A stretch of 64,000 bases of DNA. Origin: Occultella glacieicola. GTDB lineage: Bacteria; Actinomycetota; Actinomycetes; Actinomycetales; Beutenbergiaceae. Shown here piece by piece: positions 1 to 64,000 of this stretch. Location of the stretch: the NCBI RefSeq assembly GCF_004353825.1, contig NZ_SMNA01000001.1:310001-374000 (forward strand). Direction: 5' to 3'. The first letter of the stretch is position 1. Each line of letters opens with the position of its first letter. Below the pieces are notes generated by a model. It worked only from the letters and a program-made list of their open reading frames with translations, had not been told where the DNA came from and did no database searches. A program made the position numbers and the translations under genes.

Positions 1-1693
<1,693 letters not shown>

Positions 1694-1801
1694 TTACCCC
1701 GAGCATGCCGTCCAGGGCACCGGTCGGGGTTCGCCGGACGGTGCAGCCGGAGAGTGGCGTCCGGGTGAGGCAACGCACGTCAGTCGCCGGTCAGTCGTGG
1801 G

Positions 1802-3052
1802 TCAGCCGCCGGTCAGCGTCAGGAGGATCAGGCCCAGGTTCAGGGCGACCACCGCGACCACGATGCCGGTCAGGACCCACCGGATCACGGGGCCGTTCGC
1901 GGACTCGCCCATCAGGGTGCGATCCGACGTCAGGCGGAGCAGCGGCACCAGGGCGAACGGGATCCCGAAGCTCAGCACCACCTGCGAGATCACCAGGGCC
2001 CAGGTCGGGTCCACGCCGGCGGCGAGCAGCACCAGCGCCGGCACCAGGGTCACCGCACGGCGGGTCAGCACCGGGATCCGGCGGTGCAGCAGGCCGGCCA
2101 TGATGGTGGCACCGGCGTAACTGCCGACCGAGGTGGACGCGAGCCCGGAGGCGAGCAGCCCGATCGCGAACACCATGCCGATCGCCGGACCGAGGGCGTC
2201 CGTGACCGCGGCGTGGGCGCCCTCGATGGTGTCCGTGCCGGGGACGCCTTGCAGGCTGGACGCGGCGAGCAGCAGCATCGCGATGTTCACGCAGCCCGCC
2301 ACCCCGAGCGCGGCCACGACGTCCCAGCGGGTCGCCCGGAGCAGGGTCGGGAGCCGGGCCTCGCCCTTGCCGTGCCGGTCCCGTGCCAACGCCGAGTGCA
2401 CGTAGATCGCGTGCGGCATCACCGTGGCGCCGAGCATCGAGGTCGCCAGCAGGACGCTGTCCGCGCCGGCGAAGTGGGGCACCAGACCGCGGGCCATCTC
2501 GCCGCCGTCGGGAGGGTTGACGAACAGACCGGCCACGAACCCGACCGTGATCACGGCGAGCAGCGCGACGATCACGGACTCGAACCGCCGCTGGCCATGC
2601 CGGTCCGCGACCAGCAGCATCAGCATCGAGATCACCCCGACGATCAGGCCGCCCAGCGGCAGGGGCAGTCCGAACAGCAGGTTCAGTGCGATCGCGCCAC
2701 CGATCACCTCGGCCAGGTCGGTGGCCGCCGCGACCAGTTCCGCCTGCGCCCAGTACGCCAGGCGCGGCTTGCGGCGCAGCCGGCGGCCGAGCAGCTCGGG
2801 CATCGTGGCGCCGGTGACCAGCCCGAGTTTCGCGGACTGGTACTGGACCAGCACGGCCATCAGGTTCGCCGCCACCAGCACCCACAACAGCAGATATCCG
2901 TACCGTGCGCCCGCGGTGAGGTTCGCGGCCACGTTCCCCGGGTCGACGTAGGCGACGGCGGCTACGAAGGCCGGACCGAGCAGCGGAAGGAGGCGACGAC
3001 GTCGGGCATCGACCTGTGTGTCCGTGGTGCTGGTCGCCACGAGTGCCTCCAT
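1802..3052 (-). CDS. mntH: Nramp family Mn2+/divalent metal transporter
   Basis: AYVDPGN and [13 protein letters not shown]ramp signatures; many TM segments. Confidence 0.93.
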
Positions 3053-3056
3053 GGGA

Positions 3057-3078
3057 AAAGTTCGGGTGACCGAACTTT
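3057..3078. promoter_or_regulatory. Palindrome, probable MntR (DtxR-family) operator of mntH
   Basis: AAAGTTCGG-GTGA-CCGAACTTT, perfect 9-4-9 inverted repeat 4 bp upstream of the mntH ATG. Confidence 0.7.
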
Positions 3079-3151
3079 AGCCCACTCCGGCCCTCGGCGG
3101 TGTGACCAACGGCTCACTTCCGCGCCGCCGTGTCGGACTAAGGTTGGGAGG

Positions 3152-4552
3152 GTGACTGGACACTATGACGTTGTTGTTCTCGGCGCCGGGCCCGGCGGAT
3201 ACGTCGCTGCCATTCGTGCGGCGCAGCTCGGGCAGAGCGTGGCGATCGTGGAGAAGCAGTACTGGGGCGGTGTCTGCCTGAACGTCGGCTGCATCCCGTC
3301 CAAGGCGCTGCTGCGGAACGCGGAACTGGCCCACATCTTCAACCATCAGGCGAACACGTTCGGCATCACCGGTGAGGTGAGCTTTGACTTCGGCGCCGCC
3401 TTCGACCGCAGCCGGGACGTCGCCGACGGGCGCGTCAAGGGCGTGCACTTCCTGATGAAGAAGAACAAGATCCGCGAGTACGACGGTCTCGGGTCGTTCG
3501 CGGACGCCAAGACCCTGAACGTGGAACTCAGCTCCGGCGGGACCGAGCAGATCACGTTCGACAACGTCATCATCGCCACCGGCTCCACCGTGCGACTGCT
3601 GCCCGGTGTCGAGCTGAGCGAGAACGTGGTCACCTACGAGGAGCAGATCCTCACCCGCGACCTGCCCGCCTCGATCGTGGTCGTCGGCGCCGGCGCGATC
3701 GGCATGGAGTTCGCGTACGTGCTCAAGAACTACGGCGTGGACGTGACCATCGTCGAGTTCCTCGACCGGGCGCTGCCGAACGAGGACGTCGAGGTCTCCA
3801 AGGAGATCACCAAGAGCTACAAGAAGCTCGGCGTGAACATCCTCACCTCCACCAAGGTCGAGACCGTCACCGACGACGGCTCCTCGGTCAAGGTCGCCTA
3901 CACCGACGCGAAGGGCAACGCCGGCGAGATCGTCGCGGACAAGGTCCTGATGTCGATCGGGTTCGCCCCGCGGGTGGACGGCTACGGCCTGGAGAACACC
4001 GGCGTGCAACTGACCGAGCGCGGCGCCATCGCGATCGACGAGCGGATGCGCACGAACGTGCCCGGGATCTACGCGATCGGCGACGTCACCGCGAAGTTGC
4101 AGCTCGCGCACGTCGCCGAGGCCCAGGGCGTGGTCGCCGCCGAGACGATCGCCGACGCGGAGACCGTGGAGCTCGGCGACTACCGGATGATGCCGCGCGC
4201 CACGTTCTGCCAGCCGCAGGTGGCCAGCTTCGGCCTCACCGAGGCGCAGGCCCGGGACGAGGGCTACGACGTCAAGGTCGTGAAGTTCCCGTTCACCGCG
4301 AACGGCAAGGCACACGGCCTCGGCGAGCCCACCGGGTTCGTGAAGCTGGTCGCCGACGCGAAGTACAACGAGCTGCTCGGCGGTCACCTGATCGGCCCGG
4401 ACGTCTCCGAACTGCTGCCGGAACTGACGCTCGCGCAGAAGTGGGACCTCACGGCGAACGAGCTGGCCCGCAACGTGCACACCCACCCGACGCTGAGCGA
4501 GGCGCTGCAGGAGGGCTTCCACGGCCTGACGGGTCACATGATCAACTTCTGA
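3152..4552 (+). CDS. lpdA: Dihydrolipoyl dehydrogenase
   Basis: [30 protein letters not shown] redox disulfide, [11 protein letters not shown] 3152 after GGGAGG. Confidence 0.96.
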
Positions 4553-4554
4553 TT

Positions 4555-4655
4555 CGCTCACCGGGGCCACCCTGGCTCGAGTGCGCGGAACCCCTGGTCC
4601 GGCGCGGGTTGACCGGGGGCTTGCGCGCACTCATCGCCCAAGGTGCCGGTGAGCG
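4555..4655. repeat. Nested inverted repeat downstream of lpdA (terminator or REP-like)
   Basis: Outer CGCTCACCGG/CCGGTGAGCG; inner GAGTGCGCG..CCCCTGGTC / GACCGGGGG..CGCGCACTC. Confidence 0.55.
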
Positions 4656-4851
4656 GGTCTGGCGCTGCCGTCGCAACGGGTCCATCATGGGCGCACGGCT
4701 CCGGCAGCCGGCCGCCTGCCCCGCATCGCCTCGCGCGTTCGGGATGGTGAATGCCGATCACGCACGGCCTCGTCAACGGACTCGACGAACCCCGCGCGGA
4801 GGACGTCGGCAACGCAGGCACCGGATGGTCGCTCCGCCGTGAGGATTCGTC

Positions 4852-5853
4852 ATGAACACCGTGCCCACACCCGATGAGGCCAAGGCGCAGGCCAGGCGCC
4901 TGCGCACCGCCCTGACCGCCGCCGGGTTCGAGGTCGGCCATGCGGCCGCGCTCGAACTGATCGCGAGGACCCACGGGCTGGCGGACTGGAACACCCTGAC
5001 CGGGACCACCCGCACGACCAGCGCCGCAGGCCGCCTAGGGGACCCGAGCGAGACCGCCGGCGGCGCTGCCACGGCGACCTCCGCCGTCGTGCCGATCCTG
5101 CGGATGTTCGACTGGGACAAGGCCCAGGACTTCTACCTCGGCTACCTCGGCTGGACCGTCGACTGGGGGCACCGGTTCTCCGATCACTCGCCGCTGTACG
5201 TGCAGGTCTCCTCGCCCGACGGTGCGCGGCTGCACCTGTCCGAGCACCACGGCGACGGCACGCCCGGGACCGCGGTGCTCATCGAAGTCGCGGACGCCGG
5301 CGCGGTCCACGCCACGCTCTCCGCGAAGGACTACTCGTTCGCTGCGCCGGGCCTGGAGCAGGTGCCCTGGGGGCAGACCGTGACGGTCCACGACCCATCC
5401 GGCAACCAGCTCACCTTCCTGCAGGCCGACGGGGATCGGGCCCGCGCCGACCGGGAGCTGCCGCCGATCGTCACCGGGATCACTGTTCCGCTCGAGCCCG
5501 GGGCCGCCTTCGATCTGTTCACGTCGTTCAGTTGGTGGGTCGAGTACGGCCGGGAGGTCGGCGCCCCGGTCACGGTCTCGGATGAGGTGGCGTTCGAGAA
5601 CGGTCGGGGCCGGCTGCCGATCGGGCGCGTGCTGCACCGGCACCGCCCCACGCACTGGGCGATGACGTTCACGCTCGCCCAGGATCCCGCGACGCCGACC
5701 CGGCTGGACGTGCACTTCCGGCCTGTCGCCGGCGGCACCGAGGTTCGGCTGGAACACGGAGGCTGGGATGCGCGCAACGGCGAACGGCGTGGGCAGTTCA
5801 ACGACTGGCCGGTGATCCTGGCGCACTTCGAGGCCGCGGCACGGGCGGTCTGA
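4852..5853 (+). CDS. Fusion: short N-terminal helical domain + VOC/bleomycin-resistance-like domain + SRPBCC/AHSA1-like domain
   Basis: AKAQARRLR..ALELIA..HG..DWNTL; VVPILRMFD..LHLSEHHGDGTPG..PWG..DPSGNQLTF; TRLDVHF..GGTEVRLEHGGWD..W..IL. Confidence 0.75.
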   Translation: MNTVPTPDEAKAQARRLRTALTAAGFEVGHAAALELIARTHGLADWNTLTGTTRTTSAAGRLGDPSETAGGAATATSAVVPILRMFDWDKAQDFYLGYLGWTVDWGHRFSDHSPLYVQVSSPDGARLHLSEHHGDGTPGTAVLIEVADAGAVHATLSAKDYSFAAPGLEQVPWGQTVTVHDPSGNQLTFLQADGDRARADRELPPIVTGITVPLEPGAAFDLFTSFSWWVEYGREVGAPVTVSDEVAFENGRGRLPIGRVLHRHRPTHWAMTFTLAQDPATPTRLDVHFRPVAGGTEVRLEHGGWDARNGERRGQFNDWPVILAHFEAAARAV

Positions 5854-5865
5854 CGCGGCCGGCCT

Positions 5866-6720
5866 TCAGGGGCCGATCGACCTCGAGACCGCGCCGGCAT
5901 CGCGCGGCAGGAACCCGGCCGCGTTCTCCTGTGCCCACTGGGCGAAGGTGCGTGCAGGGCCGCCGGTGACGTCCTGGACGGTGGAGAGAACCTTTCCCGC
6001 GGTCGCAGGTGGGTTCGTCGCCAGGTTGATCCCGAACTCCACGTAGTCGTCGTCGTATCCGTAGCCGCGCAGGCGTTCTCGTTCCTGCGCCTCGGTCAGC
6101 TGCACGAGGGCGAGGTCCCGGCCGGTCGTCTCCGCGAGGATGCGGATCCGTTCTTGCGGCGTGAGCGCCTCGGGGCCGGTCAGTGGATAGGTTCGGCCGT
6201 CGTGCCCCGGTTCGGTCAGGGCGCTGGCGGCGACGGCTGCGATGTCCGCCTCGTGGACCATCGCGCTCGGGTAGGTGGCGAGCGTGGACAGGGTGCCGTG
6301 GGTGCTGAGCTCGTCGGCCCAGTCGAACGTGTTGGCCATGAACTCGACCGGGTGTAGCAGGGTCCATCCGATCGCGCTGCCCTTGAGCGCGGTCTCGACA
6401 CTGGTCCGGGACCAGCTCCCGAGCACGGACGCGCGACGGACCTTCTTCCGCTCGGCCAGGTCGACGAGTTCCGCCCCGTTCGTCAGGTCGCCGAGGTCGT
6501 CGCCGCCGAAGGTGATGAGGTGGATCGCGTCGACTCCTTCGAACGCGTCTCCGAGGGTCTCGATCATGGTGAGATCGCCGCCGAGCACCTCGACGCCGTC
6601 CGGGAAATTGGTGTTCCGGGGGTTTCGGGTGAGGGCTCGAACGTGATGGCCGCCCCGGTGAAGCTCTTCGACGAGGTGGCGTCCGACCTTTCCGGTTGCT
6701 CCGGTGACCAGGATGCGCAT
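5866..6720 (-). CDS. NmrA-like NAD(P)H-binding oxidoreductase
   Basis: ILVTGATGKVG Rossmann motif, VHEADIAAVA, YPLTGPEALT. Confidence 0.85.
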   Translation of the reverse strand: MRILVTGATGKVGRHLVEELHRGGHHVRALTRNPRNTNFPDGVEVLGGDLTMIETLGDAFEGVDAIHLITFGGDDLGDLTNGAELVDLAERKKVRRASVLGSWSRTSVETALKGSAIGWTLLHPVEFMANTFDWADELSTHGTLSTLATYPSAMVHEADIAAVAASALTEPGHDGRTYPLTGPEALTPQERIRILAETTGRDLALVQLTEAQERERLRGYGYDDDYVEFGINLATNPPATAGKVLSTVQDVTGGPARTFAQWAQENAAGFLPRDAGAVSRSIGP

Positions 6721-6752
6721 GCTGATCGGTCCTTTCTCCTCTGGTCGGGCGG

Positions 6753-7319
6753 TCAGCGCGTGCGGGGGTCCTGGAGCGAGGACATCGCGTCCATCAGGCT
6801 GGAGTGGATGTAGTCGAGCTCCGGCGTGGAGGCCGACTCCCAGGACTGTTCGTCATCGCCGGAGGCGTCGCCCTCGGACCAGTCGCTCTCTGCGCCGTCC
6901 CAGGTGGTGGCACTCGGGTTGTGCTGGTAGACCCACCACAGGTGGCCGAACGGGTCGGCGAAGCGTGCGAGCACGTCACCCCAGAACTCCGTCGGTTCGG
7001 TGACGATCCGGGCTCCGCCGGCGGCGGCGCGTGCCAGGACGGCTGCCGGATCGTCGACGTACACGCGGACGAACGCCGGGGTGTAGGGCCATCCGGGCTT
7101 GCGGTCGGCGATGGTGACGGTGGAGTCGCCGATCCGGAGTTCGGAGTGCAGCACCAGCCCGTCGGTGTCGGCGGTACGGGCTTCCGAGACCTCGGCCGCA
7201 CTGAACACGTCGGCCAGGAAGGCGATCAGGCCCGGGGCGTCGTCGGACCAGATGAACGGGTCGACGGTCGCGGAGCCGACGGGAGCGGCGGGAACGGTCG
7301 ACGGCGTGGGAGCAGACAT
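6753..7319 (-). CDS. VOC family (PhnB-like) protein
   Basis: VLHSELRIGDS, FWGDVLARFADPFGHLWW. Confidence 0.8.
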   Translation of the reverse strand: MSAPTPSTVPAAPVGSATVDPFIWSDDAPGLIAFLADVFSAAEVSEARTADTDGLVLHSELRIGDSTVTIADRKPGWPYTPAFVRVYVDDPAAVLARAAAGGARIVTEPTEFWGDVLARFADPFGHLWWVYQHNPSATTWDGAESDWSEGDASGDDEQSWESASTPELDYIHSSLMDAMSSLQDPRTR

Positions 7320-7405
7320 GGGACTCCTTCTGTTCTTGGTTGGTCCTCCAAGTCTCGCGCGACTTCCGGTCGGTATCTGGCCACAAGTGAAACTAGTCTG
7401 GAGGA

Positions 7406-8368
7406 ATGTCGACCAGCACCCGGGCCCTCGACCTCCTCGGGCTCCTGCAGAGCCGGCGGCACTGGCCCGGAACCGAACTCGCCCGCCGGCTCAACGTGAG
7501 CCAGCGGACCCTCCGCCGCGACGTCAACGGCCTGCAGCAGCTCGGCTATCCGATCATCACGACCCGGGGGACCGGCGGCGGCTACCAGCTCAGCGCCGGG
7601 GCATCCCTTCCGCCACTGGTCCTCAGCGAGGACGAGGCCGCGGCCACGGTGCTCGGGCTGAAGGAGATCGCCACGGGTGTGCACCCATCCTCGGCCGAGT
7701 CCGCCGTCAGTGCGATGGCAAAGATCGTGCAGGTCCTGCCGCCCCGCATCCGAGGTCGGATCGACAGTCTGCGGGCCGTGGCGGTTCCGGCGGGCGGCCC
7801 CGAGAACCGCGCCATGATCGGCGACATCACCGCCCTCACGACGCTGGCTCTCGCCTGCCGTGACTCCGACTCGGTGGTGTTCGCCTACAGCTCCCGGGCA
7901 GGCGAATCGTCGCGGCGGACGGTGCAACCACACCGGATCGCGAATGTGGAGAACCGGATCTACCTCATCGCGTGGGACCTGGACCGCGCGGACTGGCGTA
8001 CGTTCCGCGTCGACCGCATCACTGAGCCGCGGCGCACCGGAGCCAGGTTCGCGCCGCGCCGTCTGCCCGATGACGACCCGGTCTCCTACGTGCGCTCTCG
8101 GATCGGCGTCCTGCCGTCGCGCTACCGCGTACACGCCACAGTCCACGCGCCCGCCGAACGGATCCGGGCCGAGATCCTGCACTACGGGACCGTGGAGCCG
8201 GTGGACGACACCTCATGCGAGGTCCACATCGCCGCCGAGTCGCTGGACTGGGCGGCCTTCTGCCTCGTTGCGATCGGTGCCCCGTTCGTTGTGCACGGGC
8301 CGGTCGAGGCGATCGACCACATGAGGGCGTGGGGGCGCGGACTGCTCCACGCCACCGAAGCCGGCTAG
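7406..8368 (+). CDS. HTH-WYL transcriptional regulator (YafY/PafB-like)
   Basis: LARRLNVSQRTLRRDV HTH, RGTGGGYQL, YLIAWDLDRADWRTFRVDRI; divergent from the VOC-NmrA genes. Confidence 0.92.
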   Translation: MSTSTRALDLLGLLQSRRHWPGTELARRLNVSQRTLRRDVNGLQQLGYPIITTRGTGGGYQLSAGASLPPLVLSEDEAAATVLGLKEIATGVHPSSAESAVSAMAKIVQVLPPRIRGRIDSLRAVAVPAGGPENRAMIGDITALTTLALACRDSDSVVFAYSSRAGESSRRTVQPHRIANVENRIYLIAWDLDRADWRTFRVDRITEPRRTGARFAPRRLPDDDPVSYVRSRIGVLPSRYRVHATVHAPAERIRAEILHYGTVEPVDDTSCEVHIAAESLDWAAFCLVAIGAPFVVHGPVEAIDHMRAWGRGLLHATEAG

Positions 8369-8598
8369 CTGGTGCTGCTGCGGAGGCGTGAGAGCGCGCC
8401 GGCGATCGCAACCGAGTGCCGCAGCCGCAAGCGCATGGCCTCGCTGCTCCACGAGTCCAAGCCGCGCCTCTGTCTTCCAGCGAAGCACAGAGACGGTCCT
8501 CGCTGGGCACCGCCCGTCCGAGGGAGCGTCACCCCGGTGGGACCATCGACCCGGCGGTCGCCTCGTCACGCCCGTAAGGTCAAGCTCATGAGGCACAC

Positions 8599-9168
8599 GT
8601 GAAGCGGGCCATCGCCCGCCTGTACTGGCGGCTGAGCCGGTGGACGCTGAGGTCCGAACCGGTGGATCCGCGCGGCGCGGGCATCATGCTCGGCGCGCCG
8701 CACACCTCCAACTGGGACTTCGTGTTCATGCTCGCGATCGCCTGGAAGGACGGGTTCAAACTCCGGTTCCTCGGCAAGCACCAACTGTTCAAGAAGCCGT
8801 TCGGCACGATCATGCGCGCCCTCGGTGGGATCCCCGTGGACCGTCGCGACCCCTCCACGGTGGTCGCCGAGGTGGTCGAACGGGTCAACGCCGGCGAACG
8901 GTTCCACCTCGTCATCACCCCGGAGGGCACCCGCACCGGTGCGCCGTACTGGCGGTCCGGGTTCTACCGGATCGCCCGCGAGACCCACCTGCCGGTGACC
9001 CTCGGCTACGTCGACCGGAACACGATGACCACCGGCCTGGGCCCCACGATCGAACTGACCGGGGACGTCGTCGCGGACATGGACGTCATCCGCGCGTTCT
9101 ACCAGGGCAAGACCGGGGTCCGGCCGGCGAGGACGATCGAGCCGCGCCTGCGTGACGAGGAGGGCTGA
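8599..9168 (+). CDS. 1-acyl-sn-glycerol-3-phosphate acyltransferase family
   Basis: APHTSNWD (HX4D), GGIPVDR, ITPEGTR. Confidence 0.9.
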   Translation: MKRAIARLYWRLSRWTLRSEPVDPRGAGIMLGAPHTSNWDFVFMLAIAWKDGFKLRFLGKHQLFKKPFGTIMRALGGIPVDRRDPSTVVAEVVERVNAGERFHLVITPEGTRTGAPYWRSGFYRIARETHLPVTLGYVDRNTMTTGLGPTIELTGDVVADMDVIRAFYQGKTGVRPARTIEPRLRDEEG

Positions 9169-9225
9169 AACGCTCGGTCCCGGCCGGGTCTGCAGCCCCG
9201 GCCAGGTCCTCAGCGGCTCAGCGGC

Positions 9226-10020
9226 CTACTCGCCGCTGAACGTGGCGCCCTCGGCGTAGGCGCGCATCGCGTCGCGCACGAACGTGGCGCCCTCGGTCCC
9301 GCCGTAGTTCGCCGCGAACCGGTCGTCCGCGACGTACATGTCGGCCAGCCCGAGGAAGTAGCCGCGGGACACCTCGTTCGAGGCGACCCCGAGCCACTCG
9401 TGGTGCCGGGCACTGATCGCCCGCACCCGCTCGTCGTCGGGGTCGAGCCCCTCGGCCGCGGCCCGGGCGTAGTCGGACCCGATGTCGGCCTGGCGCTGCT
9501 GGAAGTCCTTCTTCTCGGCGTCGCTCAGCGAGCGCCACCAGGCGTCGCCCTTGGCGTACGCGTCACGACCCCAACGTTGCTCGACCTCGTCCCGGTACTG
9601 GGTGTGGTCGAAACCGTCGAACATCTCCTCTGCCATGAGTTCTTCACCTCCTTCCCTTCTGATCACCGTGGTCCGAACGGACGCGATCTGTCGATCGAGC
9701 CGGTCGCGCTCCTGCTGGAGCAGGTCCAGGTGGGTCCGCAGCGCGGTGGCCTCGTCCTGCGAGCGGTCGAGGACCTCGGCGATGGTGCCGAGGCCGAGCC
9801 CCAGGTCGCGCAGCAACAGGATGCGTTGCAGGCGGACCAGGGCCTCGCCGTCGTAGTGGCGGTAGCCGTTCGCACCGATCCGTGACGGTGCCAGCAGCCC
9901 GATCTGGTCGTAGTGACGCAGCGTGCGACTGGTCGTCCCGGTGAGCCGGGTGATCTCGTGCATGGACCATTGCGCGTCGGACGACGCGCGGTGTTCGAGC
10001 ACTGTGTCGGTCCGGTTCAT
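9226..10020 (-). CDS. MerR family regulator with TipAS antibiotic-recognition domain (TipA/Mta-like)
   Basis: SRTLRHYDQIGLL..NGYRHY; YRDEVEQRWG..LADMYVADDRFAANY; GGAGG SD before ATG 10020. Confidence 0.88.
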   Translation of the reverse strand: MNRTDTVLEHRASSDAQWSMHEITRLTGTTSRTLRHYDQIGLLAPSRIGANGYRHYDGEALVRLQRILLLRDLGLGLGTIAEVLDRSQDEATALRTHLDLLQQERDRLDRQIASVRTTVIRREGGEELMAEEMFDGFDHTQYRDEVEQRWGRDAYAKGDAWWRSLSDAEKKDFQQRQADIGSDYARAAAEGLDPDDERVRAISARHHEWLGVASNEVSRGYFLGLADMYVADDRFAANYGGTEGATFVRDAMRAYAEGATFSGE

Positions 10021-10048
10021 CGGGCCCTCCTGGGTTGTCGGTGAGACC

Positions 10049-10079
10049 AGTGTGGACGTTGACGTCGCGTCAAAGTCAA
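10049..10079 (-). promoter_or_regulatory. MerR-type promoter: 19-bp spacer containing the operator palindrome
   Basis: Minus strand TTGACT-N19-CACACT; the spacer holds TTGACG-CGA-CGTCAA (10059-10073). Confidence 0.75.
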
Positions 10080-10146
10080 GGCGAGTTCCGGGGCGACGGG
10101 CGCCGGGTCGGGGAATGGGCTGCGCGGCGACCCGGTTGGCCACTGC

Positions 10147-10968
10147 ATGACTCTCGAACTCGGCAGATACGGCGTCTGGTTGGGCGCTCCCAAGGTGGAC
10201 GCGATCCTGGCCGGGGAGGTGGAGCGGCTCGGCTACGGGACGCTCTGGCTCGGTGGCATCAACGACTCCGAGCTCGCCGCCCCGGAGGTGGTGCTCGCGG
10301 GTACGTCGTCGATCACGGTGGCCACCGGCATCGTCAACATCTGGGCGACGGACGCCGAGCGCACGGCGCGGTCCTATGCGCGCCTCGCACACACCTTCGG
10401 AGACCGGTTCGTCCTCGGCGTGGGCATCGGGCACCCCGAGAACACGAGCGAGTACGCCTCCCCGTACGACACCACCGTGGGATACCTGGACACCCTGGCC
10501 GCCCAGGGCGTACCGACCGCCCGGACCGTACTGGCCGCCCTCGGGCCCCGGGTGCTCGGCCTGGCGAGGTCCCGCACCGCCGGCGCTCACCCCTACCTGA
10601 CCATCCCGGCGCATACCCGCAGGGCGCGGGAGATCCTTGGCGAGGGTCCCGTGCTCGCCCCGGAGCAGAAGGTGGTCCTCGAGACAGATCCGGAGCGTGC
10701 GCGGGCGGTCGCCCGCGAGTTCCTCGCCCCGTACCTTGGCTTGTCCAACTACCTCCGGATGCTGCGTGATGTCGGCTTCGCCGAGGCGGACCTGGCCGAC
10801 GGCGGAAGCGACGCGCTCGTCGACCAGCTCGTGCTGCACGGGGACGCGGTCACCGTGGCCGCCGGCCTGCGCGCGCACCGGGACGCGGGCGCCGACCACG
10901 TGGCTGTCCAGCCGCTGACCGATCCCGTGCGAACCCTCGGTGAGCTCGCGCCGCTGCTCGACCTCTGA
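10147..10968 (+). CDS. LLM class F420-dependent oxidoreductase
   Basis: VATGIVNIW, RFVLGVGIGH, LAALGPRVL, GAHPYL, APEQKVVL, AGADHVAVQ. Confidence 0.88.
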   Translation: MTLELGRYGVWLGAPKVDAILAGEVERLGYGTLWLGGINDSELAAPEVVLAGTSSITVATGIVNIWATDAERTARSYARLAHTFGDRFVLGVGIGHPENTSEYASPYDTTVGYLDTLAAQGVPTARTVLAALGPRVLGLARSRTAGAHPYLTIPAHTRRAREILGEGPVLAPEQKVVLETDPERARAVAREFLAPYLGLSNYLRMLRDVGFAEADLADGGSDALVDQLVLHGDAVTVAAGLRAHRDAGADHVAVQPLTDPVRTLGELAPLLDL

Positions 10969-10971
10969 CCC

Positions 10972-12048
10972 TCACGCGGTCAGCCGGGCGGGCTCCCGGG
11001 TGCGCAGCAGGTGCCGCACCACATAGCCCGCGTCGCGGCCCGCGCCGCCGATCAGCATCGACGCGAACGCGTACTGGAACGGCACCCCGAGGAAGTACAG
11101 CCCCGGGAACTCCGAGACGCCGCGTTCGCTGACCGGGAACCCGGCCTCGTCGGTGACCGGCAGGTCGATCCAGGAGTAGTCGTGGCGGTAACCGGTGCAC
11201 CAGATCACGCTCGCGACCTCCACGGCGGTCCCATCCGCTACCGGCAGTCCGTCGTCGACCCCGGTCACCCGTCCGACCCGCCGCACCCCGGCGGCCCTCA
11301 GGTCCTCCTCACGCACCCGCACCAACGGCGCACCGTGGCTACGCACCTCGCCGCGCATGCGCCGTCCGATCGGGGTGCGCATGGTGAGCAGGTTCCGGGT
11401 GGCCCAGAACCAGATCGGCAGGACCACGCGGGCTTCCGGCCCTTCGATCCGGAACGGCATCTGACCGTTCGCCCGGCCGGCGAGGGTCGTGGGGTGGGTG
11501 GCGGCCGTCTCGTGGGCGATGTCCGCTCCTGAGTGCGAGGCGCCGACCACCAGGACGTCCCCCGGCGGCAGGTCGGCCGGGCCCCGGTACGTGGTCGAGT
11601 GCCACTGCCGGATGCCCGGGTCCAGGTCGGCCGCGAAACCCGGCACGTACGGCTCCTGGTGCGGCCCGGTCGCGACGACGACGTTCGGTGCCTCGAACCG
11701 CTGCCCGCCCGCTTCCGCCACGAACGATCCGCCGACCGGGCGCAGCGACTCCACCCGCACACCGGAGCGCACCGGCAGGGCGAAGTGGTCGGCGTAGGTC
11801 CGCAGGTAGGCCGCGATCTCGTCGCGATCGGGGAAGTGCCGCGGGTCGCCGGGGCAGTCGAGCCCGGGCAGCGAGGAGTACCTGGCGGGGGAGAACAGGC
11901 GCAGGGAGTCCCAGTGCCCCTCCCAGTGCGCGCCGACATGGTCCTGCGCGTCGAGGATCACGAAGTCCACGCCGGACTGGGCGAGGTGGTAGCCGGCGGA
12001 CAGGCCGGACTGGCCGCCGCCGATGACGATCGTGTGGTGCGTACTCAT
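10972..12048 (-). CDS. Flavin-containing monooxygenase (CzcO/ArsO-like)
   Basis: IGGGQSGL, WDSLRLFSP, HSTTYR, VVGASHSG, IWCTGY; AAGGA SD before ATG 12048. Confidence 0.85.
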   Translation of the reverse strand: MSTHHTIVIGGGQSGLSAGYHLAQSGVDFVILDAQDHVGAHWEGHWDSLRLFSPARYSSLPGLDCPGDPRHFPDRDEIAAYLRTYADHFALPVRSGVRVESLRPVGGSFVAEAGGQRFEAPNVVVATGPHQEPYVPGFAADLDPGIRQWHSTTYRGPADLPPGDVLVVGASHSGADIAHETAATHPTTLAGRANGQMPFRIEGPEARVVLPIWFWATRNLLTMRTPIGRRMRGEVRSHGAPLVRVREEDLRAAGVRRVGRVTGVDDGLPVADGTAVEVASVIWCTGYRHDYSWIDLPVTDEAGFPVSERGVSEFPGLYFLGVPFQYAFASMLIGGAGRDAGYVVRHLLRTREPARLTA

Positions 12049-12171
12049 GGCCGTTCCTTCCGTGGGTCGTGTCTCGACGCTAGGAAGGTGGCGCGCTGGG
12101 CGCATCGACCGTTCTGAGCATTGCCCGACGGCGGAGCGTGGGTATTTCTGCCGGGCGCGGCCGGCGTCGGG

Positions 12172-13851
12172 CTACTTCGGCGCCGTGCCGGCGCGGATCA
12201 CGTCGTGCTCGTAGGCCCACGCGGTCGCCGCGGAGCGGGAGGGTAGGTCCAGCTTCGCGAGGATGTTCCCGACGTGCCGGGCGACCGTCTTCTCGCTCAG
12301 GTGCAGCGTGGTGGCGATCGCCCGGTTCGTGTGCCCGGCGCCGATCAGCCGCAGCACTTCGACCTCGCGGGCGGAGAGCGGGTGGGCGGGGCGTGACGCC
12401 GCCCTCGGGTGCAGCAGCGTGTCCACCCGCGCGGCGTCCGGGGCCGCGCCGAGCCGGGCGAACGTCGCCGCGGCGCTGCCGAGCTCGAGGGCGGCGCCGG
12501 CGTCGTCGGCCAGCTCACGGCAGGCCAGCCCGATGAGTTCGCGGGTGCCGGCCTGCTCGTAGGGAGCCTCCAGGCTCGCCCACACGCTCAGGGCCGCTCG
12601 CAGCGGTGGCAGGGCGGCGGACGGATCGCCCTCGGTGAGCGTGGCGGCGCCGACGGCGTGGCCCGCGAGGGCCGCGAGGTACTGGCAGGATCGCTGCCCG
12701 GACAGGGTCGTCAGTTCGTCGGCGGCGCCGCGCACCGCGGCGGTATCCCCGAGGGCCCGGGCGATCGTGACCCGGGCGGCGAGCAGCACCGGCCGGGCGA
12801 ACGGGTCGACGGTCTCCTCGAGGGTCCGGGTGAGGGTCGCGGAGGCGGCGGATCCGTCTCCGCGGGCGAGCAGGAGCAGCGCGTATCCGGGCTGTGGCTG
12901 GCGGCCGAACGTATTGGCCCGCCGGAAAGCCTCCTCGGCGACGTCCCAGTCCCCGCGCAGCCGGTGCAGTTCGCCCTCCTGGTACCAGGCGTCGCCGGCC
13001 GCGCCCTGACCGGGCGGGTCGGAGAGCCGTTCCCGGGCGAGCCTGGCCTGGGTCGCGGCGTCGGCCCAGGCGCCGTGCAGCTGCAGCACCTGGGAGCGGT
13101 GCACCAGGCACTGGCCACGGTAGGGGACCAGCTCGGGCTGGCTCTCGCACCATCGGCTGAGCGCGGCCGTCCACTCCTGGGCCCGGCGCACGTCGAGCAG
13201 GATCCGGCAGGCGTCGATCACCGCGCAGTACGCGAGCCCGGCGATCATCTCGGTGACCTCACCGGCGGTGACCGCGACCATCACCTCGTCCAGATGGCCG
13301 ACCGCCGTGACCGCCTCCGCCGTCGAGGCCATCCCGGGCATCAGGGCCGCCCGGCCGGTGCCGAGCCTGGCGAGGGCCAGGAGGTCGGGGTCGCGGTGTT
13401 CGCGGCCGAGGTCGAGGGCCCGGCCGAAGAGGTCCTTGGCTCCGTCGGTGTCCCCGGCGAACGCCCGCTGCAGGCCGAGCGGAACCAGCAGCAGGCCCCG
13501 CTCGGCGCCGTCCAGGCCCGCCCCGTCGAGCACGGCACCGCCCCGTTCGAGCCATGCCCCGGCCTCGGACCATCGCCCGGCCTGGGTCAGGACGAACCCG
13601 ATCCAGAACGCGGTCCGGGCGGCCGCCGTCGGGTCGGTGTCGACGTCGAGCTGGAACCCGCTGGTGAAGGCGGCGATGCACTCGGCCTCGTTGCCGCTGA
13701 GGTAGGCCGCCTTCGCGAACCGGTCCAGGTCCGCGGAACCGAGCGGTGCGAGGTCGTCGGCCTCGCGCAGGGCGCGGAGCGCGCCCGCCCAGGCCCGCCG
13801 CTGGTACAGCGCCCGGCCGGTCTGGAGTGGGTCGGCGCTCGGCACGGACAC
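12172..13851 (-). CDS. Large LuxR-family regulator (helical sensor + C-terminal HTH)
   Basis: LSAREVEVLRLIGAGHTNRAIATTLHLSEKTVARHVGNILAKL. Confidence 0.88.
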   Translation of the reverse strand: MSVPSADPLQTGRALYQRRAWAGALRALREADDLAPLGSADLDRFAKAAYLSGNEAECIAAFTSGFQLDVDTDPTAAARTAFWIGFVLTQAGRWSEAGAWLERGGAVLDGAGLDGAERGLLLVPLGLQRAFAGDTDGAKDLFGRALDLGREHRDPDLLALARLGTGRAALMPGMASTAEAVTAVGHLDEVMVAVTAGEVTEMIAGLAYCAVIDACRILLDVRRAQEWTAALSRWCESQPELVPYRGQCLVHRSQVLQLHGAWADAATQARLARERLSDPPGQGAAGDAWYQEGELHRLRGDWDVAEEAFRRANTFGRQPQPGYALLLLARGDGSAASATLTRTLEETVDPFARPVLLAARVTIARALGDTAAVRGAADELTTLSGQRSCQYLAALAGHAVGAATLTEGDPSAALPPLRAALSVWASLEAPYEQAGTRELIGLACRELADDAGAALELGSAAATFARLGAAPDAARVDTLLHPRAASRPAHPLSAREVEVLRLIGAGHTNRAIATTLHLSEKTVARHVGNILAKLDLPSRSAATAWAYEHDVIRAGTAPK

Positions 13852-14131
13852 CGGGACGTCACCGGCCCGGTCGTCGCGTCGAGCCGAACCCGACGGCGTC
13901 GCTCACCTCATCGATGCTACGCGCGTGCGGGCCCGTGCGGGGCCGACCGGCGGGATGCTCAGGGACGACCGCGAAGCACCACGGCTGCCCCGGGGAATAC
14001 CTGTCGTCGTCGGAGGTTGGACACGAGGCGCGCCGGCCCGTCCGCCGGGGAACCAGACCACCCCGGAGCGGTCCGGCGCGGACCCACCCGTCGCCGTCAC
14101 CGCGGCCGTAGATCTCCGGGAGCCCGACCGC

Positions 14132-15229
14132 ATGAGCTTGCTGCTGACCCCGTTCAACCTCGGCAGGATCACGTTCCGCAACCGGCTCTGGGTCGCGCCC
14201 ATGTGCCAGTACTCGGCGGTCGACGGCGTACCGAACGACTGGCACCACGTGCACCTGGCGCAGTTCGCGTCGGGCGGTGCCGGCCTTGTCATCGCCGAGG
14301 CGACCGCGGTGGTGCCCGAGGGTCGTATCTCGCCCGGCGACACCGGCCTGTGGAACGAGGCGCACGGTGAGGGCTGGTCGACGATCGCCGCGTCGATCCG
14401 CGCTCGCGGGGCGGTCGCCGGTATCCAGCTCGCCCACGCGGGCCGCAAGGCGTCGACGTTCGCGCCCTTCGCCGACGAGCGGGGCTCGGTGCCCCGCGAT
14501 CGCGGCGGCTGGCAGACGGTGGCGCCGTCGGCGATCGCGTTCGAGGGACTCACGGAACCGGTGGCCCTCGACCTCGCCGGCATCGACGCCGTCGTGACCG
14601 CGTTCGCCGAGGCCGCCACGCGTGCTGTCGCAGCGGGATTCGAGGTTCTCGAGATCCATGCCGCGCACGGGTACCTGCTGCACCAGTTCCTCTCGCCACT
14701 GTCGAACCACCGCGACGACTCCTACGGCGGATCGCTCGAGAACCGTGCTCGCCTGCTGCTGCGGGTCGTGGCGGCCGTGGCCACGGCCGCGCCGGACGCG
14801 ACCGTGTTCGTGCGGTTCTCGGGCACCGACTGGGCCGACGGCGGATGGGACGTCGCGCAGACGGCGACCGTGGCGACCTGGGCGGCCGAGCGCGGCGCGC
14901 AGTTCTTCGACATCTCCAGCGGCGGACTCGTCGCCCACCAGCGGATCACGGTCGGACCCGGGTACCAGGTGCCGGTGGCGGCTCAGGTCCGCCGTCTCGC
15001 CGGGGTGCCGGTCAGCGCCGTCGGCGAGATCACCGACGGCCCGCAGGCGGAACAGATCCTCGAGGCCGGGGACGCCGACGCCATCATGGCCGGGCGCGAG
15101 TGGTTGCGAGACCCGCACTTCGCGCTGCGGGCAGCGACCGAGTTGGGCGAGACGGAGGCCGCGAGCTGGCCCCCGCAGTACCTGCGTGCTCGCCCGCGCG
15201 GGGCCAGTGCGCCGCAGCCCGTCCGGTAG
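14132..15229 (+). CDS. NADH:flavin oxidoreductase, Old Yellow Enzyme YqjM/NamA-like
   Basis: APMCQYS, GIQLAHAGRKAS, EIHAAHGYLLHQFLSP, REWLRDP. Confidence 0.92.
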   Translation: MSLLLTPFNLGRITFRNRLWVAPMCQYSAVDGVPNDWHHVHLAQFASGGAGLVIAEATAVVPEGRISPGDTGLWNEAHGEGWSTIAASIRARGAVAGIQLAHAGRKASTFAPFADERGSVPRDRGGWQTVAPSAIAFEGLTEPVALDLAGIDAVVTAFAEAATRAVAAGFEVLEIHAAHGYLLHQFLSPLSNHRDDSYGGSLENRARLLLRVVAAVATAAPDATVFVRFSGTDWADGGWDVAQTATVATWAAERGAQFFDISSGGLVAHQRITVGPGYQVPVAAQVRRLAGVPVSAVGEITDGPQAEQILEAGDADAIMAGREWLRDPHFALRAATELGETEAASWPPQYLRARPRGASAPQPVR

Positions 15230-15314
15230 CGCGTGCCGCACCACCCGAGTACTGCCACTGATCGGCGGACGTAAGCGCCGCCGTCGGGCTCCGACGGCGG
15301 CGCCTGCGCCGCGG

Positions 15315-16451
15315 TTACGGCCGCGCCACGAAGTACGCGTTGAACGGGTCCGCCGGGACGTCCACGATCGCGACGTCGGTGAACCCGGCATCGCCGAGCA
15401 TCCGTTCGGCGAGCTGGGTGCCCCAGACGGTGCCGAGGCCGTCGCCGTCGAGGCCGAGGGAGACGCTCATGCAGTGGAACATCGAGATCGCGTAGAGGTA
15501 GCTGCCCCACGGCAGGGCGGCGTTGTCCTCGACGTTGCTGGACGCCTTGATGTCCACCATCAGGAACACCCCGTCCTCGCGCAGCGCCGACCGGATGTTC
15601 GCGAGCACCCGCGCGGGGTGGGCCTGGTCGTGGACGGCGTCGAACGCGGTCACCAGGTCGAAGTGACCGGGCTCGTCGACGCCGGCGACGTCGACAGCCT
15701 CGAAGCGGGTGTTGGTCAGTCCCCACTCGGCGGCCTCGGCGCGGGCGTTCGCGATGCCCTCGGCGGAGAAGTCGTAGCCGACGAACCGGCTGGCCGGGAA
15801 CGCCTTCGCCATCAGGTTGATGGCGTGCCCGGAGCCGCAGCCCACGTCGAGGACGTCGATCCCCGCCGTCAGCCGGTCCGGCAGCCCGGGGACGAGCGGC
15901 AGGATCCCGTCGACCAGGACCGCGTCGTTCACGGTGGCGGACTCCTCCGCCATGGTGGCCTGGAATCGCGGGTACTCGGCGTAGTCGAGCCCACCGCCGT
16001 GCTGCAGGCTCTCCAGCACCCGGTCCTCCACGCCGCCGAGCATCGGGATGTACTGCATGAGCTGGGCGAGGTTGTCCGGACCGGCCGCCCTGGTCAGCAC
16101 AGCGGCATGCGAGCGGGGGAACTCGAACGTCACGCGGGCCGGGTCGTAGCGGACGATCCCGGCTGCCGACAGCCCTCCGAGCCACTCCCGCACGTACCGC
16201 TCGTCGAGACCGGCCGCGTCGGCGATCTGCTGGCTGGTCGACGGCGGCAGGGTCGCCATCGTCTCGAACAGCCCGGCCCGGTGGCCGATGCTGGTGAGGA
16301 TGGCGATCGCGCTGGAGTTGAGGATCTCGAGGTAGCGGCCGGTGAGGGCGGCGGTCTCCTCAGCCTCGGTCGTCGACGCCCCAGAGGGCTCCGACGGGCT
16401 CGGCGGCGACGGGAGGGTGGTCGGGGCCGGGGCGGGGTAGGTCGTACTCAA
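15315..16451 (-). CDS. Class I SAM methyltransferase with N-terminal wHTH (Rv2258c-like)
   Basis: AGLDERYVREWL, VLDVGCGSG, AFDAVHDQAHP, FHCMSVSL..GLGTVWG; AAGGAG SD before TTG. Confidence 0.87.
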   Translation of the reverse strand: MSTTYPAPAPTTLPSPPSPSEPSGASTTEAEETAALTGRYLEILNSSAIAILTSIGHRAGLFETMATLPPSTSQQIADAAGLDERYVREWLGGLSAAGIVRYDPARVTFEFPRSHAAVLTRAAGPDNLAQLMQYIPMLGGVEDRVLESLQHGGGLDYAEYPRFQATMAEESATVNDAVLVDGILPLVPGLPDRLTAGIDVLDVGCGSGHAINLMAKAFPASRFVGYDFSAEGIANARAEAAEWGLTNTRFEAVDVAGVDEPGHFDLVTAFDAVHDQAHPARVLANIRSALREDGVFLMVDIKASSNVEDNAALPWGSYLYAISMFHCMSVSLGLDGDGLGTVWGTQLAERMLGDAGFTDVAIVDVPADPFNAYFVARP

Positions 16452-16755
16452 GGTGACTCTCCTTCTCGGGGGTTGCCACCGGCCCCGGCACGCCGCGCGT
16501 GTGGCGCAGGTACAGGACCAGCATCAGGCCGGTGGTGATGAGGTAGAAGCCGTGCAGGAACCAGATCGGCCCCGCCGGCAGGCTGTAGATGTACAGCGAA
16601 TGCACCACGTTGCCCGTGTTCGCGAGCAACAGGTTGCCGAGGCTGTAGGAGGCGAGGTCGCGGGTGCGGAGGGCCTTGAGGACCATCGGCATGACGCTGC
16701 CCGCGAAGATCACGGTGGAGATGCTGCCCGCCACCACGGCGACGCTGGCGTCCAT
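16360..16755 (-). CDS. Small 3-TM membrane protein, PQ-loop/SemiSWEET-like
   Basis: Hydrophobic, MPMVLKALRTRDLASYS resembles the PQ-loop P(Q)xxKxxRT..S pattern; GGGAGG SD; tail overlaps the next gene by 92 nt. Confidence 0.6.
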   Translation of the reverse strand: MDASVAVVAGSISTVIFAGSVMPMVLKALRTRDLASYSLGNLLLANTGNVVHSLYIYSLPAGPIWFLHGFYLITTGLMLVLYLRHTRGVPGPVATPEKESHLEYDLPRPGPDHPPVAAEPVGALWGVDDRG

Positions 16756-16929
16756 CACGATCCTCCCTCGGACTCGGCGTGAACTGGTGCGTCTACGCTA
16801 GGAATTCCGGGGGTCCTGGCGAATCGGGAGAATCACCCAAACCTGCGACGCGGGTATGGGGTGTTCGTCCCAGGGCGCTCCCCGCCGCGGGGGTGCGGTT
16901 CCGCGGCCGGGGGTGCGGTCGTGCCGCGG

Positions 16930-18552
16930 CTACCCGAGCCGGGTCAGCCGGTGCTCGTGCGCCCAGGCGGCGGCCGCGGTGCGGGACGAGACGTCGATCT
17001 TGGTGAAGATGTTCGCCAGGTGCCGGTCCACGGTCTTGACGCTGATGAACAGGGCGGCGGCGGCGTCCCGGTTGCTCGCGCCCGCGGCGATCTGCCGCAG
17101 CACCTCCGCCTCGCGCGCCGTGAGCCCACCGGGCAGCGGGACGGTGCCCAGGCGGGCCACGTCCGGCAGTGCGCCGAGCTCGGCGTAGATCGCCACTGCC
17201 GTGGCCAGGTCGGACTCGGCCGCCGCGTCGTCGCCGAGCCCGGTGTGGGCGGTGGCGCACAACTCGTAGATCCGGGCGGTCTCGTACCGGGCTCGCAGGG
17301 TGCGGTAGCCGGCGGCGGCCCGGCGCAGCACGGGCAGCGCCTCCTCGTGGCGCTTGCGGGCCACCAGCACCGCGGCCCTGGCGTGCACCGCCCAGGCTCG
17401 GAAGCCCTCGGTGGCGTACTCGGCGGCGATCGTCTCGAGGTCGCGGCACAGCCGGTCCGCCTCGTCGACCCGGCCCTCGGCGATCGCGATCTCCACCGCC
17501 GGCCCCAGGAGCCGGGCGCAGGCGAGCCGGTCCCGGCCGGCCATGGTCGCCCGCAGCGCCGCACCGGCTTCGCGGACCCGGCCCTGCGTCAGATCGAGCA
17601 GAGCCGCACCGGGCTGGATCTCCGCGCCCAGTTCGTGGGCCCGGTCGAACGACTCACGGGCGCCGGTGGTGTCGCCGCGCAGCCGCCGGATCTCACCGAG
17701 CTGGTAGTACGCCTCACCGGCCACCCAGTTGTTGACGCCGGCCAGCTCGGCGCCGCTGCGCACGATGCCGGCCTCCGCCGTCGTCCAGTCACCCTCGGTG
17801 CAGAGCAGCTGCAGGCGGTGGATGCGGCAGATCCCGGAGTACACCACCTCGCCGCGGAACTGCTCGCACCACTGCTCGGTGGCCGCGGTCCAGGCCCGCA
17901 TCCGGCTCAGGTCGCCGAGGTTGTGACAGATGTGGATCACGGTGCAGTAGACGTCGCCGGCCCACTCGGGCGGCATCTGCCCGGCGAGCACCGGCAGCAT
18001 CGCCTCGTCCAACTGGGCGAAACCACCCGCGGGGTCGCCGGTGTGGGCGTCCGCGAGCCCGGAGAGCACGAGGCCGAGCGAGGTCAGCTGGGGGGCGTGG
18101 TACCGGCGTCCCATCTCGCGCAGGGTGGCCGCGGTCTCCCGGGCCGGGCCGACGCCGAAGAAGTCCATCTCGACGACGGCCTCCAGGTAGCGGAGGTAGC
18201 CGTGCTCGACGCCCTCGGGCAGCTCGGCGAGGATCCGCCGGGCCCGGTTCACCCATCCGGACGCGATCACGATGTCGCCGCGGATGAACCAGAGCAGACC
18301 GATGTTGAGGGCCTTCATGGCCGCACCGGTGGGGTCGCCCTCCTGCTGGTAGCGGTCGAAGACCTCCTCGGAGAGGTCGAGGGACTCGCGGGCCGCGCCG
18401 ACCCACCAGGTGGCCCGGCTGAGCAGGTCCAGGTCGGCCGTCGAGAGCGCGCCGAGGTTGCGAGCCCTGGACAGATCGCGGTGCGCGGCCTGCCAGTCCC
18501 CGCGGGCGAACTCCAGTCGCCCCGCATCCAGAACCGCTGTTGGATCATCCAT
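16930..18552 (-). CDS. Large LuxR-family regulator, paralog of 12172-13851
   Basis: LTAREAEVLRQIAAGASNRDAAAALFISVKTVDRHLANIFTK; shares LDE.M..V.AG and YC.VI..C with the paralog. Confidence 0.88.
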   Translation of the reverse strand: MDDPTAVLDAGRLEFARGDWQAAHRDLSRARNLGALSTADLDLLSRATWWVGAARESLDLSEEVFDRYQQEGDPTGAAMKALNIGLLWFIRGDIVIASGWVNRARRILAELPEGVEHGYLRYLEAVVEMDFFGVGPARETAATLREMGRRYHAPQLTSLGLVLSGLADAHTGDPAGGFAQLDEAMLPVLAGQMPPEWAGDVYCTVIHICHNLGDLSRMRAWTAATEQWCEQFRGEVVYSGICRIHRLQLLCTEGDWTTAEAGIVRSGAELAGVNNWVAGEAYYQLGEIRRLRGDTTGARESFDRAHELGAEIQPGAALLDLTQGRVREAGAALRATMAGRDRLACARLLGPAVEIAIAEGRVDEADRLCRDLETIAAEYATEGFRAWAVHARAAVLVARKRHEEALPVLRRAAAGYRTLRARYETARIYELCATAHTGLGDDAAAESDLATAVAIYAELGALPDVARLGTVPLPGGLTAREAEVLRQIAAGASNRDAAAALFISVKTVDRHLANIFTKIDVSSRTAAAAWAHEHRLTRLG

Positions 18553-18713
18553 GATCTGCTCCGGAACAACGGTATACCCGGGCCCGACGGCGGAAGGTCA
18601 CCTTTCCTCGCGATCGTCGCCGTGGTCGAGGGGGTCGTAGGGGGCCGTAGGGGTCAGGTGCTGACCGCTACCGCGCCTAGCCTGGGTGGCACACCGACGG
18701 CGAGGGGAAGCAG

Positions 18714-19949
18714 ATGGCGGCACGAACGACGGGGGCGGGTGCCTCGACCGGCCGGCCGGAGGACTGGGACCGGCTCCTGGCGCGCCGCCTCGCGACCCAC
18801 CGCCTGCTCGACCCGGAGCCGGCCGGAGCGGACCGCGCGCAGGCGATGACCGCCGTCGTCGATGCGATCCTGGGCGCGCACGCCCAGGTGATGGTGGCCG
18901 GTGAGACGTCGATCGGCCTGCGCGTGGACGGCGCGACCCGCTCCGACGTGCGCCACGCCGTCGAGGAGACGCGCACCCTCGTGAAGGCCCACGGCCCGCG
19001 GGGGACGGTGCATCTGCTCTCCGCCGACGGGCTGGCCCGGTGGGTCGGTGCGATGAGCTGGATCGGGGCCTCGGGCTCGACCCCTCCCGTCGCGATGCGG
19101 CTCACCCCGGAGCAGACCGAGACGGTCCTGGCGGCGCTCGGCACGGCCCTGGCCGGTGCCGAGCTGACCGTCGACGAACTCGACGAGGCAGTCATCGGGG
19201 CCACCGGACCGTGGGCCGGTGACCTGGTGATGCCGGCCTTCGGTGGCTACTGGCCGAGGTGGCGGCAGCTGATCGGCACCTCGGGTCATCGCGGCCTGCT
19301 CTGCTTCGGTCGGCCGCGGGGCCGGAAGGTGACGTACACGAGTCCGAGGACGTGGCTGCCCGGGTTCGATCCGCGGCCCGGGGCGCGCGCCGCCGTCGAC
19401 CTCGTGCACGCCTACCTGGCCGGGTACGGGCCGGCCACCGCCGCCGAGTTCGCGACCTGGCTGGCGATCCGGCCCGCCCGCGCCGTGGAGCTGTTCGCAC
19501 GCGCCGAGCAGGACCCGCGCCTGGTCCGGGTCGACCGGGTCGACCGGGTCGACCGGGGCGCTGCCGGCGTCGGCGTCGCCTGCCTGGACGTGGCCGACGC
19601 GCCGGACGTCGAGCCGGGAATGGGACAGGTCCGGCTGCTCCCGCTCTTCGACGCCTACGGGGTGGGCAGCCGGCCGAGGGAGCGGATCTTTCCGGGCCGG
19701 GCGTCCGAGCGGGCTCTCGCCGGCGGGCAGGCGGGGAACTTCCCGGTCGTGCTCGTCGACGGGGTGGTGGCCGGCGTCTGGCACCAGCGCCTGGCCGGCA
19801 AGCGGGTGCGGATCACGGTCGAGATGCTCGAGCCGCCCACGGCGGCGCGGCGCAACGCCGTCGAGGACCAGGTGGACCGGGTGGCCGCCGTGCTCGAGGC
19901 CACGCCGGACCTGACGTTCGGGGAGATCACCGTCGGCGCCCACGCCTGA
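18714..19949 (+). CDS. AlkZ-like (HTH_42) DNA glycosylase
   Basis: GAHAQ motif, HGPRGTVHL, YLAGYGPATAAEFATW, VRLLPLFDAY, VLVDGVVAGVW. Confidence 0.85.
   Translation: MAARTTGAGASTGRPEDWDRLLARRLATHRLLDPEPAGADRAQAMTAVVDAILGAHAQVMVAGETSIGLRVDGATRSDVRHAVEETRTLVKAHGPRGTVHLLSADGLARWVGAMSWIGASGSTPPVAMRLTPEQTETVLAALGTALAGAELTVDELDEAVIGATGPWAGDLVMPAFGGYWPRWRQLIGTSGHRGLLCFGRPRGRKVTYTSPRTWLPGFDPRPGARAAVDLVHAYLAGYGPATAAEFATWLAIRPARAVELFARAEQDPRLVRVDRVDRVDRGAAGVGVACLDVADAPDVEPGMGQVRLLPLFDAYGVGSRPRERIFPGRASERALAGGQAGNFPVVLVDGVVAGVWHQRLAGKRVRITVEMLEPPTAARRNAVEDQVDRVAAVLEATPDLTFGEITVGAHA
19526..19557 (+). repeat. In-frame 9-bp tandem repeat (CCGGGTCGA x3.5)
   Basis: Encodes RVDRVDRVDR in the AlkZ-like gene. 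Confidence 0.85.
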
Positions 19950-20074
19950 ACCGCGCCGGCTACCGGGCCGGGACGCGGGCGCGCTAGCGTTCGACCTGCC
20001 TGCCCGCGGGGTCCGCCGGGTTGTGCCGTCGGCCGGCCGGACGTTCGCGGACCACCAGAGGCGAGGTGGGCACG

Positions 20075-20776
20075 ATGCTCGAAGTGCTGGGCGCCATCCT
20101 TCCCTTCGCACTCGGGGTGTCGGTGAGCCCGGTCCCGGTCATCGTGAGCGTGCTGATCCTGCTCTCGCCGCGCTCGCGCGCGAACGGCCTCGCCTTCCTG
20201 CTCGGCTGGACGGTCGGCGTCGCCGCGGTCGTCGCCGTCCTCACCGCCCTCGCCCGCTACCTGCCCACCGACTCCGGCGACGGTCCGAACCCGGTGGCCG
20301 GTGTGCTGCAACTGGCACTCGGGCTGTGGCTGCTGGTCCTGGCGTGGCGCAAGTTCCGACCGGGCGAGCCCGATGCCGAGGCCGCGGTCGACCCGGACAC
20401 CGGGCTCCCGGTCCCGGAGCTGCCCGGCTGGATGTCATCGGTCGCGAGCACCACGCCGGCCCGGTCGTTGCGCGGTGGCGTGTTGTTCGCCGGTGCGAAC
20501 CCGAAGAATCTCGCATTCGCGGCCGGCGCCGCCATCGCCATCGGCACGGCGGGCCTGCCCGTCGGCGATGTCGTCCTGCTCGTCGCGGCCTACACCGTGA
20601 TCGCGTCGCTGACGGTGCTGCTGCCGGTCGGGGTGCACCTGGCGTTCCCGGCGCGGACGCAGCAGCCGTTGCGGGCTCTCGAGGTGTGGCTCGTGCGCAA
20701 CAACGCCACGATCGGCGTCGTCCTCCTGCTCGTCTACGGCGTTCTTCTGATCGGTCAGGGCATCGGGAGCTTCTAG
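20075..20776 (+). CDS. GAP/Sap family membrane protein (lipid-addressing)
   Basis: ALGVSVSPVPVI, AFLLGW, ANPKNL, WLVRNNATI. Confidence 0.82.
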   Translation: MLEVLGAILPFALGVSVSPVPVIVSVLILLSPRSRANGLAFLLGWTVGVAAVVAVLTALARYLPTDSGDGPNPVAGVLQLALGLWLLVLAWRKFRPGEPDAEAAVDPDTGLPVPELPGWMSSVASTTPARSLRGGVLFAGANPKNLAFAAGAAIAIGTAGLPVGDVVLLVAAYTVIASLTVLLPVGVHLAFPARTQQPLRALEVWLVRNNATIGVVLLLVYGVLLIGQGIGSF

Positions 20777-20843
20777 CCGGCCGGGGTCCTCACGCGGCCG
20801 CAACCCGGCCCCCGCACGCGGGGACCGGGCTGGGCGTGAGCGT

Positions 20844-22298
20844 TCAGGCCAGCCGGTTGCGCTGGGCGTTCTCGGTGTCGAGAAGCCCGTGCAGGTGACC
20901 GTCCGTGCCATCGAGGACGAACCCGGGGCGGCTCACCGAGTGGTTCTCGGTGCTCCGCTCATCGGTCCGGGTGCCGCTGTCGTCGGTGACGGCACCGGTG
21001 CTCTGCGTGCTCGAGGCGTCGGCGATCTCGGACGCGAAGCCCGAGTCTCCGATCGCGAACGGGAACGCGTAGCCGATCAGGTGCACGGAACTGCTGTCGG
21101 AACGGTCGGCGTCACCGGCCGAGGCCGAGGCGTCCGACCGGGTGTCGGTCCAGACCCAGGGCGCTCCGGTGACGTCGCCGGTCTGCCCGACGAACGCGGT
21201 GCGGGTGGAGTCCCACACGTGCTCCGTCGAGGTGGCGGTGCCCTCGTCGTCGGCGACGGTCGAGGTGGTGTGCCGCTCGCCGGTGGTGGCGGACTCACCC
21301 GCGGTGGTCAGGCCACCGAGGTGGAACGGTGCGCCCGCCACGATCGCGGTGTCGGACGCCGACGCCGAGGCGTCGACACCGTCGACCCCGCCCGCCTGGG
21401 TGGCGGCCGAGTCGGTGCTGTTCCAGAGCCCGGCCGCCGGCTCGAGGGCGAGGTCCAGTCCGTCGACGCCGATGGCGTTCGACGACGACTCCGAGACGGC
21501 CTCGGAGGTGGTGGCGGTTCGCTCGGAGTTCGTCACGCTCGACTCGGTCTCCCGCTCGGAGGAACGCTCGTCCGCAGCCGCGGCGGTGATCCCCTCGAAC
21601 GAGATCGGCGACGAGGCCTCGATCGCGGTCTGCGAGGAGGACTCGGCGCCGTCGACGCCGTGCTCGTCACCGGTGGAGGTGGCCGCCGACTCGCGGTCAC
21701 CGCTCAGGGCGGCGGTCGGGTCGATGTCGAGCTGGCCGACCTCGAGCGCACCACCGGTGGCGGAGGACTCCGACGTCGACTCGGTGGTCGACGCCGTGCC
21801 CTCGTCCGTGGTGGTCGCGGCCGACTCCTCGGAGCTGCTCTCCGACTGCTGCGCGCCGGTGACGGTGACGCCGCCGACGCTGATCGGGGCCTGCACCTCG
21901 GCGGCGGAACTCAGCGAGTCCTCCGTCGAGGCGCTGTCACCGGCCTCGTCGGACGAGGTCCAGCTCTCGGTGTCGAGCATCGCAGCCGGGTCGACCGCGA
22001 TCTCGCCGACGTCGATCCCGAGCTCGCTGTGCGAGGAGGACTCCTGCGCACTCGCGGTCTCGATGGTGTCGCCGTTCTCGTCGGTCTGTGACGAGGACTG
22101 CTGCTCCGAGGAGTGGTCCTCGGTCTCGATGCCGAGCGACAGTCCGCCCAGCTCGATGGGTGCGGCGATCGAGGACTCGGTGGAACTGTCCTGCTCGTGA
22201 CTGCCGGTGTCGTCGGCGTACGCGGCGAGCGAGCCGGCGAGCCAGAGCCCGCCCGCCAGTCCCGCGACGCCGAGGCTTCGTTGCATCCAGGTCTTCAT
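20844..22298 (-). CDS. Secreted acidic Ser/Thr/Glu-rich protein with five ~90-aa repeats; function unknown
   Basis: Signal peptide MKTWMQRSLGVAGLAGGLWLAGSLAAYA; repeat anchors APIELGGL/APISVGGV/SPISFEGI/APFHLGGL/FPFAIGDS spaced 91, 93, 93 and 89 aa. Confidence 0.8.
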   Translation of the reverse strand: MKTWMQRSLGVAGLAGGLWLAGSLAAYADDTGSHEQDSSTESSIAAPIELGGLSLGIETEDHSSEQQSSSQTDENGDTIETASAQESSSHSELGIDVGEIAVDPAAMLDTESWTSSDEAGDSASTEDSLSSAAEVQAPISVGGVTVTGAQQSESSSEESAATTTDEGTASTTESTSESSATGGALEVGQLDIDPTAALSGDRESAATSTGDEHGVDGAESSSQTAIEASSPISFEGITAAAADERSSERETESSVTNSERTATTSEAVSESSSNAIGVDGLDLALEPAAGLWNSTDSAATQAGGVDGVDASASASDTAIVAGAPFHLGGLTTAGESATTGERHTTSTVADDEGTATSTEHVWDSTRTAFVGQTGDVTGAPWVWTDTRSDASASAGDADRSDSSSVHLIGYAFPFAIGDSGFASEIADASSTQSTGAVTDDSGTRTDERSTENHSVSRPGFVLDGTDGHLHGLLDTENAQRNRLA

Positions 22299-22301
22299 GG
22301 T

Positions 22302-22388
22302 CTCTCTTCCGATAGGTGGGCAGCCGACGGTGGCCGGTCCGCCCGGGATGGTGCGCGGCGGTCGCCGGCACCGGGTTCGGAGCGAGAG
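22302..22388 (-). promoter_or_regulatory. Intergenic RNA stem pairing the post-stop sequence with the downstream SD
   Basis: mRNA 5' arm CUCUC-GC-UCCGA (22388-22377) pairs with UCGGA-A-GAGAG (22312-22302), which is the SD region of ATG 22298. Confidence 0.55.
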
Positions 22389-22391
22389 GGG

Positions 22392-23633
22392 TCAGTCCGG
22401 GGCGAAGCCCGGACGCGTGCTCAGTGGATCTGCGAGGAGGTCGTCCTCGCCACGGTCACCGGCCCCGAGCAGGGCCGGGACGGGAGTGGCTGCCGCCAGC
22501 ACCGCGTGCTCGGAGGAGGCGTGCACACCGCCGCTGGAGCCGAACGCCGAGGTGGGCGGCAGCGGGGCGGGCAGCGGCCGCGGCTGACCGTCGGCGGGTC
22601 CCGGACGGTCACCGGTGGGGGCCGAGCCGGCCGTGGTCCCGACGGTGCCCACGGTGCCCACGGTGCCCACGGTGCCCACGGTGCCCGCGGTGGGCGACGA
22701 GGAGGGTGCGACGGCGCCGGCCGGGTCCAGGATGGCGTCGTCCACGGTCGGTGCTGGGCCGGTGTCCGGACCCCCGACGGCGGCCGGGATCGTTCGCGAG
22801 GAGTCCTGCGGTGTGTCCGGGGTGCGCGGCGGGCTCGGCGTTGTCGGGCTCCCGGGGACGACTCCCGAGCCGGGCAGCAGCGGGTCGGTGATCGGGGCGA
22901 TGGCGTCGGTGACCGGGGCGAGTGCCCCCGTGATCGGTTCGACGGCGTCGACGACCGGGCCGAGCGCGGCCGTGATCGGGCGCAGGGCGTCGTTGACCGG
23001 CGCCAGAGCCCCGCCGGTGCTGCCGAGCACGGGCTCGACGACGGGAGCGATCGCCTCGACGACCGGCTCGGTGAGCGCGCCGGCCGAGGACGCGACGACG
23101 GGTTCGACGATCGTGTCGGTGACCGGCTCGACGACGGTGTCGGTGACCGGCTCGACGACGGTGTCGGTGACCGGCTCGACGACGGCGTCGGTGACGGGTT
23201 CGAGGACGGTGTCGGTGACGGGTTCGACGACCGTCTCCGTGACCGGTGGCACGACCGATTCGGCGACTGGTTCGACGACGGGCTCAACGACGGTCTCGGC
23301 GACCGGTTCGACGACGGCCTCGGTGACGGGTTCGACGACGGTCTCCGTGACCGGTGCCACGACGGTCTCGGCGACCGGTTCGGCCAGGGTCTCGGCCACG
23401 CTGGTGACCGGGTCGGTCACGGGCTGCCCGACCTCCTCGACGAGCCCGCCCAACAGGCCGGCGCCCTCGTCGCCCTCACCGTCGTCCGCGGCGGCCGGTC
23501 CGGCGAGGAGTACCCCGACGCCGATCGCCCCGCAGACCAGCAGCAGGCTCCGCAGCAGCAGGCGCAGCCATCGGGCGACGGCGACGTGGTGAGGGCGCGC
23601 GGGGGCCCGCTCGGCCATCACTGCCGAGGCCAT
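22392..23633 (-). CDS. Exported Pro/Val/Thr-rich repeat protein ending ...RPGFAPD
   Basis: GGGAGG SD before ATG 23633; Arg-rich N-region, hydrophobic core and PAAA-D cleavage site; EPVT(D/E)TVV octapeptide repeats; low-complexity linker. Confidence 0.75.
   Translation of the reverse strand: MASAVMAERAPARPHHVAVARWLRLLLRSLLLVCGAIGVGVLLAGPAAADDGEGDEGAGLLGGLVEEVGQPVTDPVTSVAETLAEPVAETVVAPVTETVVEPVTEAVVEPVAETVVEPVVEPVAESVVPPVTETVVEPVTDTVLEPVTDAVVEPVTDTVVEPVTDTVVEPVTDTIVEPVVASSAGALTEPVVEAIAPVVEPVLGSTGGALAPVNDALRPITAALGPVVDAVEPITGALAPVTDAIAPITDPLLPGSGVVPGSPTTPSPPRTPDTPQDSSRTIPAAVGGPDTGPAPTVDDAILDPAGAVAPSSSPTAGTVGTVGTVGTVGTVGTTAGSAPTGDRPGPADGQPRPLPAPLPPTSAFGSSGGVHASSEHAVLAAATPVPALLGAGDRGEDDLLADPLSTRPGFAPD
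22642..22686 (+). repeat. In-frame 9-bp tandem repeat (ACGGTGCCC x5)
   Basis: Five exact copies; encodes GTV repeats on the minus strand. Confidence 0.9.
23098..23426 (+). repeat. Degenerate 24-bp coding tandem repeat (about 12 copies)
   Basis: GTGTCGGTGACCGGCTCGACGACG exact at 23113, 23137 and 23161, with degenerate flanking copies. Confidence 0.85.
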
Positions 23634-23737
23634 CGGACCACCTCCCGTCTGGAACACCGACGAACATCCGCACCTCGTCCGTCACCACCCATTCGGAAGC
23701 CGGACAGGATCGGATGGGTGCCGATTCCCCGAGGGCA

Positions 23738-24664
23738 TCAGCCGCGCCCGGGCAGGTGGGTGCGCGCGGCCATCCGGGGTCCGCGCCGCGGCGGTGCCAC
23801 CCCGGCGGCCATCACGAGGCGTTGCACCCGGCCGCGATGCGGACGGAACGGTTCGAGCAGAACGGCCAGTTCGCCGTCGTCCACCGTTCTCCCGGTGAGC
23901 GCCCACCCGACGTTACGGGCGACGTGGTAGTCGCCGAAACTCACCGCGTCGGCGTCGCCGAACACGCGCGAGCGCACCTCCGCGCTGGTCCACACGCCCA
24001 CGCCCGAGAGCGAGAGCAGGGCCCGGTCGGCGTCCGCGGACGAGCCGCGGGCGAGTCGCTCCAGGGACGGCGCGACCCGCGCGGCGGCGACGATCGCGCG
24101 CGAGCGGGCCGGGTCGATGCCCAGGTGCAGCCACTCCCAGCTGGGGATCGCCGCGAGCGCGGCCGCCGCGGGCGGCGCCCGCAGACCATGGTTACCGGCG
24201 GGGCCGGGCGCGGGTTCGCCGTGGCGCTGGACGAGTCTGCGCCAGGACCCGAACGCCTCCGCCCCGGTGACCTTCTGCTCGATGACCGTCGGGACCAGCG
24301 CCTCCAGGACCAGGTGGGTACGGGTCAGGGGCAGGTGCGGGTGCCGACGGGCGAGCGGTGCGAGCGCCGGGTGCGCGGCCGGCTCGAACCCGGTGTCGTC
24401 GTCGAACGCGCCGAGCATCGCGGGGACGGCATCGAGGACCCACGCCGCGCCGTCGCCCCAGGCCAGCGCGTGCACCGGTGCGGCCGGCTCGTCCTGCTGC
24501 AGCCGGAGCGCCGCGGTCCCCCGGGGCGTGCGCACGCCGCGCCAGTAGGCGCCACCAGGCTCGCGTCGGAAGCACGGGTCGTACGCGCCGCGGCGCAGTG
24601 CCGACAGCGTCGGCCCCAGAGGGGTCGCCCGGACCGGCTGCCAGGTGCGCTCCAGCCCGCTCAC
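23738..24664 (-). CDS. HhH-GPD DNA-3-methyladenine glycosylase II family (AlkA-like)
   Basis: VIEQKVTG, LLSLSGVGVWT HhH, GDADAVSFGDYH, LLEPFRPHRGRV. Confidence 0.85.
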   Translation of the reverse strand: MSGLERTWQPVRATPLGPTLSALRRGAYDPCFRREPGGAYWRGVRTPRGTAALRLQQDEPAAPVHALAWGDGAAWVLDAVPAMLGAFDDDTGFEPAAHPALAPLARRHPHLPLTRTHLVLEALVPTVIEQKVTGAEAFGSWRRLVQRHGEPAPGPAGNHGLRAPPAAAALAAIPSWEWLHLGIDPARSRAIVAAARVAPSLERLARGSSADADRALLSLSGVGVWTSAEVRSRVFGDADAVSFGDYHVARNVGWALTGRTVDDGELAVLLEPFRPHRGRVQRLVMAAGVAPPRRGPRMAARTHLPGRG

Positions 24665-24747
24665 CTCGCGAGTGTAGGCACGGCTGCCGGGATGATTCCC
24701 CCGGGCGGGGGATCCGCCGCCGGCCGGCCGCTGACAGCCTCAAGGTC

Positions 24748-25293
24748 ATGAGCCTCGCCGACCAGTTCCTGCCGACCGCCGAGTTCGCCGAACGGCACGC
24801 GACCGTCATCGACGCGCCACGTGACGTCGTCTGGGACGCCCTGATGGCGTTCCGCTTCCGGGACCTGCGCCTCGCCGCCCCACTGTTCGCGGCCCGCGCC
24901 GTGATCGGGGTGGCCTTGAACGGACGACGGTACCGGCCGCCGTCGGGCGCGATGTTCCTGCCGCTCGCGCAGGAGGAGGGCCGCGAGCGTGTGCTCGGGC
25001 TGCTCGGCCGGTGGTGGCGGTTCGGCGAGGCCGACTCCCGGGCCGACGTCCGCGACGCCCACGACTTCCGCGCGTTCGACGAACCCGGCTACGGCAAGGC
25101 GATCATGGCCTTCGAACTGGAGGATGCGGGGCCGGGGCGCACCCGGGTGGTGACCCGGACGCGGATCGTGACGACCGACGCTGCGGCGCATCGGGCGATG
25201 GCGCGTTACTGGCTGCTGATCCGCCCGGGCAGCGGGTTCACCCGGCATCTCATGCTGCGGGCGATCGGGCAGCGGGCGCGCGACGCGGCGTAG
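24748..25293 (+). CDS. Conserved hypothetical protein (DUF2867-like)
   Basis: DQFLPTAEFAERH, F..FDEPGYGK, TRTRI..TD, RYWLLIRPGSG. Confidence 0.65.
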   Translation: MSLADQFLPTAEFAERHATVIDAPRDVVWDALMAFRFRDLRLAAPLFAARAVIGVALNGRRYRPPSGAMFLPLAQEEGRERVLGLLGRWWRFGEADSRADVRDAHDFRAFDEPGYGKAIMAFELEDAGPGRTRVVTRTRIVTTDAAAHRAMARYWLLIRPGSGFTRHLMLRAIGQRARDAA

Positions 25294-25368
25294 GCGGCGT
25301 CGGCACCGGCCGGCCCGAGGGGTGAGCGGGCCGGACGGAGTGCGGCGCCGACGGCTACGGTGCGGGGC

Positions 25369-26391
25369 ATGGATCCATCGGTGAACACGCGCACCCCCGC
25401 GACGGTGCGCTGGGGCATCATCGGCGTCGGCAACGTCACGGAGGTCAAGAGCGGACCCGGCTTCCAGCAGGCCGACGCCTCCGAGCTCGTCGCGGTGATG
25501 CGCCGGGACGGCGCCAAGGCCGCGGACTACGCGCGTCGCCACGGTGTGCCCCGCTCCTACGACGACGCCGAGGCCCTGATCCATGACGACGAGGTCGACG
25601 CCGTCTACATCGCCACGCCTCCGGACTCGCACCGCGACTACGCGATCGCCGTCCTCGAGGCCGGCAAGCCCGTCTATGTCGAGAAGCCGATGGGCCGCAC
25701 CACCGTCGAGTGCGAGCAGATGAACGCCGCCGCGCAGCGCGCCGGGCTGCCGCTGTTCGTCGCCTACTACCGGCGCGCCATGCCGCGGTTCGTCACGGTC
25801 AAGGACCTGCTCGACGGCGGCGCGATCGGTACGGTGCAGGCCGTCGCCATCCGCAACCAACAGCCGGCGCCGATCGCCGAGGGCGGCGAGATGCCGTGGC
25901 GGGTGCGACCGGAGATCTCCGGGGGCGGTCACTTCGTGGATCTTGCGTCCCACACGCTGGACCTGCTCGACCATCTGCTCGGGCCGATCGCGCGGGTCAG
26001 CGGGTACGCCGCGAACCGTTCCGGCGCCTACCCGGCGGAGGACCTGGTCAGCGCGGCGTTCGAGTTCTCCTCCGGCGTGGGGGGCACCGGCCTGTGGTGC
26101 TACGCCGCCGGGGAGTACCGCGACGAGGTCGAGGTGATCGGGGATGCCGGGTCGCTGACCTTCTCGACGTTCGCGCAGGAGCCGCTGCGACTGTTGCGCG
26201 GCGACGTCGAGGAACGGATCGAGGCGCCGTACCCGGCCACCGTGCAACAGCCCCTGATCCAGGCCGTCGTCGACGACCTCACCGGGGTGGGCACCAGCCC
26301 GAGCACCGGGACCAGCGCCATCCGCACCGCGCGGATCGTCGACACCCTGCTCGCCTCCTACCGCGCCGAGCACGGGCTGACCTTCGTCTGA
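25369..26391 (+). CDS. Gfo/Idh/MocA oxidoreductase
   Basis: WGIIGVG, VYIATPP, VYVEKPM, GGHFVDLASH. Confidence 0.9.
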   Translation: MDPSVNTRTPATVRWGIIGVGNVTEVKSGPGFQQADASELVAVMRRDGAKAADYARRHGVPRSYDDAEALIHDDEVDAVYIATPPDSHRDYAIAVLEAGKPVYVEKPMGRTTVECEQMNAAAQRAGLPLFVAYYRRAMPRFVTVKDLLDGGAIGTVQAVAIRNQQPAPIAEGGEMPWRVRPEISGGGHFVDLASHTLDLLDHLLGPIARVSGYAANRSGAYPAEDLVSAAFEFSSGVGGTGLWCYAAGEYRDEVEVIGDAGSLTFSTFAQEPLRLLRGDVEERIEAPYPATVQQPLIQAVVDDLTGVGTSPSTGTSAIRTARIVDTLLASYRAEHGLTFV

Positions 26392-27197
26392 TGCCCGCTC
26401 TCACCGACTTCACCGCGCTCGCCTGGGTGCTGCTCGTGGTCGGGGCGCTCATCGTCGGGCTGTCCAAGGCGGCCCTGCCGGGGGCGAACACGATCACCAT
26501 CGCGATCTTCGCGGCGCTGCTGCCGCCGAAGGAGTCGACGGCGGTGCTGTTGATCCTGCTCATCGTCGGGGACGTCTTCGCGGTCTGGGCGTACCGGAAA
26601 CACGCCGACTGGCCGACGTTGAGGCGGCTCGTGCCGACCGTGCTGGTGGGGGTCGCCCTCGGCGTGGTGTTCCTCGCGCTCGCCGGTGATGCGTGGGTGC
26701 AGCGGGTGATCGCGGTCATCCTGCTGCTGGTGATCGGGGTGACGCTCGTGCGCCGGGCCGCTGGGCGGCGGGCGGAGATCCGGGCGGCGGCGCGCTCTGC
26801 GACCGGGGCCGAGACGGTGGAGGCTGAGCCGGCCGGCTCGCTCGCCCGCCGCCTCCAGACCGGCATCTACGGCACGCTCGGCGGCTTCACCACGATGGTC
26901 GCGAACGCCGGCGGGCCCGTGATGTCGATGTACTTCATCGCGTCCCGGTTCTCGGTCAAGCGGTTCCTCGGCACGTCCGCGTGGTTCTTCGCGCTCGTGA
27001 ACGTGACGAAGGTGCCGTTCCAGGCCGGCCTCGGCCTGATCACGGTCCCCGGGCTGCTGCTGGATCTGCTGCTGATCCCGGCCGTGATCGCAGGGGCCTT
27101 CTTCGGCCGGTGGCTGGCACCGCGGATCGACCAGGCGCTGTTCGAGAGGCTGGTCATCGTGCTGACCGTGGCGGGGGCGGTGTACCTGCTCTTCTGA
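26391..27197 (+). CDS. Sulfite exporter TauE/SafE family
   Basis: TGATG coupling; GLSKAALPG, GGFTTMVANAGGP, FLGTSAWFF..N..KVP. Confidence 0.88.
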   Translation: MPALTDFTALAWVLLVVGALIVGLSKAALPGANTITIAIFAALLPPKESTAVLLILLIVGDVFAVWAYRKHADWPTLRRLVPTVLVGVALGVVFLALAGDAWVQRVIAVILLLVIGVTLVRRAAGRRAEIRAAARSATGAETVEAEPAGSLARRLQTGIYGTLGGFTTMVANAGGPVMSMYFIASRFSVKRFLGTSAWFFALVNVTKVPFQAGLGLITVPGLLLDLLLIPAVIAGAFFGRWLAPRIDQALFERLVIVLTVAGAVYLLF

Positions 27198-27238
27198 GGA
27201 TCCGCTCCTGTGAGGCTCGGGTGCGCGATGATGACGCC

Positions 27239-27685
27239 ATGGCCGATCCCGATGAGAACGTCCGGCGACGGATCCGGGCCTCGACCCTCTGGTTCGTCGC
27301 CGCGATCCTGACCGCGGCCGCGGCACTGATCGTGTGGGCGCTGACCGTCGGGTTCCCGGTGGTGGGCGACGCCCGGACCGACGCGGTGGCGGTCCAGGGC
27401 GAGAGCGGGCGCGAGCTCGTGGTCCGGTACACCGGTGGCAGCCCCGGTTGCGGGGACCCGCACTCGATCGAGGTCGAGGAGACCCAGACCACGGTCACCA
27501 TCACGACGCTGGTGGTGGCGCCGCACGGGTCCCGGTTCAACTTCGGTTGCGACGACGTCGGGTACGTGATGTACCAGACGATCCGGCTGGAGCGCCCGCT
27601 CGCCGAACGCGACGTCATCGATGGTCCGACCGGTGGGGCTGTCGAAGTGGTGGTCGATGTGGCGACGCTGGTGGCGGCGGACTGA
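27239..27685 (+). CDS. Hypothetical membrane-anchored extracytoplasmic protein
   Basis: Single N-terminal TM; YTGGSPGC..VEET..VTIT..C.....TIRLERPL.ER.VID. Confidence 0.6.
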   Translation: MADPDENVRRRIRASTLWFVAAILTAAAALIVWALTVGFPVVGDARTDAVAVQGESGRELVVRYTGGSPGCGDPHSIEVEETQTTVTITTLVVAPHGSRFNFGCDDVGYVMYQTIRLERPLAERDVIDGPTGGAVEVVVDVATLVAAD

Positions 27686-27732
27686 ACGACCCGCCTCCCG
27701 AAGCGTCGGCTCCGGCCCCGCCTCTCCGAGGC

Positions 27733-27824
27733 GAGATCGCACCTGGCGCACTGACGTCGGACCTCCGCGAGTACGAGATCGACGCGCCCGGTGCTATCTC
27801 ACGGGCGCTTCCGCGGAAGCGCCC
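27733..27824. repeat. Dispersed palindromic element, copy 1 (REP/MITE-like)
   Basis: GAGATCGCACCTGGCGC...GCGCCCGGTGCTATCTC followed by GGGCGCTTCCGCGGAAGCGCCC; aligns to the reverse complement of 40471-40564. Confidence 0.7.
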
Positions 27825-27874
27825 CACCGGTGCCGGCGGGACCCGGGTTCCGGCCCTCGGCGTAGGGTTGCCTG

Positions 27875-28498
27875 GTGACCGATCCTCGCCGTGGCCCGCT
27901 GCGCCTGCTGCGCGCGACCGCGGTGTCGGTGAGCGTCATCGGCCTCGCCCTCGGCGCGCACGTCGGTGCCGGCGGCAGCCTCGGGGACCTGCTCGTGGTG
28001 GCCGCCGCCGGGGCGTTCACGATGCTGGTCGCGTTCGTGGCCTGCGGGCGCCGCCTGCGGGCCGTCACCGTGCTGGCGCTCCTCGGCGCCGGTCAGGTTA
28101 CGCTGCACCACGTGTTCGCGAGCACGGCCGGACTCGGCGCAGTTCCCGGCTGCACCACCGCGGGCGCCCATACCCACGGCGCGGCCCTCGCCGAGGCCAT
28201 GCAGCACTGCGCACCCGCAGGCGGTGGGCACGCGCTCACCATGACGATGCTCGGCGCCCACCTGCTCGCGACCGTGATCAACGGCGCCCTGCTCTGGCGC
28301 GGGGACCGGGCACTGTTCGCGCTCTGGACCTGGTTGACGCCGTTGCTCACGGTGTTGTCCGAGCGGGTCCTCCCGACGCCCGCGGCAGTCGGCCGGGGCC
28401 GTCGCAGGTCCCCGACACCGCGACGCCCCGACGGGCGGATCGTCTGGTTGGACCTTGCCCCACGACGGGGACCACCCCTGGCGCGCGCCGCCGCCTGA
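27875..28498 (+). CDS. His/Cys/Met-rich membrane protein with C-terminal RRGPP (candidate arrest leader)
   Basis: About 4 TM; AHVGAGG, LHHVF, GCTTAGAHTHG, MQHC..GHALTMTMLGAH; ends DLAPRRGPPLARAAA. Confidence 0.7.
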   Translation: MTDPRRGPLRLLRATAVSVSVIGLALGAHVGAGGSLGDLLVVAAAGAFTMLVAFVACGRRLRAVTVLALLGAGQVTLHHVFASTAGLGAVPGCTTAGAHTHGAALAEAMQHCAPAGGGHALTMTMLGAHLLATVINGALLWRGDRALFALWTWLTPLLTVLSERVLPTPAAVGRGRRRSPTPRRPDGRIVWLDLAPRRGPPLARAAA

Positions 28499-28603
28499 AT
28501 CCGCACGCTCACGCGTGCGGCGGGGTCGGTGGCGCGAGCATCAGCGCTTGCGTCCGGGGCTGTACTCCCGGACATCACCGACCGACCCCTGTGAGGTTCA
28601 CCC

Positions 28604-29344
28604 ATGTCCCTGTCCACAGCCACACTCCCGGCCTCAGCGGCCTCAGCGGCCTCAGCGGCCTCAGCGGCACAGAATGGCACGACCCCGCACCGAGCAGCAC
28701 CACGCCGAACGGCATCCCGAGCGGCACGGGGCGTGCGCGCCCTGGCGACGATCGCCGTCGCCGGCCTCCTCGGCCTGACCCTTCACGTGAGCGCCGCCCA
28801 GGCGCACGACACCCTGGTCTCCTCCGCCCCGGCGGAGGGGGAGACCCTCACCGTGGCCCCCACGGAGGTCCGGCTCACGTTCAACAACGAGATCCTCGAC
28901 CTGAACGCCGCCATCGTCCTGACCGACCCCGACGGCGCCGTGCTGACCGAGGAGCCGCCGGTCGTCGACGGCGCCGACGTGGCACTGCCAGTGCCCGACG
29001 GCGTACCCGCCGGCGTCTGGACGGTCACCTGGCGGGTCGTCTCCTCCGACGGCCACCCGATCTCCGGCACGTACGACTTCACCGTGGACACGCCCGCCGA
29101 GGCCACCACGACGCCGGCGCAGCCCACGGAGACCACCGAGCCGACCGAGGCCGTGACCACCGACGACGCCGAGCCCGCCGCGTCGGACGCGCCGTCGGAG
29201 TCCGCCTCGCCCGCGGACGAGGATGCGGACGATGGCGGATCCGGACCCGGCGAGATCATCGCCTTCGTGGCCCTCGCCCTGGCCGTGATCGGGGTGGCCG
29301 CCGCGCTGGTGGTACGCCGGATGCGGTCGGGAGACCGCCCCTGA
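28604..29344 (+). CDS. copC: CopC copper-binding protein with C-terminal TM anchor
   Basis: AQA|HDTLVSSAPAEGETL (His1), LTFNNEI, WRVVSSDGHPISG. Confidence 0.88.
   Translation: MSLSTATLPASAASAASAASAAQNGTTPHRAAPRRTASRAARGVRALATIAVAGLLGLTLHVSAAQAHDTLVSSAPAEGETLTVAPTEVRLTFNNEILDLNAAIVLTDPDGAVLTEEPPVVDGADVALPVPDGVPAGVWTVTWRVVSSDGHPISGTYDFTVDTPAEATTTPAQPTETTEPTEAVTTDDAEPAASDAPSESASPADEDADDGGSGPGEIIAFVALALAVIGVAAALVVRRMRSGDRP
28629..28668 (+). repeat. In-frame 9-bp tandem repeat (CGGCCTCAG x4.4)
   Basis: Encodes ASAASAASAASA in the CopC N-terminal extension. Confidence 0.9.
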
Positions 29345-29383
29345 CCCCAAGCCGTCGCGGGCGGGGCGGCGTAGCCTGGGTGG

Positions 29384-29740
29384 ATGTCACCCTGGCTCGT
29401 CGCCCTGCTCGCGCTGGTGGCGCTCGCGGTGATGATCGAGGCGCTGTTGCGCACGGAACGGCGCCCGCGCGACCGCCGCGGTGAGGGCCACGGCGGTGGC
29501 ACGTTCGGGATCATCGACGAGGTGTTCGCCCCGACCCGGCACGAGGCGCTCCAGGAGTTGGCGCAGCAGCGCGAACTGCCGGCACCATCGCCGACGCCCG
29601 CCGACCCGCCGTGGGGGGCGTTCGTCTACGGCGACGACGGTGCGATCGTGGCGGTCGAGGTCACCGGCGACGACCGGTCCGCGGACCGGCGCGGCACCGG
29701 TCCGGACACCACGGACCGCAGCGGTATCCACGAGCGCTGA
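29384..29740 (+). CDS. Small hypothetical membrane protein (DUF6191-like)
   Basis: N-terminal TM, GGGTFGIIDEVFAP..E....ELPAPSPTPADP. Confidence 0.55.
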   Translation: MSPWLVALLALVALAVMIEALLRTERRPRDRRGEGHGGGTFGIIDEVFAPTRHEALQELAQQRELPAPSPTPADPPWGAFVYGDDGAIVAVEVTGDDRSADRRGTGPDTTDRSGIHER

Positions 29741-29773
29741 GCACGTGTCCGACCCCGCGGATATGGTTCCGGC

Positions 29774-32700
29774 GTGACCTTGTTCCTGCACCGCGCGGCC
29801 GCCACCGGCGCCCTGGCCGACGGGCTCGCCGACCTCCTTGCGGAGCCCCTGGCCGACCCGTTCGCGCAGGAGGTCGTCGCGGTGCCCGCCAGGGGCGTGG
29901 AGCGGTGGTTGGCGCAGCGGCTGTCCCACCGCCTCGGTGTCGGAACACGCGGAGGCGACGGCGTCTGCGCGGGCGTGCGATTCCTCAACCCGCACTCGCT
30001 CATCTCGCTGGTGCTCGGCATCGAGCGGGACGACCCCTGGCACCCGGACCAGCTCGCGTGGACCGTGCTGCGGGCCATCGACGAGTCCCTGCACGAACCC
30101 TGGGCGGGCCCGCTGGCGACCCACCTCGGGGCGGACGGCACCCTCGACGAGACCGAGCAGGACCTGCGTCGGGGACGCCGGTACGCCGTCGCCCGGCGGC
30201 TCGCGGGGCTCCTCTCCGGGTACGCCGTGCAGCGGCCCGCGATCGTCGCCGACTGGCGCACCGGTGGCGGTGGCGACGGGCTCGGCGAGCCACTGCCCGA
30301 AGACCTGGCCTGGCAGCCGCACCTGTGGCGGGCCGTCCTCGAACTCGTCGACGCACCGGCGCCGGACCTGCGCCACGCGGAGGTCGTGGCCGCGCTGCAG
30401 GCCGGCGGCGCGGACCTGGAACTACCGGGCCGCCTCTCGCTGTTCGGGCACACCCGGATCGCCACCAGCGAGGTCGAGGTCCTGGCCGCGCTCGCCGAGC
30501 ACCGGGACGTGCACCTCTGGCTGCCGCAGGCCTCGCCGGCCGCGTGGAAGTCGCTGCGGGCGGTCGTCTCGGCCGGACCCGCGCCGCGGATCGAGGACGC
30601 CTCGGTCGACCACATCGATCACCCCCTGCTCGCCTCGCTCGGCCGCGATGCACGCGAACTGCAGCGCACCCTGGCCACGGCGTCCGAGCAGGACGAACTG
30701 GAGGACGAACTGCTTCCCGACGGCGACGGGTCGCCCGGGCAGCCGCCCTCGCTGCTGCGGTGGTTGCAGCAGGACCTCAAGGCGGACCACGTCCCGACGG
30801 CAGCCGAGCGGGCCGCGCGGATCGTCGCGGCCGACGACGTGTCGGTCCAGATCCACGCCTGCCACGGGCGCGGACGCCAGATCCAGGTGCTGCGGGACGT
30901 GCTCACCGGCCTCCTCGAGGACCACCCGGAGCTCGAGCCGCGCGACATCCTCGTGATGTGCCCGGACATCGACGCCTACGCGCCGCTCGTGCACGCCGGC
31001 TTCGGGCTCGGCGAGGTGGTGCGTGCGGTGCGACCCGACGCGGACGACGCCGGTCACCCGGCCCACCGGCTGCGCGTCATGCTCGCCGACCGGGCGCCCG
31101 GCTACACCAACCCGCTGCTCGGCCTCGCCGCGCGCCTGGTCGAGCTGGCCGGCGGTCGGCTGACCGCCGGGGAGGTCCTCGACCTGGCCCGGTCGGCGCC
31201 GGTACGGCGCCGGTTCTCCCTCGACGACGACGACCTCGACCGGATCGCGGGCTGGGTCGAGGAGGTCGCGATCCGCTGGGGGCTGGACGCGAACCACCGG
31301 GCCACCTACCAGCTCGGCAACTTCACGCAGAACACCTGGCGGACCGGACTCGACCGGGTGCTCACCGGCGCCGCCCTCGACGGGCGGGACACCACCCACC
31401 TCGGGCAGACCGTGGCGTTGGACGACCTCGACAGCGGTGACATCGACCTCGCCGGCCGGCTCGCGGAACTGATCGACCGGATCGGCACCACGCTCGGTAC
31501 CCTGCATGAGTGCCGGGCCGCGGGGGACTGGACCCGCACGTTGCGCGAGGGCGTGCTCGGGCTCGCCGACGTGGCGCCGGCGGACGCCTGGCAGGCCACC
31601 CAGCTCGAACGGGAGCTCGCCCGGATCGAGTCCGCCGCCCGACGCGGCACATCCTCGACCGACCTCGCCCTCTCGGACGTGCACACGATGCTCGCCGAAC
31701 ACCTGGCCGGCCGGGCGACCCGGTCGAGCTTCCGGACCGGCACTCTCACCGTGTGCACCATGGTGCCGATGCGGTCGGTGCCACATCGGGTCGTCGCCCT
31801 GGTCGGCCTCGACGACGGCGTCTTTCCCCGCACCACCACGCCCGATGGGGACGACGCCCTGTCCCGGAGTCCGGTCACCGGTGAGCGGGACACCCGGGCC
31901 GAGGACCGGCAGCTCCTCCTCGATGCTGTCATGGCCGCCGAGAAGGCCCTCATCATCACCTACACCGGTGCCGACGAGCACACCGGTGCCGAACGCCCGC
32001 CCGCGGTGCCGCTCGGCGAGTTGCTCGATGCGCTCCACGGGACCGCCACGCGACCCGAGGAGATCCCGCTGGTGCGGCGGCACCCGCTGCAGCCCTACGA
32101 CGCGCGCAACCTCGGCGGGTCCACCGCCGGTGAGCCCGCGCTGCTCCCGGCGGGGCGGCCGTTCAGTTTCGACCCGAGCGCGCTCGCGGGCGCCAGAGCC
32201 CACCTGTCCCGTCCGGCTGGCGGCGGCGTCGCCGTGACGGACGTGACCGGCGTGCTGGTTCCCGAGCCGCTGCCGCCCCTGGGCGGCGAGGACGTCGACC
32301 TGGCGAACCTGCAGCGGTTCCTGGCCCAGCCGGCCCAGGCGTTCCTGCGTCAGCGGCTCGGCCTGATCCTGCCCGACGGCCCCGAGGCGGCGTCCGAGGG
32401 CATCCCGATCGACCTCGACGGCCTCGAGAAGTGGCAGATCGGCAACCGCATGCTCGACGCGGTCCTCGGCGGCACCCGCCTCGACCAGGCCCGCCGGGAG
32501 GAACACTGGCGCGGCAGCGCGCCTCCGGGTGAGCTCGGCAATGCCCTGCTGGCCGACGTCGCCGCGAACGTCGACGGCATCGCCCGCGAGACCCTCGCCC
32601 GCCGCGACGGGCCGGCCACGGGCACGGACATCGACATCGAACTCCCGGACGGTCGCCGGCTCACCGGCACGGTCGCGGACCTGTACGGCACTCCGATGCG

Positions 32701-33253
32701 GGCGATCACCTCGACGTACTCCTCGATCCGCGCGAAGCAGCGCCTTCGGTCCTGGGTCACCGCACTCGTGCTCTCCGCGGCTGGTCATGCCGGCGCGACC
32801 AGCCACGTCCTCGGCCAGTTGAGGCTGGGCCGGCGCTCCTACGTCGGGCACTACGAACACGGGCCGGTGGACCAGCAGGTGGCGCTCGCGATCCTGGTCC
32901 AGCTGGTCGACCTCTACGACCGCGGCATGGCCGAGCCGCTGCCGCTGCCGATCCAGACCGCGAACGCGTTCGCCCAGACCTTCCGGGCGCAGGGGGGCGA
33001 CGAGGGCGCCGCCATGGAGGCGGCCGAGAAGAAGTGGAAGACGGTCTCGGGCTGGTACACGAGCGTCGGGGAGCAGGACGATCCTGCCTTCGTCCGGGTC
33101 TTCGGTCCGGACGCCGGCCTCTGGGACGTCGCCGGGGAACCCCGCGAGGACGAACACTGGCGCACGGGGGTCGGAACCAGATTCGGCCAGCTCGCACTGC
33201 AGCTCTGGGAGCCCGTTCTGGTCCTCGGCGCCGAGAGCGAGGAGCGGTTGTGA
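29774..33253 (+). CDS. recC: Exodeoxyribonuclease V gamma subunit
   Basis: DPFAQEVVAVP..GVERWL, IHACHG, RDILVMCPDI..YAP, CTMVPMRSVPHRVV, HPLQPYD. Confidence 0.95.
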   Translation: MTLFLHRAAATGALADGLADLLAEPLADPFAQEVVAVPARGVERWLAQRLSHRLGVGTRGGDGVCAGVRFLNPHSLISLVLGIERDDPWHPDQLAWTVLRAIDESLHEPWAGPLATHLGADGTLDETEQDLRRGRRYAVARRLAGLLSGYAVQRPAIVADWRTGGGGDGLGEPLPEDLAWQPHLWRAVLELVDAPAPDLRHAEVVAALQAGGADLELPGRLSLFGHTRIATSEVEVLAALAEHRDVHLWLPQASPAAWKSLRAVVSAGPAPRIEDASVDHIDHPLLASLGRDARELQRTLATASEQDELEDELLPDGDGSPGQPPSLLRWLQQDLKADHVPTAAERAARIVAADDVSVQIHACHGRGRQIQVLRDVLTGLLEDHPELEPRDILVMCPDIDAYAPLVHAGFGLGEVVRAVRPDADDAGHPAHRLRVMLADRAPGYTNPLLGLAARLVELAGGRLTAGEVLDLARSAPVRRRFSLDDDDLDRIAGWVEEVAIRWGLDANHRATYQLGNFTQNTWRTGLDRVLTGAALDGRDTTHLGQTVALDDLDSGDIDLAGRLAELIDRIGTTLGTLHECRAAGDWTRTLREGVLGLADVAPADAWQATQLERELARIESAARRGTSSTDLALSDVHTMLAEHLAGRATRSSFRTGTLTVCTMVPMRSVPHRVVALVGLDDGVFPRTTTPDGDDALSRSPVTGERDTRAEDRQLLLDAVMAAEKALIITYTGADEHTGAERPPAVPLGELLDALHGTATRPEEIPLVRRHPLQPYDARNLGGSTAGEPALLPAGRPFSFDPSALAGARAHLSRPAGGGVAVTDVTGVLVPEPLPPLGGEDVDLANLQRFLAQPAQAFLRQRLGLILPDGPEAASEGIPIDLDGLEKWQIGNRMLDAVLGGTRLDQARREEHWRGSAPPGELGNALLADVAANVDGIARETLARRDGPATGTDIDIELPDGRRLTGTVADLYGTPMRAITSTYSSIRAKQRLRSWVTALVLSAAGHAGATSHVLGQLRLGRRSYVGHYEHGPVDQQVALAILVQLVDLYDRGMAEPLPLPIQTANAFAQTFRAQGGDEGAAMEAAEKKWKTVSGWYTSVGEQDDPAFVRVFGPDAGLWDVAGEPREDEHWRTGVGTRFGQLALQLWEPVLVLGAESEERL

Positions 33254-36200
33254 TCTCCCAGGACTTCTCCATCACGGACCCGCTGCCGTCCGGCACCGTG
33301 CTGCTCGAAGCCTCGGCCGGCACGGGCAAGACCTGGACCATCGCGGCGCTCGTGGCCCGCTACGTCGCCGAGGGCCGCGCCCAGCTCACGGAGATGCTCA
33401 TCATCACCTTCGGCCGGGCCGCGAGCCAGGAACTGCGGGCCCGGGTGCGCGAGCAGCTCGTCCAGGTCGAGCGGGCGCTGCAGCATCCGCAGCCCGCTGC
33501 CGGCGCCCCGGGCCCGCTGATCGACCTCCTGCTCGACGTCGATGAGGCCGAGCGGGACCGAAGGCTCGGCCGGGTCCGCCGGGCGCTCACGTCCTTCGAC
33601 GAGGCCACGATCGCCACCACCCACCAGTTCTGCCACCAGGTGCTGCGCTCCCTCGGCGTGGCCGGGACCTCCGACGCGTCCGCGCAACTGGTCGAGGACC
33701 TCGACGAGTTGCTCGTGGAGGTGGTCGACGACCTCTACCTGCGCGGCTTCGTCGGTTCGCGGCAGGCGCCGTTCTTCAGTCGGCGGCAGGCCCTGGATAT
33801 CGCCCGGGCGGTCGTCGACGACGTCCACGCCGAGTTGCGTCCCGACCCGGACACCGGCGACCGGCGCAGTGAGCCGGTGCGACGGGCGCGGTTCGCCCAG
33901 GCCGTCCGCGCCGAGCTCGAACGCCGCAAGCGTCGGCTCCAGGTGATGCACTACAACGACCTGCTCACCCAGCTCGCCGGAGCCCTCGCCGTTCCGGACT
34001 CCCTCGCGGCGCAGCGGATGCGTACCCGCTGGAAGGTCGTGCTGGTCGACGAGTTCCAGGACACCGACCCGATCCAGTGGCAGGTCCTCGAGCGCGCCTT
34101 CGCGGGCCACGCCACCATGGTTCTCATCGGCGACCCGAAGCAGGCGATCTACGCCTTCCGCGGCGGGGACGTCGTCACCTACCTCAAGGCGGCGGCACAC
34201 GCGCAGGACAGGCGCACGCTACCGACCAATCACCGCAGCGACGCGCCGGTCGTCGACGCACTCCAGGGCATGCTCCGGGGTGCGGCGCTCGGCGACACCG
34301 AGATCGCCGTGGTTCCGGTCCGGGCCCGGAGGCAGGGTTCGCGGCTGCACGGACTGCCGCGCCCGGGACCCGTGCGGCTCAGGCAGGTCCTCAGGAAGCA
34401 GCACCTGGGTGGCAGCGCCGCCATCGGCGCCACCCGTGACCACATCTCCCGGGACCTGGCCCTCGACATCGCCGAGCTGCTCGCGTCGGGTGCCACCTTC
34501 GACGACGCTCCTGACCTCGACGGTGACCCGCTGCCGCCGCGTCCGATCCAGGCTCGCGACATCGCCGTCCTGGCCCACACGAACCGGGACCTGCTCGCCG
34601 CCCAGAAGGAGTTGCGGCGGCTCGGCATCCACGCGGTCAGCGCCGGGGGCGGCAGCGTCCTGCGTAGCCGTGCGGCGCACGACTGGCTCGCCCTGCTCGA
34701 GGCGATGGCCGCCCCACACCGGGCCACGCTGACCCGTGCCTCAGCTCTGACCGACCTGGGCGGGATGACCGCCGTCGCCCTGGACGCGGGCGGCGACGAC
34801 CTCGACGACGAGCTGTCCGCGCGGCACCGGCGCCTCGCCGACGTCTACGACCGGCAGGGCGCCGCGGCGGTCCTCGAGGCCGTGGGGATCGAGGGTCTGT
34901 CCGCTCGGACCCTTGCTCACGTGGGTGGGGAGCGCACCCTCACCGACCTGCAACATGTCGGGGAACTCCTGCACGAGACCAGCCAGCAACCCGGCGGTGG
35001 CCGGCTGGGGCTCGCCGGTCTGATCGAGTGGCTCCGGGCGCAGATGGCCGACGACGCCGTGCAGGCCTCCGGGGCCCGGACCCGGCGCCTCGACTCCGAC
35101 GCAGCGGCCGTACAGCTCGTCACCATCCACTCGAGCAAGGGGCTGCAGTACCCGATCGTCTACTGCCCCGCCCTCTTCGACCGCCACGTGGCCAAGACGC
35201 CGGACATCCCGCAGTTCCACGAGGCGGACGGGGCGCGCACCCGGTGCCGCGACGTGGGTGGTGAGACCGACAACCAGGGCTGGTCGGACTCCGTCGCCCG
35301 GCACAAGGCCGAGGAGGCAGGGGAGGCGCTCCGGTTGCTCTACGTCGCGGTGACCCGGGCCCAGTCCCAGGTGGTGATGTGGTGGTCACCCACCAACAAC
35401 ACGCCGAACTCGGCCCTGCACCGCCTGTTGTTCGGACGGGATCCCGACGGCGTCGCCGTGGTCCCGGACGCGGTCCCCACGCCCCGCTCCGATGACCTCG
35501 CCACCGCGAAACTGCGCGCCTGGGCCGACCACGGGGCGTTCGCGCTCGAGGCCGCCGACCACGCCGCGGTCGTCCCCGCGCCCCCGGCCGCGCCGGTGCC
35601 GGAGCTCTCGATCCGTGGGCTCGACCGGGCGATCGACACCGGCTGGCGGCGGACCTCCTACACCGCGCTCAGCACCCCGAAGGGTGCCGACGGACCCGAA
35701 CCCGGCGGTGTGGGCAGCGAGCCCGACCTCACCCCACGTGACGACGAGCCGGACACCCCGCAGCCGGTCCTGACGGCCGAGCCGACCCTGCCCGGGCTCG
35801 ACACCCTGATCCCCGGGGCGGACGTGCCCTCCCCGATGGCGCACCTCCCGGTCGGTGCGACCTTCGGCTCCCTGGTACACGGTGTGCTCGAACACGCCGA
35901 CCCACAGGCTCGGGACCTGCGTGCCGAACTGCTGGGGCAGATCCGGGAGCAGCTGGTGTGGTGGCCGGTGGACCTGGAGCCCGAGGACCTGGCCGATGCG
36001 CTGGTCGCGGTCTGCGACAGTCCCCTCGGGCCACTCGCTCCCGGGCTCACCCTGCGCGACATCGGCAGCCGGGACCGCCTCTGCGAACTGGACTTCGAGT
36101 TGCCGCTGGGCGGCGGGGACGTCCGGGGCGTCGGGCCCCGGGGTCGGTTGGGCGACCTCGCGCCGTTGCTGCGCCGGCACCTGAAGGCAGGCGACCCGGT

Positions 36201-36675
36201 CCGGGACTGGGCGGACGTCCTCGACTCCCAGCCGATGCTGGCCCAGCAGGAACTGAGCGGCTACCTGACCGGGTCGGTCGACGTCGTGCTCCGCACGAGC
36301 GGAACGGCCGGCACCTACCTGGTGGTGGACTACAAGACGAACTGGCTCGGCCCGTTCAACGACCCGGAGCAGCCGCTCACCGCGGCGGCCTACCGCCCCG
36401 AGGCGCTGGCGGAGGCGATGGGGCACTCGTCCTACCCGCTGCAGGCCCTCCTGTACGCCGTGGTCGCGCATCGGTTCCTGCGCTGGCGGTTGCGCGACTA
36501 CGACCCCCGCAAGCACCTCGGCGGCGTCCTCTACCTGTACGTGCGGGGCATGTGTGGACCGCAGACGCCGGTCATCGACTCCGAACCGTGCGGGGTCTTC
36601 TCCTGGCGACCGCCGGTCGCGCTCGTGCAGGACGTCTCCGACCTGCTCGACGGCCTCTCGGAAGGTGCGGCATGA
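33250..36675 (+). CDS. recB: Exodeoxyribonuclease V beta subunit
   Basis: LEASAGTGKT, VDEFQDTD, GDPKQAIYAFRG, TIHSSKGLQY, nuclease G.VD...VVDYKTN; GTGA overlap with recC. Confidence 0.95.
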   Translation: MISQDFSITDPLPSGTVLLEASAGTGKTWTIAALVARYVAEGRAQLTEMLIITFGRAASQELRARVREQLVQVERALQHPQPAAGAPGPLIDLLLDVDEAERDRRLGRVRRALTSFDEATIATTHQFCHQVLRSLGVAGTSDASAQLVEDLDELLVEVVDDLYLRGFVGSRQAPFFSRRQALDIARAVVDDVHAELRPDPDTGDRRSEPVRRARFAQAVRAELERRKRRLQVMHYNDLLTQLAGALAVPDSLAAQRMRTRWKVVLVDEFQDTDPIQWQVLERAFAGHATMVLIGDPKQAIYAFRGGDVVTYLKAAAHAQDRRTLPTNHRSDAPVVDALQGMLRGAALGDTEIAVVPVRARRQGSRLHGLPRPGPVRLRQVLRKQHLGGSAAIGATRDHISRDLALDIAELLASGATFDDAPDLDGDPLPPRPIQARDIAVLAHTNRDLLAAQKELRRLGIHAVSAGGGSVLRSRAAHDWLALLEAMAAPHRATLTRASALTDLGGMTAVALDAGGDDLDDELSARHRRLADVYDRQGAAAVLEAVGIEGLSARTLAHVGGERTLTDLQHVGELLHETSQQPGGGRLGLAGLIEWLRAQMADDAVQASGARTRRLDSDAAAVQLVTIHSSKGLQYPIVYCPALFDRHVAKTPDIPQFHEADGARTRCRDVGGETDNQGWSDSVARHKAEEAGEALRLLYVAVTRAQSQVVMWWSPTNNTPNSALHRLLFGRDPDGVAVVPDAVPTPRSDDLATAKLRAWADHGAFALEAADHAAVVPAPPAAPVPELSIRGLDRAIDTGWRRTSYTALSTPKGADGPEPGGVGSEPDLTPRDDEPDTPQPVLTAEPTLPGLDTLIPGADVPSPMAHLPVGATFGSLVHGVLEHADPQARDLRAELLGQIREQLVWWPVDLEPEDLADALVAVCDSPLGPLAPGLTLRDIGSRDRLCELDFELPLGGGDVRGVGPRGRLGDLAPLLRRHLKAGDPVRDWADVLDSQPMLAQQELSGYLTGSVDVVLRTSGTAGTYLVVDYKTNWLGPFNDPEQPLTAAAYRPEALAEAMGHSSYPLQALLYAVVAHRFLRWRLRDYDPRKHLGGVLYLYVRGMCGPQTPVIDSEPCGVFSWRPPVALVQDVSDLLDGLSEGAA

Positions 36676-38528
36676 CCGAGACCACGACGGCACCGCCGCT
36701 CGAGCTCTTCGAACCCACCGACGAGCGTGACCGCCGGCTCGCCCGGGACGCGACCGGACTCCTGGGGGCGCTGAACGCGGCGGGCCTGCTGACCGCGCCG
36801 GATCTGCACGTGGCCAGGACCCTCGGCCGAGCCGCCGGTGGCATCGAGGTGACGTCCGCGGACGCGGCCCTGGTTGCGGCCGCGCTGGCGACCCGCGCCG
36901 TCCGCACCGGATCCGTGGCCGTGGACCTCGCCCAGCTCGACGCGGCGCTGCGCGCCCTCGAGAACCCGCCGGTCCTGCCGTGGGCAAATCCCGACGAGTG
37001 GCTCGAGCAGCTACGGGACAGTTCGCTCGTCCGCAAGGGCGCGCTGGTGCTCGAGCACGGGCTGGTCTACCTGCAGCGCTACCACCATCAGGAGGTCCAG
37101 GTCGTCGCCGACCTGATGGCGCGGGCTGCGCAGCCGGCGCCGGTCGTCGACGCCGACCTGCTCCAGGCGGGCCTGTCCCGGGTGTTCGGGGACGGCTGGG
37201 AGGAACAGCGGGACGCGGCCCGGGTGGCCATCGGCTCCTGGACCAGTGTCCTCACCGGTGGCCCGGGCACGGGCAAGACCAGCACGGTGGCCGGGGTGCT
37301 CGCCCTGCTGGCCGAGCAGGCCGAGCCGGGGCGGCCGCTACGGGTCGGGTTGGCCGCCCCGACCGGCAAGGCCGCCGCGCGCATGCAGGAGGCGGTCACG
37401 GACGCGCTCGAGCAGATCCTGGCGCGCACCGACGAGCCCGTCACCCGGGCGCTGCTCGAGCCGCTGGCGGGCGTGCGAGCGGTCACCCTGCACCGGCTAC
37501 TCGGCAGGCGGCCGGACTCCTCGACCCGGTTCCGTCACGACCGCGACCACCACCTGCCCCACGACGTGGTGCTCGTCGACGAGACGTCGATGGTCTCGCT
37601 GACCCACATGGCCAGGCTGCTCGAGGCCCTGCGCCCGACGACCCGGCTGATCCTGGTCGGCGACCCTGACCAGCTCGTCTCGGTCGATGCCGGCGCGGTC
37701 CTCGCGGACCTCGTCGCCGGCGCCGAGGAGGCCGCCGGGCCCGACCCGGGCCCGGTCGCCGTCGTCCGCTTGCTTACGCCACACCGCTTCGGCCGGACCA
37801 TCGGCGCCCTGGCGGACGCCGTGCGCCTGGGCGACGGGGACGCCGTCGTCGACGCCCTCCGTGCGGGCGGCCACGACTCCGGGGTGATCTGGGTCGAGGA
37901 TCCCGACCCGACCCGGGCCCTGCGGCCGATCCTGACCGACCACGCCCTCGCCGTCTACCGGGCCGCCCAGGCCGGTCGCGCCGACGACGCCCTTGACCTG
38001 CTCGGAAGGCGCCGGCTCCTGTGTGGCCACCGCGAGGGACCGTGGGGCGTGCGCACCTGGAACCGCCACGTCGAGGACTGGCTCACCGAGGACACCGGGG
38101 ACGTGCTCTACGACCCCATGTACGTCGGCCGTCCGCTGCTCGTCACCGCCAACGACTACGCGACGGGCGTCCTCAACGGGGACACCGGCGTGGTCGTCGC
38201 GACCCGGCGCGCGGACGGTACCCGCGGCCGGGTCGCCGTGATCCGGGGCAGTGCGGGCGACCAGCCGTTCGGTCCGAGCCGCCTCGGCGACGTCGACACG
38301 ATGCACGCCATGACGATCCACAAGGCGCAGGGCAGCCAGGCCGAGGAGATCACCGTGCTGCTCCCACCGGAGGACTCGCCGCTGCTGACCCGGGAGCTGT
38401 TCTACACGGCGATCACCCGGGCCGAGCGCACCGTGCGGGTGGTCGGCAGCGAGGCGGCCGTCCGAGCCGCGATCACACGCCGGGTCCAGCGCGCCAGCGG
38501 CCTGCGGCAGCGGCTCGCGACCGGCTGA
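36672..38528 (+). CDS. recD: Exodeoxyribonuclease V alpha subunit
   Basis: TGGPGTGKT, APTGKAA, VDETSM, GDPDQL, AMTIHKAQGSQ, RELFYTAITRA; ATGA overlap with recB. Confidence 0.95.
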   Translation: MTETTTAPPLELFEPTDERDRRLARDATGLLGALNAAGLLTAPDLHVARTLGRAAGGIEVTSADAALVAAALATRAVRTGSVAVDLAQLDAALRALENPPVLPWANPDEWLEQLRDSSLVRKGALVLEHGLVYLQRYHHQEVQVVADLMARAAQPAPVVDADLLQAGLSRVFGDGWEEQRDAARVAIGSWTSVLTGGPGTGKTSTVAGVLALLAEQAEPGRPLRVGLAAPTGKAAARMQEAVTDALEQILARTDEPVTRALLEPLAGVRAVTLHRLLGRRPDSSTRFRHDRDHHLPHDVVLVDETSMVSLTHMARLLEALRPTTRLILVGDPDQLVSVDAGAVLADLVAGAEEAAGPDPGPVAVVRLLTPHRFGRTIGALADAVRLGDGDAVVDALRAGGHDSGVIWVEDPDPTRALRPILTDHALAVYRAAQAGRADDALDLLGRRRLLCGHREGPWGVRTWNRHVEDWLTEDTGDVLYDPMYVGRPLLVTANDYATGVLNGDTGVVVATRRADGTRGRVAVIRGSAGDQPFGPSRLGDVDTMHAMTIHKAQGSQAEEITVLLPPEDSPLLTRELFYTAITRAERTVRVVGSEAAVRAAITRRVQRASGLRQRLATG

Positions 38529-38529
38529 G

Positions 38530-39138
38530 TCAGACCGGCGGGCCCAAGGTGCGGCCCAGCGCCTCCAGCACCCGGTCCAACCCGGCCCGGCGCGAGTTCG
38601 CTTGGGTGGCGTACAGATGTCCGGCGGCGAGGGTCATCCACAGGTACAGCTCCACCCAGACCGGGTCCAGCCCCGGGTCGATCGAACCGTCGGACTGCCC
38701 GCGCCGGACCGTACGGGTCACGGGCTCGCGCGGCAGGGTGTCGCCGCCGGCGGCGACGGACACGGATGGATCGGCCAGGGCCTCGTCGGTGATCAGCGGG
38801 TTGTCGGCGAAGAGCAGGGACAGCACCGGGCCGAGCTCGAACAGGTGCTCACAGAGGCGCTCCAACGCGCTCAGACCGGTGCCCGCGCTCAGGTCGGCGG
38901 CGACGTGCGCGGCGATGATGCGTCGCGCCCCCTCCGCCTGCACCCGGGCGAGCAGCGAGGCGCGGTCGGAGAAGTGCCGGTACAGGGACGTCCTGCCGAC
39001 GCCGAGACGGCGTGCCACCTCGCTGAGCGAGGCGGAGGGGTCGGCCGCGAGGATCTCGATCGCGCCGTCGATCATCGCCTGCCGCGAGAGCGCACCGACG
39101 CCCTGGGCCGGGTGGTCGGCATCGCGCGTCCTGGTCAC
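38530..39138 (-). CDS. TetR/AcrR family regulator
   Basis: ASLSEVARRLGVGRTSLYRHF. Confidence 0.88.
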   Translation of the reverse strand: MTRTRDADHPAQGVGALSRQAMIDGAIEILAADPSASLSEVARRLGVGRTSLYRHFSDRASLLARVQAEGARRIIAAHVAADLSAGTGLSALERLCEHLFELGPVLSLLFADNPLITDEALADPSVSVAAGGDTLPREPVTRTVRRGQSDGSIDPGLDPVWVELYLWMTLAAGHLYATQANSRRAGLDRVLEALGRTLGPPV

Positions 39139-39140
39139 CT

Positions 39141-39181
39141 GTGGAACTCTACCGTACCGGGCTGGTACAGTGCTGTTCCAC
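39141..39181. promoter_or_regulatory. Paired inverted operator sites between divergent tetR and membrane gene
   Basis: GTGGAACTCTACCGTACC-N5-GGTACAGTGCTGTTCCAC (14/18 inverted match). Confidence 0.65.
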
Positions 39182-39197
39182 CACGTGGGAGGGGATC

Positions 39198-39788
39198 ATG
39201 GCACGGGACTTCAACGCAATGGACGACTACCACCGACGTCTCGCGGAAGGCGCCGCCGAGGCACCGGAGCCGAGCGCCGCCGTCGGGCCCCGACCGCCGT
39301 CGAGCGACGAGCCGGCCACCGTGCTCGCGATGGGCACACAGGACAAGTGGCTGGTCGCGGTGATCGGCGCCGCGCTCGGGGTCGGCGTGGGCTTCCTGCT
39401 GCCCTGGCTGGGCACGGTCGCCGCCCGGTACCCGATCCCGTTCGCCGGGCCGATCGAACACCTCAGCTCCTTCGAGGCGCCGGAGCTGATGGTGCTGCGT
39501 CCGGTCATCGGTGCCTTGGTCGGTCTCGTCGTGGCCGCGGTCGTGATCTCCGGGAGTCCTCGCATCACCGTCTCCGGCGCCGAGATCCGGATCGTCAAGG
39601 GGGACGACGAGCGCCGCATCGAGCGGGCCCAGGTGGCCGGCGTGTACCGGGAGGGCAGCGCGCTGATGATCGACTCCGTCGAGGGCCGGCAGCTGTACAA
39701 GGGCGACGTCGAGGCGCCGCGGGTGAAGGTCCGGGATGCGTTCGTCGCCCACGGCTACCCGTGGGAGATGGTGGACGCCAAGGGCTGA
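39198..39788 (+). CDS. YqeB-like membrane protein with C-terminal PH-like domain
   Basis: 2 TM, PIPFAGP, VAGVYREG..L..D..GRQL, AFVAHGYPW. Confidence 0.65.
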   Translation: MARDFNAMDDYHRRLAEGAAEAPEPSAAVGPRPPSSDEPATVLAMGTQDKWLVAVIGAALGVGVGFLLPWLGTVAARYPIPFAGPIEHLSSFEAPELMVLRPVIGALVGLVVAAVVISGSPRITVSGAEIRIVKGDDERRIERAQVAGVYREGSALMIDSVEGRQLYKGDVEAPRVKVRDAFVAHGYPWEMVDAKG

Positions 39789-39794
39789 GTCACC

Positions 39795-40385
39795 TCAGGA
39801 GTCGGTGGCCGGCCACGCCGCGCGCAGGTCGTCCCACTCCTCGCGGAGCACGCCCATGACGACCGAGTCGTGGACCCCGCCCGACCAGCGCCGTGCCCGG
39901 CGGAACCGCCCCTCCTCCACGAAACCGAGTCGGCGGCCGACGCCGATCATGCCCTCGTTGCCCGAGTAGGTGGCGAAATCGAGGCGGAGGGCGTCGGTGG
40001 TGTCGAAGAGGTAGGAGGTCCACAGCGCCATCGCCTCGGTGGCCAGGCCGCGGCCCCAGTACGCCTCGTCGTGGATGCCGATGCCGAGGCGCCGCCAGTC
40101 GGTCTCGCGGCTCTCCCAGTACCAGCTCACGGCACCCACGAGCGTGTCCTCGGAACGGTCCACCACCGCGAGCATGCCGCGCGGATCGGGGCGAGCCGCC
40201 TCCTCGGTCGCCGCCAGCGTGAGGATCCCGACCCGCATCGCCTCCATCGACTCCGCGGTGGGCGCCGCGAAGTACGGGCCGTTCGTCAGGTGCCAGGGGC
40301 GCGCCGGGTCCAGCAGTGAACGGACCCGCGGGTCGTCGGCCACGGTCCAGTCCCGCAGTTGCACGCGGGTTCCGGTGATCTCCAT
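39795..40385 (-). CDS. GNAT (RimJ/RimL-like) acetyltransferase
   Basis: YWGRGLATEAM, TYSGNEGM..LGFVEEGRFR, GVLREEW. Confidence 0.85.
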   Translation of the reverse strand: MEITGTRVQLRDWTVADDPRVRSLLDPARPWHLTNGPYFAAPTAESMEAMRVGILTLAATEEAARPDPRGMLAVVDRSEDTLVGAVSWYWESRETDWRRLGIGIHDEAYWGRGLATEAMALWTSYLFDTTDALRLDFATYSGNEGMIGVGRRLGFVEEGRFRRARRWSGGVHDSVVMGVLREEWDDLRAAWPATDS

Positions 40386-40470
40386 CGGTGCCCACCGTAG
40401 GACACGGTTCGTCCAGTGCCCGACGGCGGGGCGGGGCGACCCGGTGGGTCGACCGGTGGTTCGCCGCGGC

Positions 40471-40564
40471 GCGCTTCCGCGGAAGCGTGGGGACCGACAT
40501 CGCACGTGGCGCCCTGACCTCGCACGACCACACGGTGCGAGGTCAGGGCCTCACGTGCGATCTC
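40471..40564. repeat. Dispersed palindromic element, copy 2 (27-bp arms)
   Basis: GCGCTTCCGCGGAAGCG then ATCGCACGTG-GC-GCCCTGACCTCGCAC-N9-GTGCGAGGTCAGGGC-CT-CACGTGCGAT. Confidence 0.75.
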
Positions 40565-40583
40565 ACCGCTGAACGCGGGTCGG

Positions 40584-41057
40584 TCAGCCGCGGCGCTGGT
40601 CGGCGACCCGGTCGAGGATCGCCTCACCGACGCGTCCGAAGGTGGCCAGGTCCTGGGCGCTGACGGCGTCGACCACGAGTGTGCGCGCGTGCCGGACGTG
40701 ACCGGGTGCGGCCGCCTCCACGCGGTCGCGGCCCTCGTCGGTCAGGATCGCGTTCGTGGCCCGGCGGTCGTCGGCACAGGTCTCCCGCCGGACCAGGTCC
40801 TGGCGCTCGAGTCGCTGCACCACGTGGGACAGCCGGGACAGCGAGCCGTTCGTGAGTTCCGCGAGGGCGCTCATCCGCAGCACGCCGTCGTCGGACTCGG
40901 CGAGCATCGCCAGGACCATGTACTCATAGAAGCTCAGCCCGGCGTCCCGGGTGAGCTGGGCGTCGAGGGCGCCGGGCAGCTTCGTGATCAGGCCCGTGAG
41001 CGCGAGCCACGTTGCGCGCTCCTCCTGGGTCAGCCAGTGCGGCTCCGACATCTCCAC
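40584..41057 (-). CDS. MarR family regulator
   Basis: LRMSALA..SLSRLSHVVQRLE..DDRRAT..LTDEG. Confidence 0.9.
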   Translation of the reverse strand: MEMSEPHWLTQEERATWLALTGLITKLPGALDAQLTRDAGLSFYEYMVLAMLAESDDGVLRMSALAELTNGSLSRLSHVVQRLERQDLVRRETCADDRRATNAILTDEGRDRVEAAAPGHVRHARTLVVDAVSAQDLATFGRVGEAILDRVADQRRG

Positions 41058-41147
41058 TCCTTTTGTTTATGGTTCAAGTAATCCTAGTTGCGGTGTGTCA
41101 TCTGTCAAGGCTCCGCGCAGCGGCGCCGCCGAGGGGTGGCCCCGCGG

Positions 41148-43133
41148 TCAGCCCTCGTCGGTCTCCCGTCGGAAGATCACGATCAGCACCCGGAGCACGA
41201 GAATGACGCTGATGCACAGCAGGGTGCTCCCGAGCACGTGGTAGACCCCGATCTCCGGAGTGACCAGGGGACCGGGGCCGACGGCGAACAGCACGACGGA
41301 CATGAGGCCCGCGGTCGCTCCCAGGAGCGCCAGCAGCGCCAGGTGCCACAGCCCGGTCACGAACCGCCGGTCCCGTGGGTCGGCCAGCAGCCTGACGCCG
41401 AGGGACAGCCGCCCGTGCTCGGCGGCGTCGGCCAACCGGTCCGCCCGGCGGGGCAGCCGTCGCAGGATCGGCAGTGCGGTGGCGAGCTCGTGGGTGACGC
41501 TGGCCCGCACCGCGTCCGGAGTGAGTTCCCGGGCGATCCGGCTCGCTCCCGCGGCCCGGGTGGCGCCGAGGAGGTCGTACCCGGGATCGATGCTGGTGAC
41601 CGTCCCCTCGAGGGTGGCCACAGCCCGGAACACCGCCGCGACCTCCGGTCGGATGCCCAGCCGCTGCGTCGCCACGAGCCGGAACAGCGCCCCGAACGCG
41701 GCCGCGCCGTCGGTGCTGCCGGCCGTGGTGAACCGCAGGATGATGATGCCGATCTCCTGCTCCAGGCCGCGTTCGTCGACGTGCTCGGGCCGGTCCACGA
41801 GTTCCAGGAGCGCGTCGGTGGCGGCGAGGGAGTCGCCGGAGCCGAGCGCGGCGACGAGCCGGCCGACGTTCGCGCGGGTGACCGATCCGAGCCTGCCCAC
41901 GGAGCCCAGGTCGAGCATGGCGAGGGTGCCGTCGGCCTCGACGAGCAGGTTCCCCGGGTGCAGGTCCACGTGGAAGATGCCACTGGTCAGCAGCTGCTCG
42001 ATCACGACGTGCAGGAGGGTGTCGGCGACCTCCCGACGGCGCTCCGCGCCGAGAGCGGCGAGCCGCTCCTCGGCCGCACCGAGGGGGATGCCGGCCATCC
42101 GCTCCATGACCAGCACGCGCGGTGTGCACAGGTCCGTCCGCGGGATCGGCACCCGGACCCCCGCGGTTCCCTCGGCGCGCAGGGCGGTCGCGACCGAGAG
42201 CATGTTGCCCGACTCGATCGTGAAGTCGAGTTCCTCGGCGAGGGCGTCCGAGAAGCCGTCCACGAGCCCCGGCAGGCCGAAGGTCGCGCCCCATTCGGTT
42301 CGGGCCGCGAGGGTGCGGGCCAGCCGGGCGATGATGTCCAGGTCGCGCTCGACCTCCGTGCTGATGCCGGGCCGCTGTGCCTTGACGACCACCTCGGAGC
42401 CGTCCAACAAGCGGGCGGCATGGACCTGCGCCACCGACGCGGCGGCCAGGGGCTCGGGGTCGATGGACTCGAACACGTCCGCGATGTCGCGGCCGAGCTC
42501 GGACTCCAGCACGCGGCGGACCCGGTCCCAGGGCACCGGCGGCGCGTCGTCCTGCAACGCGGCCAGCTCCGTCGTGAACTCGACCGGCAGCAGGTCGCGC
42601 CGGGTCGAGAGCTGCTGCCCGAGCTTGACGAAGGTGACGCCGCCGTCCTCGAGCGCCCGGCGCAGCGACCGGGCCAGGTCGCGCCGCTCCGGGGCGGTCC
42701 GCACGCCCCGGTGCACCCGTCCCCGCAGGAACCTGGACAGTCCGTGCTTGGCCAGCACCCTCAGGATGTGCAGGTAGCGACGCGTGCGGGACAGCCGGGT
42801 CCGGCCGGACCGCCACAGCTCCAGCGGACCCGGCAGGGACCCGTCCGGGACCAGCGCCTCGATGATCACGAGGATCGCCATCGCCATGATCACCACGAAC
42901 CCGGACAGGAGCGCGACGTACAGACCCAGCGTGAGCGGGTCCTGGCCCACCTCCGGCGCCGGAAGGATCCACTCGAGCACCGCCGGGCCCAGGGTGCCCG
43001 CGATGAAGGCGGCCACGATCGTGCGCAGCAGGCCCATCCGCACGCCCAGCAGCCTGCGCACGAACAGTGCGAAGACGACCACGGAGAAGATCACACTGAC
43101 GACGGTGAGTGAGCTCCCCAGGAAGTCGATCAT
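41148..43133 (-). CDS. AarF/UbiB (ABC1) family kinase with TM segments
   Basis: FVKLGQ.LSTRRD, LAAASVAQVH, VVVKAQRP, FHVDLHPGN, LDLG. Confidence 0.9.
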   Translation of the reverse strand: MIDFLGSSLTVVSVIFSVVVFALFVRRLLGVRMGLLRTIVAAFIAGTLGPAVLEWILPAPEVGQDPLTLGLYVALLSGFVVIMAMAILVIIEALVPDGSLPGPLELWRSGRTRLSRTRRYLHILRVLAKHGLSRFLRGRVHRGVRTAPERRDLARSLRRALEDGGVTFVKLGQQLSTRRDLLPVEFTTELAALQDDAPPVPWDRVRRVLESELGRDIADVFESIDPEPLAAASVAQVHAARLLDGSEVVVKAQRPGISTEVERDLDIIARLARTLAARTEWGATFGLPGLVDGFSDALAEELDFTIESGNMLSVATALRAEGTAGVRVPIPRTDLCTPRVLVMERMAGIPLGAAEERLAALGAERRREVADTLLHVVIEQLLTSGIFHVDLHPGNLLVEADGTLAMLDLGSVGRLGSVTRANVGRLVAALGSGDSLAATDALLELVDRPEHVDERGLEQEIGIIILRFTTAGSTDGAAAFGALFRLVATQRLGIRPEVAAVFRAVATLEGTVTSIDPGYDLLGATRAAGASRIARELTPDAVRASVTHELATALPILRRLPRRADRLADAAEHGRLSLGVRLLADPRDRRFVTGLWHLALLALLGATAGLMSVVLFAVGPGPLVTPEIGVYHVLGSTLLCISVILVLRVLIVIFRRETDEG

Positions 43134-43201
43134 GGGCCCGAGTCTCCCGGCAACAGGCGGGCGGCGGCAAACCTCTCAGGGGTGAGTGCAGCGCCGCTCA
43201 C

Positions 43202-43639
43202 TCATCCGGAGGAGGGAGGAACCTGACCGAGGTCGTCCCACTCGGCGACCAGGCGGGGCGGGCTGACCAGCCGGTAGGAGGCGTCCACCAGCTCGAACAC
43301 CTCGTCCCAGTCGACCTGCGCCACCGTGGTGCCGCCCCGAGCGAGGTCCAGCCCGATCCAGCCGTACGCCCCCTCGTACGCGGGCAGGTAGTACCGCTCG
43401 TCCTGCTCCAGGGCCGGGCGCTCGGCCTCGTCCGGCAGCACCAGGATCGAGTGGTCGTACCGGACCCGGGTGGCGGCCGGGCCCTTCGTGCCACCTCCGT
43501 AGGTGACGAAGATCTTCGCGGTGCGGAACGTCGGCCGGCCGTGGCTGACCCGCTCGGAGACCCCGGGGAACCGGCCACAGATCGCCCGGACCCGGGCCAG
43601 GTAGGGGTCATCGTCGTCGAACATCTGCGGGTGCGCCAT
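43202..43639 (-). CDS. MmcQ/YjbR family protein
   Basis: SHGRPTF..KIF, PAY.G..GWIGLDL, DWDEVFELVDASYR. Confidence 0.85.
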   Translation of the reverse strand: MAHPQMFDDDDPYLARVRAICGRFPGVSERVSHGRPTFRTAKIFVTYGGGTKGPAATRVRYDHSILVLPDEAERPALEQDERYYLPAYEGAYGWIGLDLARGGTTVAQVDWDEVFELVDASYRLVSPPRLVAEWDDLGQVPPSSG

Positions 43640-43712
43640 GGTGCCTCTCAGAGCGGGGTCGGCAACAGCGTGGGGCCCTCGTGCAGTCCCGCCGCCACGT
43701 TACCGTTGCAGC

Positions 43713-45077
43713 ATGCGAGGGACGCTGAGCGAACGGGCCCATGCGGCCGTCGAGGAGGTGCAGGAGAACCCGATCCGGTTCGCGGACCGCGTGTTCTTCA
43801 CCTTCGCGACCATCGCCGCCGGGTGGCTCGCGTTCCTCCTGATCCACCAGTTCGTCACGGCCGGCTGGCGCCACCTCTGGGCGTTCCTGCCGTTCTGGCT
43901 GATCGTCACCTACCTGCTGCTGCCACGGATCCACTCGCTGCTCACGAAGGTCTACGTGCCGGACTACTTCATCGGCCGGTCCCGGACCCGTGAGGGCTTG
44001 CTCGGGGACCCGGTGAACGTCGGATTCCGGGGCAAGGAGGACCGCATCCACGAGGCCATGCTCCGCGCCGGGTGGCACCGGGCCGACGAGATCAACCTGA
44101 CCAGCAGCCGCCGGATGGTGGTCTCCACGCTGATGCGCCGGTCCTACCCGGACGCGCCGGTGAGCCCGCTCTACCTGTTCGGGCGTCGGCAGCGGTTCAC
44201 CTACCAGCAGGAGGTCGAGGGGAACCCCGCCAAGCGCCACCACGTGCGGTTCTGGCCCTGCCCGAAGGGCTGGCGGCTGCCCGGCGGACACCGCGCGAAC
44301 TGGCTGGCTGCCGGGACCTATGACACCGCCGTCGGCCTCAATCTGTTCACGCTGCAGGTGACCCACCGGATCGACGCGGACATCGATGCCGAGCGCGACC
44401 ATATCGTCGCGACCCTGACCGCGCCCGAGGCCGAGAACGCCGGCATCCGGGTGAAGCACCTCGAGAACTTCTCCACGGGGTACCACGCGCGCAACGGCGG
44501 CGGCGACGCGATCCGCACCGACGGGGACCTGCCGATCGTCGACCTGCGGGCGCTGCCGCCGGCGTCGGCGGAGATCGCGGCGACCGTCGCCTCCGATCGC
44601 CGCGACGCCGAGCAGGGCCGGGCGGTGCCGCTGACCGTCGCCCTCGGTCTGCTGATGATGCTGCTGCGCGTCGTGGCCGGGGTGTTCTCCCTGAGCTGGG
44701 TGCTGCACCTGGCCCGCGAGTCGATCGGCGACCTCCGGATCCTCGCCCCGATCATGGATCTCGGCTTCAGCGTCGAGCAGGGATTCGTGCTCGTCCGCCT
44801 GGTCATCGTCAGCTACCTGCTCGCCTACCTCCTGCTCTCCTATCTGGTCTACCGCGGCTCCAACTGGGCCCGGATGGTCACCATGGCGATCAGCGCGGTG
44901 AGCATCATCCTGTACGCCGTGCTGTGGCTGACCGGCGCCCCGGAGAGCGCGCTCTCGAGCAATCTGATCGGGTCCTCGCTGGAGATCCTGGTGCTCCTCG
45001 CCTTCTCGGGGGAGACGGCGCGGCGCTTCACGAGTGGGAAGAACCCCGCCCGGAACCATCCGATCGACGGCGTCTGA
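43713..45077 (+). CDS. LssY C-terminal domain membrane protein
   Basis: GLLGDPVN, YPDAPVSPL, RHHVRFW, WLAAGTYD, THRID.DIDAERD. Confidence 0.82.
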   Translation: MRGTLSERAHAAVEEVQENPIRFADRVFFTFATIAAGWLAFLLIHQFVTAGWRHLWAFLPFWLIVTYLLLPRIHSLLTKVYVPDYFIGRSRTREGLLGDPVNVGFRGKEDRIHEAMLRAGWHRADEINLTSSRRMVVSTLMRRSYPDAPVSPLYLFGRRQRFTYQQEVEGNPAKRHHVRFWPCPKGWRLPGGHRANWLAAGTYDTAVGLNLFTLQVTHRIDADIDAERDHIVATLTAPEAENAGIRVKHLENFSTGYHARNGGGDAIRTDGDLPIVDLRALPPASAEIAATVASDRRDAEQGRAVPLTVALGLLMMLLRVVAGVFSLSWVLHLARESIGDLRILAPIMDLGFSVEQGFVLVRLVIVSYLLAYLLLSYLVYRGSNWARMVTMAISAVSIILYAVLWLTGAPESALSSNLIGSSLEILVLLAFSGETARRFTSGKNPARNHPIDGV

Positions 45078-45105
45078 GTGTGAGACCGGTCACTCCGTGA
45101 ACCTA

Positions 45106-45144
45106 TTAGGCAAGCCTTGCCTTGTTTAGGTTAGCCTCTCCTGA
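45106..45144. promoter_or_regulatory. Two tandem DtxR/IdeR iron boxes
   Basis: TTAGGCAAGCCTTGCCTTG (45106-45124) and TTAGGTTAGCCTCTCCTGA (45126-45144) versus consensus TTAGGTTAGCCTAACCTAA. Confidence 0.85.
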
Positions 45145-45158
45145 GAACAGGGAGGTGG

Positions 45159-46304
45159 GTGCGCGTGGGTGCACGTCGATCGATGGTCTCCTCGGACGGC
45201 CGGCCGGGCCGCACCGGACGCAACCGCGGCGCCCGCCCGTTGGTCGTGCTGGCAGCGGTCCTCGCGCTCGTGGCCGCGTGTGCCGGGGGCGCCGGCGGCG
45301 CCGGTGTCGCGGCCGACGGCGGAGCGCGGCTGGCCGAGGTGGAGCCGCTCGCCGATCCCGGTGCGTACGTCGGGCCGAGTTCGGCAGTGCTCGCCGACTC
45401 CGCGATCGTGCCGATCGCGGACGAGCCGCAGCCGGTGCTGCCGGTCACGGTCACCGACGCCCAGGGGACCGCGGTCACGGTCACCGACGTCAGCCGGATC
45501 CTCGCGCTGGACATCTATGGGTCCACCTCGCGCACCGTGTTCGAACTCGGGCTCGGCGACAATCTCGTGGGCCGGGACACCTCGTCCTCCTACCCCGAGA
45601 TCGCCGACCTGCCGCTGGTGACCGCGAACGGCCACGAACTCAACGCCGAGGCGATCCTCGACCTCGCGCCGACGCTGATCATCACCGACACCAGCCTGGG
45701 GCCCTGGGACGTCGTCCTGCAGATGCGGGACGCCGGTATCCCCGTGGTGGTGGTCGACTCCCACCGCAGTCTCGAGGGCGTCGGACTGCTCATCCGGCAG
45801 GTGGCCGACGCCGTCGGGCTGCCTGCCGAGGGCGCCGAACTGGCCGAACGCACCGACGCCGACACCGAGGCCACGGTGGCGCGGATCGCCGCCGTGGCGC
45901 CACCCGAGGGTGAACGGCTGCGGATCGCGTTCCTGTACGTGCGGGGCCAGTCCGGGATCTACTACCTGTTCGGCACCGGTTCCGGGACCGACTCGCTGAT
46001 CGCCGCGCTGGGCGGTGTCGATGTCGCCACCGAGATCGGGTGGGACGGGATGCGACCGCTCACCGACGAGGGCCTGATCGCCGCGCAGCCGGACCTCGTC
46101 CTGGTCATGAGCAAAGGCCTGGAGTCGGTCGACGGTGTGGACGGGCTGCTGGAGGCCGTACCGGCGCTCGCCTACACCCCGGCCGGTGAGAACCGCCGCG
46201 TGGTGGACATGGACGACAGTCAGATCCTCTCCTTCGGGCCGAACACCGCCGACGTGCTCGATGCGCTCGCGGTCGCGATCTACGCACCCGAGGCCAACCC
46301 ATGA
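45159..46304 (+). CDS. hmuT: Heme ABC transporter substrate-binding lipoprotein
   Basis: Lipobox VAAC; VTANGHELNAE (His) and FLYVRG (Tyr-x-Arg) as in corynebacterial HmuT; start uncertain. Confidence 0.85.
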   Translation: MRVGARRSMVSSDGRPGRTGRNRGARPLVVLAAVLALVAACAGGAGGAGVAADGGARLAEVEPLADPGAYVGPSSAVLADSAIVPIADEPQPVLPVTVTDAQGTAVTVTDVSRILALDIYGSTSRTVFELGLGDNLVGRDTSSSYPEIADLPLVTANGHELNAEAILDLAPTLIITDTSLGPWDVVLQMRDAGIPVVVVDSHRSLEGVGLLIRQVADAVGLPAEGAELAERTDADTEATVARIAAVAPPEGERLRIAFLYVRGQSGIYYLFGTGSGTDSLIAALGGVDVATEIGWDGMRPLTDEGLIAAQPDLVLVMSKGLESVDGVDGLLEAVPALAYTPAGENRRVVDMDDSQILSFGPNTADVLDALAVAIYAPEANP

Positions 46305-47542
46305 CCGCGTACGCACCCGTGCGGCTGGCCCGCGCGGCGCCGGGGGACGGCGACACGCTCGAGGTGATGGCCCCGGACCCCAACGGTTCGCCCGTGGGGA
46401 CCGACCCGGAACCTGGCGCCGGCGCGCGCCCGGCGGCCGAGTGGGCGGGCGCTGGTGCCGCGTCGTCGAACGCTCCGGCAGGTCGCGCCGCACCGCTCGC
46501 GCCGTCGCGGGCCGGACGCGTGGCGGTGCTGTTCGCCGCGCTCACCGTCGCGCTCGTGGCGCTGCTGATCCTGTCCGTGGGGCTCGGGCAGATGGGGATC
46601 ACCCCGGCCGAGGTGCTCGGCTCGATCCTGCGCCGACTCGGTCTGGTTGTGCTGCCCGGGCCCACCCACCCGAACGCGGAGTCCGCGCTCTGGGCGGTCC
46701 GGATGCCCCGGCTGCTCCTCGCCGCCCTGGTCGGGGCAGCGCTGGCCACCGGGGGCGTGCTCATGCAGGGCGTCTTCGGGAACCCGCTCGCCGAGCCCGG
46801 CGTGATCGGAGTGTCCTCCGGTGCGGCCGTGGGCGCCTGCACCGTGATCGTGCTCGGCCTGAACACCCTCGGCACCTGGACCGCTGTGGCCGCAGCCTTC
46901 ATCGGTGGGCTGATCACGACCGCGGTCGCCTACTCGACGGCGCGACAGGAGGGGCGCACCGAGGTGGTCACCCTGGTCCTCACCGGCGTGGCCGTCAACG
47001 CCGTGGCGGGGGCCATCATCGCGTTCCTGACCTTCCTCGGGGACACCTCGGCGCGCGAGGAGATCGTGTTCTGGCAGCTGGGCAGCCTGAACGGCACCCG
47101 GTGGGAGCACGTGCTGGTCGCGGCGCCGGTGATCGTGCTCGGGGTGGCCGCCGCCGGGCTGTTCGCGCGCCGGCTGGACCTGCTCGCCCTCGGGGAGCGG
47201 CCGGCCCGGCACCTCGGCGTCGACGTCGAGCGGCTCCGGATCGTCGTCATCGTCGGCGTCGCCGTCCTGACCAGTGCGGCCGTGGCGTTCTGCGGCGTGA
47301 TCGCCTTCGTCGGGCTCGTGGTGCCGCACCTGATCCGGATGCTCGTGGGCCCCGGACATGCCGCGCTGCTGCCCGCCAGCGCGCTCGGTGGCGCCGTGCT
47401 ACTGCTCGCAGCTGACCTCGCCGCCCGCACGGTGGTGCCCTACGCGGACCTACCGATCGGCATGCTCACCGCGCTCGTCGGCGGACCGTTCTTCTTCTAC
47501 CTGATCCGCCGGACCCGACGCGGCGCGGGGGGTTGGTCGTGA
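46301..47542 (+). CDS. hmuU: Heme ABC transporter permease (FecCD family)
   Basis: RMPRLL, QGVFGNPLAEPGVIGVSSG, A.HLGVDV, FVGLVVPH. Confidence 0.88.
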   Translation: MTAYAPVRLARAAPGDGDTLEVMAPDPNGSPVGTDPEPGAGARPAAEWAGAGAASSNAPAGRAAPLAPSRAGRVAVLFAALTVALVALLILSVGLGQMGITPAEVLGSILRRLGLVVLPGPTHPNAESALWAVRMPRLLLAALVGAALATGGVLMQGVFGNPLAEPGVIGVSSGAAVGACTVIVLGLNTLGTWTAVAAAFIGGLITTAVAYSTARQEGRTEVVTLVLTGVAVNAVAGAIIAFLTFLGDTSAREEIVFWQLGSLNGTRWEHVLVAAPVIVLGVAAAGLFARRLDLLALGERPARHLGVDVERLRIVVIVGVAVLTSAAVAFCGVIAFVGLVVPHLIRMLVGPGHAALLPASALGGAVLLLAADLAARTVVPYADLPIGMLTALVGGPFFFYLIRRTRRGAGGWS

Positions 47543-48516
47543 GCGCGCCGGTGGTGCGGGACCCGGGCACGTCCGCCGGCCCGGCGGGGGCCGGGCGGCC
47601 CGATGTCGCTCTGCCGGACGCGGCCCCGGCGGCGCTGACCCGGCCCGATCCCGGGCTGCCCGACGCCGGTGCGAGGGCGCCGGCCGGCCCGTATCCGTGG
47701 GACGCACCGGAGCCCGGTGCCGCACTGATCGGCTGCGAAGGGCTCGGCCTGCGCCTTGGGGGGCGGCCGGTCCTGGTCGACGTGGACCTGCGGGTGCACG
47801 CCGGTGAGGTCGTGGCCCTGGTGGGGCCCAACGGCGCGGGCAAGTCCACCCTGCTCGCCGCACTCGCGGGCGACCTCGACCCCGAACAGGGCCGGGTGCT
47901 GCTCGGCGAGCACGACCTGCGCACGGTGCCGGTGGCCGAGCGTGCCCGGGCCCGGGCCGTGCAGGTCCAGGAGGCTCGGCTCTCGTTCGCGTTCCGCGCC
48001 GAGGAGGTGGTCCGGATGGGTCGGGCGCCGTGGCGGGGGACCCGGTTCGCCGACGATGACGACGCGGTGGTCGCGGATGCCCTGCGGACGAGCGAGGTCG
48101 AGCACCTGGCCGGGCGCCTGTTCCCGACCCTCTCCGGCGGTGAGAAGGCGCGCACGGCGTTCGCTCGCGCCGTCGGGCAGGAGACGGCCGTACTCATGCT
48201 CGACGAACCGACGGCCGCCCTGGACATCCGGCACCAGGAGCGCCTGCTCGCCGAGGTTCGCGAGCGGGCCGTCGCCGGGGTCGGGGTGGTGGTCGTGCTG
48301 CACGATCTCACGCTCGCCGCCGCGTACGCGGACCGGATCGTCCTGCTCGCCGACGGGCGGGTCCGCGCGGACGGGCCCCCGCGTGTGGTGCTCACCGCGG
48401 ACCTGCTGACCGAGGTCTATCGGTACCCGATCGCCGTCGTCGAGCACGGGGACTCCGGCGCGCTCGTGGTCCTGCCCCTGCGCGATCGGCGCAGCCCGCA
48501 GAAGGAGGAGTCATGA
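47539..48516 (+). CDS. hmuV: Heme ABC transporter ATPase
   Basis: GPNGAGKST, LSGGEKAR, LDEPTAALD, VLHDL; GTGA overlap. Confidence 0.88.
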   Translation: MSAPVVRDPGTSAGPAGAGRPDVALPDAAPAALTRPDPGLPDAGARAPAGPYPWDAPEPGAALIGCEGLGLRLGGRPVLVDVDLRVHAGEVVALVGPNGAGKSTLLAALAGDLDPEQGRVLLGEHDLRTVPVAERARARAVQVQEARLSFAFRAEEVVRMGRAPWRGTRFADDDDAVVADALRTSEVEHLAGRLFPTLSGGEKARTAFARAVGQETAVLMLDEPTAALDIRHQERLLAEVRERAVAGVGVVVVLHDLTLAAAYADRIVLLADGRVRADGPPRVVLTADLLTEVYRYPIAVVEHGDSGALVVLPLRDRRSPQKEES

Positions 48517-49802
48517 ACGCGACGAACGACCGGTGGCGCACCGTGCTCGCCGCCACCGCAGCGGCGGTCGCCCTGTGCGCGGCATCCGTGCTGACCGCCG
48601 CCCCGGCGGCCGCGGCCGGGAACGTCACCATCGACAGCGACCTCGGCGCCGCCCAGGTGTCGCTGACCGGGCCCACGACGGTCTCGGTGACCGGGTCCGG
48701 CTTCCAGTCCGTCCAGAACGGCTTCGGCGGCGTCTATGTGCTGTTCGGGTGGGTCTCGGACCCTGGTGGCGGGTCCTGGCGCCCCAGCGAGGGTGGACAC
48801 ACGGGTGACACCTACCTGTACGTGCCTGACACCGAGGCCATGGACAACGACGGCTACCAGCGGTTCGTCTCGTTCCCCGGCTCCAGCACGGATTCCGCCG
48901 CGAACGGGGGCCTGCTCGCCGCGGACGGCACCTTCTCGCTCTCGATGGTCATCCCGGGGCCAACCTTCACCGCCCAGGACCGCGACGGCAACGCCGCGAA
49001 CGTGGACTGCCGGGAGGTCGGTTGTGGCATCATCACCGTCGGCGCGCACGGCGTGGTCAATGCGAACAATGAGTCCTTCACGCCCGTGACGTTCATCGAC
49101 ACCTCGGGTTCACCGGGCACGAGCGGCACGGGCGGTACGGACGCGGCGACCGAACCGACGGCGGCCGGCGTCACCGACACCGAGACTCCGGTGGCGGGGG
49201 CCGACGAGACCACGGTCACCACCGGCCCGGCCACGATCGGAGTGGACCAGACGGCTGTGGTGCAGGGCCGGGTGGTCGGCTTCACCGGGCAGGGCTTCAC
49301 ACCGGGTGAGCAGGTCCTGGTGACCCTCGCCGGAGGTCTCGCCGCGGCCGGTCCCTATACCGCCGGCCAGTTCGGCGAGGTCGCCGGGACGCTGGCCCTG
49401 CCTACGGACATCCGGCTCGGCAGCCACGTGCTGCGGATGTCCGGCGCCGGGTCCGGGCAGGCGCCCGAGATCACGCTGACCGTCATGCCAGATCCGAACG
49501 CCGCGCCACCGCTCGCGCAGGGGCCGCCGGGACTGTCCTGGGCGTTCCTCGCGGTCGTGATCGTCGGGGCGGTACTCCTGGCGCTCATCCTGTCCTCCCT
49601 GATCGCGGCCCTGGTGCGGCGCCGACGCCGCAAGCGCGGTGCCGCCGCGGCGGCGCCGGTCGCCGGTTCGGGGAGCGAGGTGCCGATGGGCCCGGCGCCC
49701 GGGGCCGGTGGCACGAGCACCGCCGCGGTCAGCCGGACCGACGAGACTTCCGTCCTGGCGCCGGCGGGCCGGACCAACAGCCGCCGTGAGGTGGGCGTAT
49801 GA
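48513..49802 (+). CDS. Secreted, C-terminally anchored protein with two Ig-like domains
   Basis: Signal peptide; VSVTGSGF..GGVYVLFG..DCREVGCGIITVGAHG; GQGFTPGEQV..LGSHVL; TM followed by RRRRRKR. Confidence 0.75.
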   Translation: MNATNDRWRTVLAATAAAVALCAASVLTAAPAAAAGNVTIDSDLGAAQVSLTGPTTVSVTGSGFQSVQNGFGGVYVLFGWVSDPGGGSWRPSEGGHTGDTYLYVPDTEAMDNDGYQRFVSFPGSSTDSAANGGLLAADGTFSLSMVIPGPTFTAQDRDGNAANVDCREVGCGIITVGAHGVVNANNESFTPVTFIDTSGSPGTSGTGGTDAATEPTAAGVTDTETPVAGADETTVTTGPATIGVDQTAVVQGRVVGFTGQGFTPGEQVLVTLAGGLAAAGPYTAGQFGEVAGTLALPTDIRLGSHVLRMSGAGSGQAPEITLTVMPDPNAAPPLAQGPPGLSWAFLAVVIVGAVLLALILSSLIAALVRRRRRKRGAAAAAPVAGSGSEVPMGPAPGAGGTSTAAVSRTDETSVLAPAGRTNSRREVGV

Positions 49803-51073
49803 AGCGGCGCCTCCTCGCGGCCCTCGCGCTGACCGCCGCCCTCGCGTTCGCGGCCGCTCCCGCGCAGGCCGACGACGTCAACGTCACCGTGACCATCCCC
49901 GGTTCCGCGGGACCGGTCACGCTCAGCGACGCACAGCTGCGCTGGGGCCTGAACGGCGAGGTCGGCAGCGGTGCGTTCTTCGGCGGATGCAACTTCCTCT
50001 CGGCGGGCATCGCCGGGGACGCCGGGAGCTCCCACGTCTGGTCGAACGACAACCCGTACTACGCCTCGTCGGACGGGAACGTCACGATCGAGCGACCCGT
50101 CGGGTCCGAAGCCGGCGCCACCTACCGGGAGGCCACCTGGGACGAGCGCTGCCTGGACCCGGCCGGCAACCGGCTCGGCTCCACCGGGTTCAACTCCAGT
50201 GGCCAGCAGGTGGTCATCGACGGCGGCACCGGTGAGATGGACCCCGACGCGGGCACGGCGACCGTCCGCTGGGACGGCTCGTTCACCGTGGTCTTCTACG
50301 GGGGGATGACGTACTGGTGGGCATCCGACCCGGTCCTCACGGTGGTCGACGGCATCGGCACGCTGACGGCCACCGCGGGCGGGTTCGGGGCCTCGATGGA
50401 GAACACCTCGACCTGGGTCGCGCTGCCGGAGCGCCAGATCGTGCTCGCGGACCTCGGCGCCGTCGACCTGGAGGCCGAAAACGGGTTCGCCGGACTGCCC
50501 GCGTACACCGGGGTCACGGTGAGCCTGCCGGCGGGCGCCACCGAGCAGGTGCGCACGGGCGAGGCCTGGGGCTCGTTCCCCCAGTCCTTCATCGACTTCC
50601 AGTTCCGGACCGGGCAGGCTTCCTACTGGTACTCCTCCGGTGGCCTGCGCGATCGCGCCAAGCCGGCTACCGCCGTCTACGTCTCGTACGACGCGCAGCA
50701 CCCGGTCACCGTGCCGCCACCCACGCTCGTCGACCCGCCGACGGGCCTCGGCCCGGGCGCGGGAACCGGTGGCGGCACCGGACTCGGGAGCGGGACGGGC
50801 GGCGGCGGCGGCCGGACGCCGTCGGTCGTGGCGCCCACACCCCTCGCGCCGCTGGTGACCGATCCGGACCCGCCGTTCCTCCAGACCGCCGCGTTCGCGC
50901 CGGACACCCTGCTCCCGTCGGCGGGACTGATCCCGGACGGCGGGTATCTGCCCGGCATGGACCCGGCCGAGCAGCTCGCCTGGGCGCTGACCGGCGTGTT
51001 CGCCCTCTCCGGGGCCGCCCTGGTCGGCTTCCGCAAGGGCTGGCTCATCCTGCCGTGGCTGATCTCCCGCTGA
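49799..51073 (+). CDS. Membrane-anchored protein with divergent HtaA-like domain
   Basis: Signal AQA|DDVNVTVTIP; LRWGLN..GGCNF, WDGSFTVVFYGG.TYW..SDP.L, GSFPQSF..SYWYSSGG; C-terminal TM. Confidence 0.65.
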   Translation: MKRRLLAALALTAALAFAAAPAQADDVNVTVTIPGSAGPVTLSDAQLRWGLNGEVGSGAFFGGCNFLSAGIAGDAGSSHVWSNDNPYYASSDGNVTIERPVGSEAGATYREATWDERCLDPAGNRLGSTGFNSSGQQVVIDGGTGEMDPDAGTATVRWDGSFTVVFYGGMTYWWASDPVLTVVDGIGTLTATAGGFGASMENTSTWVALPERQIVLADLGAVDLEAENGFAGLPAYTGVTVSLPAGATEQVRTGEAWGSFPQSFIDFQFRTGQASYWYSSGGLRDRAKPATAVYVSYDAQHPVTVPPPTLVDPPTGLGPGAGTGGGTGLGSGTGGGGGRTPSVVAPTPLAPLVTDPDPPFLQTAAFAPDTLLPSAGLIPDGGYLPGMDPAEQLAWALTGVFALSGAALVGFRKGWLILPWLISR

Positions 51074-51103
51074 GTCGGTAACCGCAACGCAAGGCGCACT
51101 AGA

Positions 51104-51142
51104 TTTAGCAAGGTCAACCTAACTAAGGTAAGGCTTGCCTGA
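51104..51142. promoter_or_regulatory. Two tandem DtxR/IdeR iron boxes (internal promoter region)
   Basis: TTTAGCAAGGTCAACCTAA (51104-51122) and TAAGGTAAGGCTTGCCTGA (51124-51142) in an AT-rich patch. Confidence 0.8.
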
Positions 51143-51177
51143 TTTAGTATCTTTCCCCACGATAGGAGAGGCATCAC

Positions 51178-52566
51178 ATGCACAGCACATCCGCGGCCGG
51201 GTCGTCCGGCCGTCGCGTCCTGGCCGGGCTGGGGGCCCTGGCGGTCGCACTTTCGGCGGGAGTCGCGATCGCGGCACCTGCCCAGGCCACAGCGACCGAG
51301 GTCGACGACGTCACCCTGCGCTGGGCCATGAGCGAGGAGGCCGGCGGTGGCGCCTATTTCGGCGGCTGCAACTTCCTCGTCGCCGGGTCTGCCGGCAACA
51401 CCGGCAGCAGTCGGGTCTGGACCGAGGCCGACGGCTTCTACCAGACCGAGGTCGGTAATGTCGCGATCGAGAAGCCGACCGCCGCCGGCGGCTGGGTCCA
51501 GCCCACCTGGGCCACGAAGTGCCAGAACGCCAGCGGCGCGGCCGTGGGCACCGGTGCCGGCAGCACCACCGGCGCCCAGGTGGTCCTGTCCGCAGGAACC
51601 GGCACCGTGGACACCGAGGCCGGCACCGCGGAGATCTCGTGGGACGGTGACTACACCGTTGTGTTCTACGGTGGCCTGACCTACTGGACCGTCAGCGACC
51701 CCACCCTCACGGTGGCCGCGGACGGGACCGGTACCCTCACCGGCACCGGGTCGGGCTGGGGAGCCTCCATGGAGGACCCGACCCTGTGGGAGGAAATCAC
51801 GCCGACGGTGATCGAGCTCGCGACGTTCACCGGGCTGAGCGTCGACGCCGACGGCTTCACCGCGACGCCGGAGTACCTCGGCATCGAGGTGGACCCGGGC
51901 GAGGGCGTCAGCCCGCAGGTCCGGACCGGCGCGAACTGGGGATCGTTCCCGCAGTCGTACGTGACCTTCCAGTATGCGACCGGGCAATCCTCCTACTGGT
52001 ACTCCTCGGGCGGTTCGGCCGACCCGAAGAAGCCGGCCGCGCCGGTCGCGGTGACCTGGACCGTGAATGACGAGGGCGAGCCCGGTGACGGCGACGTGCC
52101 GATCGAGGTGATCGTGCCCGAGGAGCCGGTCGAGCCCGAGCCAGGGGTGTTCTCCTGGACCATCCAGGGCAGCGGCGCCGTGAGCCTGGGCACGGCCACC
52201 GCGAACGCGAGCGGGTTCGCCGCCAACGGCAACCTGCACTCGATCGAGATCGAGGACACCCGTGAGGGTGGCCAGCAGTTCTCGATCTCCGGTGTGGCCG
52301 GCGCCTTCGGGTCCGGGTCGAACAGCTTCGCGGGTGGCGCGCTCGGCTGGACCCCGGCCCTGACCGGTGAGCTCGCGGGCGTGCAGCCCGGCGCCGCGGT
52401 GGCCGCCGGCAACCCGGGCCTGGGCAGCACCCAGACCCTGGTCTCCGGCTCGGCGGGTCACGCGCTCGGCACGGTCACGGTGGACGCGCAGCTCGCGCTG
52501 CTCGCCCCCGCGGACACCCCGGCCGGGGCGTACACCTCGACCCTGACCCTCACCGCGCTGGGCTGA
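51178..52566 (+). CDS. Secreted protein: HtaA-like domain + C-terminal WxL-like domain
   Basis: Domain paralogous to 49799-51073; then IEIEDTREGG.FSI..LGWTP..PAGAYTSTLTLT at the extreme C-terminus. Confidence 0.7.
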   Translation: MHSTSAAGSSGRRVLAGLGALAVALSAGVAIAAPAQATATEVDDVTLRWAMSEEAGGGAYFGGCNFLVAGSAGNTGSSRVWTEADGFYQTEVGNVAIEKPTAAGGWVQPTWATKCQNASGAAVGTGAGSTTGAQVVLSAGTGTVDTEAGTAEISWDGDYTVVFYGGLTYWTVSDPTLTVAADGTGTLTGTGSGWGASMEDPTLWEEITPTVIELATFTGLSVDADGFTATPEYLGIEVDPGEGVSPQVRTGANWGSFPQSYVTFQYATGQSSYWYSSGGSADPKKPAAPVAVTWTVNDEGEPGDGDVPIEVIVPEEPVEPEPGVFSWTIQGSGAVSLGTATANASGFAANGNLHSIEIEDTREGGQQFSISGVAGAFGSGSNSFAGGALGWTPALTGELAGVQPGAAVAAGNPGLGSTQTLVSGSAGHALGTVTVDAQLALLAPADTPAGAYTSTLTLTALG

Positions 52567-52677
52567 GCAGCACCGGTCCAGCATCCTCCGAGCAGTACGG
52601 CGACCCCGGTCGGCGGAGCCCAGCGCTCCCTCGGCCGGGGTCACCGGCGGTCGCCCCCGCGGCCGGAAGGGAACGAC

Positions 52678-53712
52678 ATGGACAGCGCCACGGCACGTTC
52701 CGGCCAGGCGCCCCCGACGGCGCGCGTGCGACCCCCCGATGTCGCCACGGCCGCCGTGTCGGGCCGCCTTCGGCGGGTGCTGTGGGGCCTCGCGCTCGCA
52801 CTGCTGGTGGGCTTCAACGGTGGCGGTCAGGTACCGGCGGCCGCGGAGGTCGCAACCGATGAGCTGACCTGGAGCGTGGCTCCGGCGGACAACGACCGGG
52901 GCGCCGCCCGCCCCAACTTCACCTACGCGGTGAGCCCGGGCGATGTCATCGCCGACGCATTCGTGGTCACCAACCTCGGGACGGGCGAACTTCCGCTGAC
53001 CATCTACGCCGCGGACGGCTACACGACCCCGCAGGGACACCTCGACCTCCGACCGGCCGACGTGGTGCCGGCGGACCTCGGCTCCTGGGTCACCCTCGAC
53101 ACCAGTGAGATCACCCTCGGAGCGGGCGAGAGCGTCGAGGTGCCCTTCACCCTGAGGGTGCCGGTCGACGCAAGCCCCGGCGACCACCCCGGCGGCATCG
53201 TCGCGGCCTACACCTCCGCGGCTGACGGTGGCACCGTGCGGCTGGATCGACGCCTCGGCTCCAGGCTGCACGTGCGGGTCGCCGGCGAACAGAACGTGGG
53301 GCTCGAGATCTCGAACGTGCAGCTGAGCCAGGACATCGCGATCAATCCGGTCACGCCCGTGCCGACCGTCCTGACCTACACGGTCACGAACGTCGGCAAC
53401 GTGCGCACCCTGGCCCATGAGTCCGTCACGCTCGGCGGCCCTGGCGGCTCCACCGTGACGGGAACCGTCGAGGAGATCATGCCGGGTTCCACCGTGGAGC
53501 GATCGGTGGTCCTGAGCGGTTGGCCGGTGATCCGGGTCGGTGTGGACCTGGTCCTCACGCCCGAGGCGGTCGACGGCGCGATCGGCGCCGAGGTGGGCGC
53601 CACCGCCGGCGCCTGGGCCATTCCGTGGGGATGGCTGGCGGTGCTGCTCCTGATCGTCGCCGGGGCGGTGGTGATCGGGGTGCGTCGCGGCCGTCGCGAG
53701 AGGACGCGCTGA
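52678..53712 (+). CDS. DUF916-like WxL-interacting protein with C-terminal TM
   Basis: WSVAPA..FTY.V.PGD..D...VTN.G..PL..YAADG, SVEVPFTL.VP..ASPGDH.GGI, YTVTNVGNV, IPW + TM + RRGRR. Confidence 0.78.
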   Translation: MDSATARSGQAPPTARVRPPDVATAAVSGRLRRVLWGLALALLVGFNGGGQVPAAAEVATDELTWSVAPADNDRGAARPNFTYAVSPGDVIADAFVVTNLGTGELPLTIYAADGYTTPQGHLDLRPADVVPADLGSWVTLDTSEITLGAGESVEVPFTLRVPVDASPGDHPGGIVAAYTSAADGGTVRLDRRLGSRLHVRVAGEQNVGLEISNVQLSQDIAINPVTPVPTVLTYTVTNVGNVRTLAHESVTLGGPGGSTVTGTVEEIMPGSTVERSVVLSGWPVIRVGVDLVLTPEAVDGAIGAEVGATAGAWAIPWGWLAVLLLIVAGAVVIGVRRGRRERTR

Positions 53713-53725
53713 CCCACCGCGCCGG

Positions 53726-54352
53726 TCAGGCGGCCCGCTCCAGCCGGAGGAGCGCCGCCTTCGCGTCCGGACCGCCCACGTAGCCGCCGAGCGAGCCGTC
53801 CGCGCGCAGGACCCGGTGGCACGGGACGACGACCGGCAGTGGGTTCGTCGCACAGGCCGAACCGACGGCCCGGACGGCTCCGGGGTTGCCGACCCGGAGC
53901 GCGACCTCGCGGTAGGACTCCGTGTGTCCGTAGGAGATGTCCGGCAGGTGCCGCTGGACCAGGCCACGGAAGCCATGGGACAGCCGGCGGTCCAGGGCGA
54001 GGTCGAACGCGGTGCGCTTCCCTGCGAAGTACTCCTCGAGCTGCCGGGCCGCGGGCGCCAGCCGGGCCGGGGCGCGCAGGACCCGTGGCCCGATGCCGGC
54101 GGCGAGCCCGCCGAGGACCTCCTCGAAGCCCTCGCGATCGTAGGCGAGGCGCACGAGTCCGACGTCGGTGGTGGCGAGCAGCAGCCTCCCGACCGGGGAG
54201 TCGACCTCGGTGTAGGCGACGTCGACGAGGCCTTCCCGGCCGGCGGTCTCCACGAGGCGCTGGTGCAGCCGGTCCAGCGTGTCCCGGTCCGGGGTGGTGC
54301 CGGCGATCAGGTCGGCGGGTTCGCCGGAACGTGCGATGGTGTTCGGGTTCAT
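53726..54352 (-). CDS. ogt: Methylated-DNA--protein-cysteine methyltransferase
   Basis: DSPVGRL, ISYGHTESY, AVRAVGSACATNP, VPCHRV active site. Confidence 0.93.
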   Translation of the reverse strand: MNPNTIARSGEPADLIAGTTPDRDTLDRLHQRLVETAGREGLVDVAYTEVDSPVGRLLLATTDVGLVRLAYDREGFEEVLGGLAAGIGPRVLRAPARLAPAARQLEEYFAGKRTAFDLALDRRLSHGFRGLVQRHLPDISYGHTESYREVALRVGNPGAVRAVGSACATNPLPVVVPCHRVLRADGSLGGYVGGPDAKAALLRLERAA

Positions 54353-54855
54353 CGGGTGAGTCCCTCCTGGGCGGGGCCGGTCAGGTGCCGACTGCGGCGC
54401 AGCGCGTGCAGTCCATCGGCGGCGGCGCGGCGCACGGCCGCGGGGGTGCCACCGATCAGTTCGGCGGTCTGGGTGTGGGGCAGGCCGCCGAGGTAGTGGT
54501 AGGCGACGGCGAGGCGTTGCCGCTCGGGCAGCGCGGCGACGGCGGTCCAGATGTCCGGGTCCGCCTCGCCCGGGACGCCGAGCGTCGAGGTCCGCTCCGG
54601 CATCTCGGCGGCGGGGATCGCCTGGCGGGCCCGGGTCCGGGTGACGTCGATCGCCTTGCGGTGCGCGACCCGGACCAGCCAGGCCTCCACGTTGGTGGTG
54701 GCCGGGAGGTCCGGCCATTCCCGCAGGGCGGCGAGGAACGTCTCGGACCAGGCGTCGTCGGCGTCCGGGCCGGGGCCGAGGACCGCGCGACAGACCCGCA
54801 GGACGGTCGCGCCGTGGCGCTGTACCGCTTGTTCGAAGGGCTGTTTCATCGTCAT
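54349..54855 (-). CDS. ECF RNA polymerase sigma factor coupled to ogt
   Basis: DADDAWSETF, AWLVRVAHRKAID, LPERQR, AVRRAAADG; 4-nt overlap with ogt. Confidence 0.88.
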   Translation of the reverse strand: MTMKQPFEQAVQRHGATVLRVCRAVLGPGPDADDAWSETFLAALREWPDLPATTNVEAWLVRVAHRKAIDVTRTRARQAIPAAEMPERTSTLGVPGEADPDIWTAVAALPERQRLAVAYHYLGGLPHTQTAELIGGTPAAVRRAAADGLHALRRSRHLTGPAQEGLTR

Positions 54856-54862
54856 CACCAGG

Positions 54863-54889
54863 TAGACGCGCGGTCGGGGCGGAATGTGA
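54863..54889 (-). promoter_or_regulatory. Probable ECF-type autoregulatory promoter (near-leaderless)
   Basis: Minus strand TCACA-N16-CGTCTA ending 7 nt before the start codon; no SD. Confidence 0.55.
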
Positions 54890-54918
54890 GGTCGGCGAGG
54901 CAAGCCTAGGATCCGAGC

Positions 54919-55296
54919 ATGGATCCGCTCTCCGAAGCCGACACGAACGCGGTGATCGCCATCGTCATGGACCTGGCCCGTGCCGGCAGCACGGAGGAAC
55001 TCCTGGAGTTCTTCGACCACGGTCTCGACGTCGACGTCCGCGACCCCGAGGGCAACACCGCCCTGATGCTGGCCGCCTATCACGGCCGGGGGTCGACGGT
55101 CGCCGCACTCATCGAGCGCGGCGCCGACATCGACCTGCGCAACGGCCGGGACCAGTCACCGATCGCGGGCGCCCTGTTCAAGGGCGAGGACGAGATCGTG
55201 GCGGCCCTGCGCGGGGCCGGTGCCGACCTCGACGCCGGAACCCCGAGCGCCCGCGCAGCCGCCGAGCTGTTCGGTCGGGCGCACCTGCTCGAGTAG
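54919..55296 (+). CDS. Ankyrin repeat protein (AnkB-like)
   Basis: GNTALMLAAYHG..LIERGAD, DQSPIAGALFKG. Confidence 0.88.
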   Translation: MDPLSEADTNAVIAIVMDLARAGSTEELLEFFDHGLDVDVRDPEGNTALMLAAYHGRGSTVAALIERGADIDLRNGRDQSPIAGALFKGEDEIVAALRGAGADLDAGTPSARAAAELFGRAHLLE

Positions 55297-55317
55297 CGGT
55301 CCACCGCAGGGGTCGGT

Positions 55318-55406
55318 GAGGGTGCTGATGTGGCGACCACTTCAGCACTCTCGCGCACCCGACCCGCGCGTGAGGGTGCTGAATCGGCTGCCATCACAGC
55401 ACTCTC
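55318..55406. repeat. Two tandem REP-like hairpins, period 54 bp, between convergent genes
   Basis: GAGGGTGCTGA-N13-(T/A)CAGCACTCTC at 55318-55352 and 55372-55406. Confidence 0.75.
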
Positions 55407-55503
55407 GACACCGACCACAGCACGACGGCCCGGCCACCACGCGAGGTGACCGGGCCGCCGTCGACCGCTTGTGACGGGCCGCGACCACCGCGACCCACAG
55501 CAA

Positions 55504-57012
55504 TCAGACCAGCTCGCTGATCCGGTCGTCGTCGCCGAGCGCGCCGGCCTTGTGGGCCTCGATCGCGCGCCGGACACCCTGGCCGTAGGCCGGGTCGGCC
55601 TGCGCGCAGTGGTTGAGGTGCCGCTCGATGGTGGCCTCGGAGGCGCCGTCGATCGCACGGGCCGTGTTCGCGAACAGGGCCGACTGCTGTTCCGGGCTCA
55701 TCTGCCGGAACAGGTCGCCCGGCTGCTCGAAGTAGTTGACGTCGTCCTCGCGGTACTCGTATCGGTCCGCCGCACCCTCCAGCGCGAGCGCCGGCTCGTG
55801 GTAGGCGGGCTGGTCGGAGAACCGGTCGTAGCTGTTCGGGGTGTACCCGGGCACGCCGCCCTGGTTGCCGTCCACGCGCATCTGCCCGTCGCGGTGGTAG
55901 GTGTTCACGTTCGTGGCCCCGCGCGGGTAGTTCACCGGGATCTGGTGGTGGTTCACGCCCACCCGGTAGCGCGCGGCGTCACCGTAGGAGAACAGCCGGC
56001 CCTGCAGCATCCGGTCCGGGGACGGGCCCACGCCGGGCACCATGTTGCTGGGTGTGAACGCGGCCTGCTCGACGTCGGCGAAGTAGTTCTCCGGGTTCCG
56101 GTTGAGCTCGAACTCGCCGACCTCGATCAGCGGGTAGTCCTTCTTCGACCAGACCTTGGTCAGGTCGAAGGGGTGGAACCGGTAGTCCTTGGCGTCCGCC
56201 TCGGGCATGACCTGGATGAAGAACGTCCACTTCGGGAACTCGTCGCGCTCGATCGCGTCGAACAGGTCCCGCTGGGCGGACTCCCGGTCGCCGGCCACGA
56301 GCTTGGCGGCCTCGGCGTCGGTGAGGTTCTTGATGCCCTGCTGGGTGCGGAAGTGGAACTTGACCCAGAACCGCTCGTCCTCGGCGTTGATGAAGGAGTA
56401 CGTGTGGGAGCCGAACCCGTGCATGTGCCGGTACCCGTCCGGGATGCCGCGGTCGGACATCACGATGGTGACCTGGTGCAGCGCCTCGGGCAGGTTCGTC
56501 CAGAAGTCCCAGTTGTTCTCGGGGGAGCGCAGGTTCGTGCGGGGGTCACGCTTGACGGCCCGGTTCAGTGCCGGGAAGTGGTGCGGGTCGCGGTGGAAGA
56601 ACACCGGGGTGTTGTTCCCGACCACGTCCCAGTTGCCCTCCTCGGTGTAGAAGCGCAGCGCGAAGCCACGGATGTCCCGCTCGGCGTCAGCCGCGCCTCG
56701 CTCCCCGGCGACGGTGGAGAACCGGGCGAACATCTCGGTCTGCTTGCCGACCTCGGAGAACAGCGCCGCCCTGGAGTACCGGGTGATGTCCCGCGTGACC
56801 GTGAACGTGCCGAACGCGCCTGACCCCTTGGCGTGCATGCGGCGCTCCGGGATGACCTCCCGGCTGAAGTGCGCCAGCTTCTCGAGGAACCAGACGTCCT
56901 GCAGCAGCATCGGGCCGCGCGGGCCGGCGGTCACGGCGTTCTCGTTGTCCGGGACGGGGGCACCCGCCGCGGTGGTCAGGGGGCGGGTGTTGTCGTGGTA
57001 CTGCTCTGGCAT
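55504..57012 (-). CDS. katA: Monofunctional heme catalase
   Basis: [44 protein letters not shown] before ATG 57012. Confidence 0.96.
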
Positions 57013-57025
57013 TCCTGGGTGCTCC

Positions 57026-57511
57026 TTAGTGGTGGTGGGACATCTCTGGGCGCGGCGGCGCCGGGTCGGCGGGTCCGGCCGCACCGCCGGACAGGCAGGC
57101 GGGGCAGGTGCCCCAGTAGGTGATCTCGACGGCGTCGATGACGAAGCCGGGCGCCTGCGGTTCGGCGAGCGGGATCGCGTTCGGTGCGACGTGGACGTCG
57201 GTGAGCGAGCCGCAGCGCCGGCAGACCGCGTGCTGGTGGTCGTCCCAGCGCAGGCCCTCGTACCGCGCCGACGAGTTCGGCAGGTCGATCCGTCGGGCCA
57301 GGTCCGCGTCCACGAGCGTCTTGAGGACGTCGTAGACGGCCTGCGTCGAGCAACTGCCGATCCGCTCCCGGACCAGCCCGATGATCGTCGCCGCGTCCGA
57401 GTGCGGATGCTCGTGGATCACGGTCAGGACCGTCACCCGCGGGCGCGTCACGCGCAGCGCCGCCCCCCGCAGGAGCTCTTCGGCCTCGGACTCGATCACC
57501 CCTGCAGTCAA
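57026..57511 (-). CDS. furA: Fur family peroxide regulator (FurA/CatR-like)
   Basis: [35 protein letters not shown]; directly upstream of catalase. Confidence 0.85.
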
Positions 57512-57516
57512 TCACC

Positions 57517-57536
57517 TTTTCTGGATTGATTCCAAA
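57517..57536. promoter_or_regulatory. Probable FurA operator
   Basis: AT-rich TTTTCTGGATTGATTCCAAA with TGGA-N5-TCCA dyad, resembling actinobacterial furA autoregulatory sites. Confidence 0.6.
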
Positions 57537-57564
57537 CAGCGATCCAGCGCGGGCCGCGGCGGCC

Positions 57565-58800
57565 TCAGCCCAGGATGATCCAGAGCAGCGCGATGATGGC
57601 CACCACGGCCGCGCCGGCGAGGATGCCGGGCAGGACCGACATGTCGGAAGCCGTCGTGGGCGCAGGCTCGATCGAACGGGCGACGGCGGGGAGTGCCACG
57701 GTGGGTCCGTCGCCCTCGTCCGTGGTGAGGTCGGGCGAGGCGGCCTCGCCGGGCTCGTCGCCGTCCGGTCCGGTGCCGGCCGGCTCGGGCGGCTCCTCGG
57801 CCTCCGTGGGATCCACCAGATCGGCGCGGCCCGCGTCCGGGTGATCGAGCAGCGTCACGCCCTCGTCGGAGTCGGGGTCGGCGCCGCCGTCGCCGGATGC
57901 CCCCACAGCGACCGGGCGGGGGGTGCGCACGTGCGCCCCGGCGGAGGGGTTCGCGGCCTCGATGATCATGGTCGGCAACGACTCGCCCAGGGACGCGCCC
58001 GCGTCCGGGGAGAGCGCGATGCCGTCCGTGACCGCACCCACGAAAACAGGCTCGGCGGCGAGCAGGTCCGTATCGCCGTCGGGCTCGGCGATCACGTCCG
58101 CCACCACCACGGTGACGTTGTCACGGGTGCCCAGCACCAGCGCCGCGTTGATCAGGGCGCGGGCGGCCTCGGCCGGATCCGGGCGGGTGAGCAACTCCCC
58201 GATGTGCTCGGCGGACACGTAGTCGGACAGGCCGTCGCTGCACAGCAGCAGCCGGTCACCGGGGGTCACGGTCAGGGCGATGATGTCCAGGTCCGCGCCG
58301 CCGGCCTGGTCGTCGAGGGACCGCAGCAGCATGGACCGGTACGGGTGCGTGCGGGCGCGTTCGGGGGTCAGCTGACCCTGGTCGATGAGTCGCTGCACGT
58401 GCGTGTGGTCGGTGGTGACCTGGTAGAGCGAACCCTCGTGCAGGGCGTAGACGCGGGAGTCCCCGATGTGCCCGATGGTGACGTGCTCGCCGTCGCTGGC
58501 CACGGCGAGCAGGGTCGTACCCATCGACTCGAGCATGGCGTCGGCCTCGGACATGCCGTGCAGCGCCCGCCGGGACGCCCGTCCCGCGTTCAGCAGCTGG
58601 GTCGGGATGTCGGTGCCGGGGGAGTGCTCCACCTCGGCGAACACCCGGACCGCCACGCTCGAGGCGACCTCGCCGGCCGCGTGCCCACCCATCCCGTCGG
58701 CGAGCACCAGGAGCCGCGGGCTGCCGAGGGCGGAGTCCTCGTTGTTCGTCCGGACTGTTCCGAGGTCGGTCTGCACGGCGTAGCGGAAACTCACCGCCAT
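57565..58800 (-). CDS. PP2C Ser/Thr phosphatase with C-terminal TM
   Basis: RTNNEDS, LADGMGGHAAGEVAS, HIGDSR, LLCSDGL, RDNVT. Confidence 0.9.
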   Translation of the reverse strand: MAVSFRYAVQTDLGTVRTNNEDSALGSPRLLVLADGMGGHAAGEVASSVAVRVFAEVEHSPGTDIPTQLLNAGRASRRALHGMSEADAMLESMGTTLLAVASDGEHVTIGHIGDSRVYALHEGSLYQVTTDHTHVQRLIDQGQLTPERARTHPYRSMLLRSLDDQAGGADLDIIALTVTPGDRLLLCSDGLSDYVSAEHIGELLTRPDPAEAARALINAALVLGTRDNVTVVVADVIAEPDGDTDLLAAEPVFVGAVTDGIALSPDAGASLGESLPTMIIEAANPSAGAHVRTPRPVAVGASGDGGADPDSDEGVTLLDHPDAGRADLVDPTEAEEPPEPAGTGPDGDEPGEAASPDLTTDEGDGPTVALPAVARSIEPAPTTASDMSVLPGILAGAAVVAIIALLWIILG

Positions 58801-58932
58801 CGTGTGCACCGCCTCTGACTGTCAGCCGCCCCCGGGGGGCGGGGAGCATGGGAGCGAGTCTCACCCTACAACGCGGCGTGGCGGTGGAAGGCCCGCTGTG
58901 ATGGACCGGGCTGCCCATCGGGATCCGTCCGG

Positions 58933-61704
58933 TCAGAGCGCGTTGTGCTTCTGCAGGTACCGCAGCGCGGCCCACCCGAGCGGCACCCGGATCCAGAACG
59001 TCAGCACCCGGAACAGGACCGCGGCGGAGGCGGCCGTCGCGGTGGCGATGCCGGCGGTCCGCAGCCCGGTGGAGAGGGCGAACTCCACGGTGCCGATGCC
59101 GCCCGGGGTGGGCACCGCGGACCCGACGGCGGTACCCGTCAGGTAGATGATCGCCAGCGTCGTGGCCGGCAGGGTCTCGCCGAACGCGGCCAGGGCCGCG
59201 GCGAACGACGCCAGGTAGCCGAGCGTCTGCACCAGGTTGCCCCCGAGGGCGATCGCGAGACGGTGCGGCTGACCCACCACCCAGACCAGCCGCGGCCAGA
59301 CCTGCCGCAGGGTGGGGGTGATCTTCGCGATCACCCAGCGGCGCAGGGCCGGGACCGCGAACGCGACCCCGACCACCAGGGCGAGCGCACCCCCGATGAT
59401 CAGCACGGCTCCGGACGGGAAGCCCTGCAGCGCCCCGGAACTGCCGGTCAGCAGCGCGATCGCGATCAGCAGGAGCACCGTGGTCACGAACTGGGACACC
59501 TGCAGCAGGGCCACCGTGGCCAGCGCCACCGGCGTCTCGAGACCGCGTTTCTGCATGTACCGCAGGTTGAGCGCCGCCGGACCCACCCCGGCCGGGGCCA
59601 CCAGGGTCACCACGGAGGCGGCGACCTGCACCAGGGTGGTGCGCCAGAGTCCGAGCTTCTCGGGGGAGAACCCGACCAGGCCCATCGCGGAGCCGACGTA
59701 GGTGATCAGGCCGAGGGCGAACGCCACGATCATCCAGACCGGGTTCGCGTCGCTGATGACCTGGGCGATCTCCTGGAAGTTCAGGGTGGTCAGCAGCGCC
59801 CAGCCCGCCACCACCGCGATGGTCAGGGTGATCACCGTGCGGGCGCTGAACCTGGAGAGCTGGATCGGCTCGACGATGCCCGCCGTCGGGATGAACTCCA
59901 CGAGGTGGGCTCGCAGCGCCGTCATCCCGGCCTTGTCGGCGCGGGCCTCGGCCCGGGTCTGGATCGGCAGGGCGACCGGCTGCAGCAGCGGTGCGATCTC
60001 CGTGAGCTGTTCGATGGAGATGACCCGGGCGGCGGCCGCGATCGCGCGCTCCGGGCCGACCCGCAGGGAGAGCAGGGTGAGGAGTTGCGTACGGTCGACG
60101 CGCCGGGCCAGCGAGCTCGACGCGATCTCCCCCTCCTCCCAGCCGTTCAGCCAGACCTCGCCCGCGAACGGACCGTCGGCCTCGCCGATGATCAGGGAGT
60201 CGGCGGTGAGGTTGCGGTGCGCGAGGCCGGCCTTGTGGGCGATCCGGAGCTGCTCCCACGCGTTCACCATGACCTCGTCGGTGAGCGCGTCGGCCGGGAG
60301 GTCGGAGAGCTGCCGGGCGTGGCCGACGTGCTCGCCGAGCAGCAGCACGGAGTCCTCGGTCTCGGCGATACCGCGCAGGCGCGGGCTGTTCACCCCGGCG
60401 GCGTTCGCCGCGTAGTACATGAGGGCCGCGCGCTCGGCGGCCTGCCGCAGCGAGACGGCGGTCCGGCGGGCGAGCCCCCGGCGCACGATCGTGGAGATGA
60501 CGGCGCTGAGCATGCCGATCACCTGACGGTCGCCGTCGAGCACGACGGCATCCCAGCGCACGTTGTCGGAGTCGATGACGGCGTACATCCGGTTCGCGCC
60601 CTCGCGCTCGTTCGCGACGGTGGCGGACTCCGGCAACTGGGCGAGCAGGTTCGTCTCGGTGTCGCTCGGGCCGGCCGGGGCGAACGCAGCAGGTTCGTCC
60701 GGTCGGGCGGGGTCGCCGGGCGGGTCGGCGACGGCGGAGGTCACCCGGGTGGACTCGTCCGGTGCGGTAGGGGTGTCGGTGGGTCCCCCATGGACGGTAT
60801 GGTCCGTCGGCGCCGCCGCGGCGCCGGCCGGCCACGACGAGGGCGCGTCGGCGAACTCGGTGGGTGCGGCGAACGTCGGCGCCGTGTACCCAATCGGCCC
60901 GGACGCCTGGACCACGTCCTGACGCAGGTCCTCGGCGAGCGTGGAGTCACCGATCCGGATCACCCGGACCGGGTCCACGCCGGCCCGCCGGATGCCCTCG
61001 ACGAGTTCGAGCCCGTGGGCGCGCTGGCTCAGCACTCCGGACAGGTACCGCATGCCCAGGCCCGCGGCGCGCCCGATGAGCACGGAGACGATCGCCGCCA
61101 CGAGGGTCGCGGTCCCGGTGATCACCGTGACGATCAGGACGAACCAGAGCAGGTTCCACGAGATCCGCACCACGCGGCGCCGGTCACGTGTTCCGACCGC
61201 GGTCAGGAACGCGGCCAGCGCCGCGGCCGGCGCGGAGATGGTGATCACCCAGGCGCCCTCCTGGAACCGGAGCAGCGAGCGGGCCAGGGCGTTCGTGGCG
61301 AACGTGTCCAGGAGCCAGATCGCGGCGAGGGCCACGACGTAGCCGATCGCCGCGGCCGCGACCGCGTCCAGGACGGCCCGGACGTTGCGCCGGGCCAGTT
61401 GCTCGATCACGACGATGATCGGCAGCACGAGGATGAGCAGGCCCTCGATCACGTTCACCGGGACCAGCAGGATGGTGCGGACCACCCGGGCCAGGGCGGA
61501 CTGCACGTCCTCGGTCACCCCGGTGGTGGTGGCGTAGGCGTACACGGCCAGCACCAGCACGACCGCGATGCCCAGCAGCGAGACCAGCATCAGGACCAGG
61601 TCGACGGGACGCCGCACCCGGGTGAGCGGGATGTCCAGGATCCGCACCTGTCGAGCCGGCCCCCTCGGGGTCACCGGCTCTGCGGAATCGGTGGACATGT
61701 CCAC
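58933..61704 (-). CDS. Integral membrane protein: TM region + kinase-like domain + lysylphosphatidylglycerol-synthase-TM (flippase-like) domain
   Basis: AHKAGLAHRNL kinase-like loop; APAGVG.AALN.RY, VPTPGGIGTVE, FRVLTFW. Confidence 0.8.
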   Translation of the reverse strand: MDMSTDSAEPVTPRGPARQVRILDIPLTRVRRPVDLVLMLVSLLGIAVVLVLAVYAYATTTGVTEDVQSALARVVRTILLVPVNVIEGLLILVLPIIVVIEQLARRNVRAVLDAVAAAAIGYVVALAAIWLLDTFATNALARSLLRFQEGAWVITISAPAAALAAFLTAVGTRDRRRVVRISWNLLWFVLIVTVITGTATLVAAIVSVLIGRAAGLGMRYLSGVLSQRAHGLELVEGIRRAGVDPVRVIRIGDSTLAEDLRQDVVQASGPIGYTAPTFAAPTEFADAPSSWPAGAAAAPTDHTVHGGPTDTPTAPDESTRVTSAVADPPGDPARPDEPAAFAPAGPSDTETNLLAQLPESATVANEREGANRMYAVIDSDNVRWDAVVLDGDRQVIGMLSAVISTIVRRGLARRTAVSLRQAAERAALMYYAANAAGVNSPRLRGIAETEDSVLLLGEHVGHARQLSDLPADALTDEVMVNAWEQLRIAHKAGLAHRNLTADSLIIGEADGPFAGEVWLNGWEEGEIASSSLARRVDRTQLLTLLSLRVGPERAIAAAARVISIEQLTEIAPLLQPVALPIQTRAEARADKAGMTALRAHLVEFIPTAGIVEPIQLSRFSARTVITLTIAVVAGWALLTTLNFQEIAQVISDANPVWMIVAFALGLITYVGSAMGLVGFSPEKLGLWRTTLVQVAASVVTLVAPAGVGPAALNLRYMQKRGLETPVALATVALLQVSQFVTTVLLLIAIALLTGSSGALQGFPSGAVLIIGGALALVVGVAFAVPALRRWVIAKITPTLRQVWPRLVWVVGQPHRLAIALGGNLVQTLGYLASFAAALAAFGETLPATTLAIIYLTGTAVGSAVPTPGGIGTVEFALSTGLRTAGIATATAASAAVLFRVLTFWIRVPLGWAALRYLQKHNAL

Positions 61705-61776
61705 GATCCTAGGTGAGAGCCTCCCTGCGGCCGCAGGTGTGTCCAGGCGCGGCGCGGCCGAGGATTCGGGGGGTGC

Positions 61777-62598
61777 TCAGGTCATGCCGAGCGCGGCCAG
61801 CCAGGCGACCGGGAGCAGGGCGTAGCCCACGAAGCCCACGACATCGATCAGCGTATGCGCGATCACCAGCGGCATCACGCGCCGTCGGCCCCACCGCGAG
61901 CAGTAGAACAAGCCGAAGACGACGCCCATGATGACGTTCCCGAAGAACGGCCCCCAGCCCTGGTACAGGTGGTAGGAGCCGCGGATGAGTGCGGAGACCA
62001 CGATGATCGACCACAGCCGCCAGCGCTTCTCACGCAACCGCTCGAACAGGTACCCGACCACGAGGACCTCCTCAAGGAGACCGTTCTTGAGGGCGGCGAG
62101 GATCAGGATCGGGACCGCCCACCAGTACGGGTCGAGGGCCGAGGCCTGGACCGAGACGGTGATGCCGAGGGCGCGTCCGGCCAGGTACAGCCCGAGCCCG
62201 GGGATGCCGATGATCGCTCCGAGGGCCAGGCCCCAGCCGAAGTCTCGACCGGGCCGGCTCAGGTCGAGGCCGATCCGCCGGAACGGGTTGCGGCCGGTGT
62301 CGCTGAGCAGATAGAGCGCGAGGGCGACCGGGATCAGCGCGAACGTCAGGGAGAGCACCTGGTAGAGCAGATCCCAGTAGGGCCGCTCGGACAGCGGCGG
62401 GTTGAGGGTGGCGGTCTGGTCCCCGAGGGGGCCGCGGGTGAGGCGGTCGAGGATGTTCACCACGGCATAGACGCCGGACCTGCCCAGGGACAGACCCATG
62501 ACGATCCAGATCTCGACGGTCAGGCGTCGGGACCGGGCCCTGGCCGACGGCGCGGGTGCGGTCAGGGAGGGTGTCTCCGGTTCGCCCTGGGTCGCCAT
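61777..62598 (-). CDS. CPBP family intramembrane metalloprotease
   Basis: LEEVLVVGY, GSYHLYQG, PLVIAH..D. Confidence 0.88.
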   Translation of the reverse strand: MATQGEPETPSLTAPAPSARARSRRLTVEIWIVMGLSLGRSGVYAVVNILDRLTRGPLGDQTATLNPPLSERPYWDLLYQVLSLTFALIPVALALYLLSDTGRNPFRRIGLDLSRPGRDFGWGLALGAIIGIPGLGLYLAGRALGITVSVQASALDPYWWAVPILILAALKNGLLEEVLVVGYLFERLREKRWRLWSIIVVSALIRGSYHLYQGWGPFFGNVIMGVVFGLFYCSRWGRRRVMPLVIAHTLIDVVGFVGYALLPVAWLAALGMT

Positions 62599-62636
62599 AC
62601 GCCGGTTATAGCGCATCCACCTGCGCCGCAGCAGGC

Positions 62637-62680
62637 GTCAAGAACGATTGACGCACCTGGCACCGTCAATGTAAATTGAC
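62637..62680. promoter_or_regulatory. Two GTCAA-N6-TTGAC palindromes (probable operators of the small HTH protein)
   Basis: GTCAAGAACGATTGAC (62637-62652) and GTCAATGTAAATTGAC (62665-62680). Confidence 0.7.
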
Positions 62681-62684
62681 GGAT

Positions 62685-62936
62685 ATGAACGACTCGGAGG
62701 TGAGGTCGATGAGTGCCCTGTCCGCCGCTGCCGAGGACGACGGCGACATCTTCGCCGGGCTCGCGGCGCTCGTGGAACTACGCCACCGGGCCGATGCCCG
62801 CGAGGCGGTGCTCGTCCGCCGGGCCCGCAGCGAGGGGCTGACCTGGGCCGAGATCGCGGTCCTGCTCGGGGTCTCCAAGCAGGCCGTGCACAAGAAGTAC
62901 GGCGGCTCGCGGTTCGAACGGCGGGGGCCCGCGTAG
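62685..62936 (+). CDS. Small HTH DNA-binding protein
   Basis: VRRARSEGLTWAEIAVLLGVSKQAVHKKY. Confidence 0.8.
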   Translation: MNDSEVRSMSALSAAAEDDGDIFAGLAALVELRHRADAREAVLVRRARSEGLTWAEIAVLLGVSKQAVHKKYGGSRFERRGPA

Positions 62937-63078
62937 GTCGGCCTGCCGACGCGGCCAGGCCAACGGTCCGGAGCGACTCCACCGGTGAGGCAGACACTTC
63001 CGTCTGAAGAAGAACGTTCCATGGTGCTGATCGGACGGGAGGTTCTGCCTGACGACGGGAGGCTATGGCTCGCGCGGG

Positions 63079-63699
63079 TCAGCCCGCGGGAACGGCGTGC
63101 CCGCCGGTGAGGTCGACGAGGCGCGCCGCGACCAGGTCGAGATCGGCTCGGGCCGCCTCCCGGTCACGGGTGGGCAGCATGTCACCCCAGTGCGACAGGA
63201 ACGTGCCGCGCAGTTGCAGCATTCCGGTAGGTCGCGCGAACAGCCACCAGTGCAGGTGCTCCTGGCCGTCGCCCCACCGGGCCACCTGGATCCGTGGTAC
63301 GTCGAGGACATCGCAGGCGGCCCGCTCGATCGCGGTCAACAGCTCGCCCATCCGCGCGGCGGTGGCCGGTCGGAGGTCGCGCAGGTCGGCATGCGCACGG
63401 GGCATCAGGAATGCGCCGAAGGGGAGGGACTGGGCCGCTTGGGGGACGCCGAGAAAGGCGTGCTCGTCGTGCCAGATCACATACGAGGGATCGAGGTGCG
63501 CAGCCGCAGCGCACATGAAGCAGTCCGCGCCGCCGGCGCCCTGACGGGTGGGCTCCTCGGCGGGTTCGACGATGGCGCGAGGCCGCAACTCGCCCTCGAA
63601 CGGCCAACTCGGCCAGTCCGCCCAGCCGAGCTCGCGGTATCCGGTCGCCTCGATCGTGGCACTCACACGCCGGAACCACTGCGCCGCCGACTCCGTCAC
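63079..63699 (-). CDS. HIT-like hypothetical protein
   Basis: DCFMC, PRAHADL, RWGDGQEHLHWW..RP. Confidence 0.65.
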   Translation of the reverse strand: MTESAAQWFRRVSATIEATGYRELGWADWPSWPFEGELRPRAIVEPAEEPTRQGAGGADCFMCAAAAHLDPSYVIWHDEHAFLGVPQAAQSLPFGAFLMPRAHADLRDLRPATAARMGELLTAIERAACDVLDVPRIQVARWGDGQEHLHWWLFARPTGMLQLRGTFLSHWGDMLPTRDREAARADLDLVAARLVDLTGGHAVPAG

Positions 63700-63720
63700 G
63701 GCTCTCGCGCTCCCTCCGGC

Positions 63721-64000
63721 TCAGCGCTTCTCGATCAGGCCGACGACCTCGCAGGCGTAGTGCTGGGACGCCGTCATGGAACCACGGAACCACAGCACGG
63801 CGCGGGTGTCGGGGTCGCCCGGGACCACGATCGGGCGCAGGTTGTCGACGTCGGAGTTCTCGGTGACCGGCGTCCAGTCCCAGGACGCACCGCCGTCGGT
63901 GGTCCGGCCGTGGAAGATCTCGTGGTGGTCGAGCGCCGAGTCGTCGCGCGGGTCGATCGGGGTGGAGGCGTAGACCGAGTCCAGGTCGTAGGGGTCGATC
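63721..64000 (-). CDS. C-terminus of a BNR/Asp-box repeat protein (5' part outside window)
   Basis: Manual translation ...HHEIFHGRTTDGGASWDWTPVTENSDVDNLRPIV..VLWFRG..VVGLIEKR*. Confidence 0.65.
   Translation of the reverse strand, partial: IDPYDLDSVYASTPIDPRDDSALDHHEIFHGRTTDGGASWDWTPVTENSDVDNLRPIVVPGDPDTRAVLWFRGSMTASQHYACEVVGLIEKR

Follow-up and report, generated by a model that had tools for sequence, protein, structure and literature searches.

Two adjacent genes and the gap between them make up the locus, which lies in a 64,000-nucleotide stretch of an Occultella glacieicola contig (NZ_SMNA01000001.1) that was analysed as a whole (the window). The leader gene, A, lies upstream of the cargo gene, B, and the gap spans positions 22299-22391. 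In the order of transcription the features were as follows, SD standing for Shine-Dalgarno.

23692..23717, minus strand: promoter-like bipartite motif CCATCC-N15-CCGAA, 58 nt upstream of the leader ATG, probably of SigK (ECF) type
23639..23646, minus strand: SD of the leader, GGGAGGTG, read from the sequence; leader starts of relatives have a similar SD
22392..23633, minus strand: leader gene A (ORF, 413 aa), with a signal peptide, a long Pro/Val/Thr low-complexity spacer and a conserved tail
23487..23633, minus strand: predicted Sec-type signal peptide of the leader, residues 1-49, GPAAA/DD (hydropathy and motif)
22884..23396, minus strand: EPVTDTVV-type (24 nt) and APVTDAL-type (21 nt) tandem repeats in the spacer (Tandem Repeats Finder)
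22642..22692, minus strand: GTV repeat, 9 nt x 5.7, locus-specific (Tandem Repeats Finder)
22392..22415, minus strand: conserved tail R-P-G-F-A-P-D-TGA, candidate slow-termination motif (conservation in 18 loci)
22377..22388, minus strand: 5' arm (anti-SD) of the closing stem, 3-14 nt past the leader stop (fold and pairing test)
22318..22372, minus strand: two inner GC hairpins of a three-way junction, 22372-22350 and 22344-22318 (fold)
22302..22312, minus strand: 3' arm, the cargo ribosome-binding site UCGGAAGAGAG, paired in the fold
20844..22298, minus strand: cargo gene B (ORF, 484 aa), secreted, Ser/Thr/Glu-rich, with five ~88-aa repeats
22215..22298, minus strand: cargo signal peptide (predicted), residues 1-28, a homologue of the one in chaplin-repeat cargos
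22193-21933 (R1), 21923-21660 (R2), 21650-21390 (R3), 21374-21111 (R4) and 21101-20847 (R5), minus strand: cargo repeats
20801..20832, minus strand: GC hairpin downstream of the cargo stop (fold z only -1.5), a probable terminator common to the convergent gene

The ORF coordinates, hydropathy and motifs bore out the shared orientation, the 93-nt gap and the two signal peptides described in the initial annotation, which did not mention the strand. The N-termini of both proteins (residues 1-49 and 1-28) showed a basic n-region, a hydrophobic stretch and an AxA/DD site. A signal segment, defined by hydropathy as a hydrophobic stretch plus an AxA-type site, was present in 17/17 complete leaders of the B family, the loci with homologous cargos. 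V, A, P, T, G and E accounted for 77% of leader residues 49-385, and together with the tandem repeats this agrees with the low-complexity body proposed earlier. EPV/KPV-type repeats were kept in most B-family leaders, and the GTV repeat was not found in three close relatives. B-family leaders were about 260-410 aa long with 216-368 aa between signal and tail, and their bodies were 28-58% identical in pairs, a figure inflated by low complexity. The leader had no Pfam or NCBIfam family above cut-off. Its Atlas model had a pTM of 0.15, and Atlas searches returned unnamed clusters only, the similar ones (0.93-0.94) being from Actinomycetota.

The five repeats of the cargo, also proposed from the first inspection, were recovered in profile-profile comparisons, where 10/10 pairs matched with a probability of 97-99% (E 2.8e-10 to 2.4e-20). 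The E values of all pairs were 6 or more orders of magnitude better than those of the matching reversed-sequence controls; the best reversed control reached E 2.2e-8, so composition contributes to these scores. The AlphaFold2 model (pLDDT 79, pTM 0.62) showed about 20 long antiparallel strands. These span about 20 residues each and are polar on either side, a pattern that speaks against insertion into a membrane as a beta-barrel. Structure searches gave loose matches (best Z 14.5, rmsd 12.9 Å over 228 residues), Foldseek gave none at E <=1e-3, and the beta-barrel matches were generic. That no solved structure matched well does not point to a new fold. The most likely role of cargo B is that of a surface or matrix protein that is secreted and forms sheets or fibres.

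Chaplins (Pfam PF03777) are described as having a ChpA-C domain, GN motifs and, in some, cysteines and a sortase anchor (PMC13251363). Cargo B shares with chaplin-repeat cargos the homologous signal peptide, a faint 'AP[VI]x[IL]GG' echo and secreted beta-rich repeats, but, unlike chaplins as characterized in these sources, it lacks a chaplin domain, GN motifs, cysteines and a sortase signal (PMC4255298, PMC13251363, PMC8166509). The B-family profile matched chaplin-repeat genes in residues 1-50 only (E down to 2.2e-7), and the B repeat matched the chaplin repeat with a probability of 7.9% over 16 columns. Cargo B and three homologs had no Pfam match, and cargo B had no NCBIfam family above cut-off. 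In agreement with the initial annotation, the cargo is no chaplin.

The motif CCATCC-N15-CCGAA, which we take to be the mycobacterial SigK consensus, occurred once in the whole window, against 0.05 matches expected. A loosened form was found upstream of the leader in 14/16 other scorable B-family loci, the same loci from which the motif had been derived. The strict motif also lies 48 nt upstream of the sigK-rskA pair of this genome, whose sigK matched NF007228 at 251.8 bits (cut-off 226) with rskA adjoining. These sequence features suggest that the leader is probably preceded by a promoter of the SigK (ECF) type. A copy of this motif between the two genes, which could have given the cargo independent transcription, was seen in 0/18 loci. 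No sigma-70 promoter was found and no U-tract terminator was called at the locus, nor was a terminator-like site called in the gap. Comparable inverted repeats follow the cargo genes of several relatives, and the flanking genes showed no conservation outside the genus.

The Pro-Asp-stop tail and its recurrence

We selected loci by cargo homology alone and then inspected the ORF upstream. An ORF ending in P[DGA]-stop lay just upstream of the cargo at 18/18 B-family loci, 21/21 chaplin-repeat loci and 27/29 loci of a third family; the link to chaplin-like genes given in the initial annotation thus held at every chaplin-repeat locus. The background in this genome was 7/2188 for PD-stop and 100/2188 for P[DGA]-stop. 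The downstream genes encoded secreted repeat proteins in all groups. From sequence comparison, the arrangement recurs ahead of several kinds of secreted surface proteins in several actinobacterial families. A second copy of the leader design was found in the same genome, so that the design precedes cargos with unrelated mature parts twice there, and this reuse favours a generic role in cis over binding to one particular partner. No such leader preceded the classic chaplin genes that we encountered, whether short or long (L134/L167 and L227), and a single-protein search of genome contigs for related loci returned no relative. No description of the leader-tail-stem arrangement was found in the literature searched.

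The leader ended in DLLADPLSTRPGFAPD followed by TGA. In the 18 B-family loci, R at -7 was kept in 17 (four codons), P at -6 in 18 (three codons) and G at -5 in 15 (four codons), so the amino acid was conserved and the third codon position free at sites that had played no part in leader selection. Distant leader pairs were identical at 5-8 of the last 8 residues and at only 2-5 of the 22 residues from -30 to -9. The third family had the best conserved tail, QPG[VT]TPD-TGA, followed by structured spacers of 123-247 nt. Position -4 was occupied mainly by V (29), T (11), S (11), F (10) and I (3) among 66 leaders, 59 of which used UGA as the stop codon. The codon for Pro at -2 was CCY in 61/66 tails, compared to 43% within leader bodies and 32% across the genome; such a bias at the nucleotide level would not be expected if only the peptide mattered. 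On folding, a small hairpin could form from the P-G..P-D codons.

Proteins ending in PD were about as frequent in the genome as expected (14 observed, 14.4 expected), while PP ends were depleted (2 and 19.2), indicating that PD-stop alone is no strong stall. A profile of the tail was specific only below about E 1e-4: all 10 matches under that value fell at known or new leaders, always flush with the stop, and 0/20 weaker matches examined ended in P[DGA]-stop. The tail of this leader alone matched nothing in the protein collection up to E 10. The DNA pattern PG[FSTI][AST]PD-TGA/TAA gave 22 matches in 301 genomes compared to 6 for the reversed control, and only 4 of the 22 were true leaders (L005, L006, L020 and L021); short-motif searches are therefore mostly noise.

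The intergenic fold and the cargo ribosome-binding site

The closing stem described in the initial annotation was found exactly as given: CUCUC (22388-22384) and UCCGA (22381-22377) paired with UCGGA (22312-22308) and GAGAG (22306-22302) around two hairpins. The fold energy of the gap was -49.6 kcal/mol (z of -4.5), and none of 200 shuffled sequences was equally stable. No match to Rfam attained the gathering score. The SD region paired with a stop-proximal arm in 16/18 minimum-energy folds of the B family, the stem being missing at L070 and L081, and the two inner hairpins were present in 15/18 loci.

Cognate arms of the B family paired at -14.1 kcal/mol, compared to -9.1 kcal/mol for permuted arms (0/10000), and the difference persisted in 13 dereplicated loci (-13.8 and -9.0 kcal/mol). 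In the chaplin loci the values were -21.1 and -15.1 kcal/mol in a window including the tail codons, which was chosen after a first duplex window (-3..+17) had missed the stem of this group (1276/10000). The S-P-D codons of the tail are themselves the anti-SD there, so part of the tail in these loci is explained by RNA. The B-family tail codons showed no co-variation with the SD (3276/10000), though they were still conserved. The pairing tests in the third family were not significant, and a control window in that family (-33..-13) unexpectedly scored 14/10000. RNAalifold on a sequence-only MAFFT spacer alignment found no consensus pairs, the alignment leaving the stems out of register; the co-variation rests on alignment-free cognate-versus-permuted pairing and per-locus folds. 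Loss of tail and stem in homologous loci had been named as evidence against the proposal, and both were conserved, with co-varying arms in the B family.

A modelled ribosome at the leader stop lowered the cost of opening the cargo ribosome-binding site from 10.2 to 4.9 kcal/mol. A footprint reaching to stop+10 made the opening cheaper by 3 kcal/mol or more in 12/18 B-family and 17/21 chaplin loci, and a control footprint did so in 0/18 and 3/21, respectively. The idea that a ribosome at the stop melts the 5' arm thus stood in the model of this locus and failed in the third family, where 0/27 loci showed the drop and no stop-proximal SD stem was predicted. Leader and cargo are very likely coupled through the stem.

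Such coupling could also operate with no regulated pause. The leader would then be a secreted partner (a chaperone, nucleator or matrix component), the stem would set stoichiometry, and the tail would be retained for a role after export or partly as RNA. The large leader, its retained repeats and body identity, the lack of avoidance of PD ends, the anti-SD within the S-P-D codons of chaplin loci and the CCY bias are consistent with this explanation. We consider it rather unlikely, since an identical tail design precedes cargos with unrelated mature parts, the tail is always flush with the stop, the last 8 residues stay steady while the spacer drifts in length and sequence, and the B-family tail codons are conserved with no SD co-variation.

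A paused ribosome can also act on transcription, as in TnaC attenuation. By analogy, it might protect the C-rich structured spacer from Rho or nuclease, with effects on transcription or mRNA stability, SD occlusion being secondary and confined to some lineages. The third family, with its long structured spacers, strongest tail and no modelled SD coupling, would fit, as would the C-rich spacers of all groups (median C/G 1.3-1.6). This explanation is improbable given that, at this locus and in the B family, pairing between the SD and the stop-proximal arm is specific and co-varies, and that the gap has no terminator-like site.

The 93-nt gap is in frame and stop-free at this locus, and the predominant UGA stops are followed by a structure, as would be expected if UGA readthrough or a frameshift yielded a leader-cargo fusion. 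Such recoding is most improbable because every cargo gene is equipped with a signal peptide and an SD of its own. Fusion by readthrough was rejected because the gap frames (0/1/2) were not conserved and numbered 8/4/6 in the B family, 2/4/15 in the chaplin loci and 13/9/5 in the third family.

A candidate termination switch and known arrest leaders

The recurrence of tail and SD-hiding fold before surface-protein genes suggests that the ribosome finishing the leader probably switches on the cargo. The model to which we lean, by a little, is that the terminating ribosome opens the cargo site and slow Pro-Asp termination prolongs the opening. Both genes would form one operon transcribed from the SigK-like promoter ahead of the leader. 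By default, the cargo ribosome-binding site would be paired with the bases just past the leader stop, as the conserved and co-varying fold suggests. According to the folding models, a ribosome at the stop would cover the 5' arm and free the site, so that the cargo would be translated only after full translation of the leader. The [R/Q/D]-P-G-x-[S/T/A]-P-D-stop peptide may slow termination and lengthen the open period; a peptide-dependent pause at the tail is predicted with reasonable probability. The signal peptide of the leader would bring the complex to the Sec translocon, and the aggregation-prone beta-rich cargo might therefore be begun at the membrane, possibly in step with export, the least certain step. 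Regulation of the cargo by export status is putative and somewhat doubtful. A broader reading can be offered only tentatively: termination-arrest leaders with a signal peptide, a long Pro/Val spacer and a PGxxPD-stop end, as a hitherto undescribed family spread through the Actinomycetes, might gate the translation of fibre- or amyloid-forming surface proteins by Sec engagement, here from a SigK-type promoter. They would place an export checkpoint on the substrate, not the machinery, and cargo B would represent a new single-layer beta-sheet family.

The known substrates that monitor Sec or YidC include SecM-secA, MifM-yidC2, VemP and ApcA/ApdA/ApdP (PMC10987492). As in the systems described there, an unannotated upstream ORF here has an export signal, a spacer of more than 30 aa, a conserved C-terminus and an SD-masking stem, the last predicted in silico at this locus, in the B-family folds noted above, at most chaplin loci and at 0/27 third-family loci. 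In contrast to those monitors, the target is a secreted structural protein and not secA, secDF or yidC, and the leader has no RAPP-like motif (PMC10987492). The B-family spacers are also longer than the medians of 54-133 given for MifM, SecM and VemP. In monitors of this kind, ribosome arrest depends on sequence and is relieved by the pulling force of export. The system resembles a SecM-type monitor in its proposed working but differs from the SecM family in target and motif.

Stop-dependent arrest leaders are known upstream of sec genes, among them the NSP-stop/NAP-stop leaders, in which N-[S/A]-P forms the final three residues (PMC10987492). There, as here, the conserved motif adjoins the stop, and the predicted arrest here would likewise occur at termination. 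However, the tails here end in x-P-D/G/A-stop, with Pro at -2 followed by Asp (in some, Gly or Ala), not Pro at -1. The NSP/NAP-stop leaders described are from Bacteroidota or Firmicutes with other target genes, whereas those here are from actinomycetes.

RAPP/RGPP arrest peptides upstream of non-sec genes include CruR and a set from S. lividans, and they show that arrest leaders with an export signal control diverse actinomycete genes (PMC12992588). Their core R-[A/G]-P-[P/G] has an essential Arg three residues before the A-site codon (PMC12992588); the equivalent position here (-4) is mainly V, T, S or F in the 66 leaders. The word 'Chaplin' does not occur in the main text of that paper.

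In E. coli, a C-terminal Pro-Asp was reported to be sufficient for SsrA tagging ('data not shown'), and tagging at the C-terminus of GalE was abolished by added Ala-Lys (PMC2998420). GalE has the same final two residues as the leader tail and was reported to be SsrA-tagged at the stop, but its pause, as described there, arises incidentally, and GalE lacks a regulatory leader, a stem and a conserved R-P-G upstream (PMC2998420).

The export-sensing arrest peptides known so far regulate the export machinery by feedback. Earlier screens took sec/yidC genes or RAPP-like motifs as their starting point and were therefore bound to miss leaders of this type. A single leader plan carrying a new motif next to the stop recurs here ahead of three or more cargo groups, both chaplin-like and unrelated. 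Should the pause be real, it would suggest how bacteria may keep self-assembling beta proteins from being synthesized anywhere but at the translocon. The Pro-Asp termination pause seen in E. coli would then have a regulatory role in nature, and the leader could serve as a transferable element for linking expression to secretion in actinomycetes. Cargo B itself belongs to an unannotated family of five-repeat beta-sheet proteins. The anti-SD lies in the tail codons in the chaplin loci, past the stop in the B family, and is absent in the third family, an arrangement that separates effects of the peptide from those of the RNA.

The leader-cargo locus

As the initial annotation had described, the leader A and cargo B genes are co-oriented, lie 93 nt apart and both encode signal-peptide-like N-termini (hydropathy and AxA|DD motifs). 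The pair and its flanking genes are as follows.

23633..22392, minus strand: leader A, 413 aa, tail RPGFAPD-TGA
22298..20844, minus strand: cargo B, 484 aa
18714-19949, plus strand: AlkZ-like glycosylase, flanking the pair
23738-24664, minus strand: weak DNA-3-methyladenine glycosylase-like ORF, flanking the pair

Leader A consists of Pro/Val/Thr/Ala repeats for most of its length, and Pfam and NCBIfam searches returned no family above cut-off for either protein. The gap RNA folded into a three-way junction (-49.6 kcal/mol, z -4.5, 0/200 shuffles), the closing stem of which pairs the cargo ribosome-binding site with bases 3-14 past the leader stop; this is the SD-occluding stem that had been claimed there. 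An Rfam search of the locus region and 20 related loci gave nothing at gathering level. In the region 22280-22420 (minus strand), the tail codons can alternatively pair with the first cargo codons, lengthening the closing stem, as also in the same-genus locus L004; this pairing is probably not general, because loci L002 and L003 fold differently there. The downstream neighbours of the pair were retained in L004 only.

Cargo B comprises five repeats of ~88 aa, and 10/10 profile-profile pairs matched at 97-99%, each above its own reversed control. Clustering at 90% gave five close relatives, two of them named (from Pseudactinotalea and Occultella), and the profile reached 35 clusters at 50% identity, including Cellulomonas and Nocardioides proteins. 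An AlphaFold2 model from 31 sequences showed ~20 long antiparallel strands (pLDDT 79, pTM 0.62; 69 and 0.57 with 6 sequences) that were polar on both faces. Structure searches yielded loose beta-barrel matches alone (best Z 14.5 at rmsd 12.9 Å), and Foldseek found no match at E <= 1e-3. We read the strands as a sheet exposed to water and possibly able to self-assemble, rather than as a membrane pore. Chaplin identity was rejected, as the initial annotation had held: cargo B had no PF03777 match and only 7.9% probability against 82 pooled chaplin-like repeats. Its signal peptide and those of the chaplin-repeat proteins are homologous, however. Repeat number differs among B homologs, with five usual, four in proteins of ~394 aa and six in those of 581-586 aa (L072, L082, L089; L081, L106). 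The L004 homolog, in a relative's genome (G001), ends at 466 aa, 18 residues before the others, and sequence like the usual C-terminus continues past its stop in another frame.

Leaders before different cargos

Loci were sampled by cargo, and the upstream region was inspected afterwards. A leader was defined as an ORF matching P[DGA]-stop, which fixes position -2 from the outset; the fraction of cargo loci with a leader and positions -7 to -3 lie outside this pattern. The B-family sample comprised 4 of 61 relatives (source genome included), 10 of 33 genome pattern matches (Nocardioides, Kribbella, Phycicoccus, Aeromicrobium) and 4 of 38 metagenome pattern matches; the remaining matches encode no B and were left out, as were L128 and L129, duplicates of L001 and L070. 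Among the 301 genomes searched within the order, 25 had PF03777 matches, and four without a signal-peptide start, apparently off-frame, were left out. In the B family, 18/18 loci had a P[DG]-stop ORF 64-158 nt upstream of the cargo, and 21/21 remaining chaplin-repeat genes were preceded by a P[DGA]-stop ORF at 80-123 nt. The latter count bears out the initial annotation's link of '-PD' ORFs to chaplin-like genes. Because kin are not independent, the counts in this section show how far the leader has spread and should not be read as statistical tests. All 17 complete B-family leaders had a signal-like N-terminus. For comparison, of 2188 long SD-bearing ORFs of the source genome, 7 had a PD-stop and 100 a P[DGA]-stop at a distance of 60-160 nt. 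A classic short-plus-long chaplin pair had no such leader.

A third group, whose cargos match ChpA-C weakly, was found in 48 of 61 genomes of one family (f70), which we take to be Pseudonocardiaceae-like. Leaders, mostly ending QPG[VT]TPD-TGA, stood 123-247 nt upstream in 27 of 29 loci, one mis-anchored locus of the 30 being left out. Searched across 401 genomes of the class, the shared cargo signal-peptide profile matched in 92, and 10 of 16 further profile loci had such leaders (tails e.g. ILEFPG, DIPVSPA, DDPSFSPD); the six without were weak unrelated matches and one classic long chaplin. We regard the leader system as real, conserved and wider than had first been seen. Nothing stated here depends on the unpublished genomes G341 and G348, which one of the searches covered.

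The source genome carries a second system (L166, G000:C21:184885-187767, plus strand), in which an EPV-repeat leader with tail DIPVSPG precedes, by 84 nt (spacer z -2.3), a chaplin-like repeat protein of 499 aa, which carries an LAETG anchor and goes unrecognised by Pfam. In family f45, presumably Streptomyces-like, leaders ending ILEFPG, DIPVSPA or DIPVFPG (L215-L217, L220, L223, L226) stand 106-293 nt before a further cargo type, proteins of low complexity that are secreted and begin with M[NH]KN[IM]RRS. In many third-group spacers (L169-L198), a small CCC-GNAA-GGG hairpin sits directly upstream of the SD, together with a GGGUGGCC...GGCCACCC stem that looks conserved; this arrangement may constitute a separate structured RNA element.

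Selection on tail and stem, and probable coupling at the leader stop

In the B family, codon positions 1-2 of R(-7), P(-6) and G(-5) were fixed and position 3 was free, and the last 8 leader residues were kept where residues -30 to -9 have diverged, which marks selection on the peptide. Cognate 5' and 3' arms paired better than permuted ones (-14.1 vs -9.1 kcal/mol, 0/10000; control window not significant), and the base pairs differ from genus to genus, indicating that the stem is also under selection. Tail and stem, on whose conservation the initial annotation had staked its proposal, are both kept in the B family by these measures. The anti-SD lies past the leader stop in the B family; in chaplin loci, the SD pairs with the S-P-D codons themselves (-21.1 vs -15.1), and no stop-proximal SD pairing was predicted in the third group, whose control window gave an unexplained 14/10000. 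Also unexplained is the Pro(-2) codon, CCC or CCU in 61/66 against a background of 32-43%.

The leader-cargo anatomy, with a tail conserved as peptide and a co-varying SD-occluding stem, is reused with different cargos. At this locus, a modelled ribosome footprint at the stop lowered the site-opening cost from 10.2 to 6.5, 4.9 or 2.5 kcal/mol as its edge was varied, and the cost was unchanged under a control footprint. The cost fell by 3 kcal/mol or more in 12/18 B-family, 17/21 chaplin and 0/27 third-group loci. Cargo translation would very probably be coupled to leader translation at this stop. Attenuation or mRNA protection is improbable. A readthrough fusion was rejected because the gap phase is not conserved among loci, and recoding is highly improbable.

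Slow termination would somewhat probably lengthen the coupling. In the source genome, PD ends occur at the expected frequency (14 vs 14.4; PP ends are depleted, 2 vs 19.2), and PD alone is therefore not favoured as a strong stall. Plain coupling, with the leader as a functional secreted partner, is rather unlikely. Outside support for a pause comes from PMC2998420, which states that Pro-Asp at the C-terminus is enough to trigger SsrA tagging in E. coli (its data are not shown) and that added Ala-Lys removed C-terminal tagging of GalE, and from PMC10987492, which describes stop-dependent arrest leaders and secDF2 induction via a stem. Sensitivity of the coupling to export would be less likely than not.

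The system works like a monitoring substrate, yet is not a member of that class: three of the four screen criteria in the accessible text of PMC10987492 apply, but the sec/yidC target does not, and the tails contain neither a RAPP-like nor an NSP-stop motif. PMC12992588, in its accessible main text, extends RAPP/RGPP leaders to other Streptomyces genes and does not mention chaplins. No description of such a leader was found in the accessible literature searched, including PMC4255298, PMC13251363 and PMC8166509, although an earlier mention is possible, nor in a whole-word search of 12 supplements of PMC10987492, which would miss motifs inside sequences. We see in the system an upstream-leader switch that departs from the known ones in its motif and its class of target, both new, and that would include a putative stall.

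Promoter-like motif and a possible neighbouring leader

58 nt before the leader ATG: bipartite motif CCATCC-N15-CCGAA
G000:C23:90735-92322, plus strand: sigK-rskA pair (L228) of the source genome, preceded by the same motif
27875-28498, plus strand: 207-aa membrane protein ending ...LAPRRGPPLARAAA, 105 nt before the CopC-domain gene
28604-29344, plus strand: CopC-domain gene (Pfam PF04234)

The motif probably equals the mycobacterial SigK consensus. A loosened form preceded leaders in 14/16 other scorable B-family loci, a partly circular count as the motif was derived from these loci, and in 0/11 chaplin-group and 0/23 third-group loci. It was never found between leader and cargo; as far as this motif goes, the cargo gene lacks the promoter of its own that the initial annotation had set against its proposal. 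The strict motif 48 nt before sigK-rskA is independent of the derivation. SigK/RskA is described, without the consensus, in the accessible text of PMC7509140. The source genome has a second RskA-domain gene on C20.

The LAPRRGPPLARAAA-ending protein resembles arrest leaders of the RGPP type, here ahead of a gene for copper resistance; PMC12992588 describes leaders of this kind. The spacer between the two genes is structured (z -2.7).
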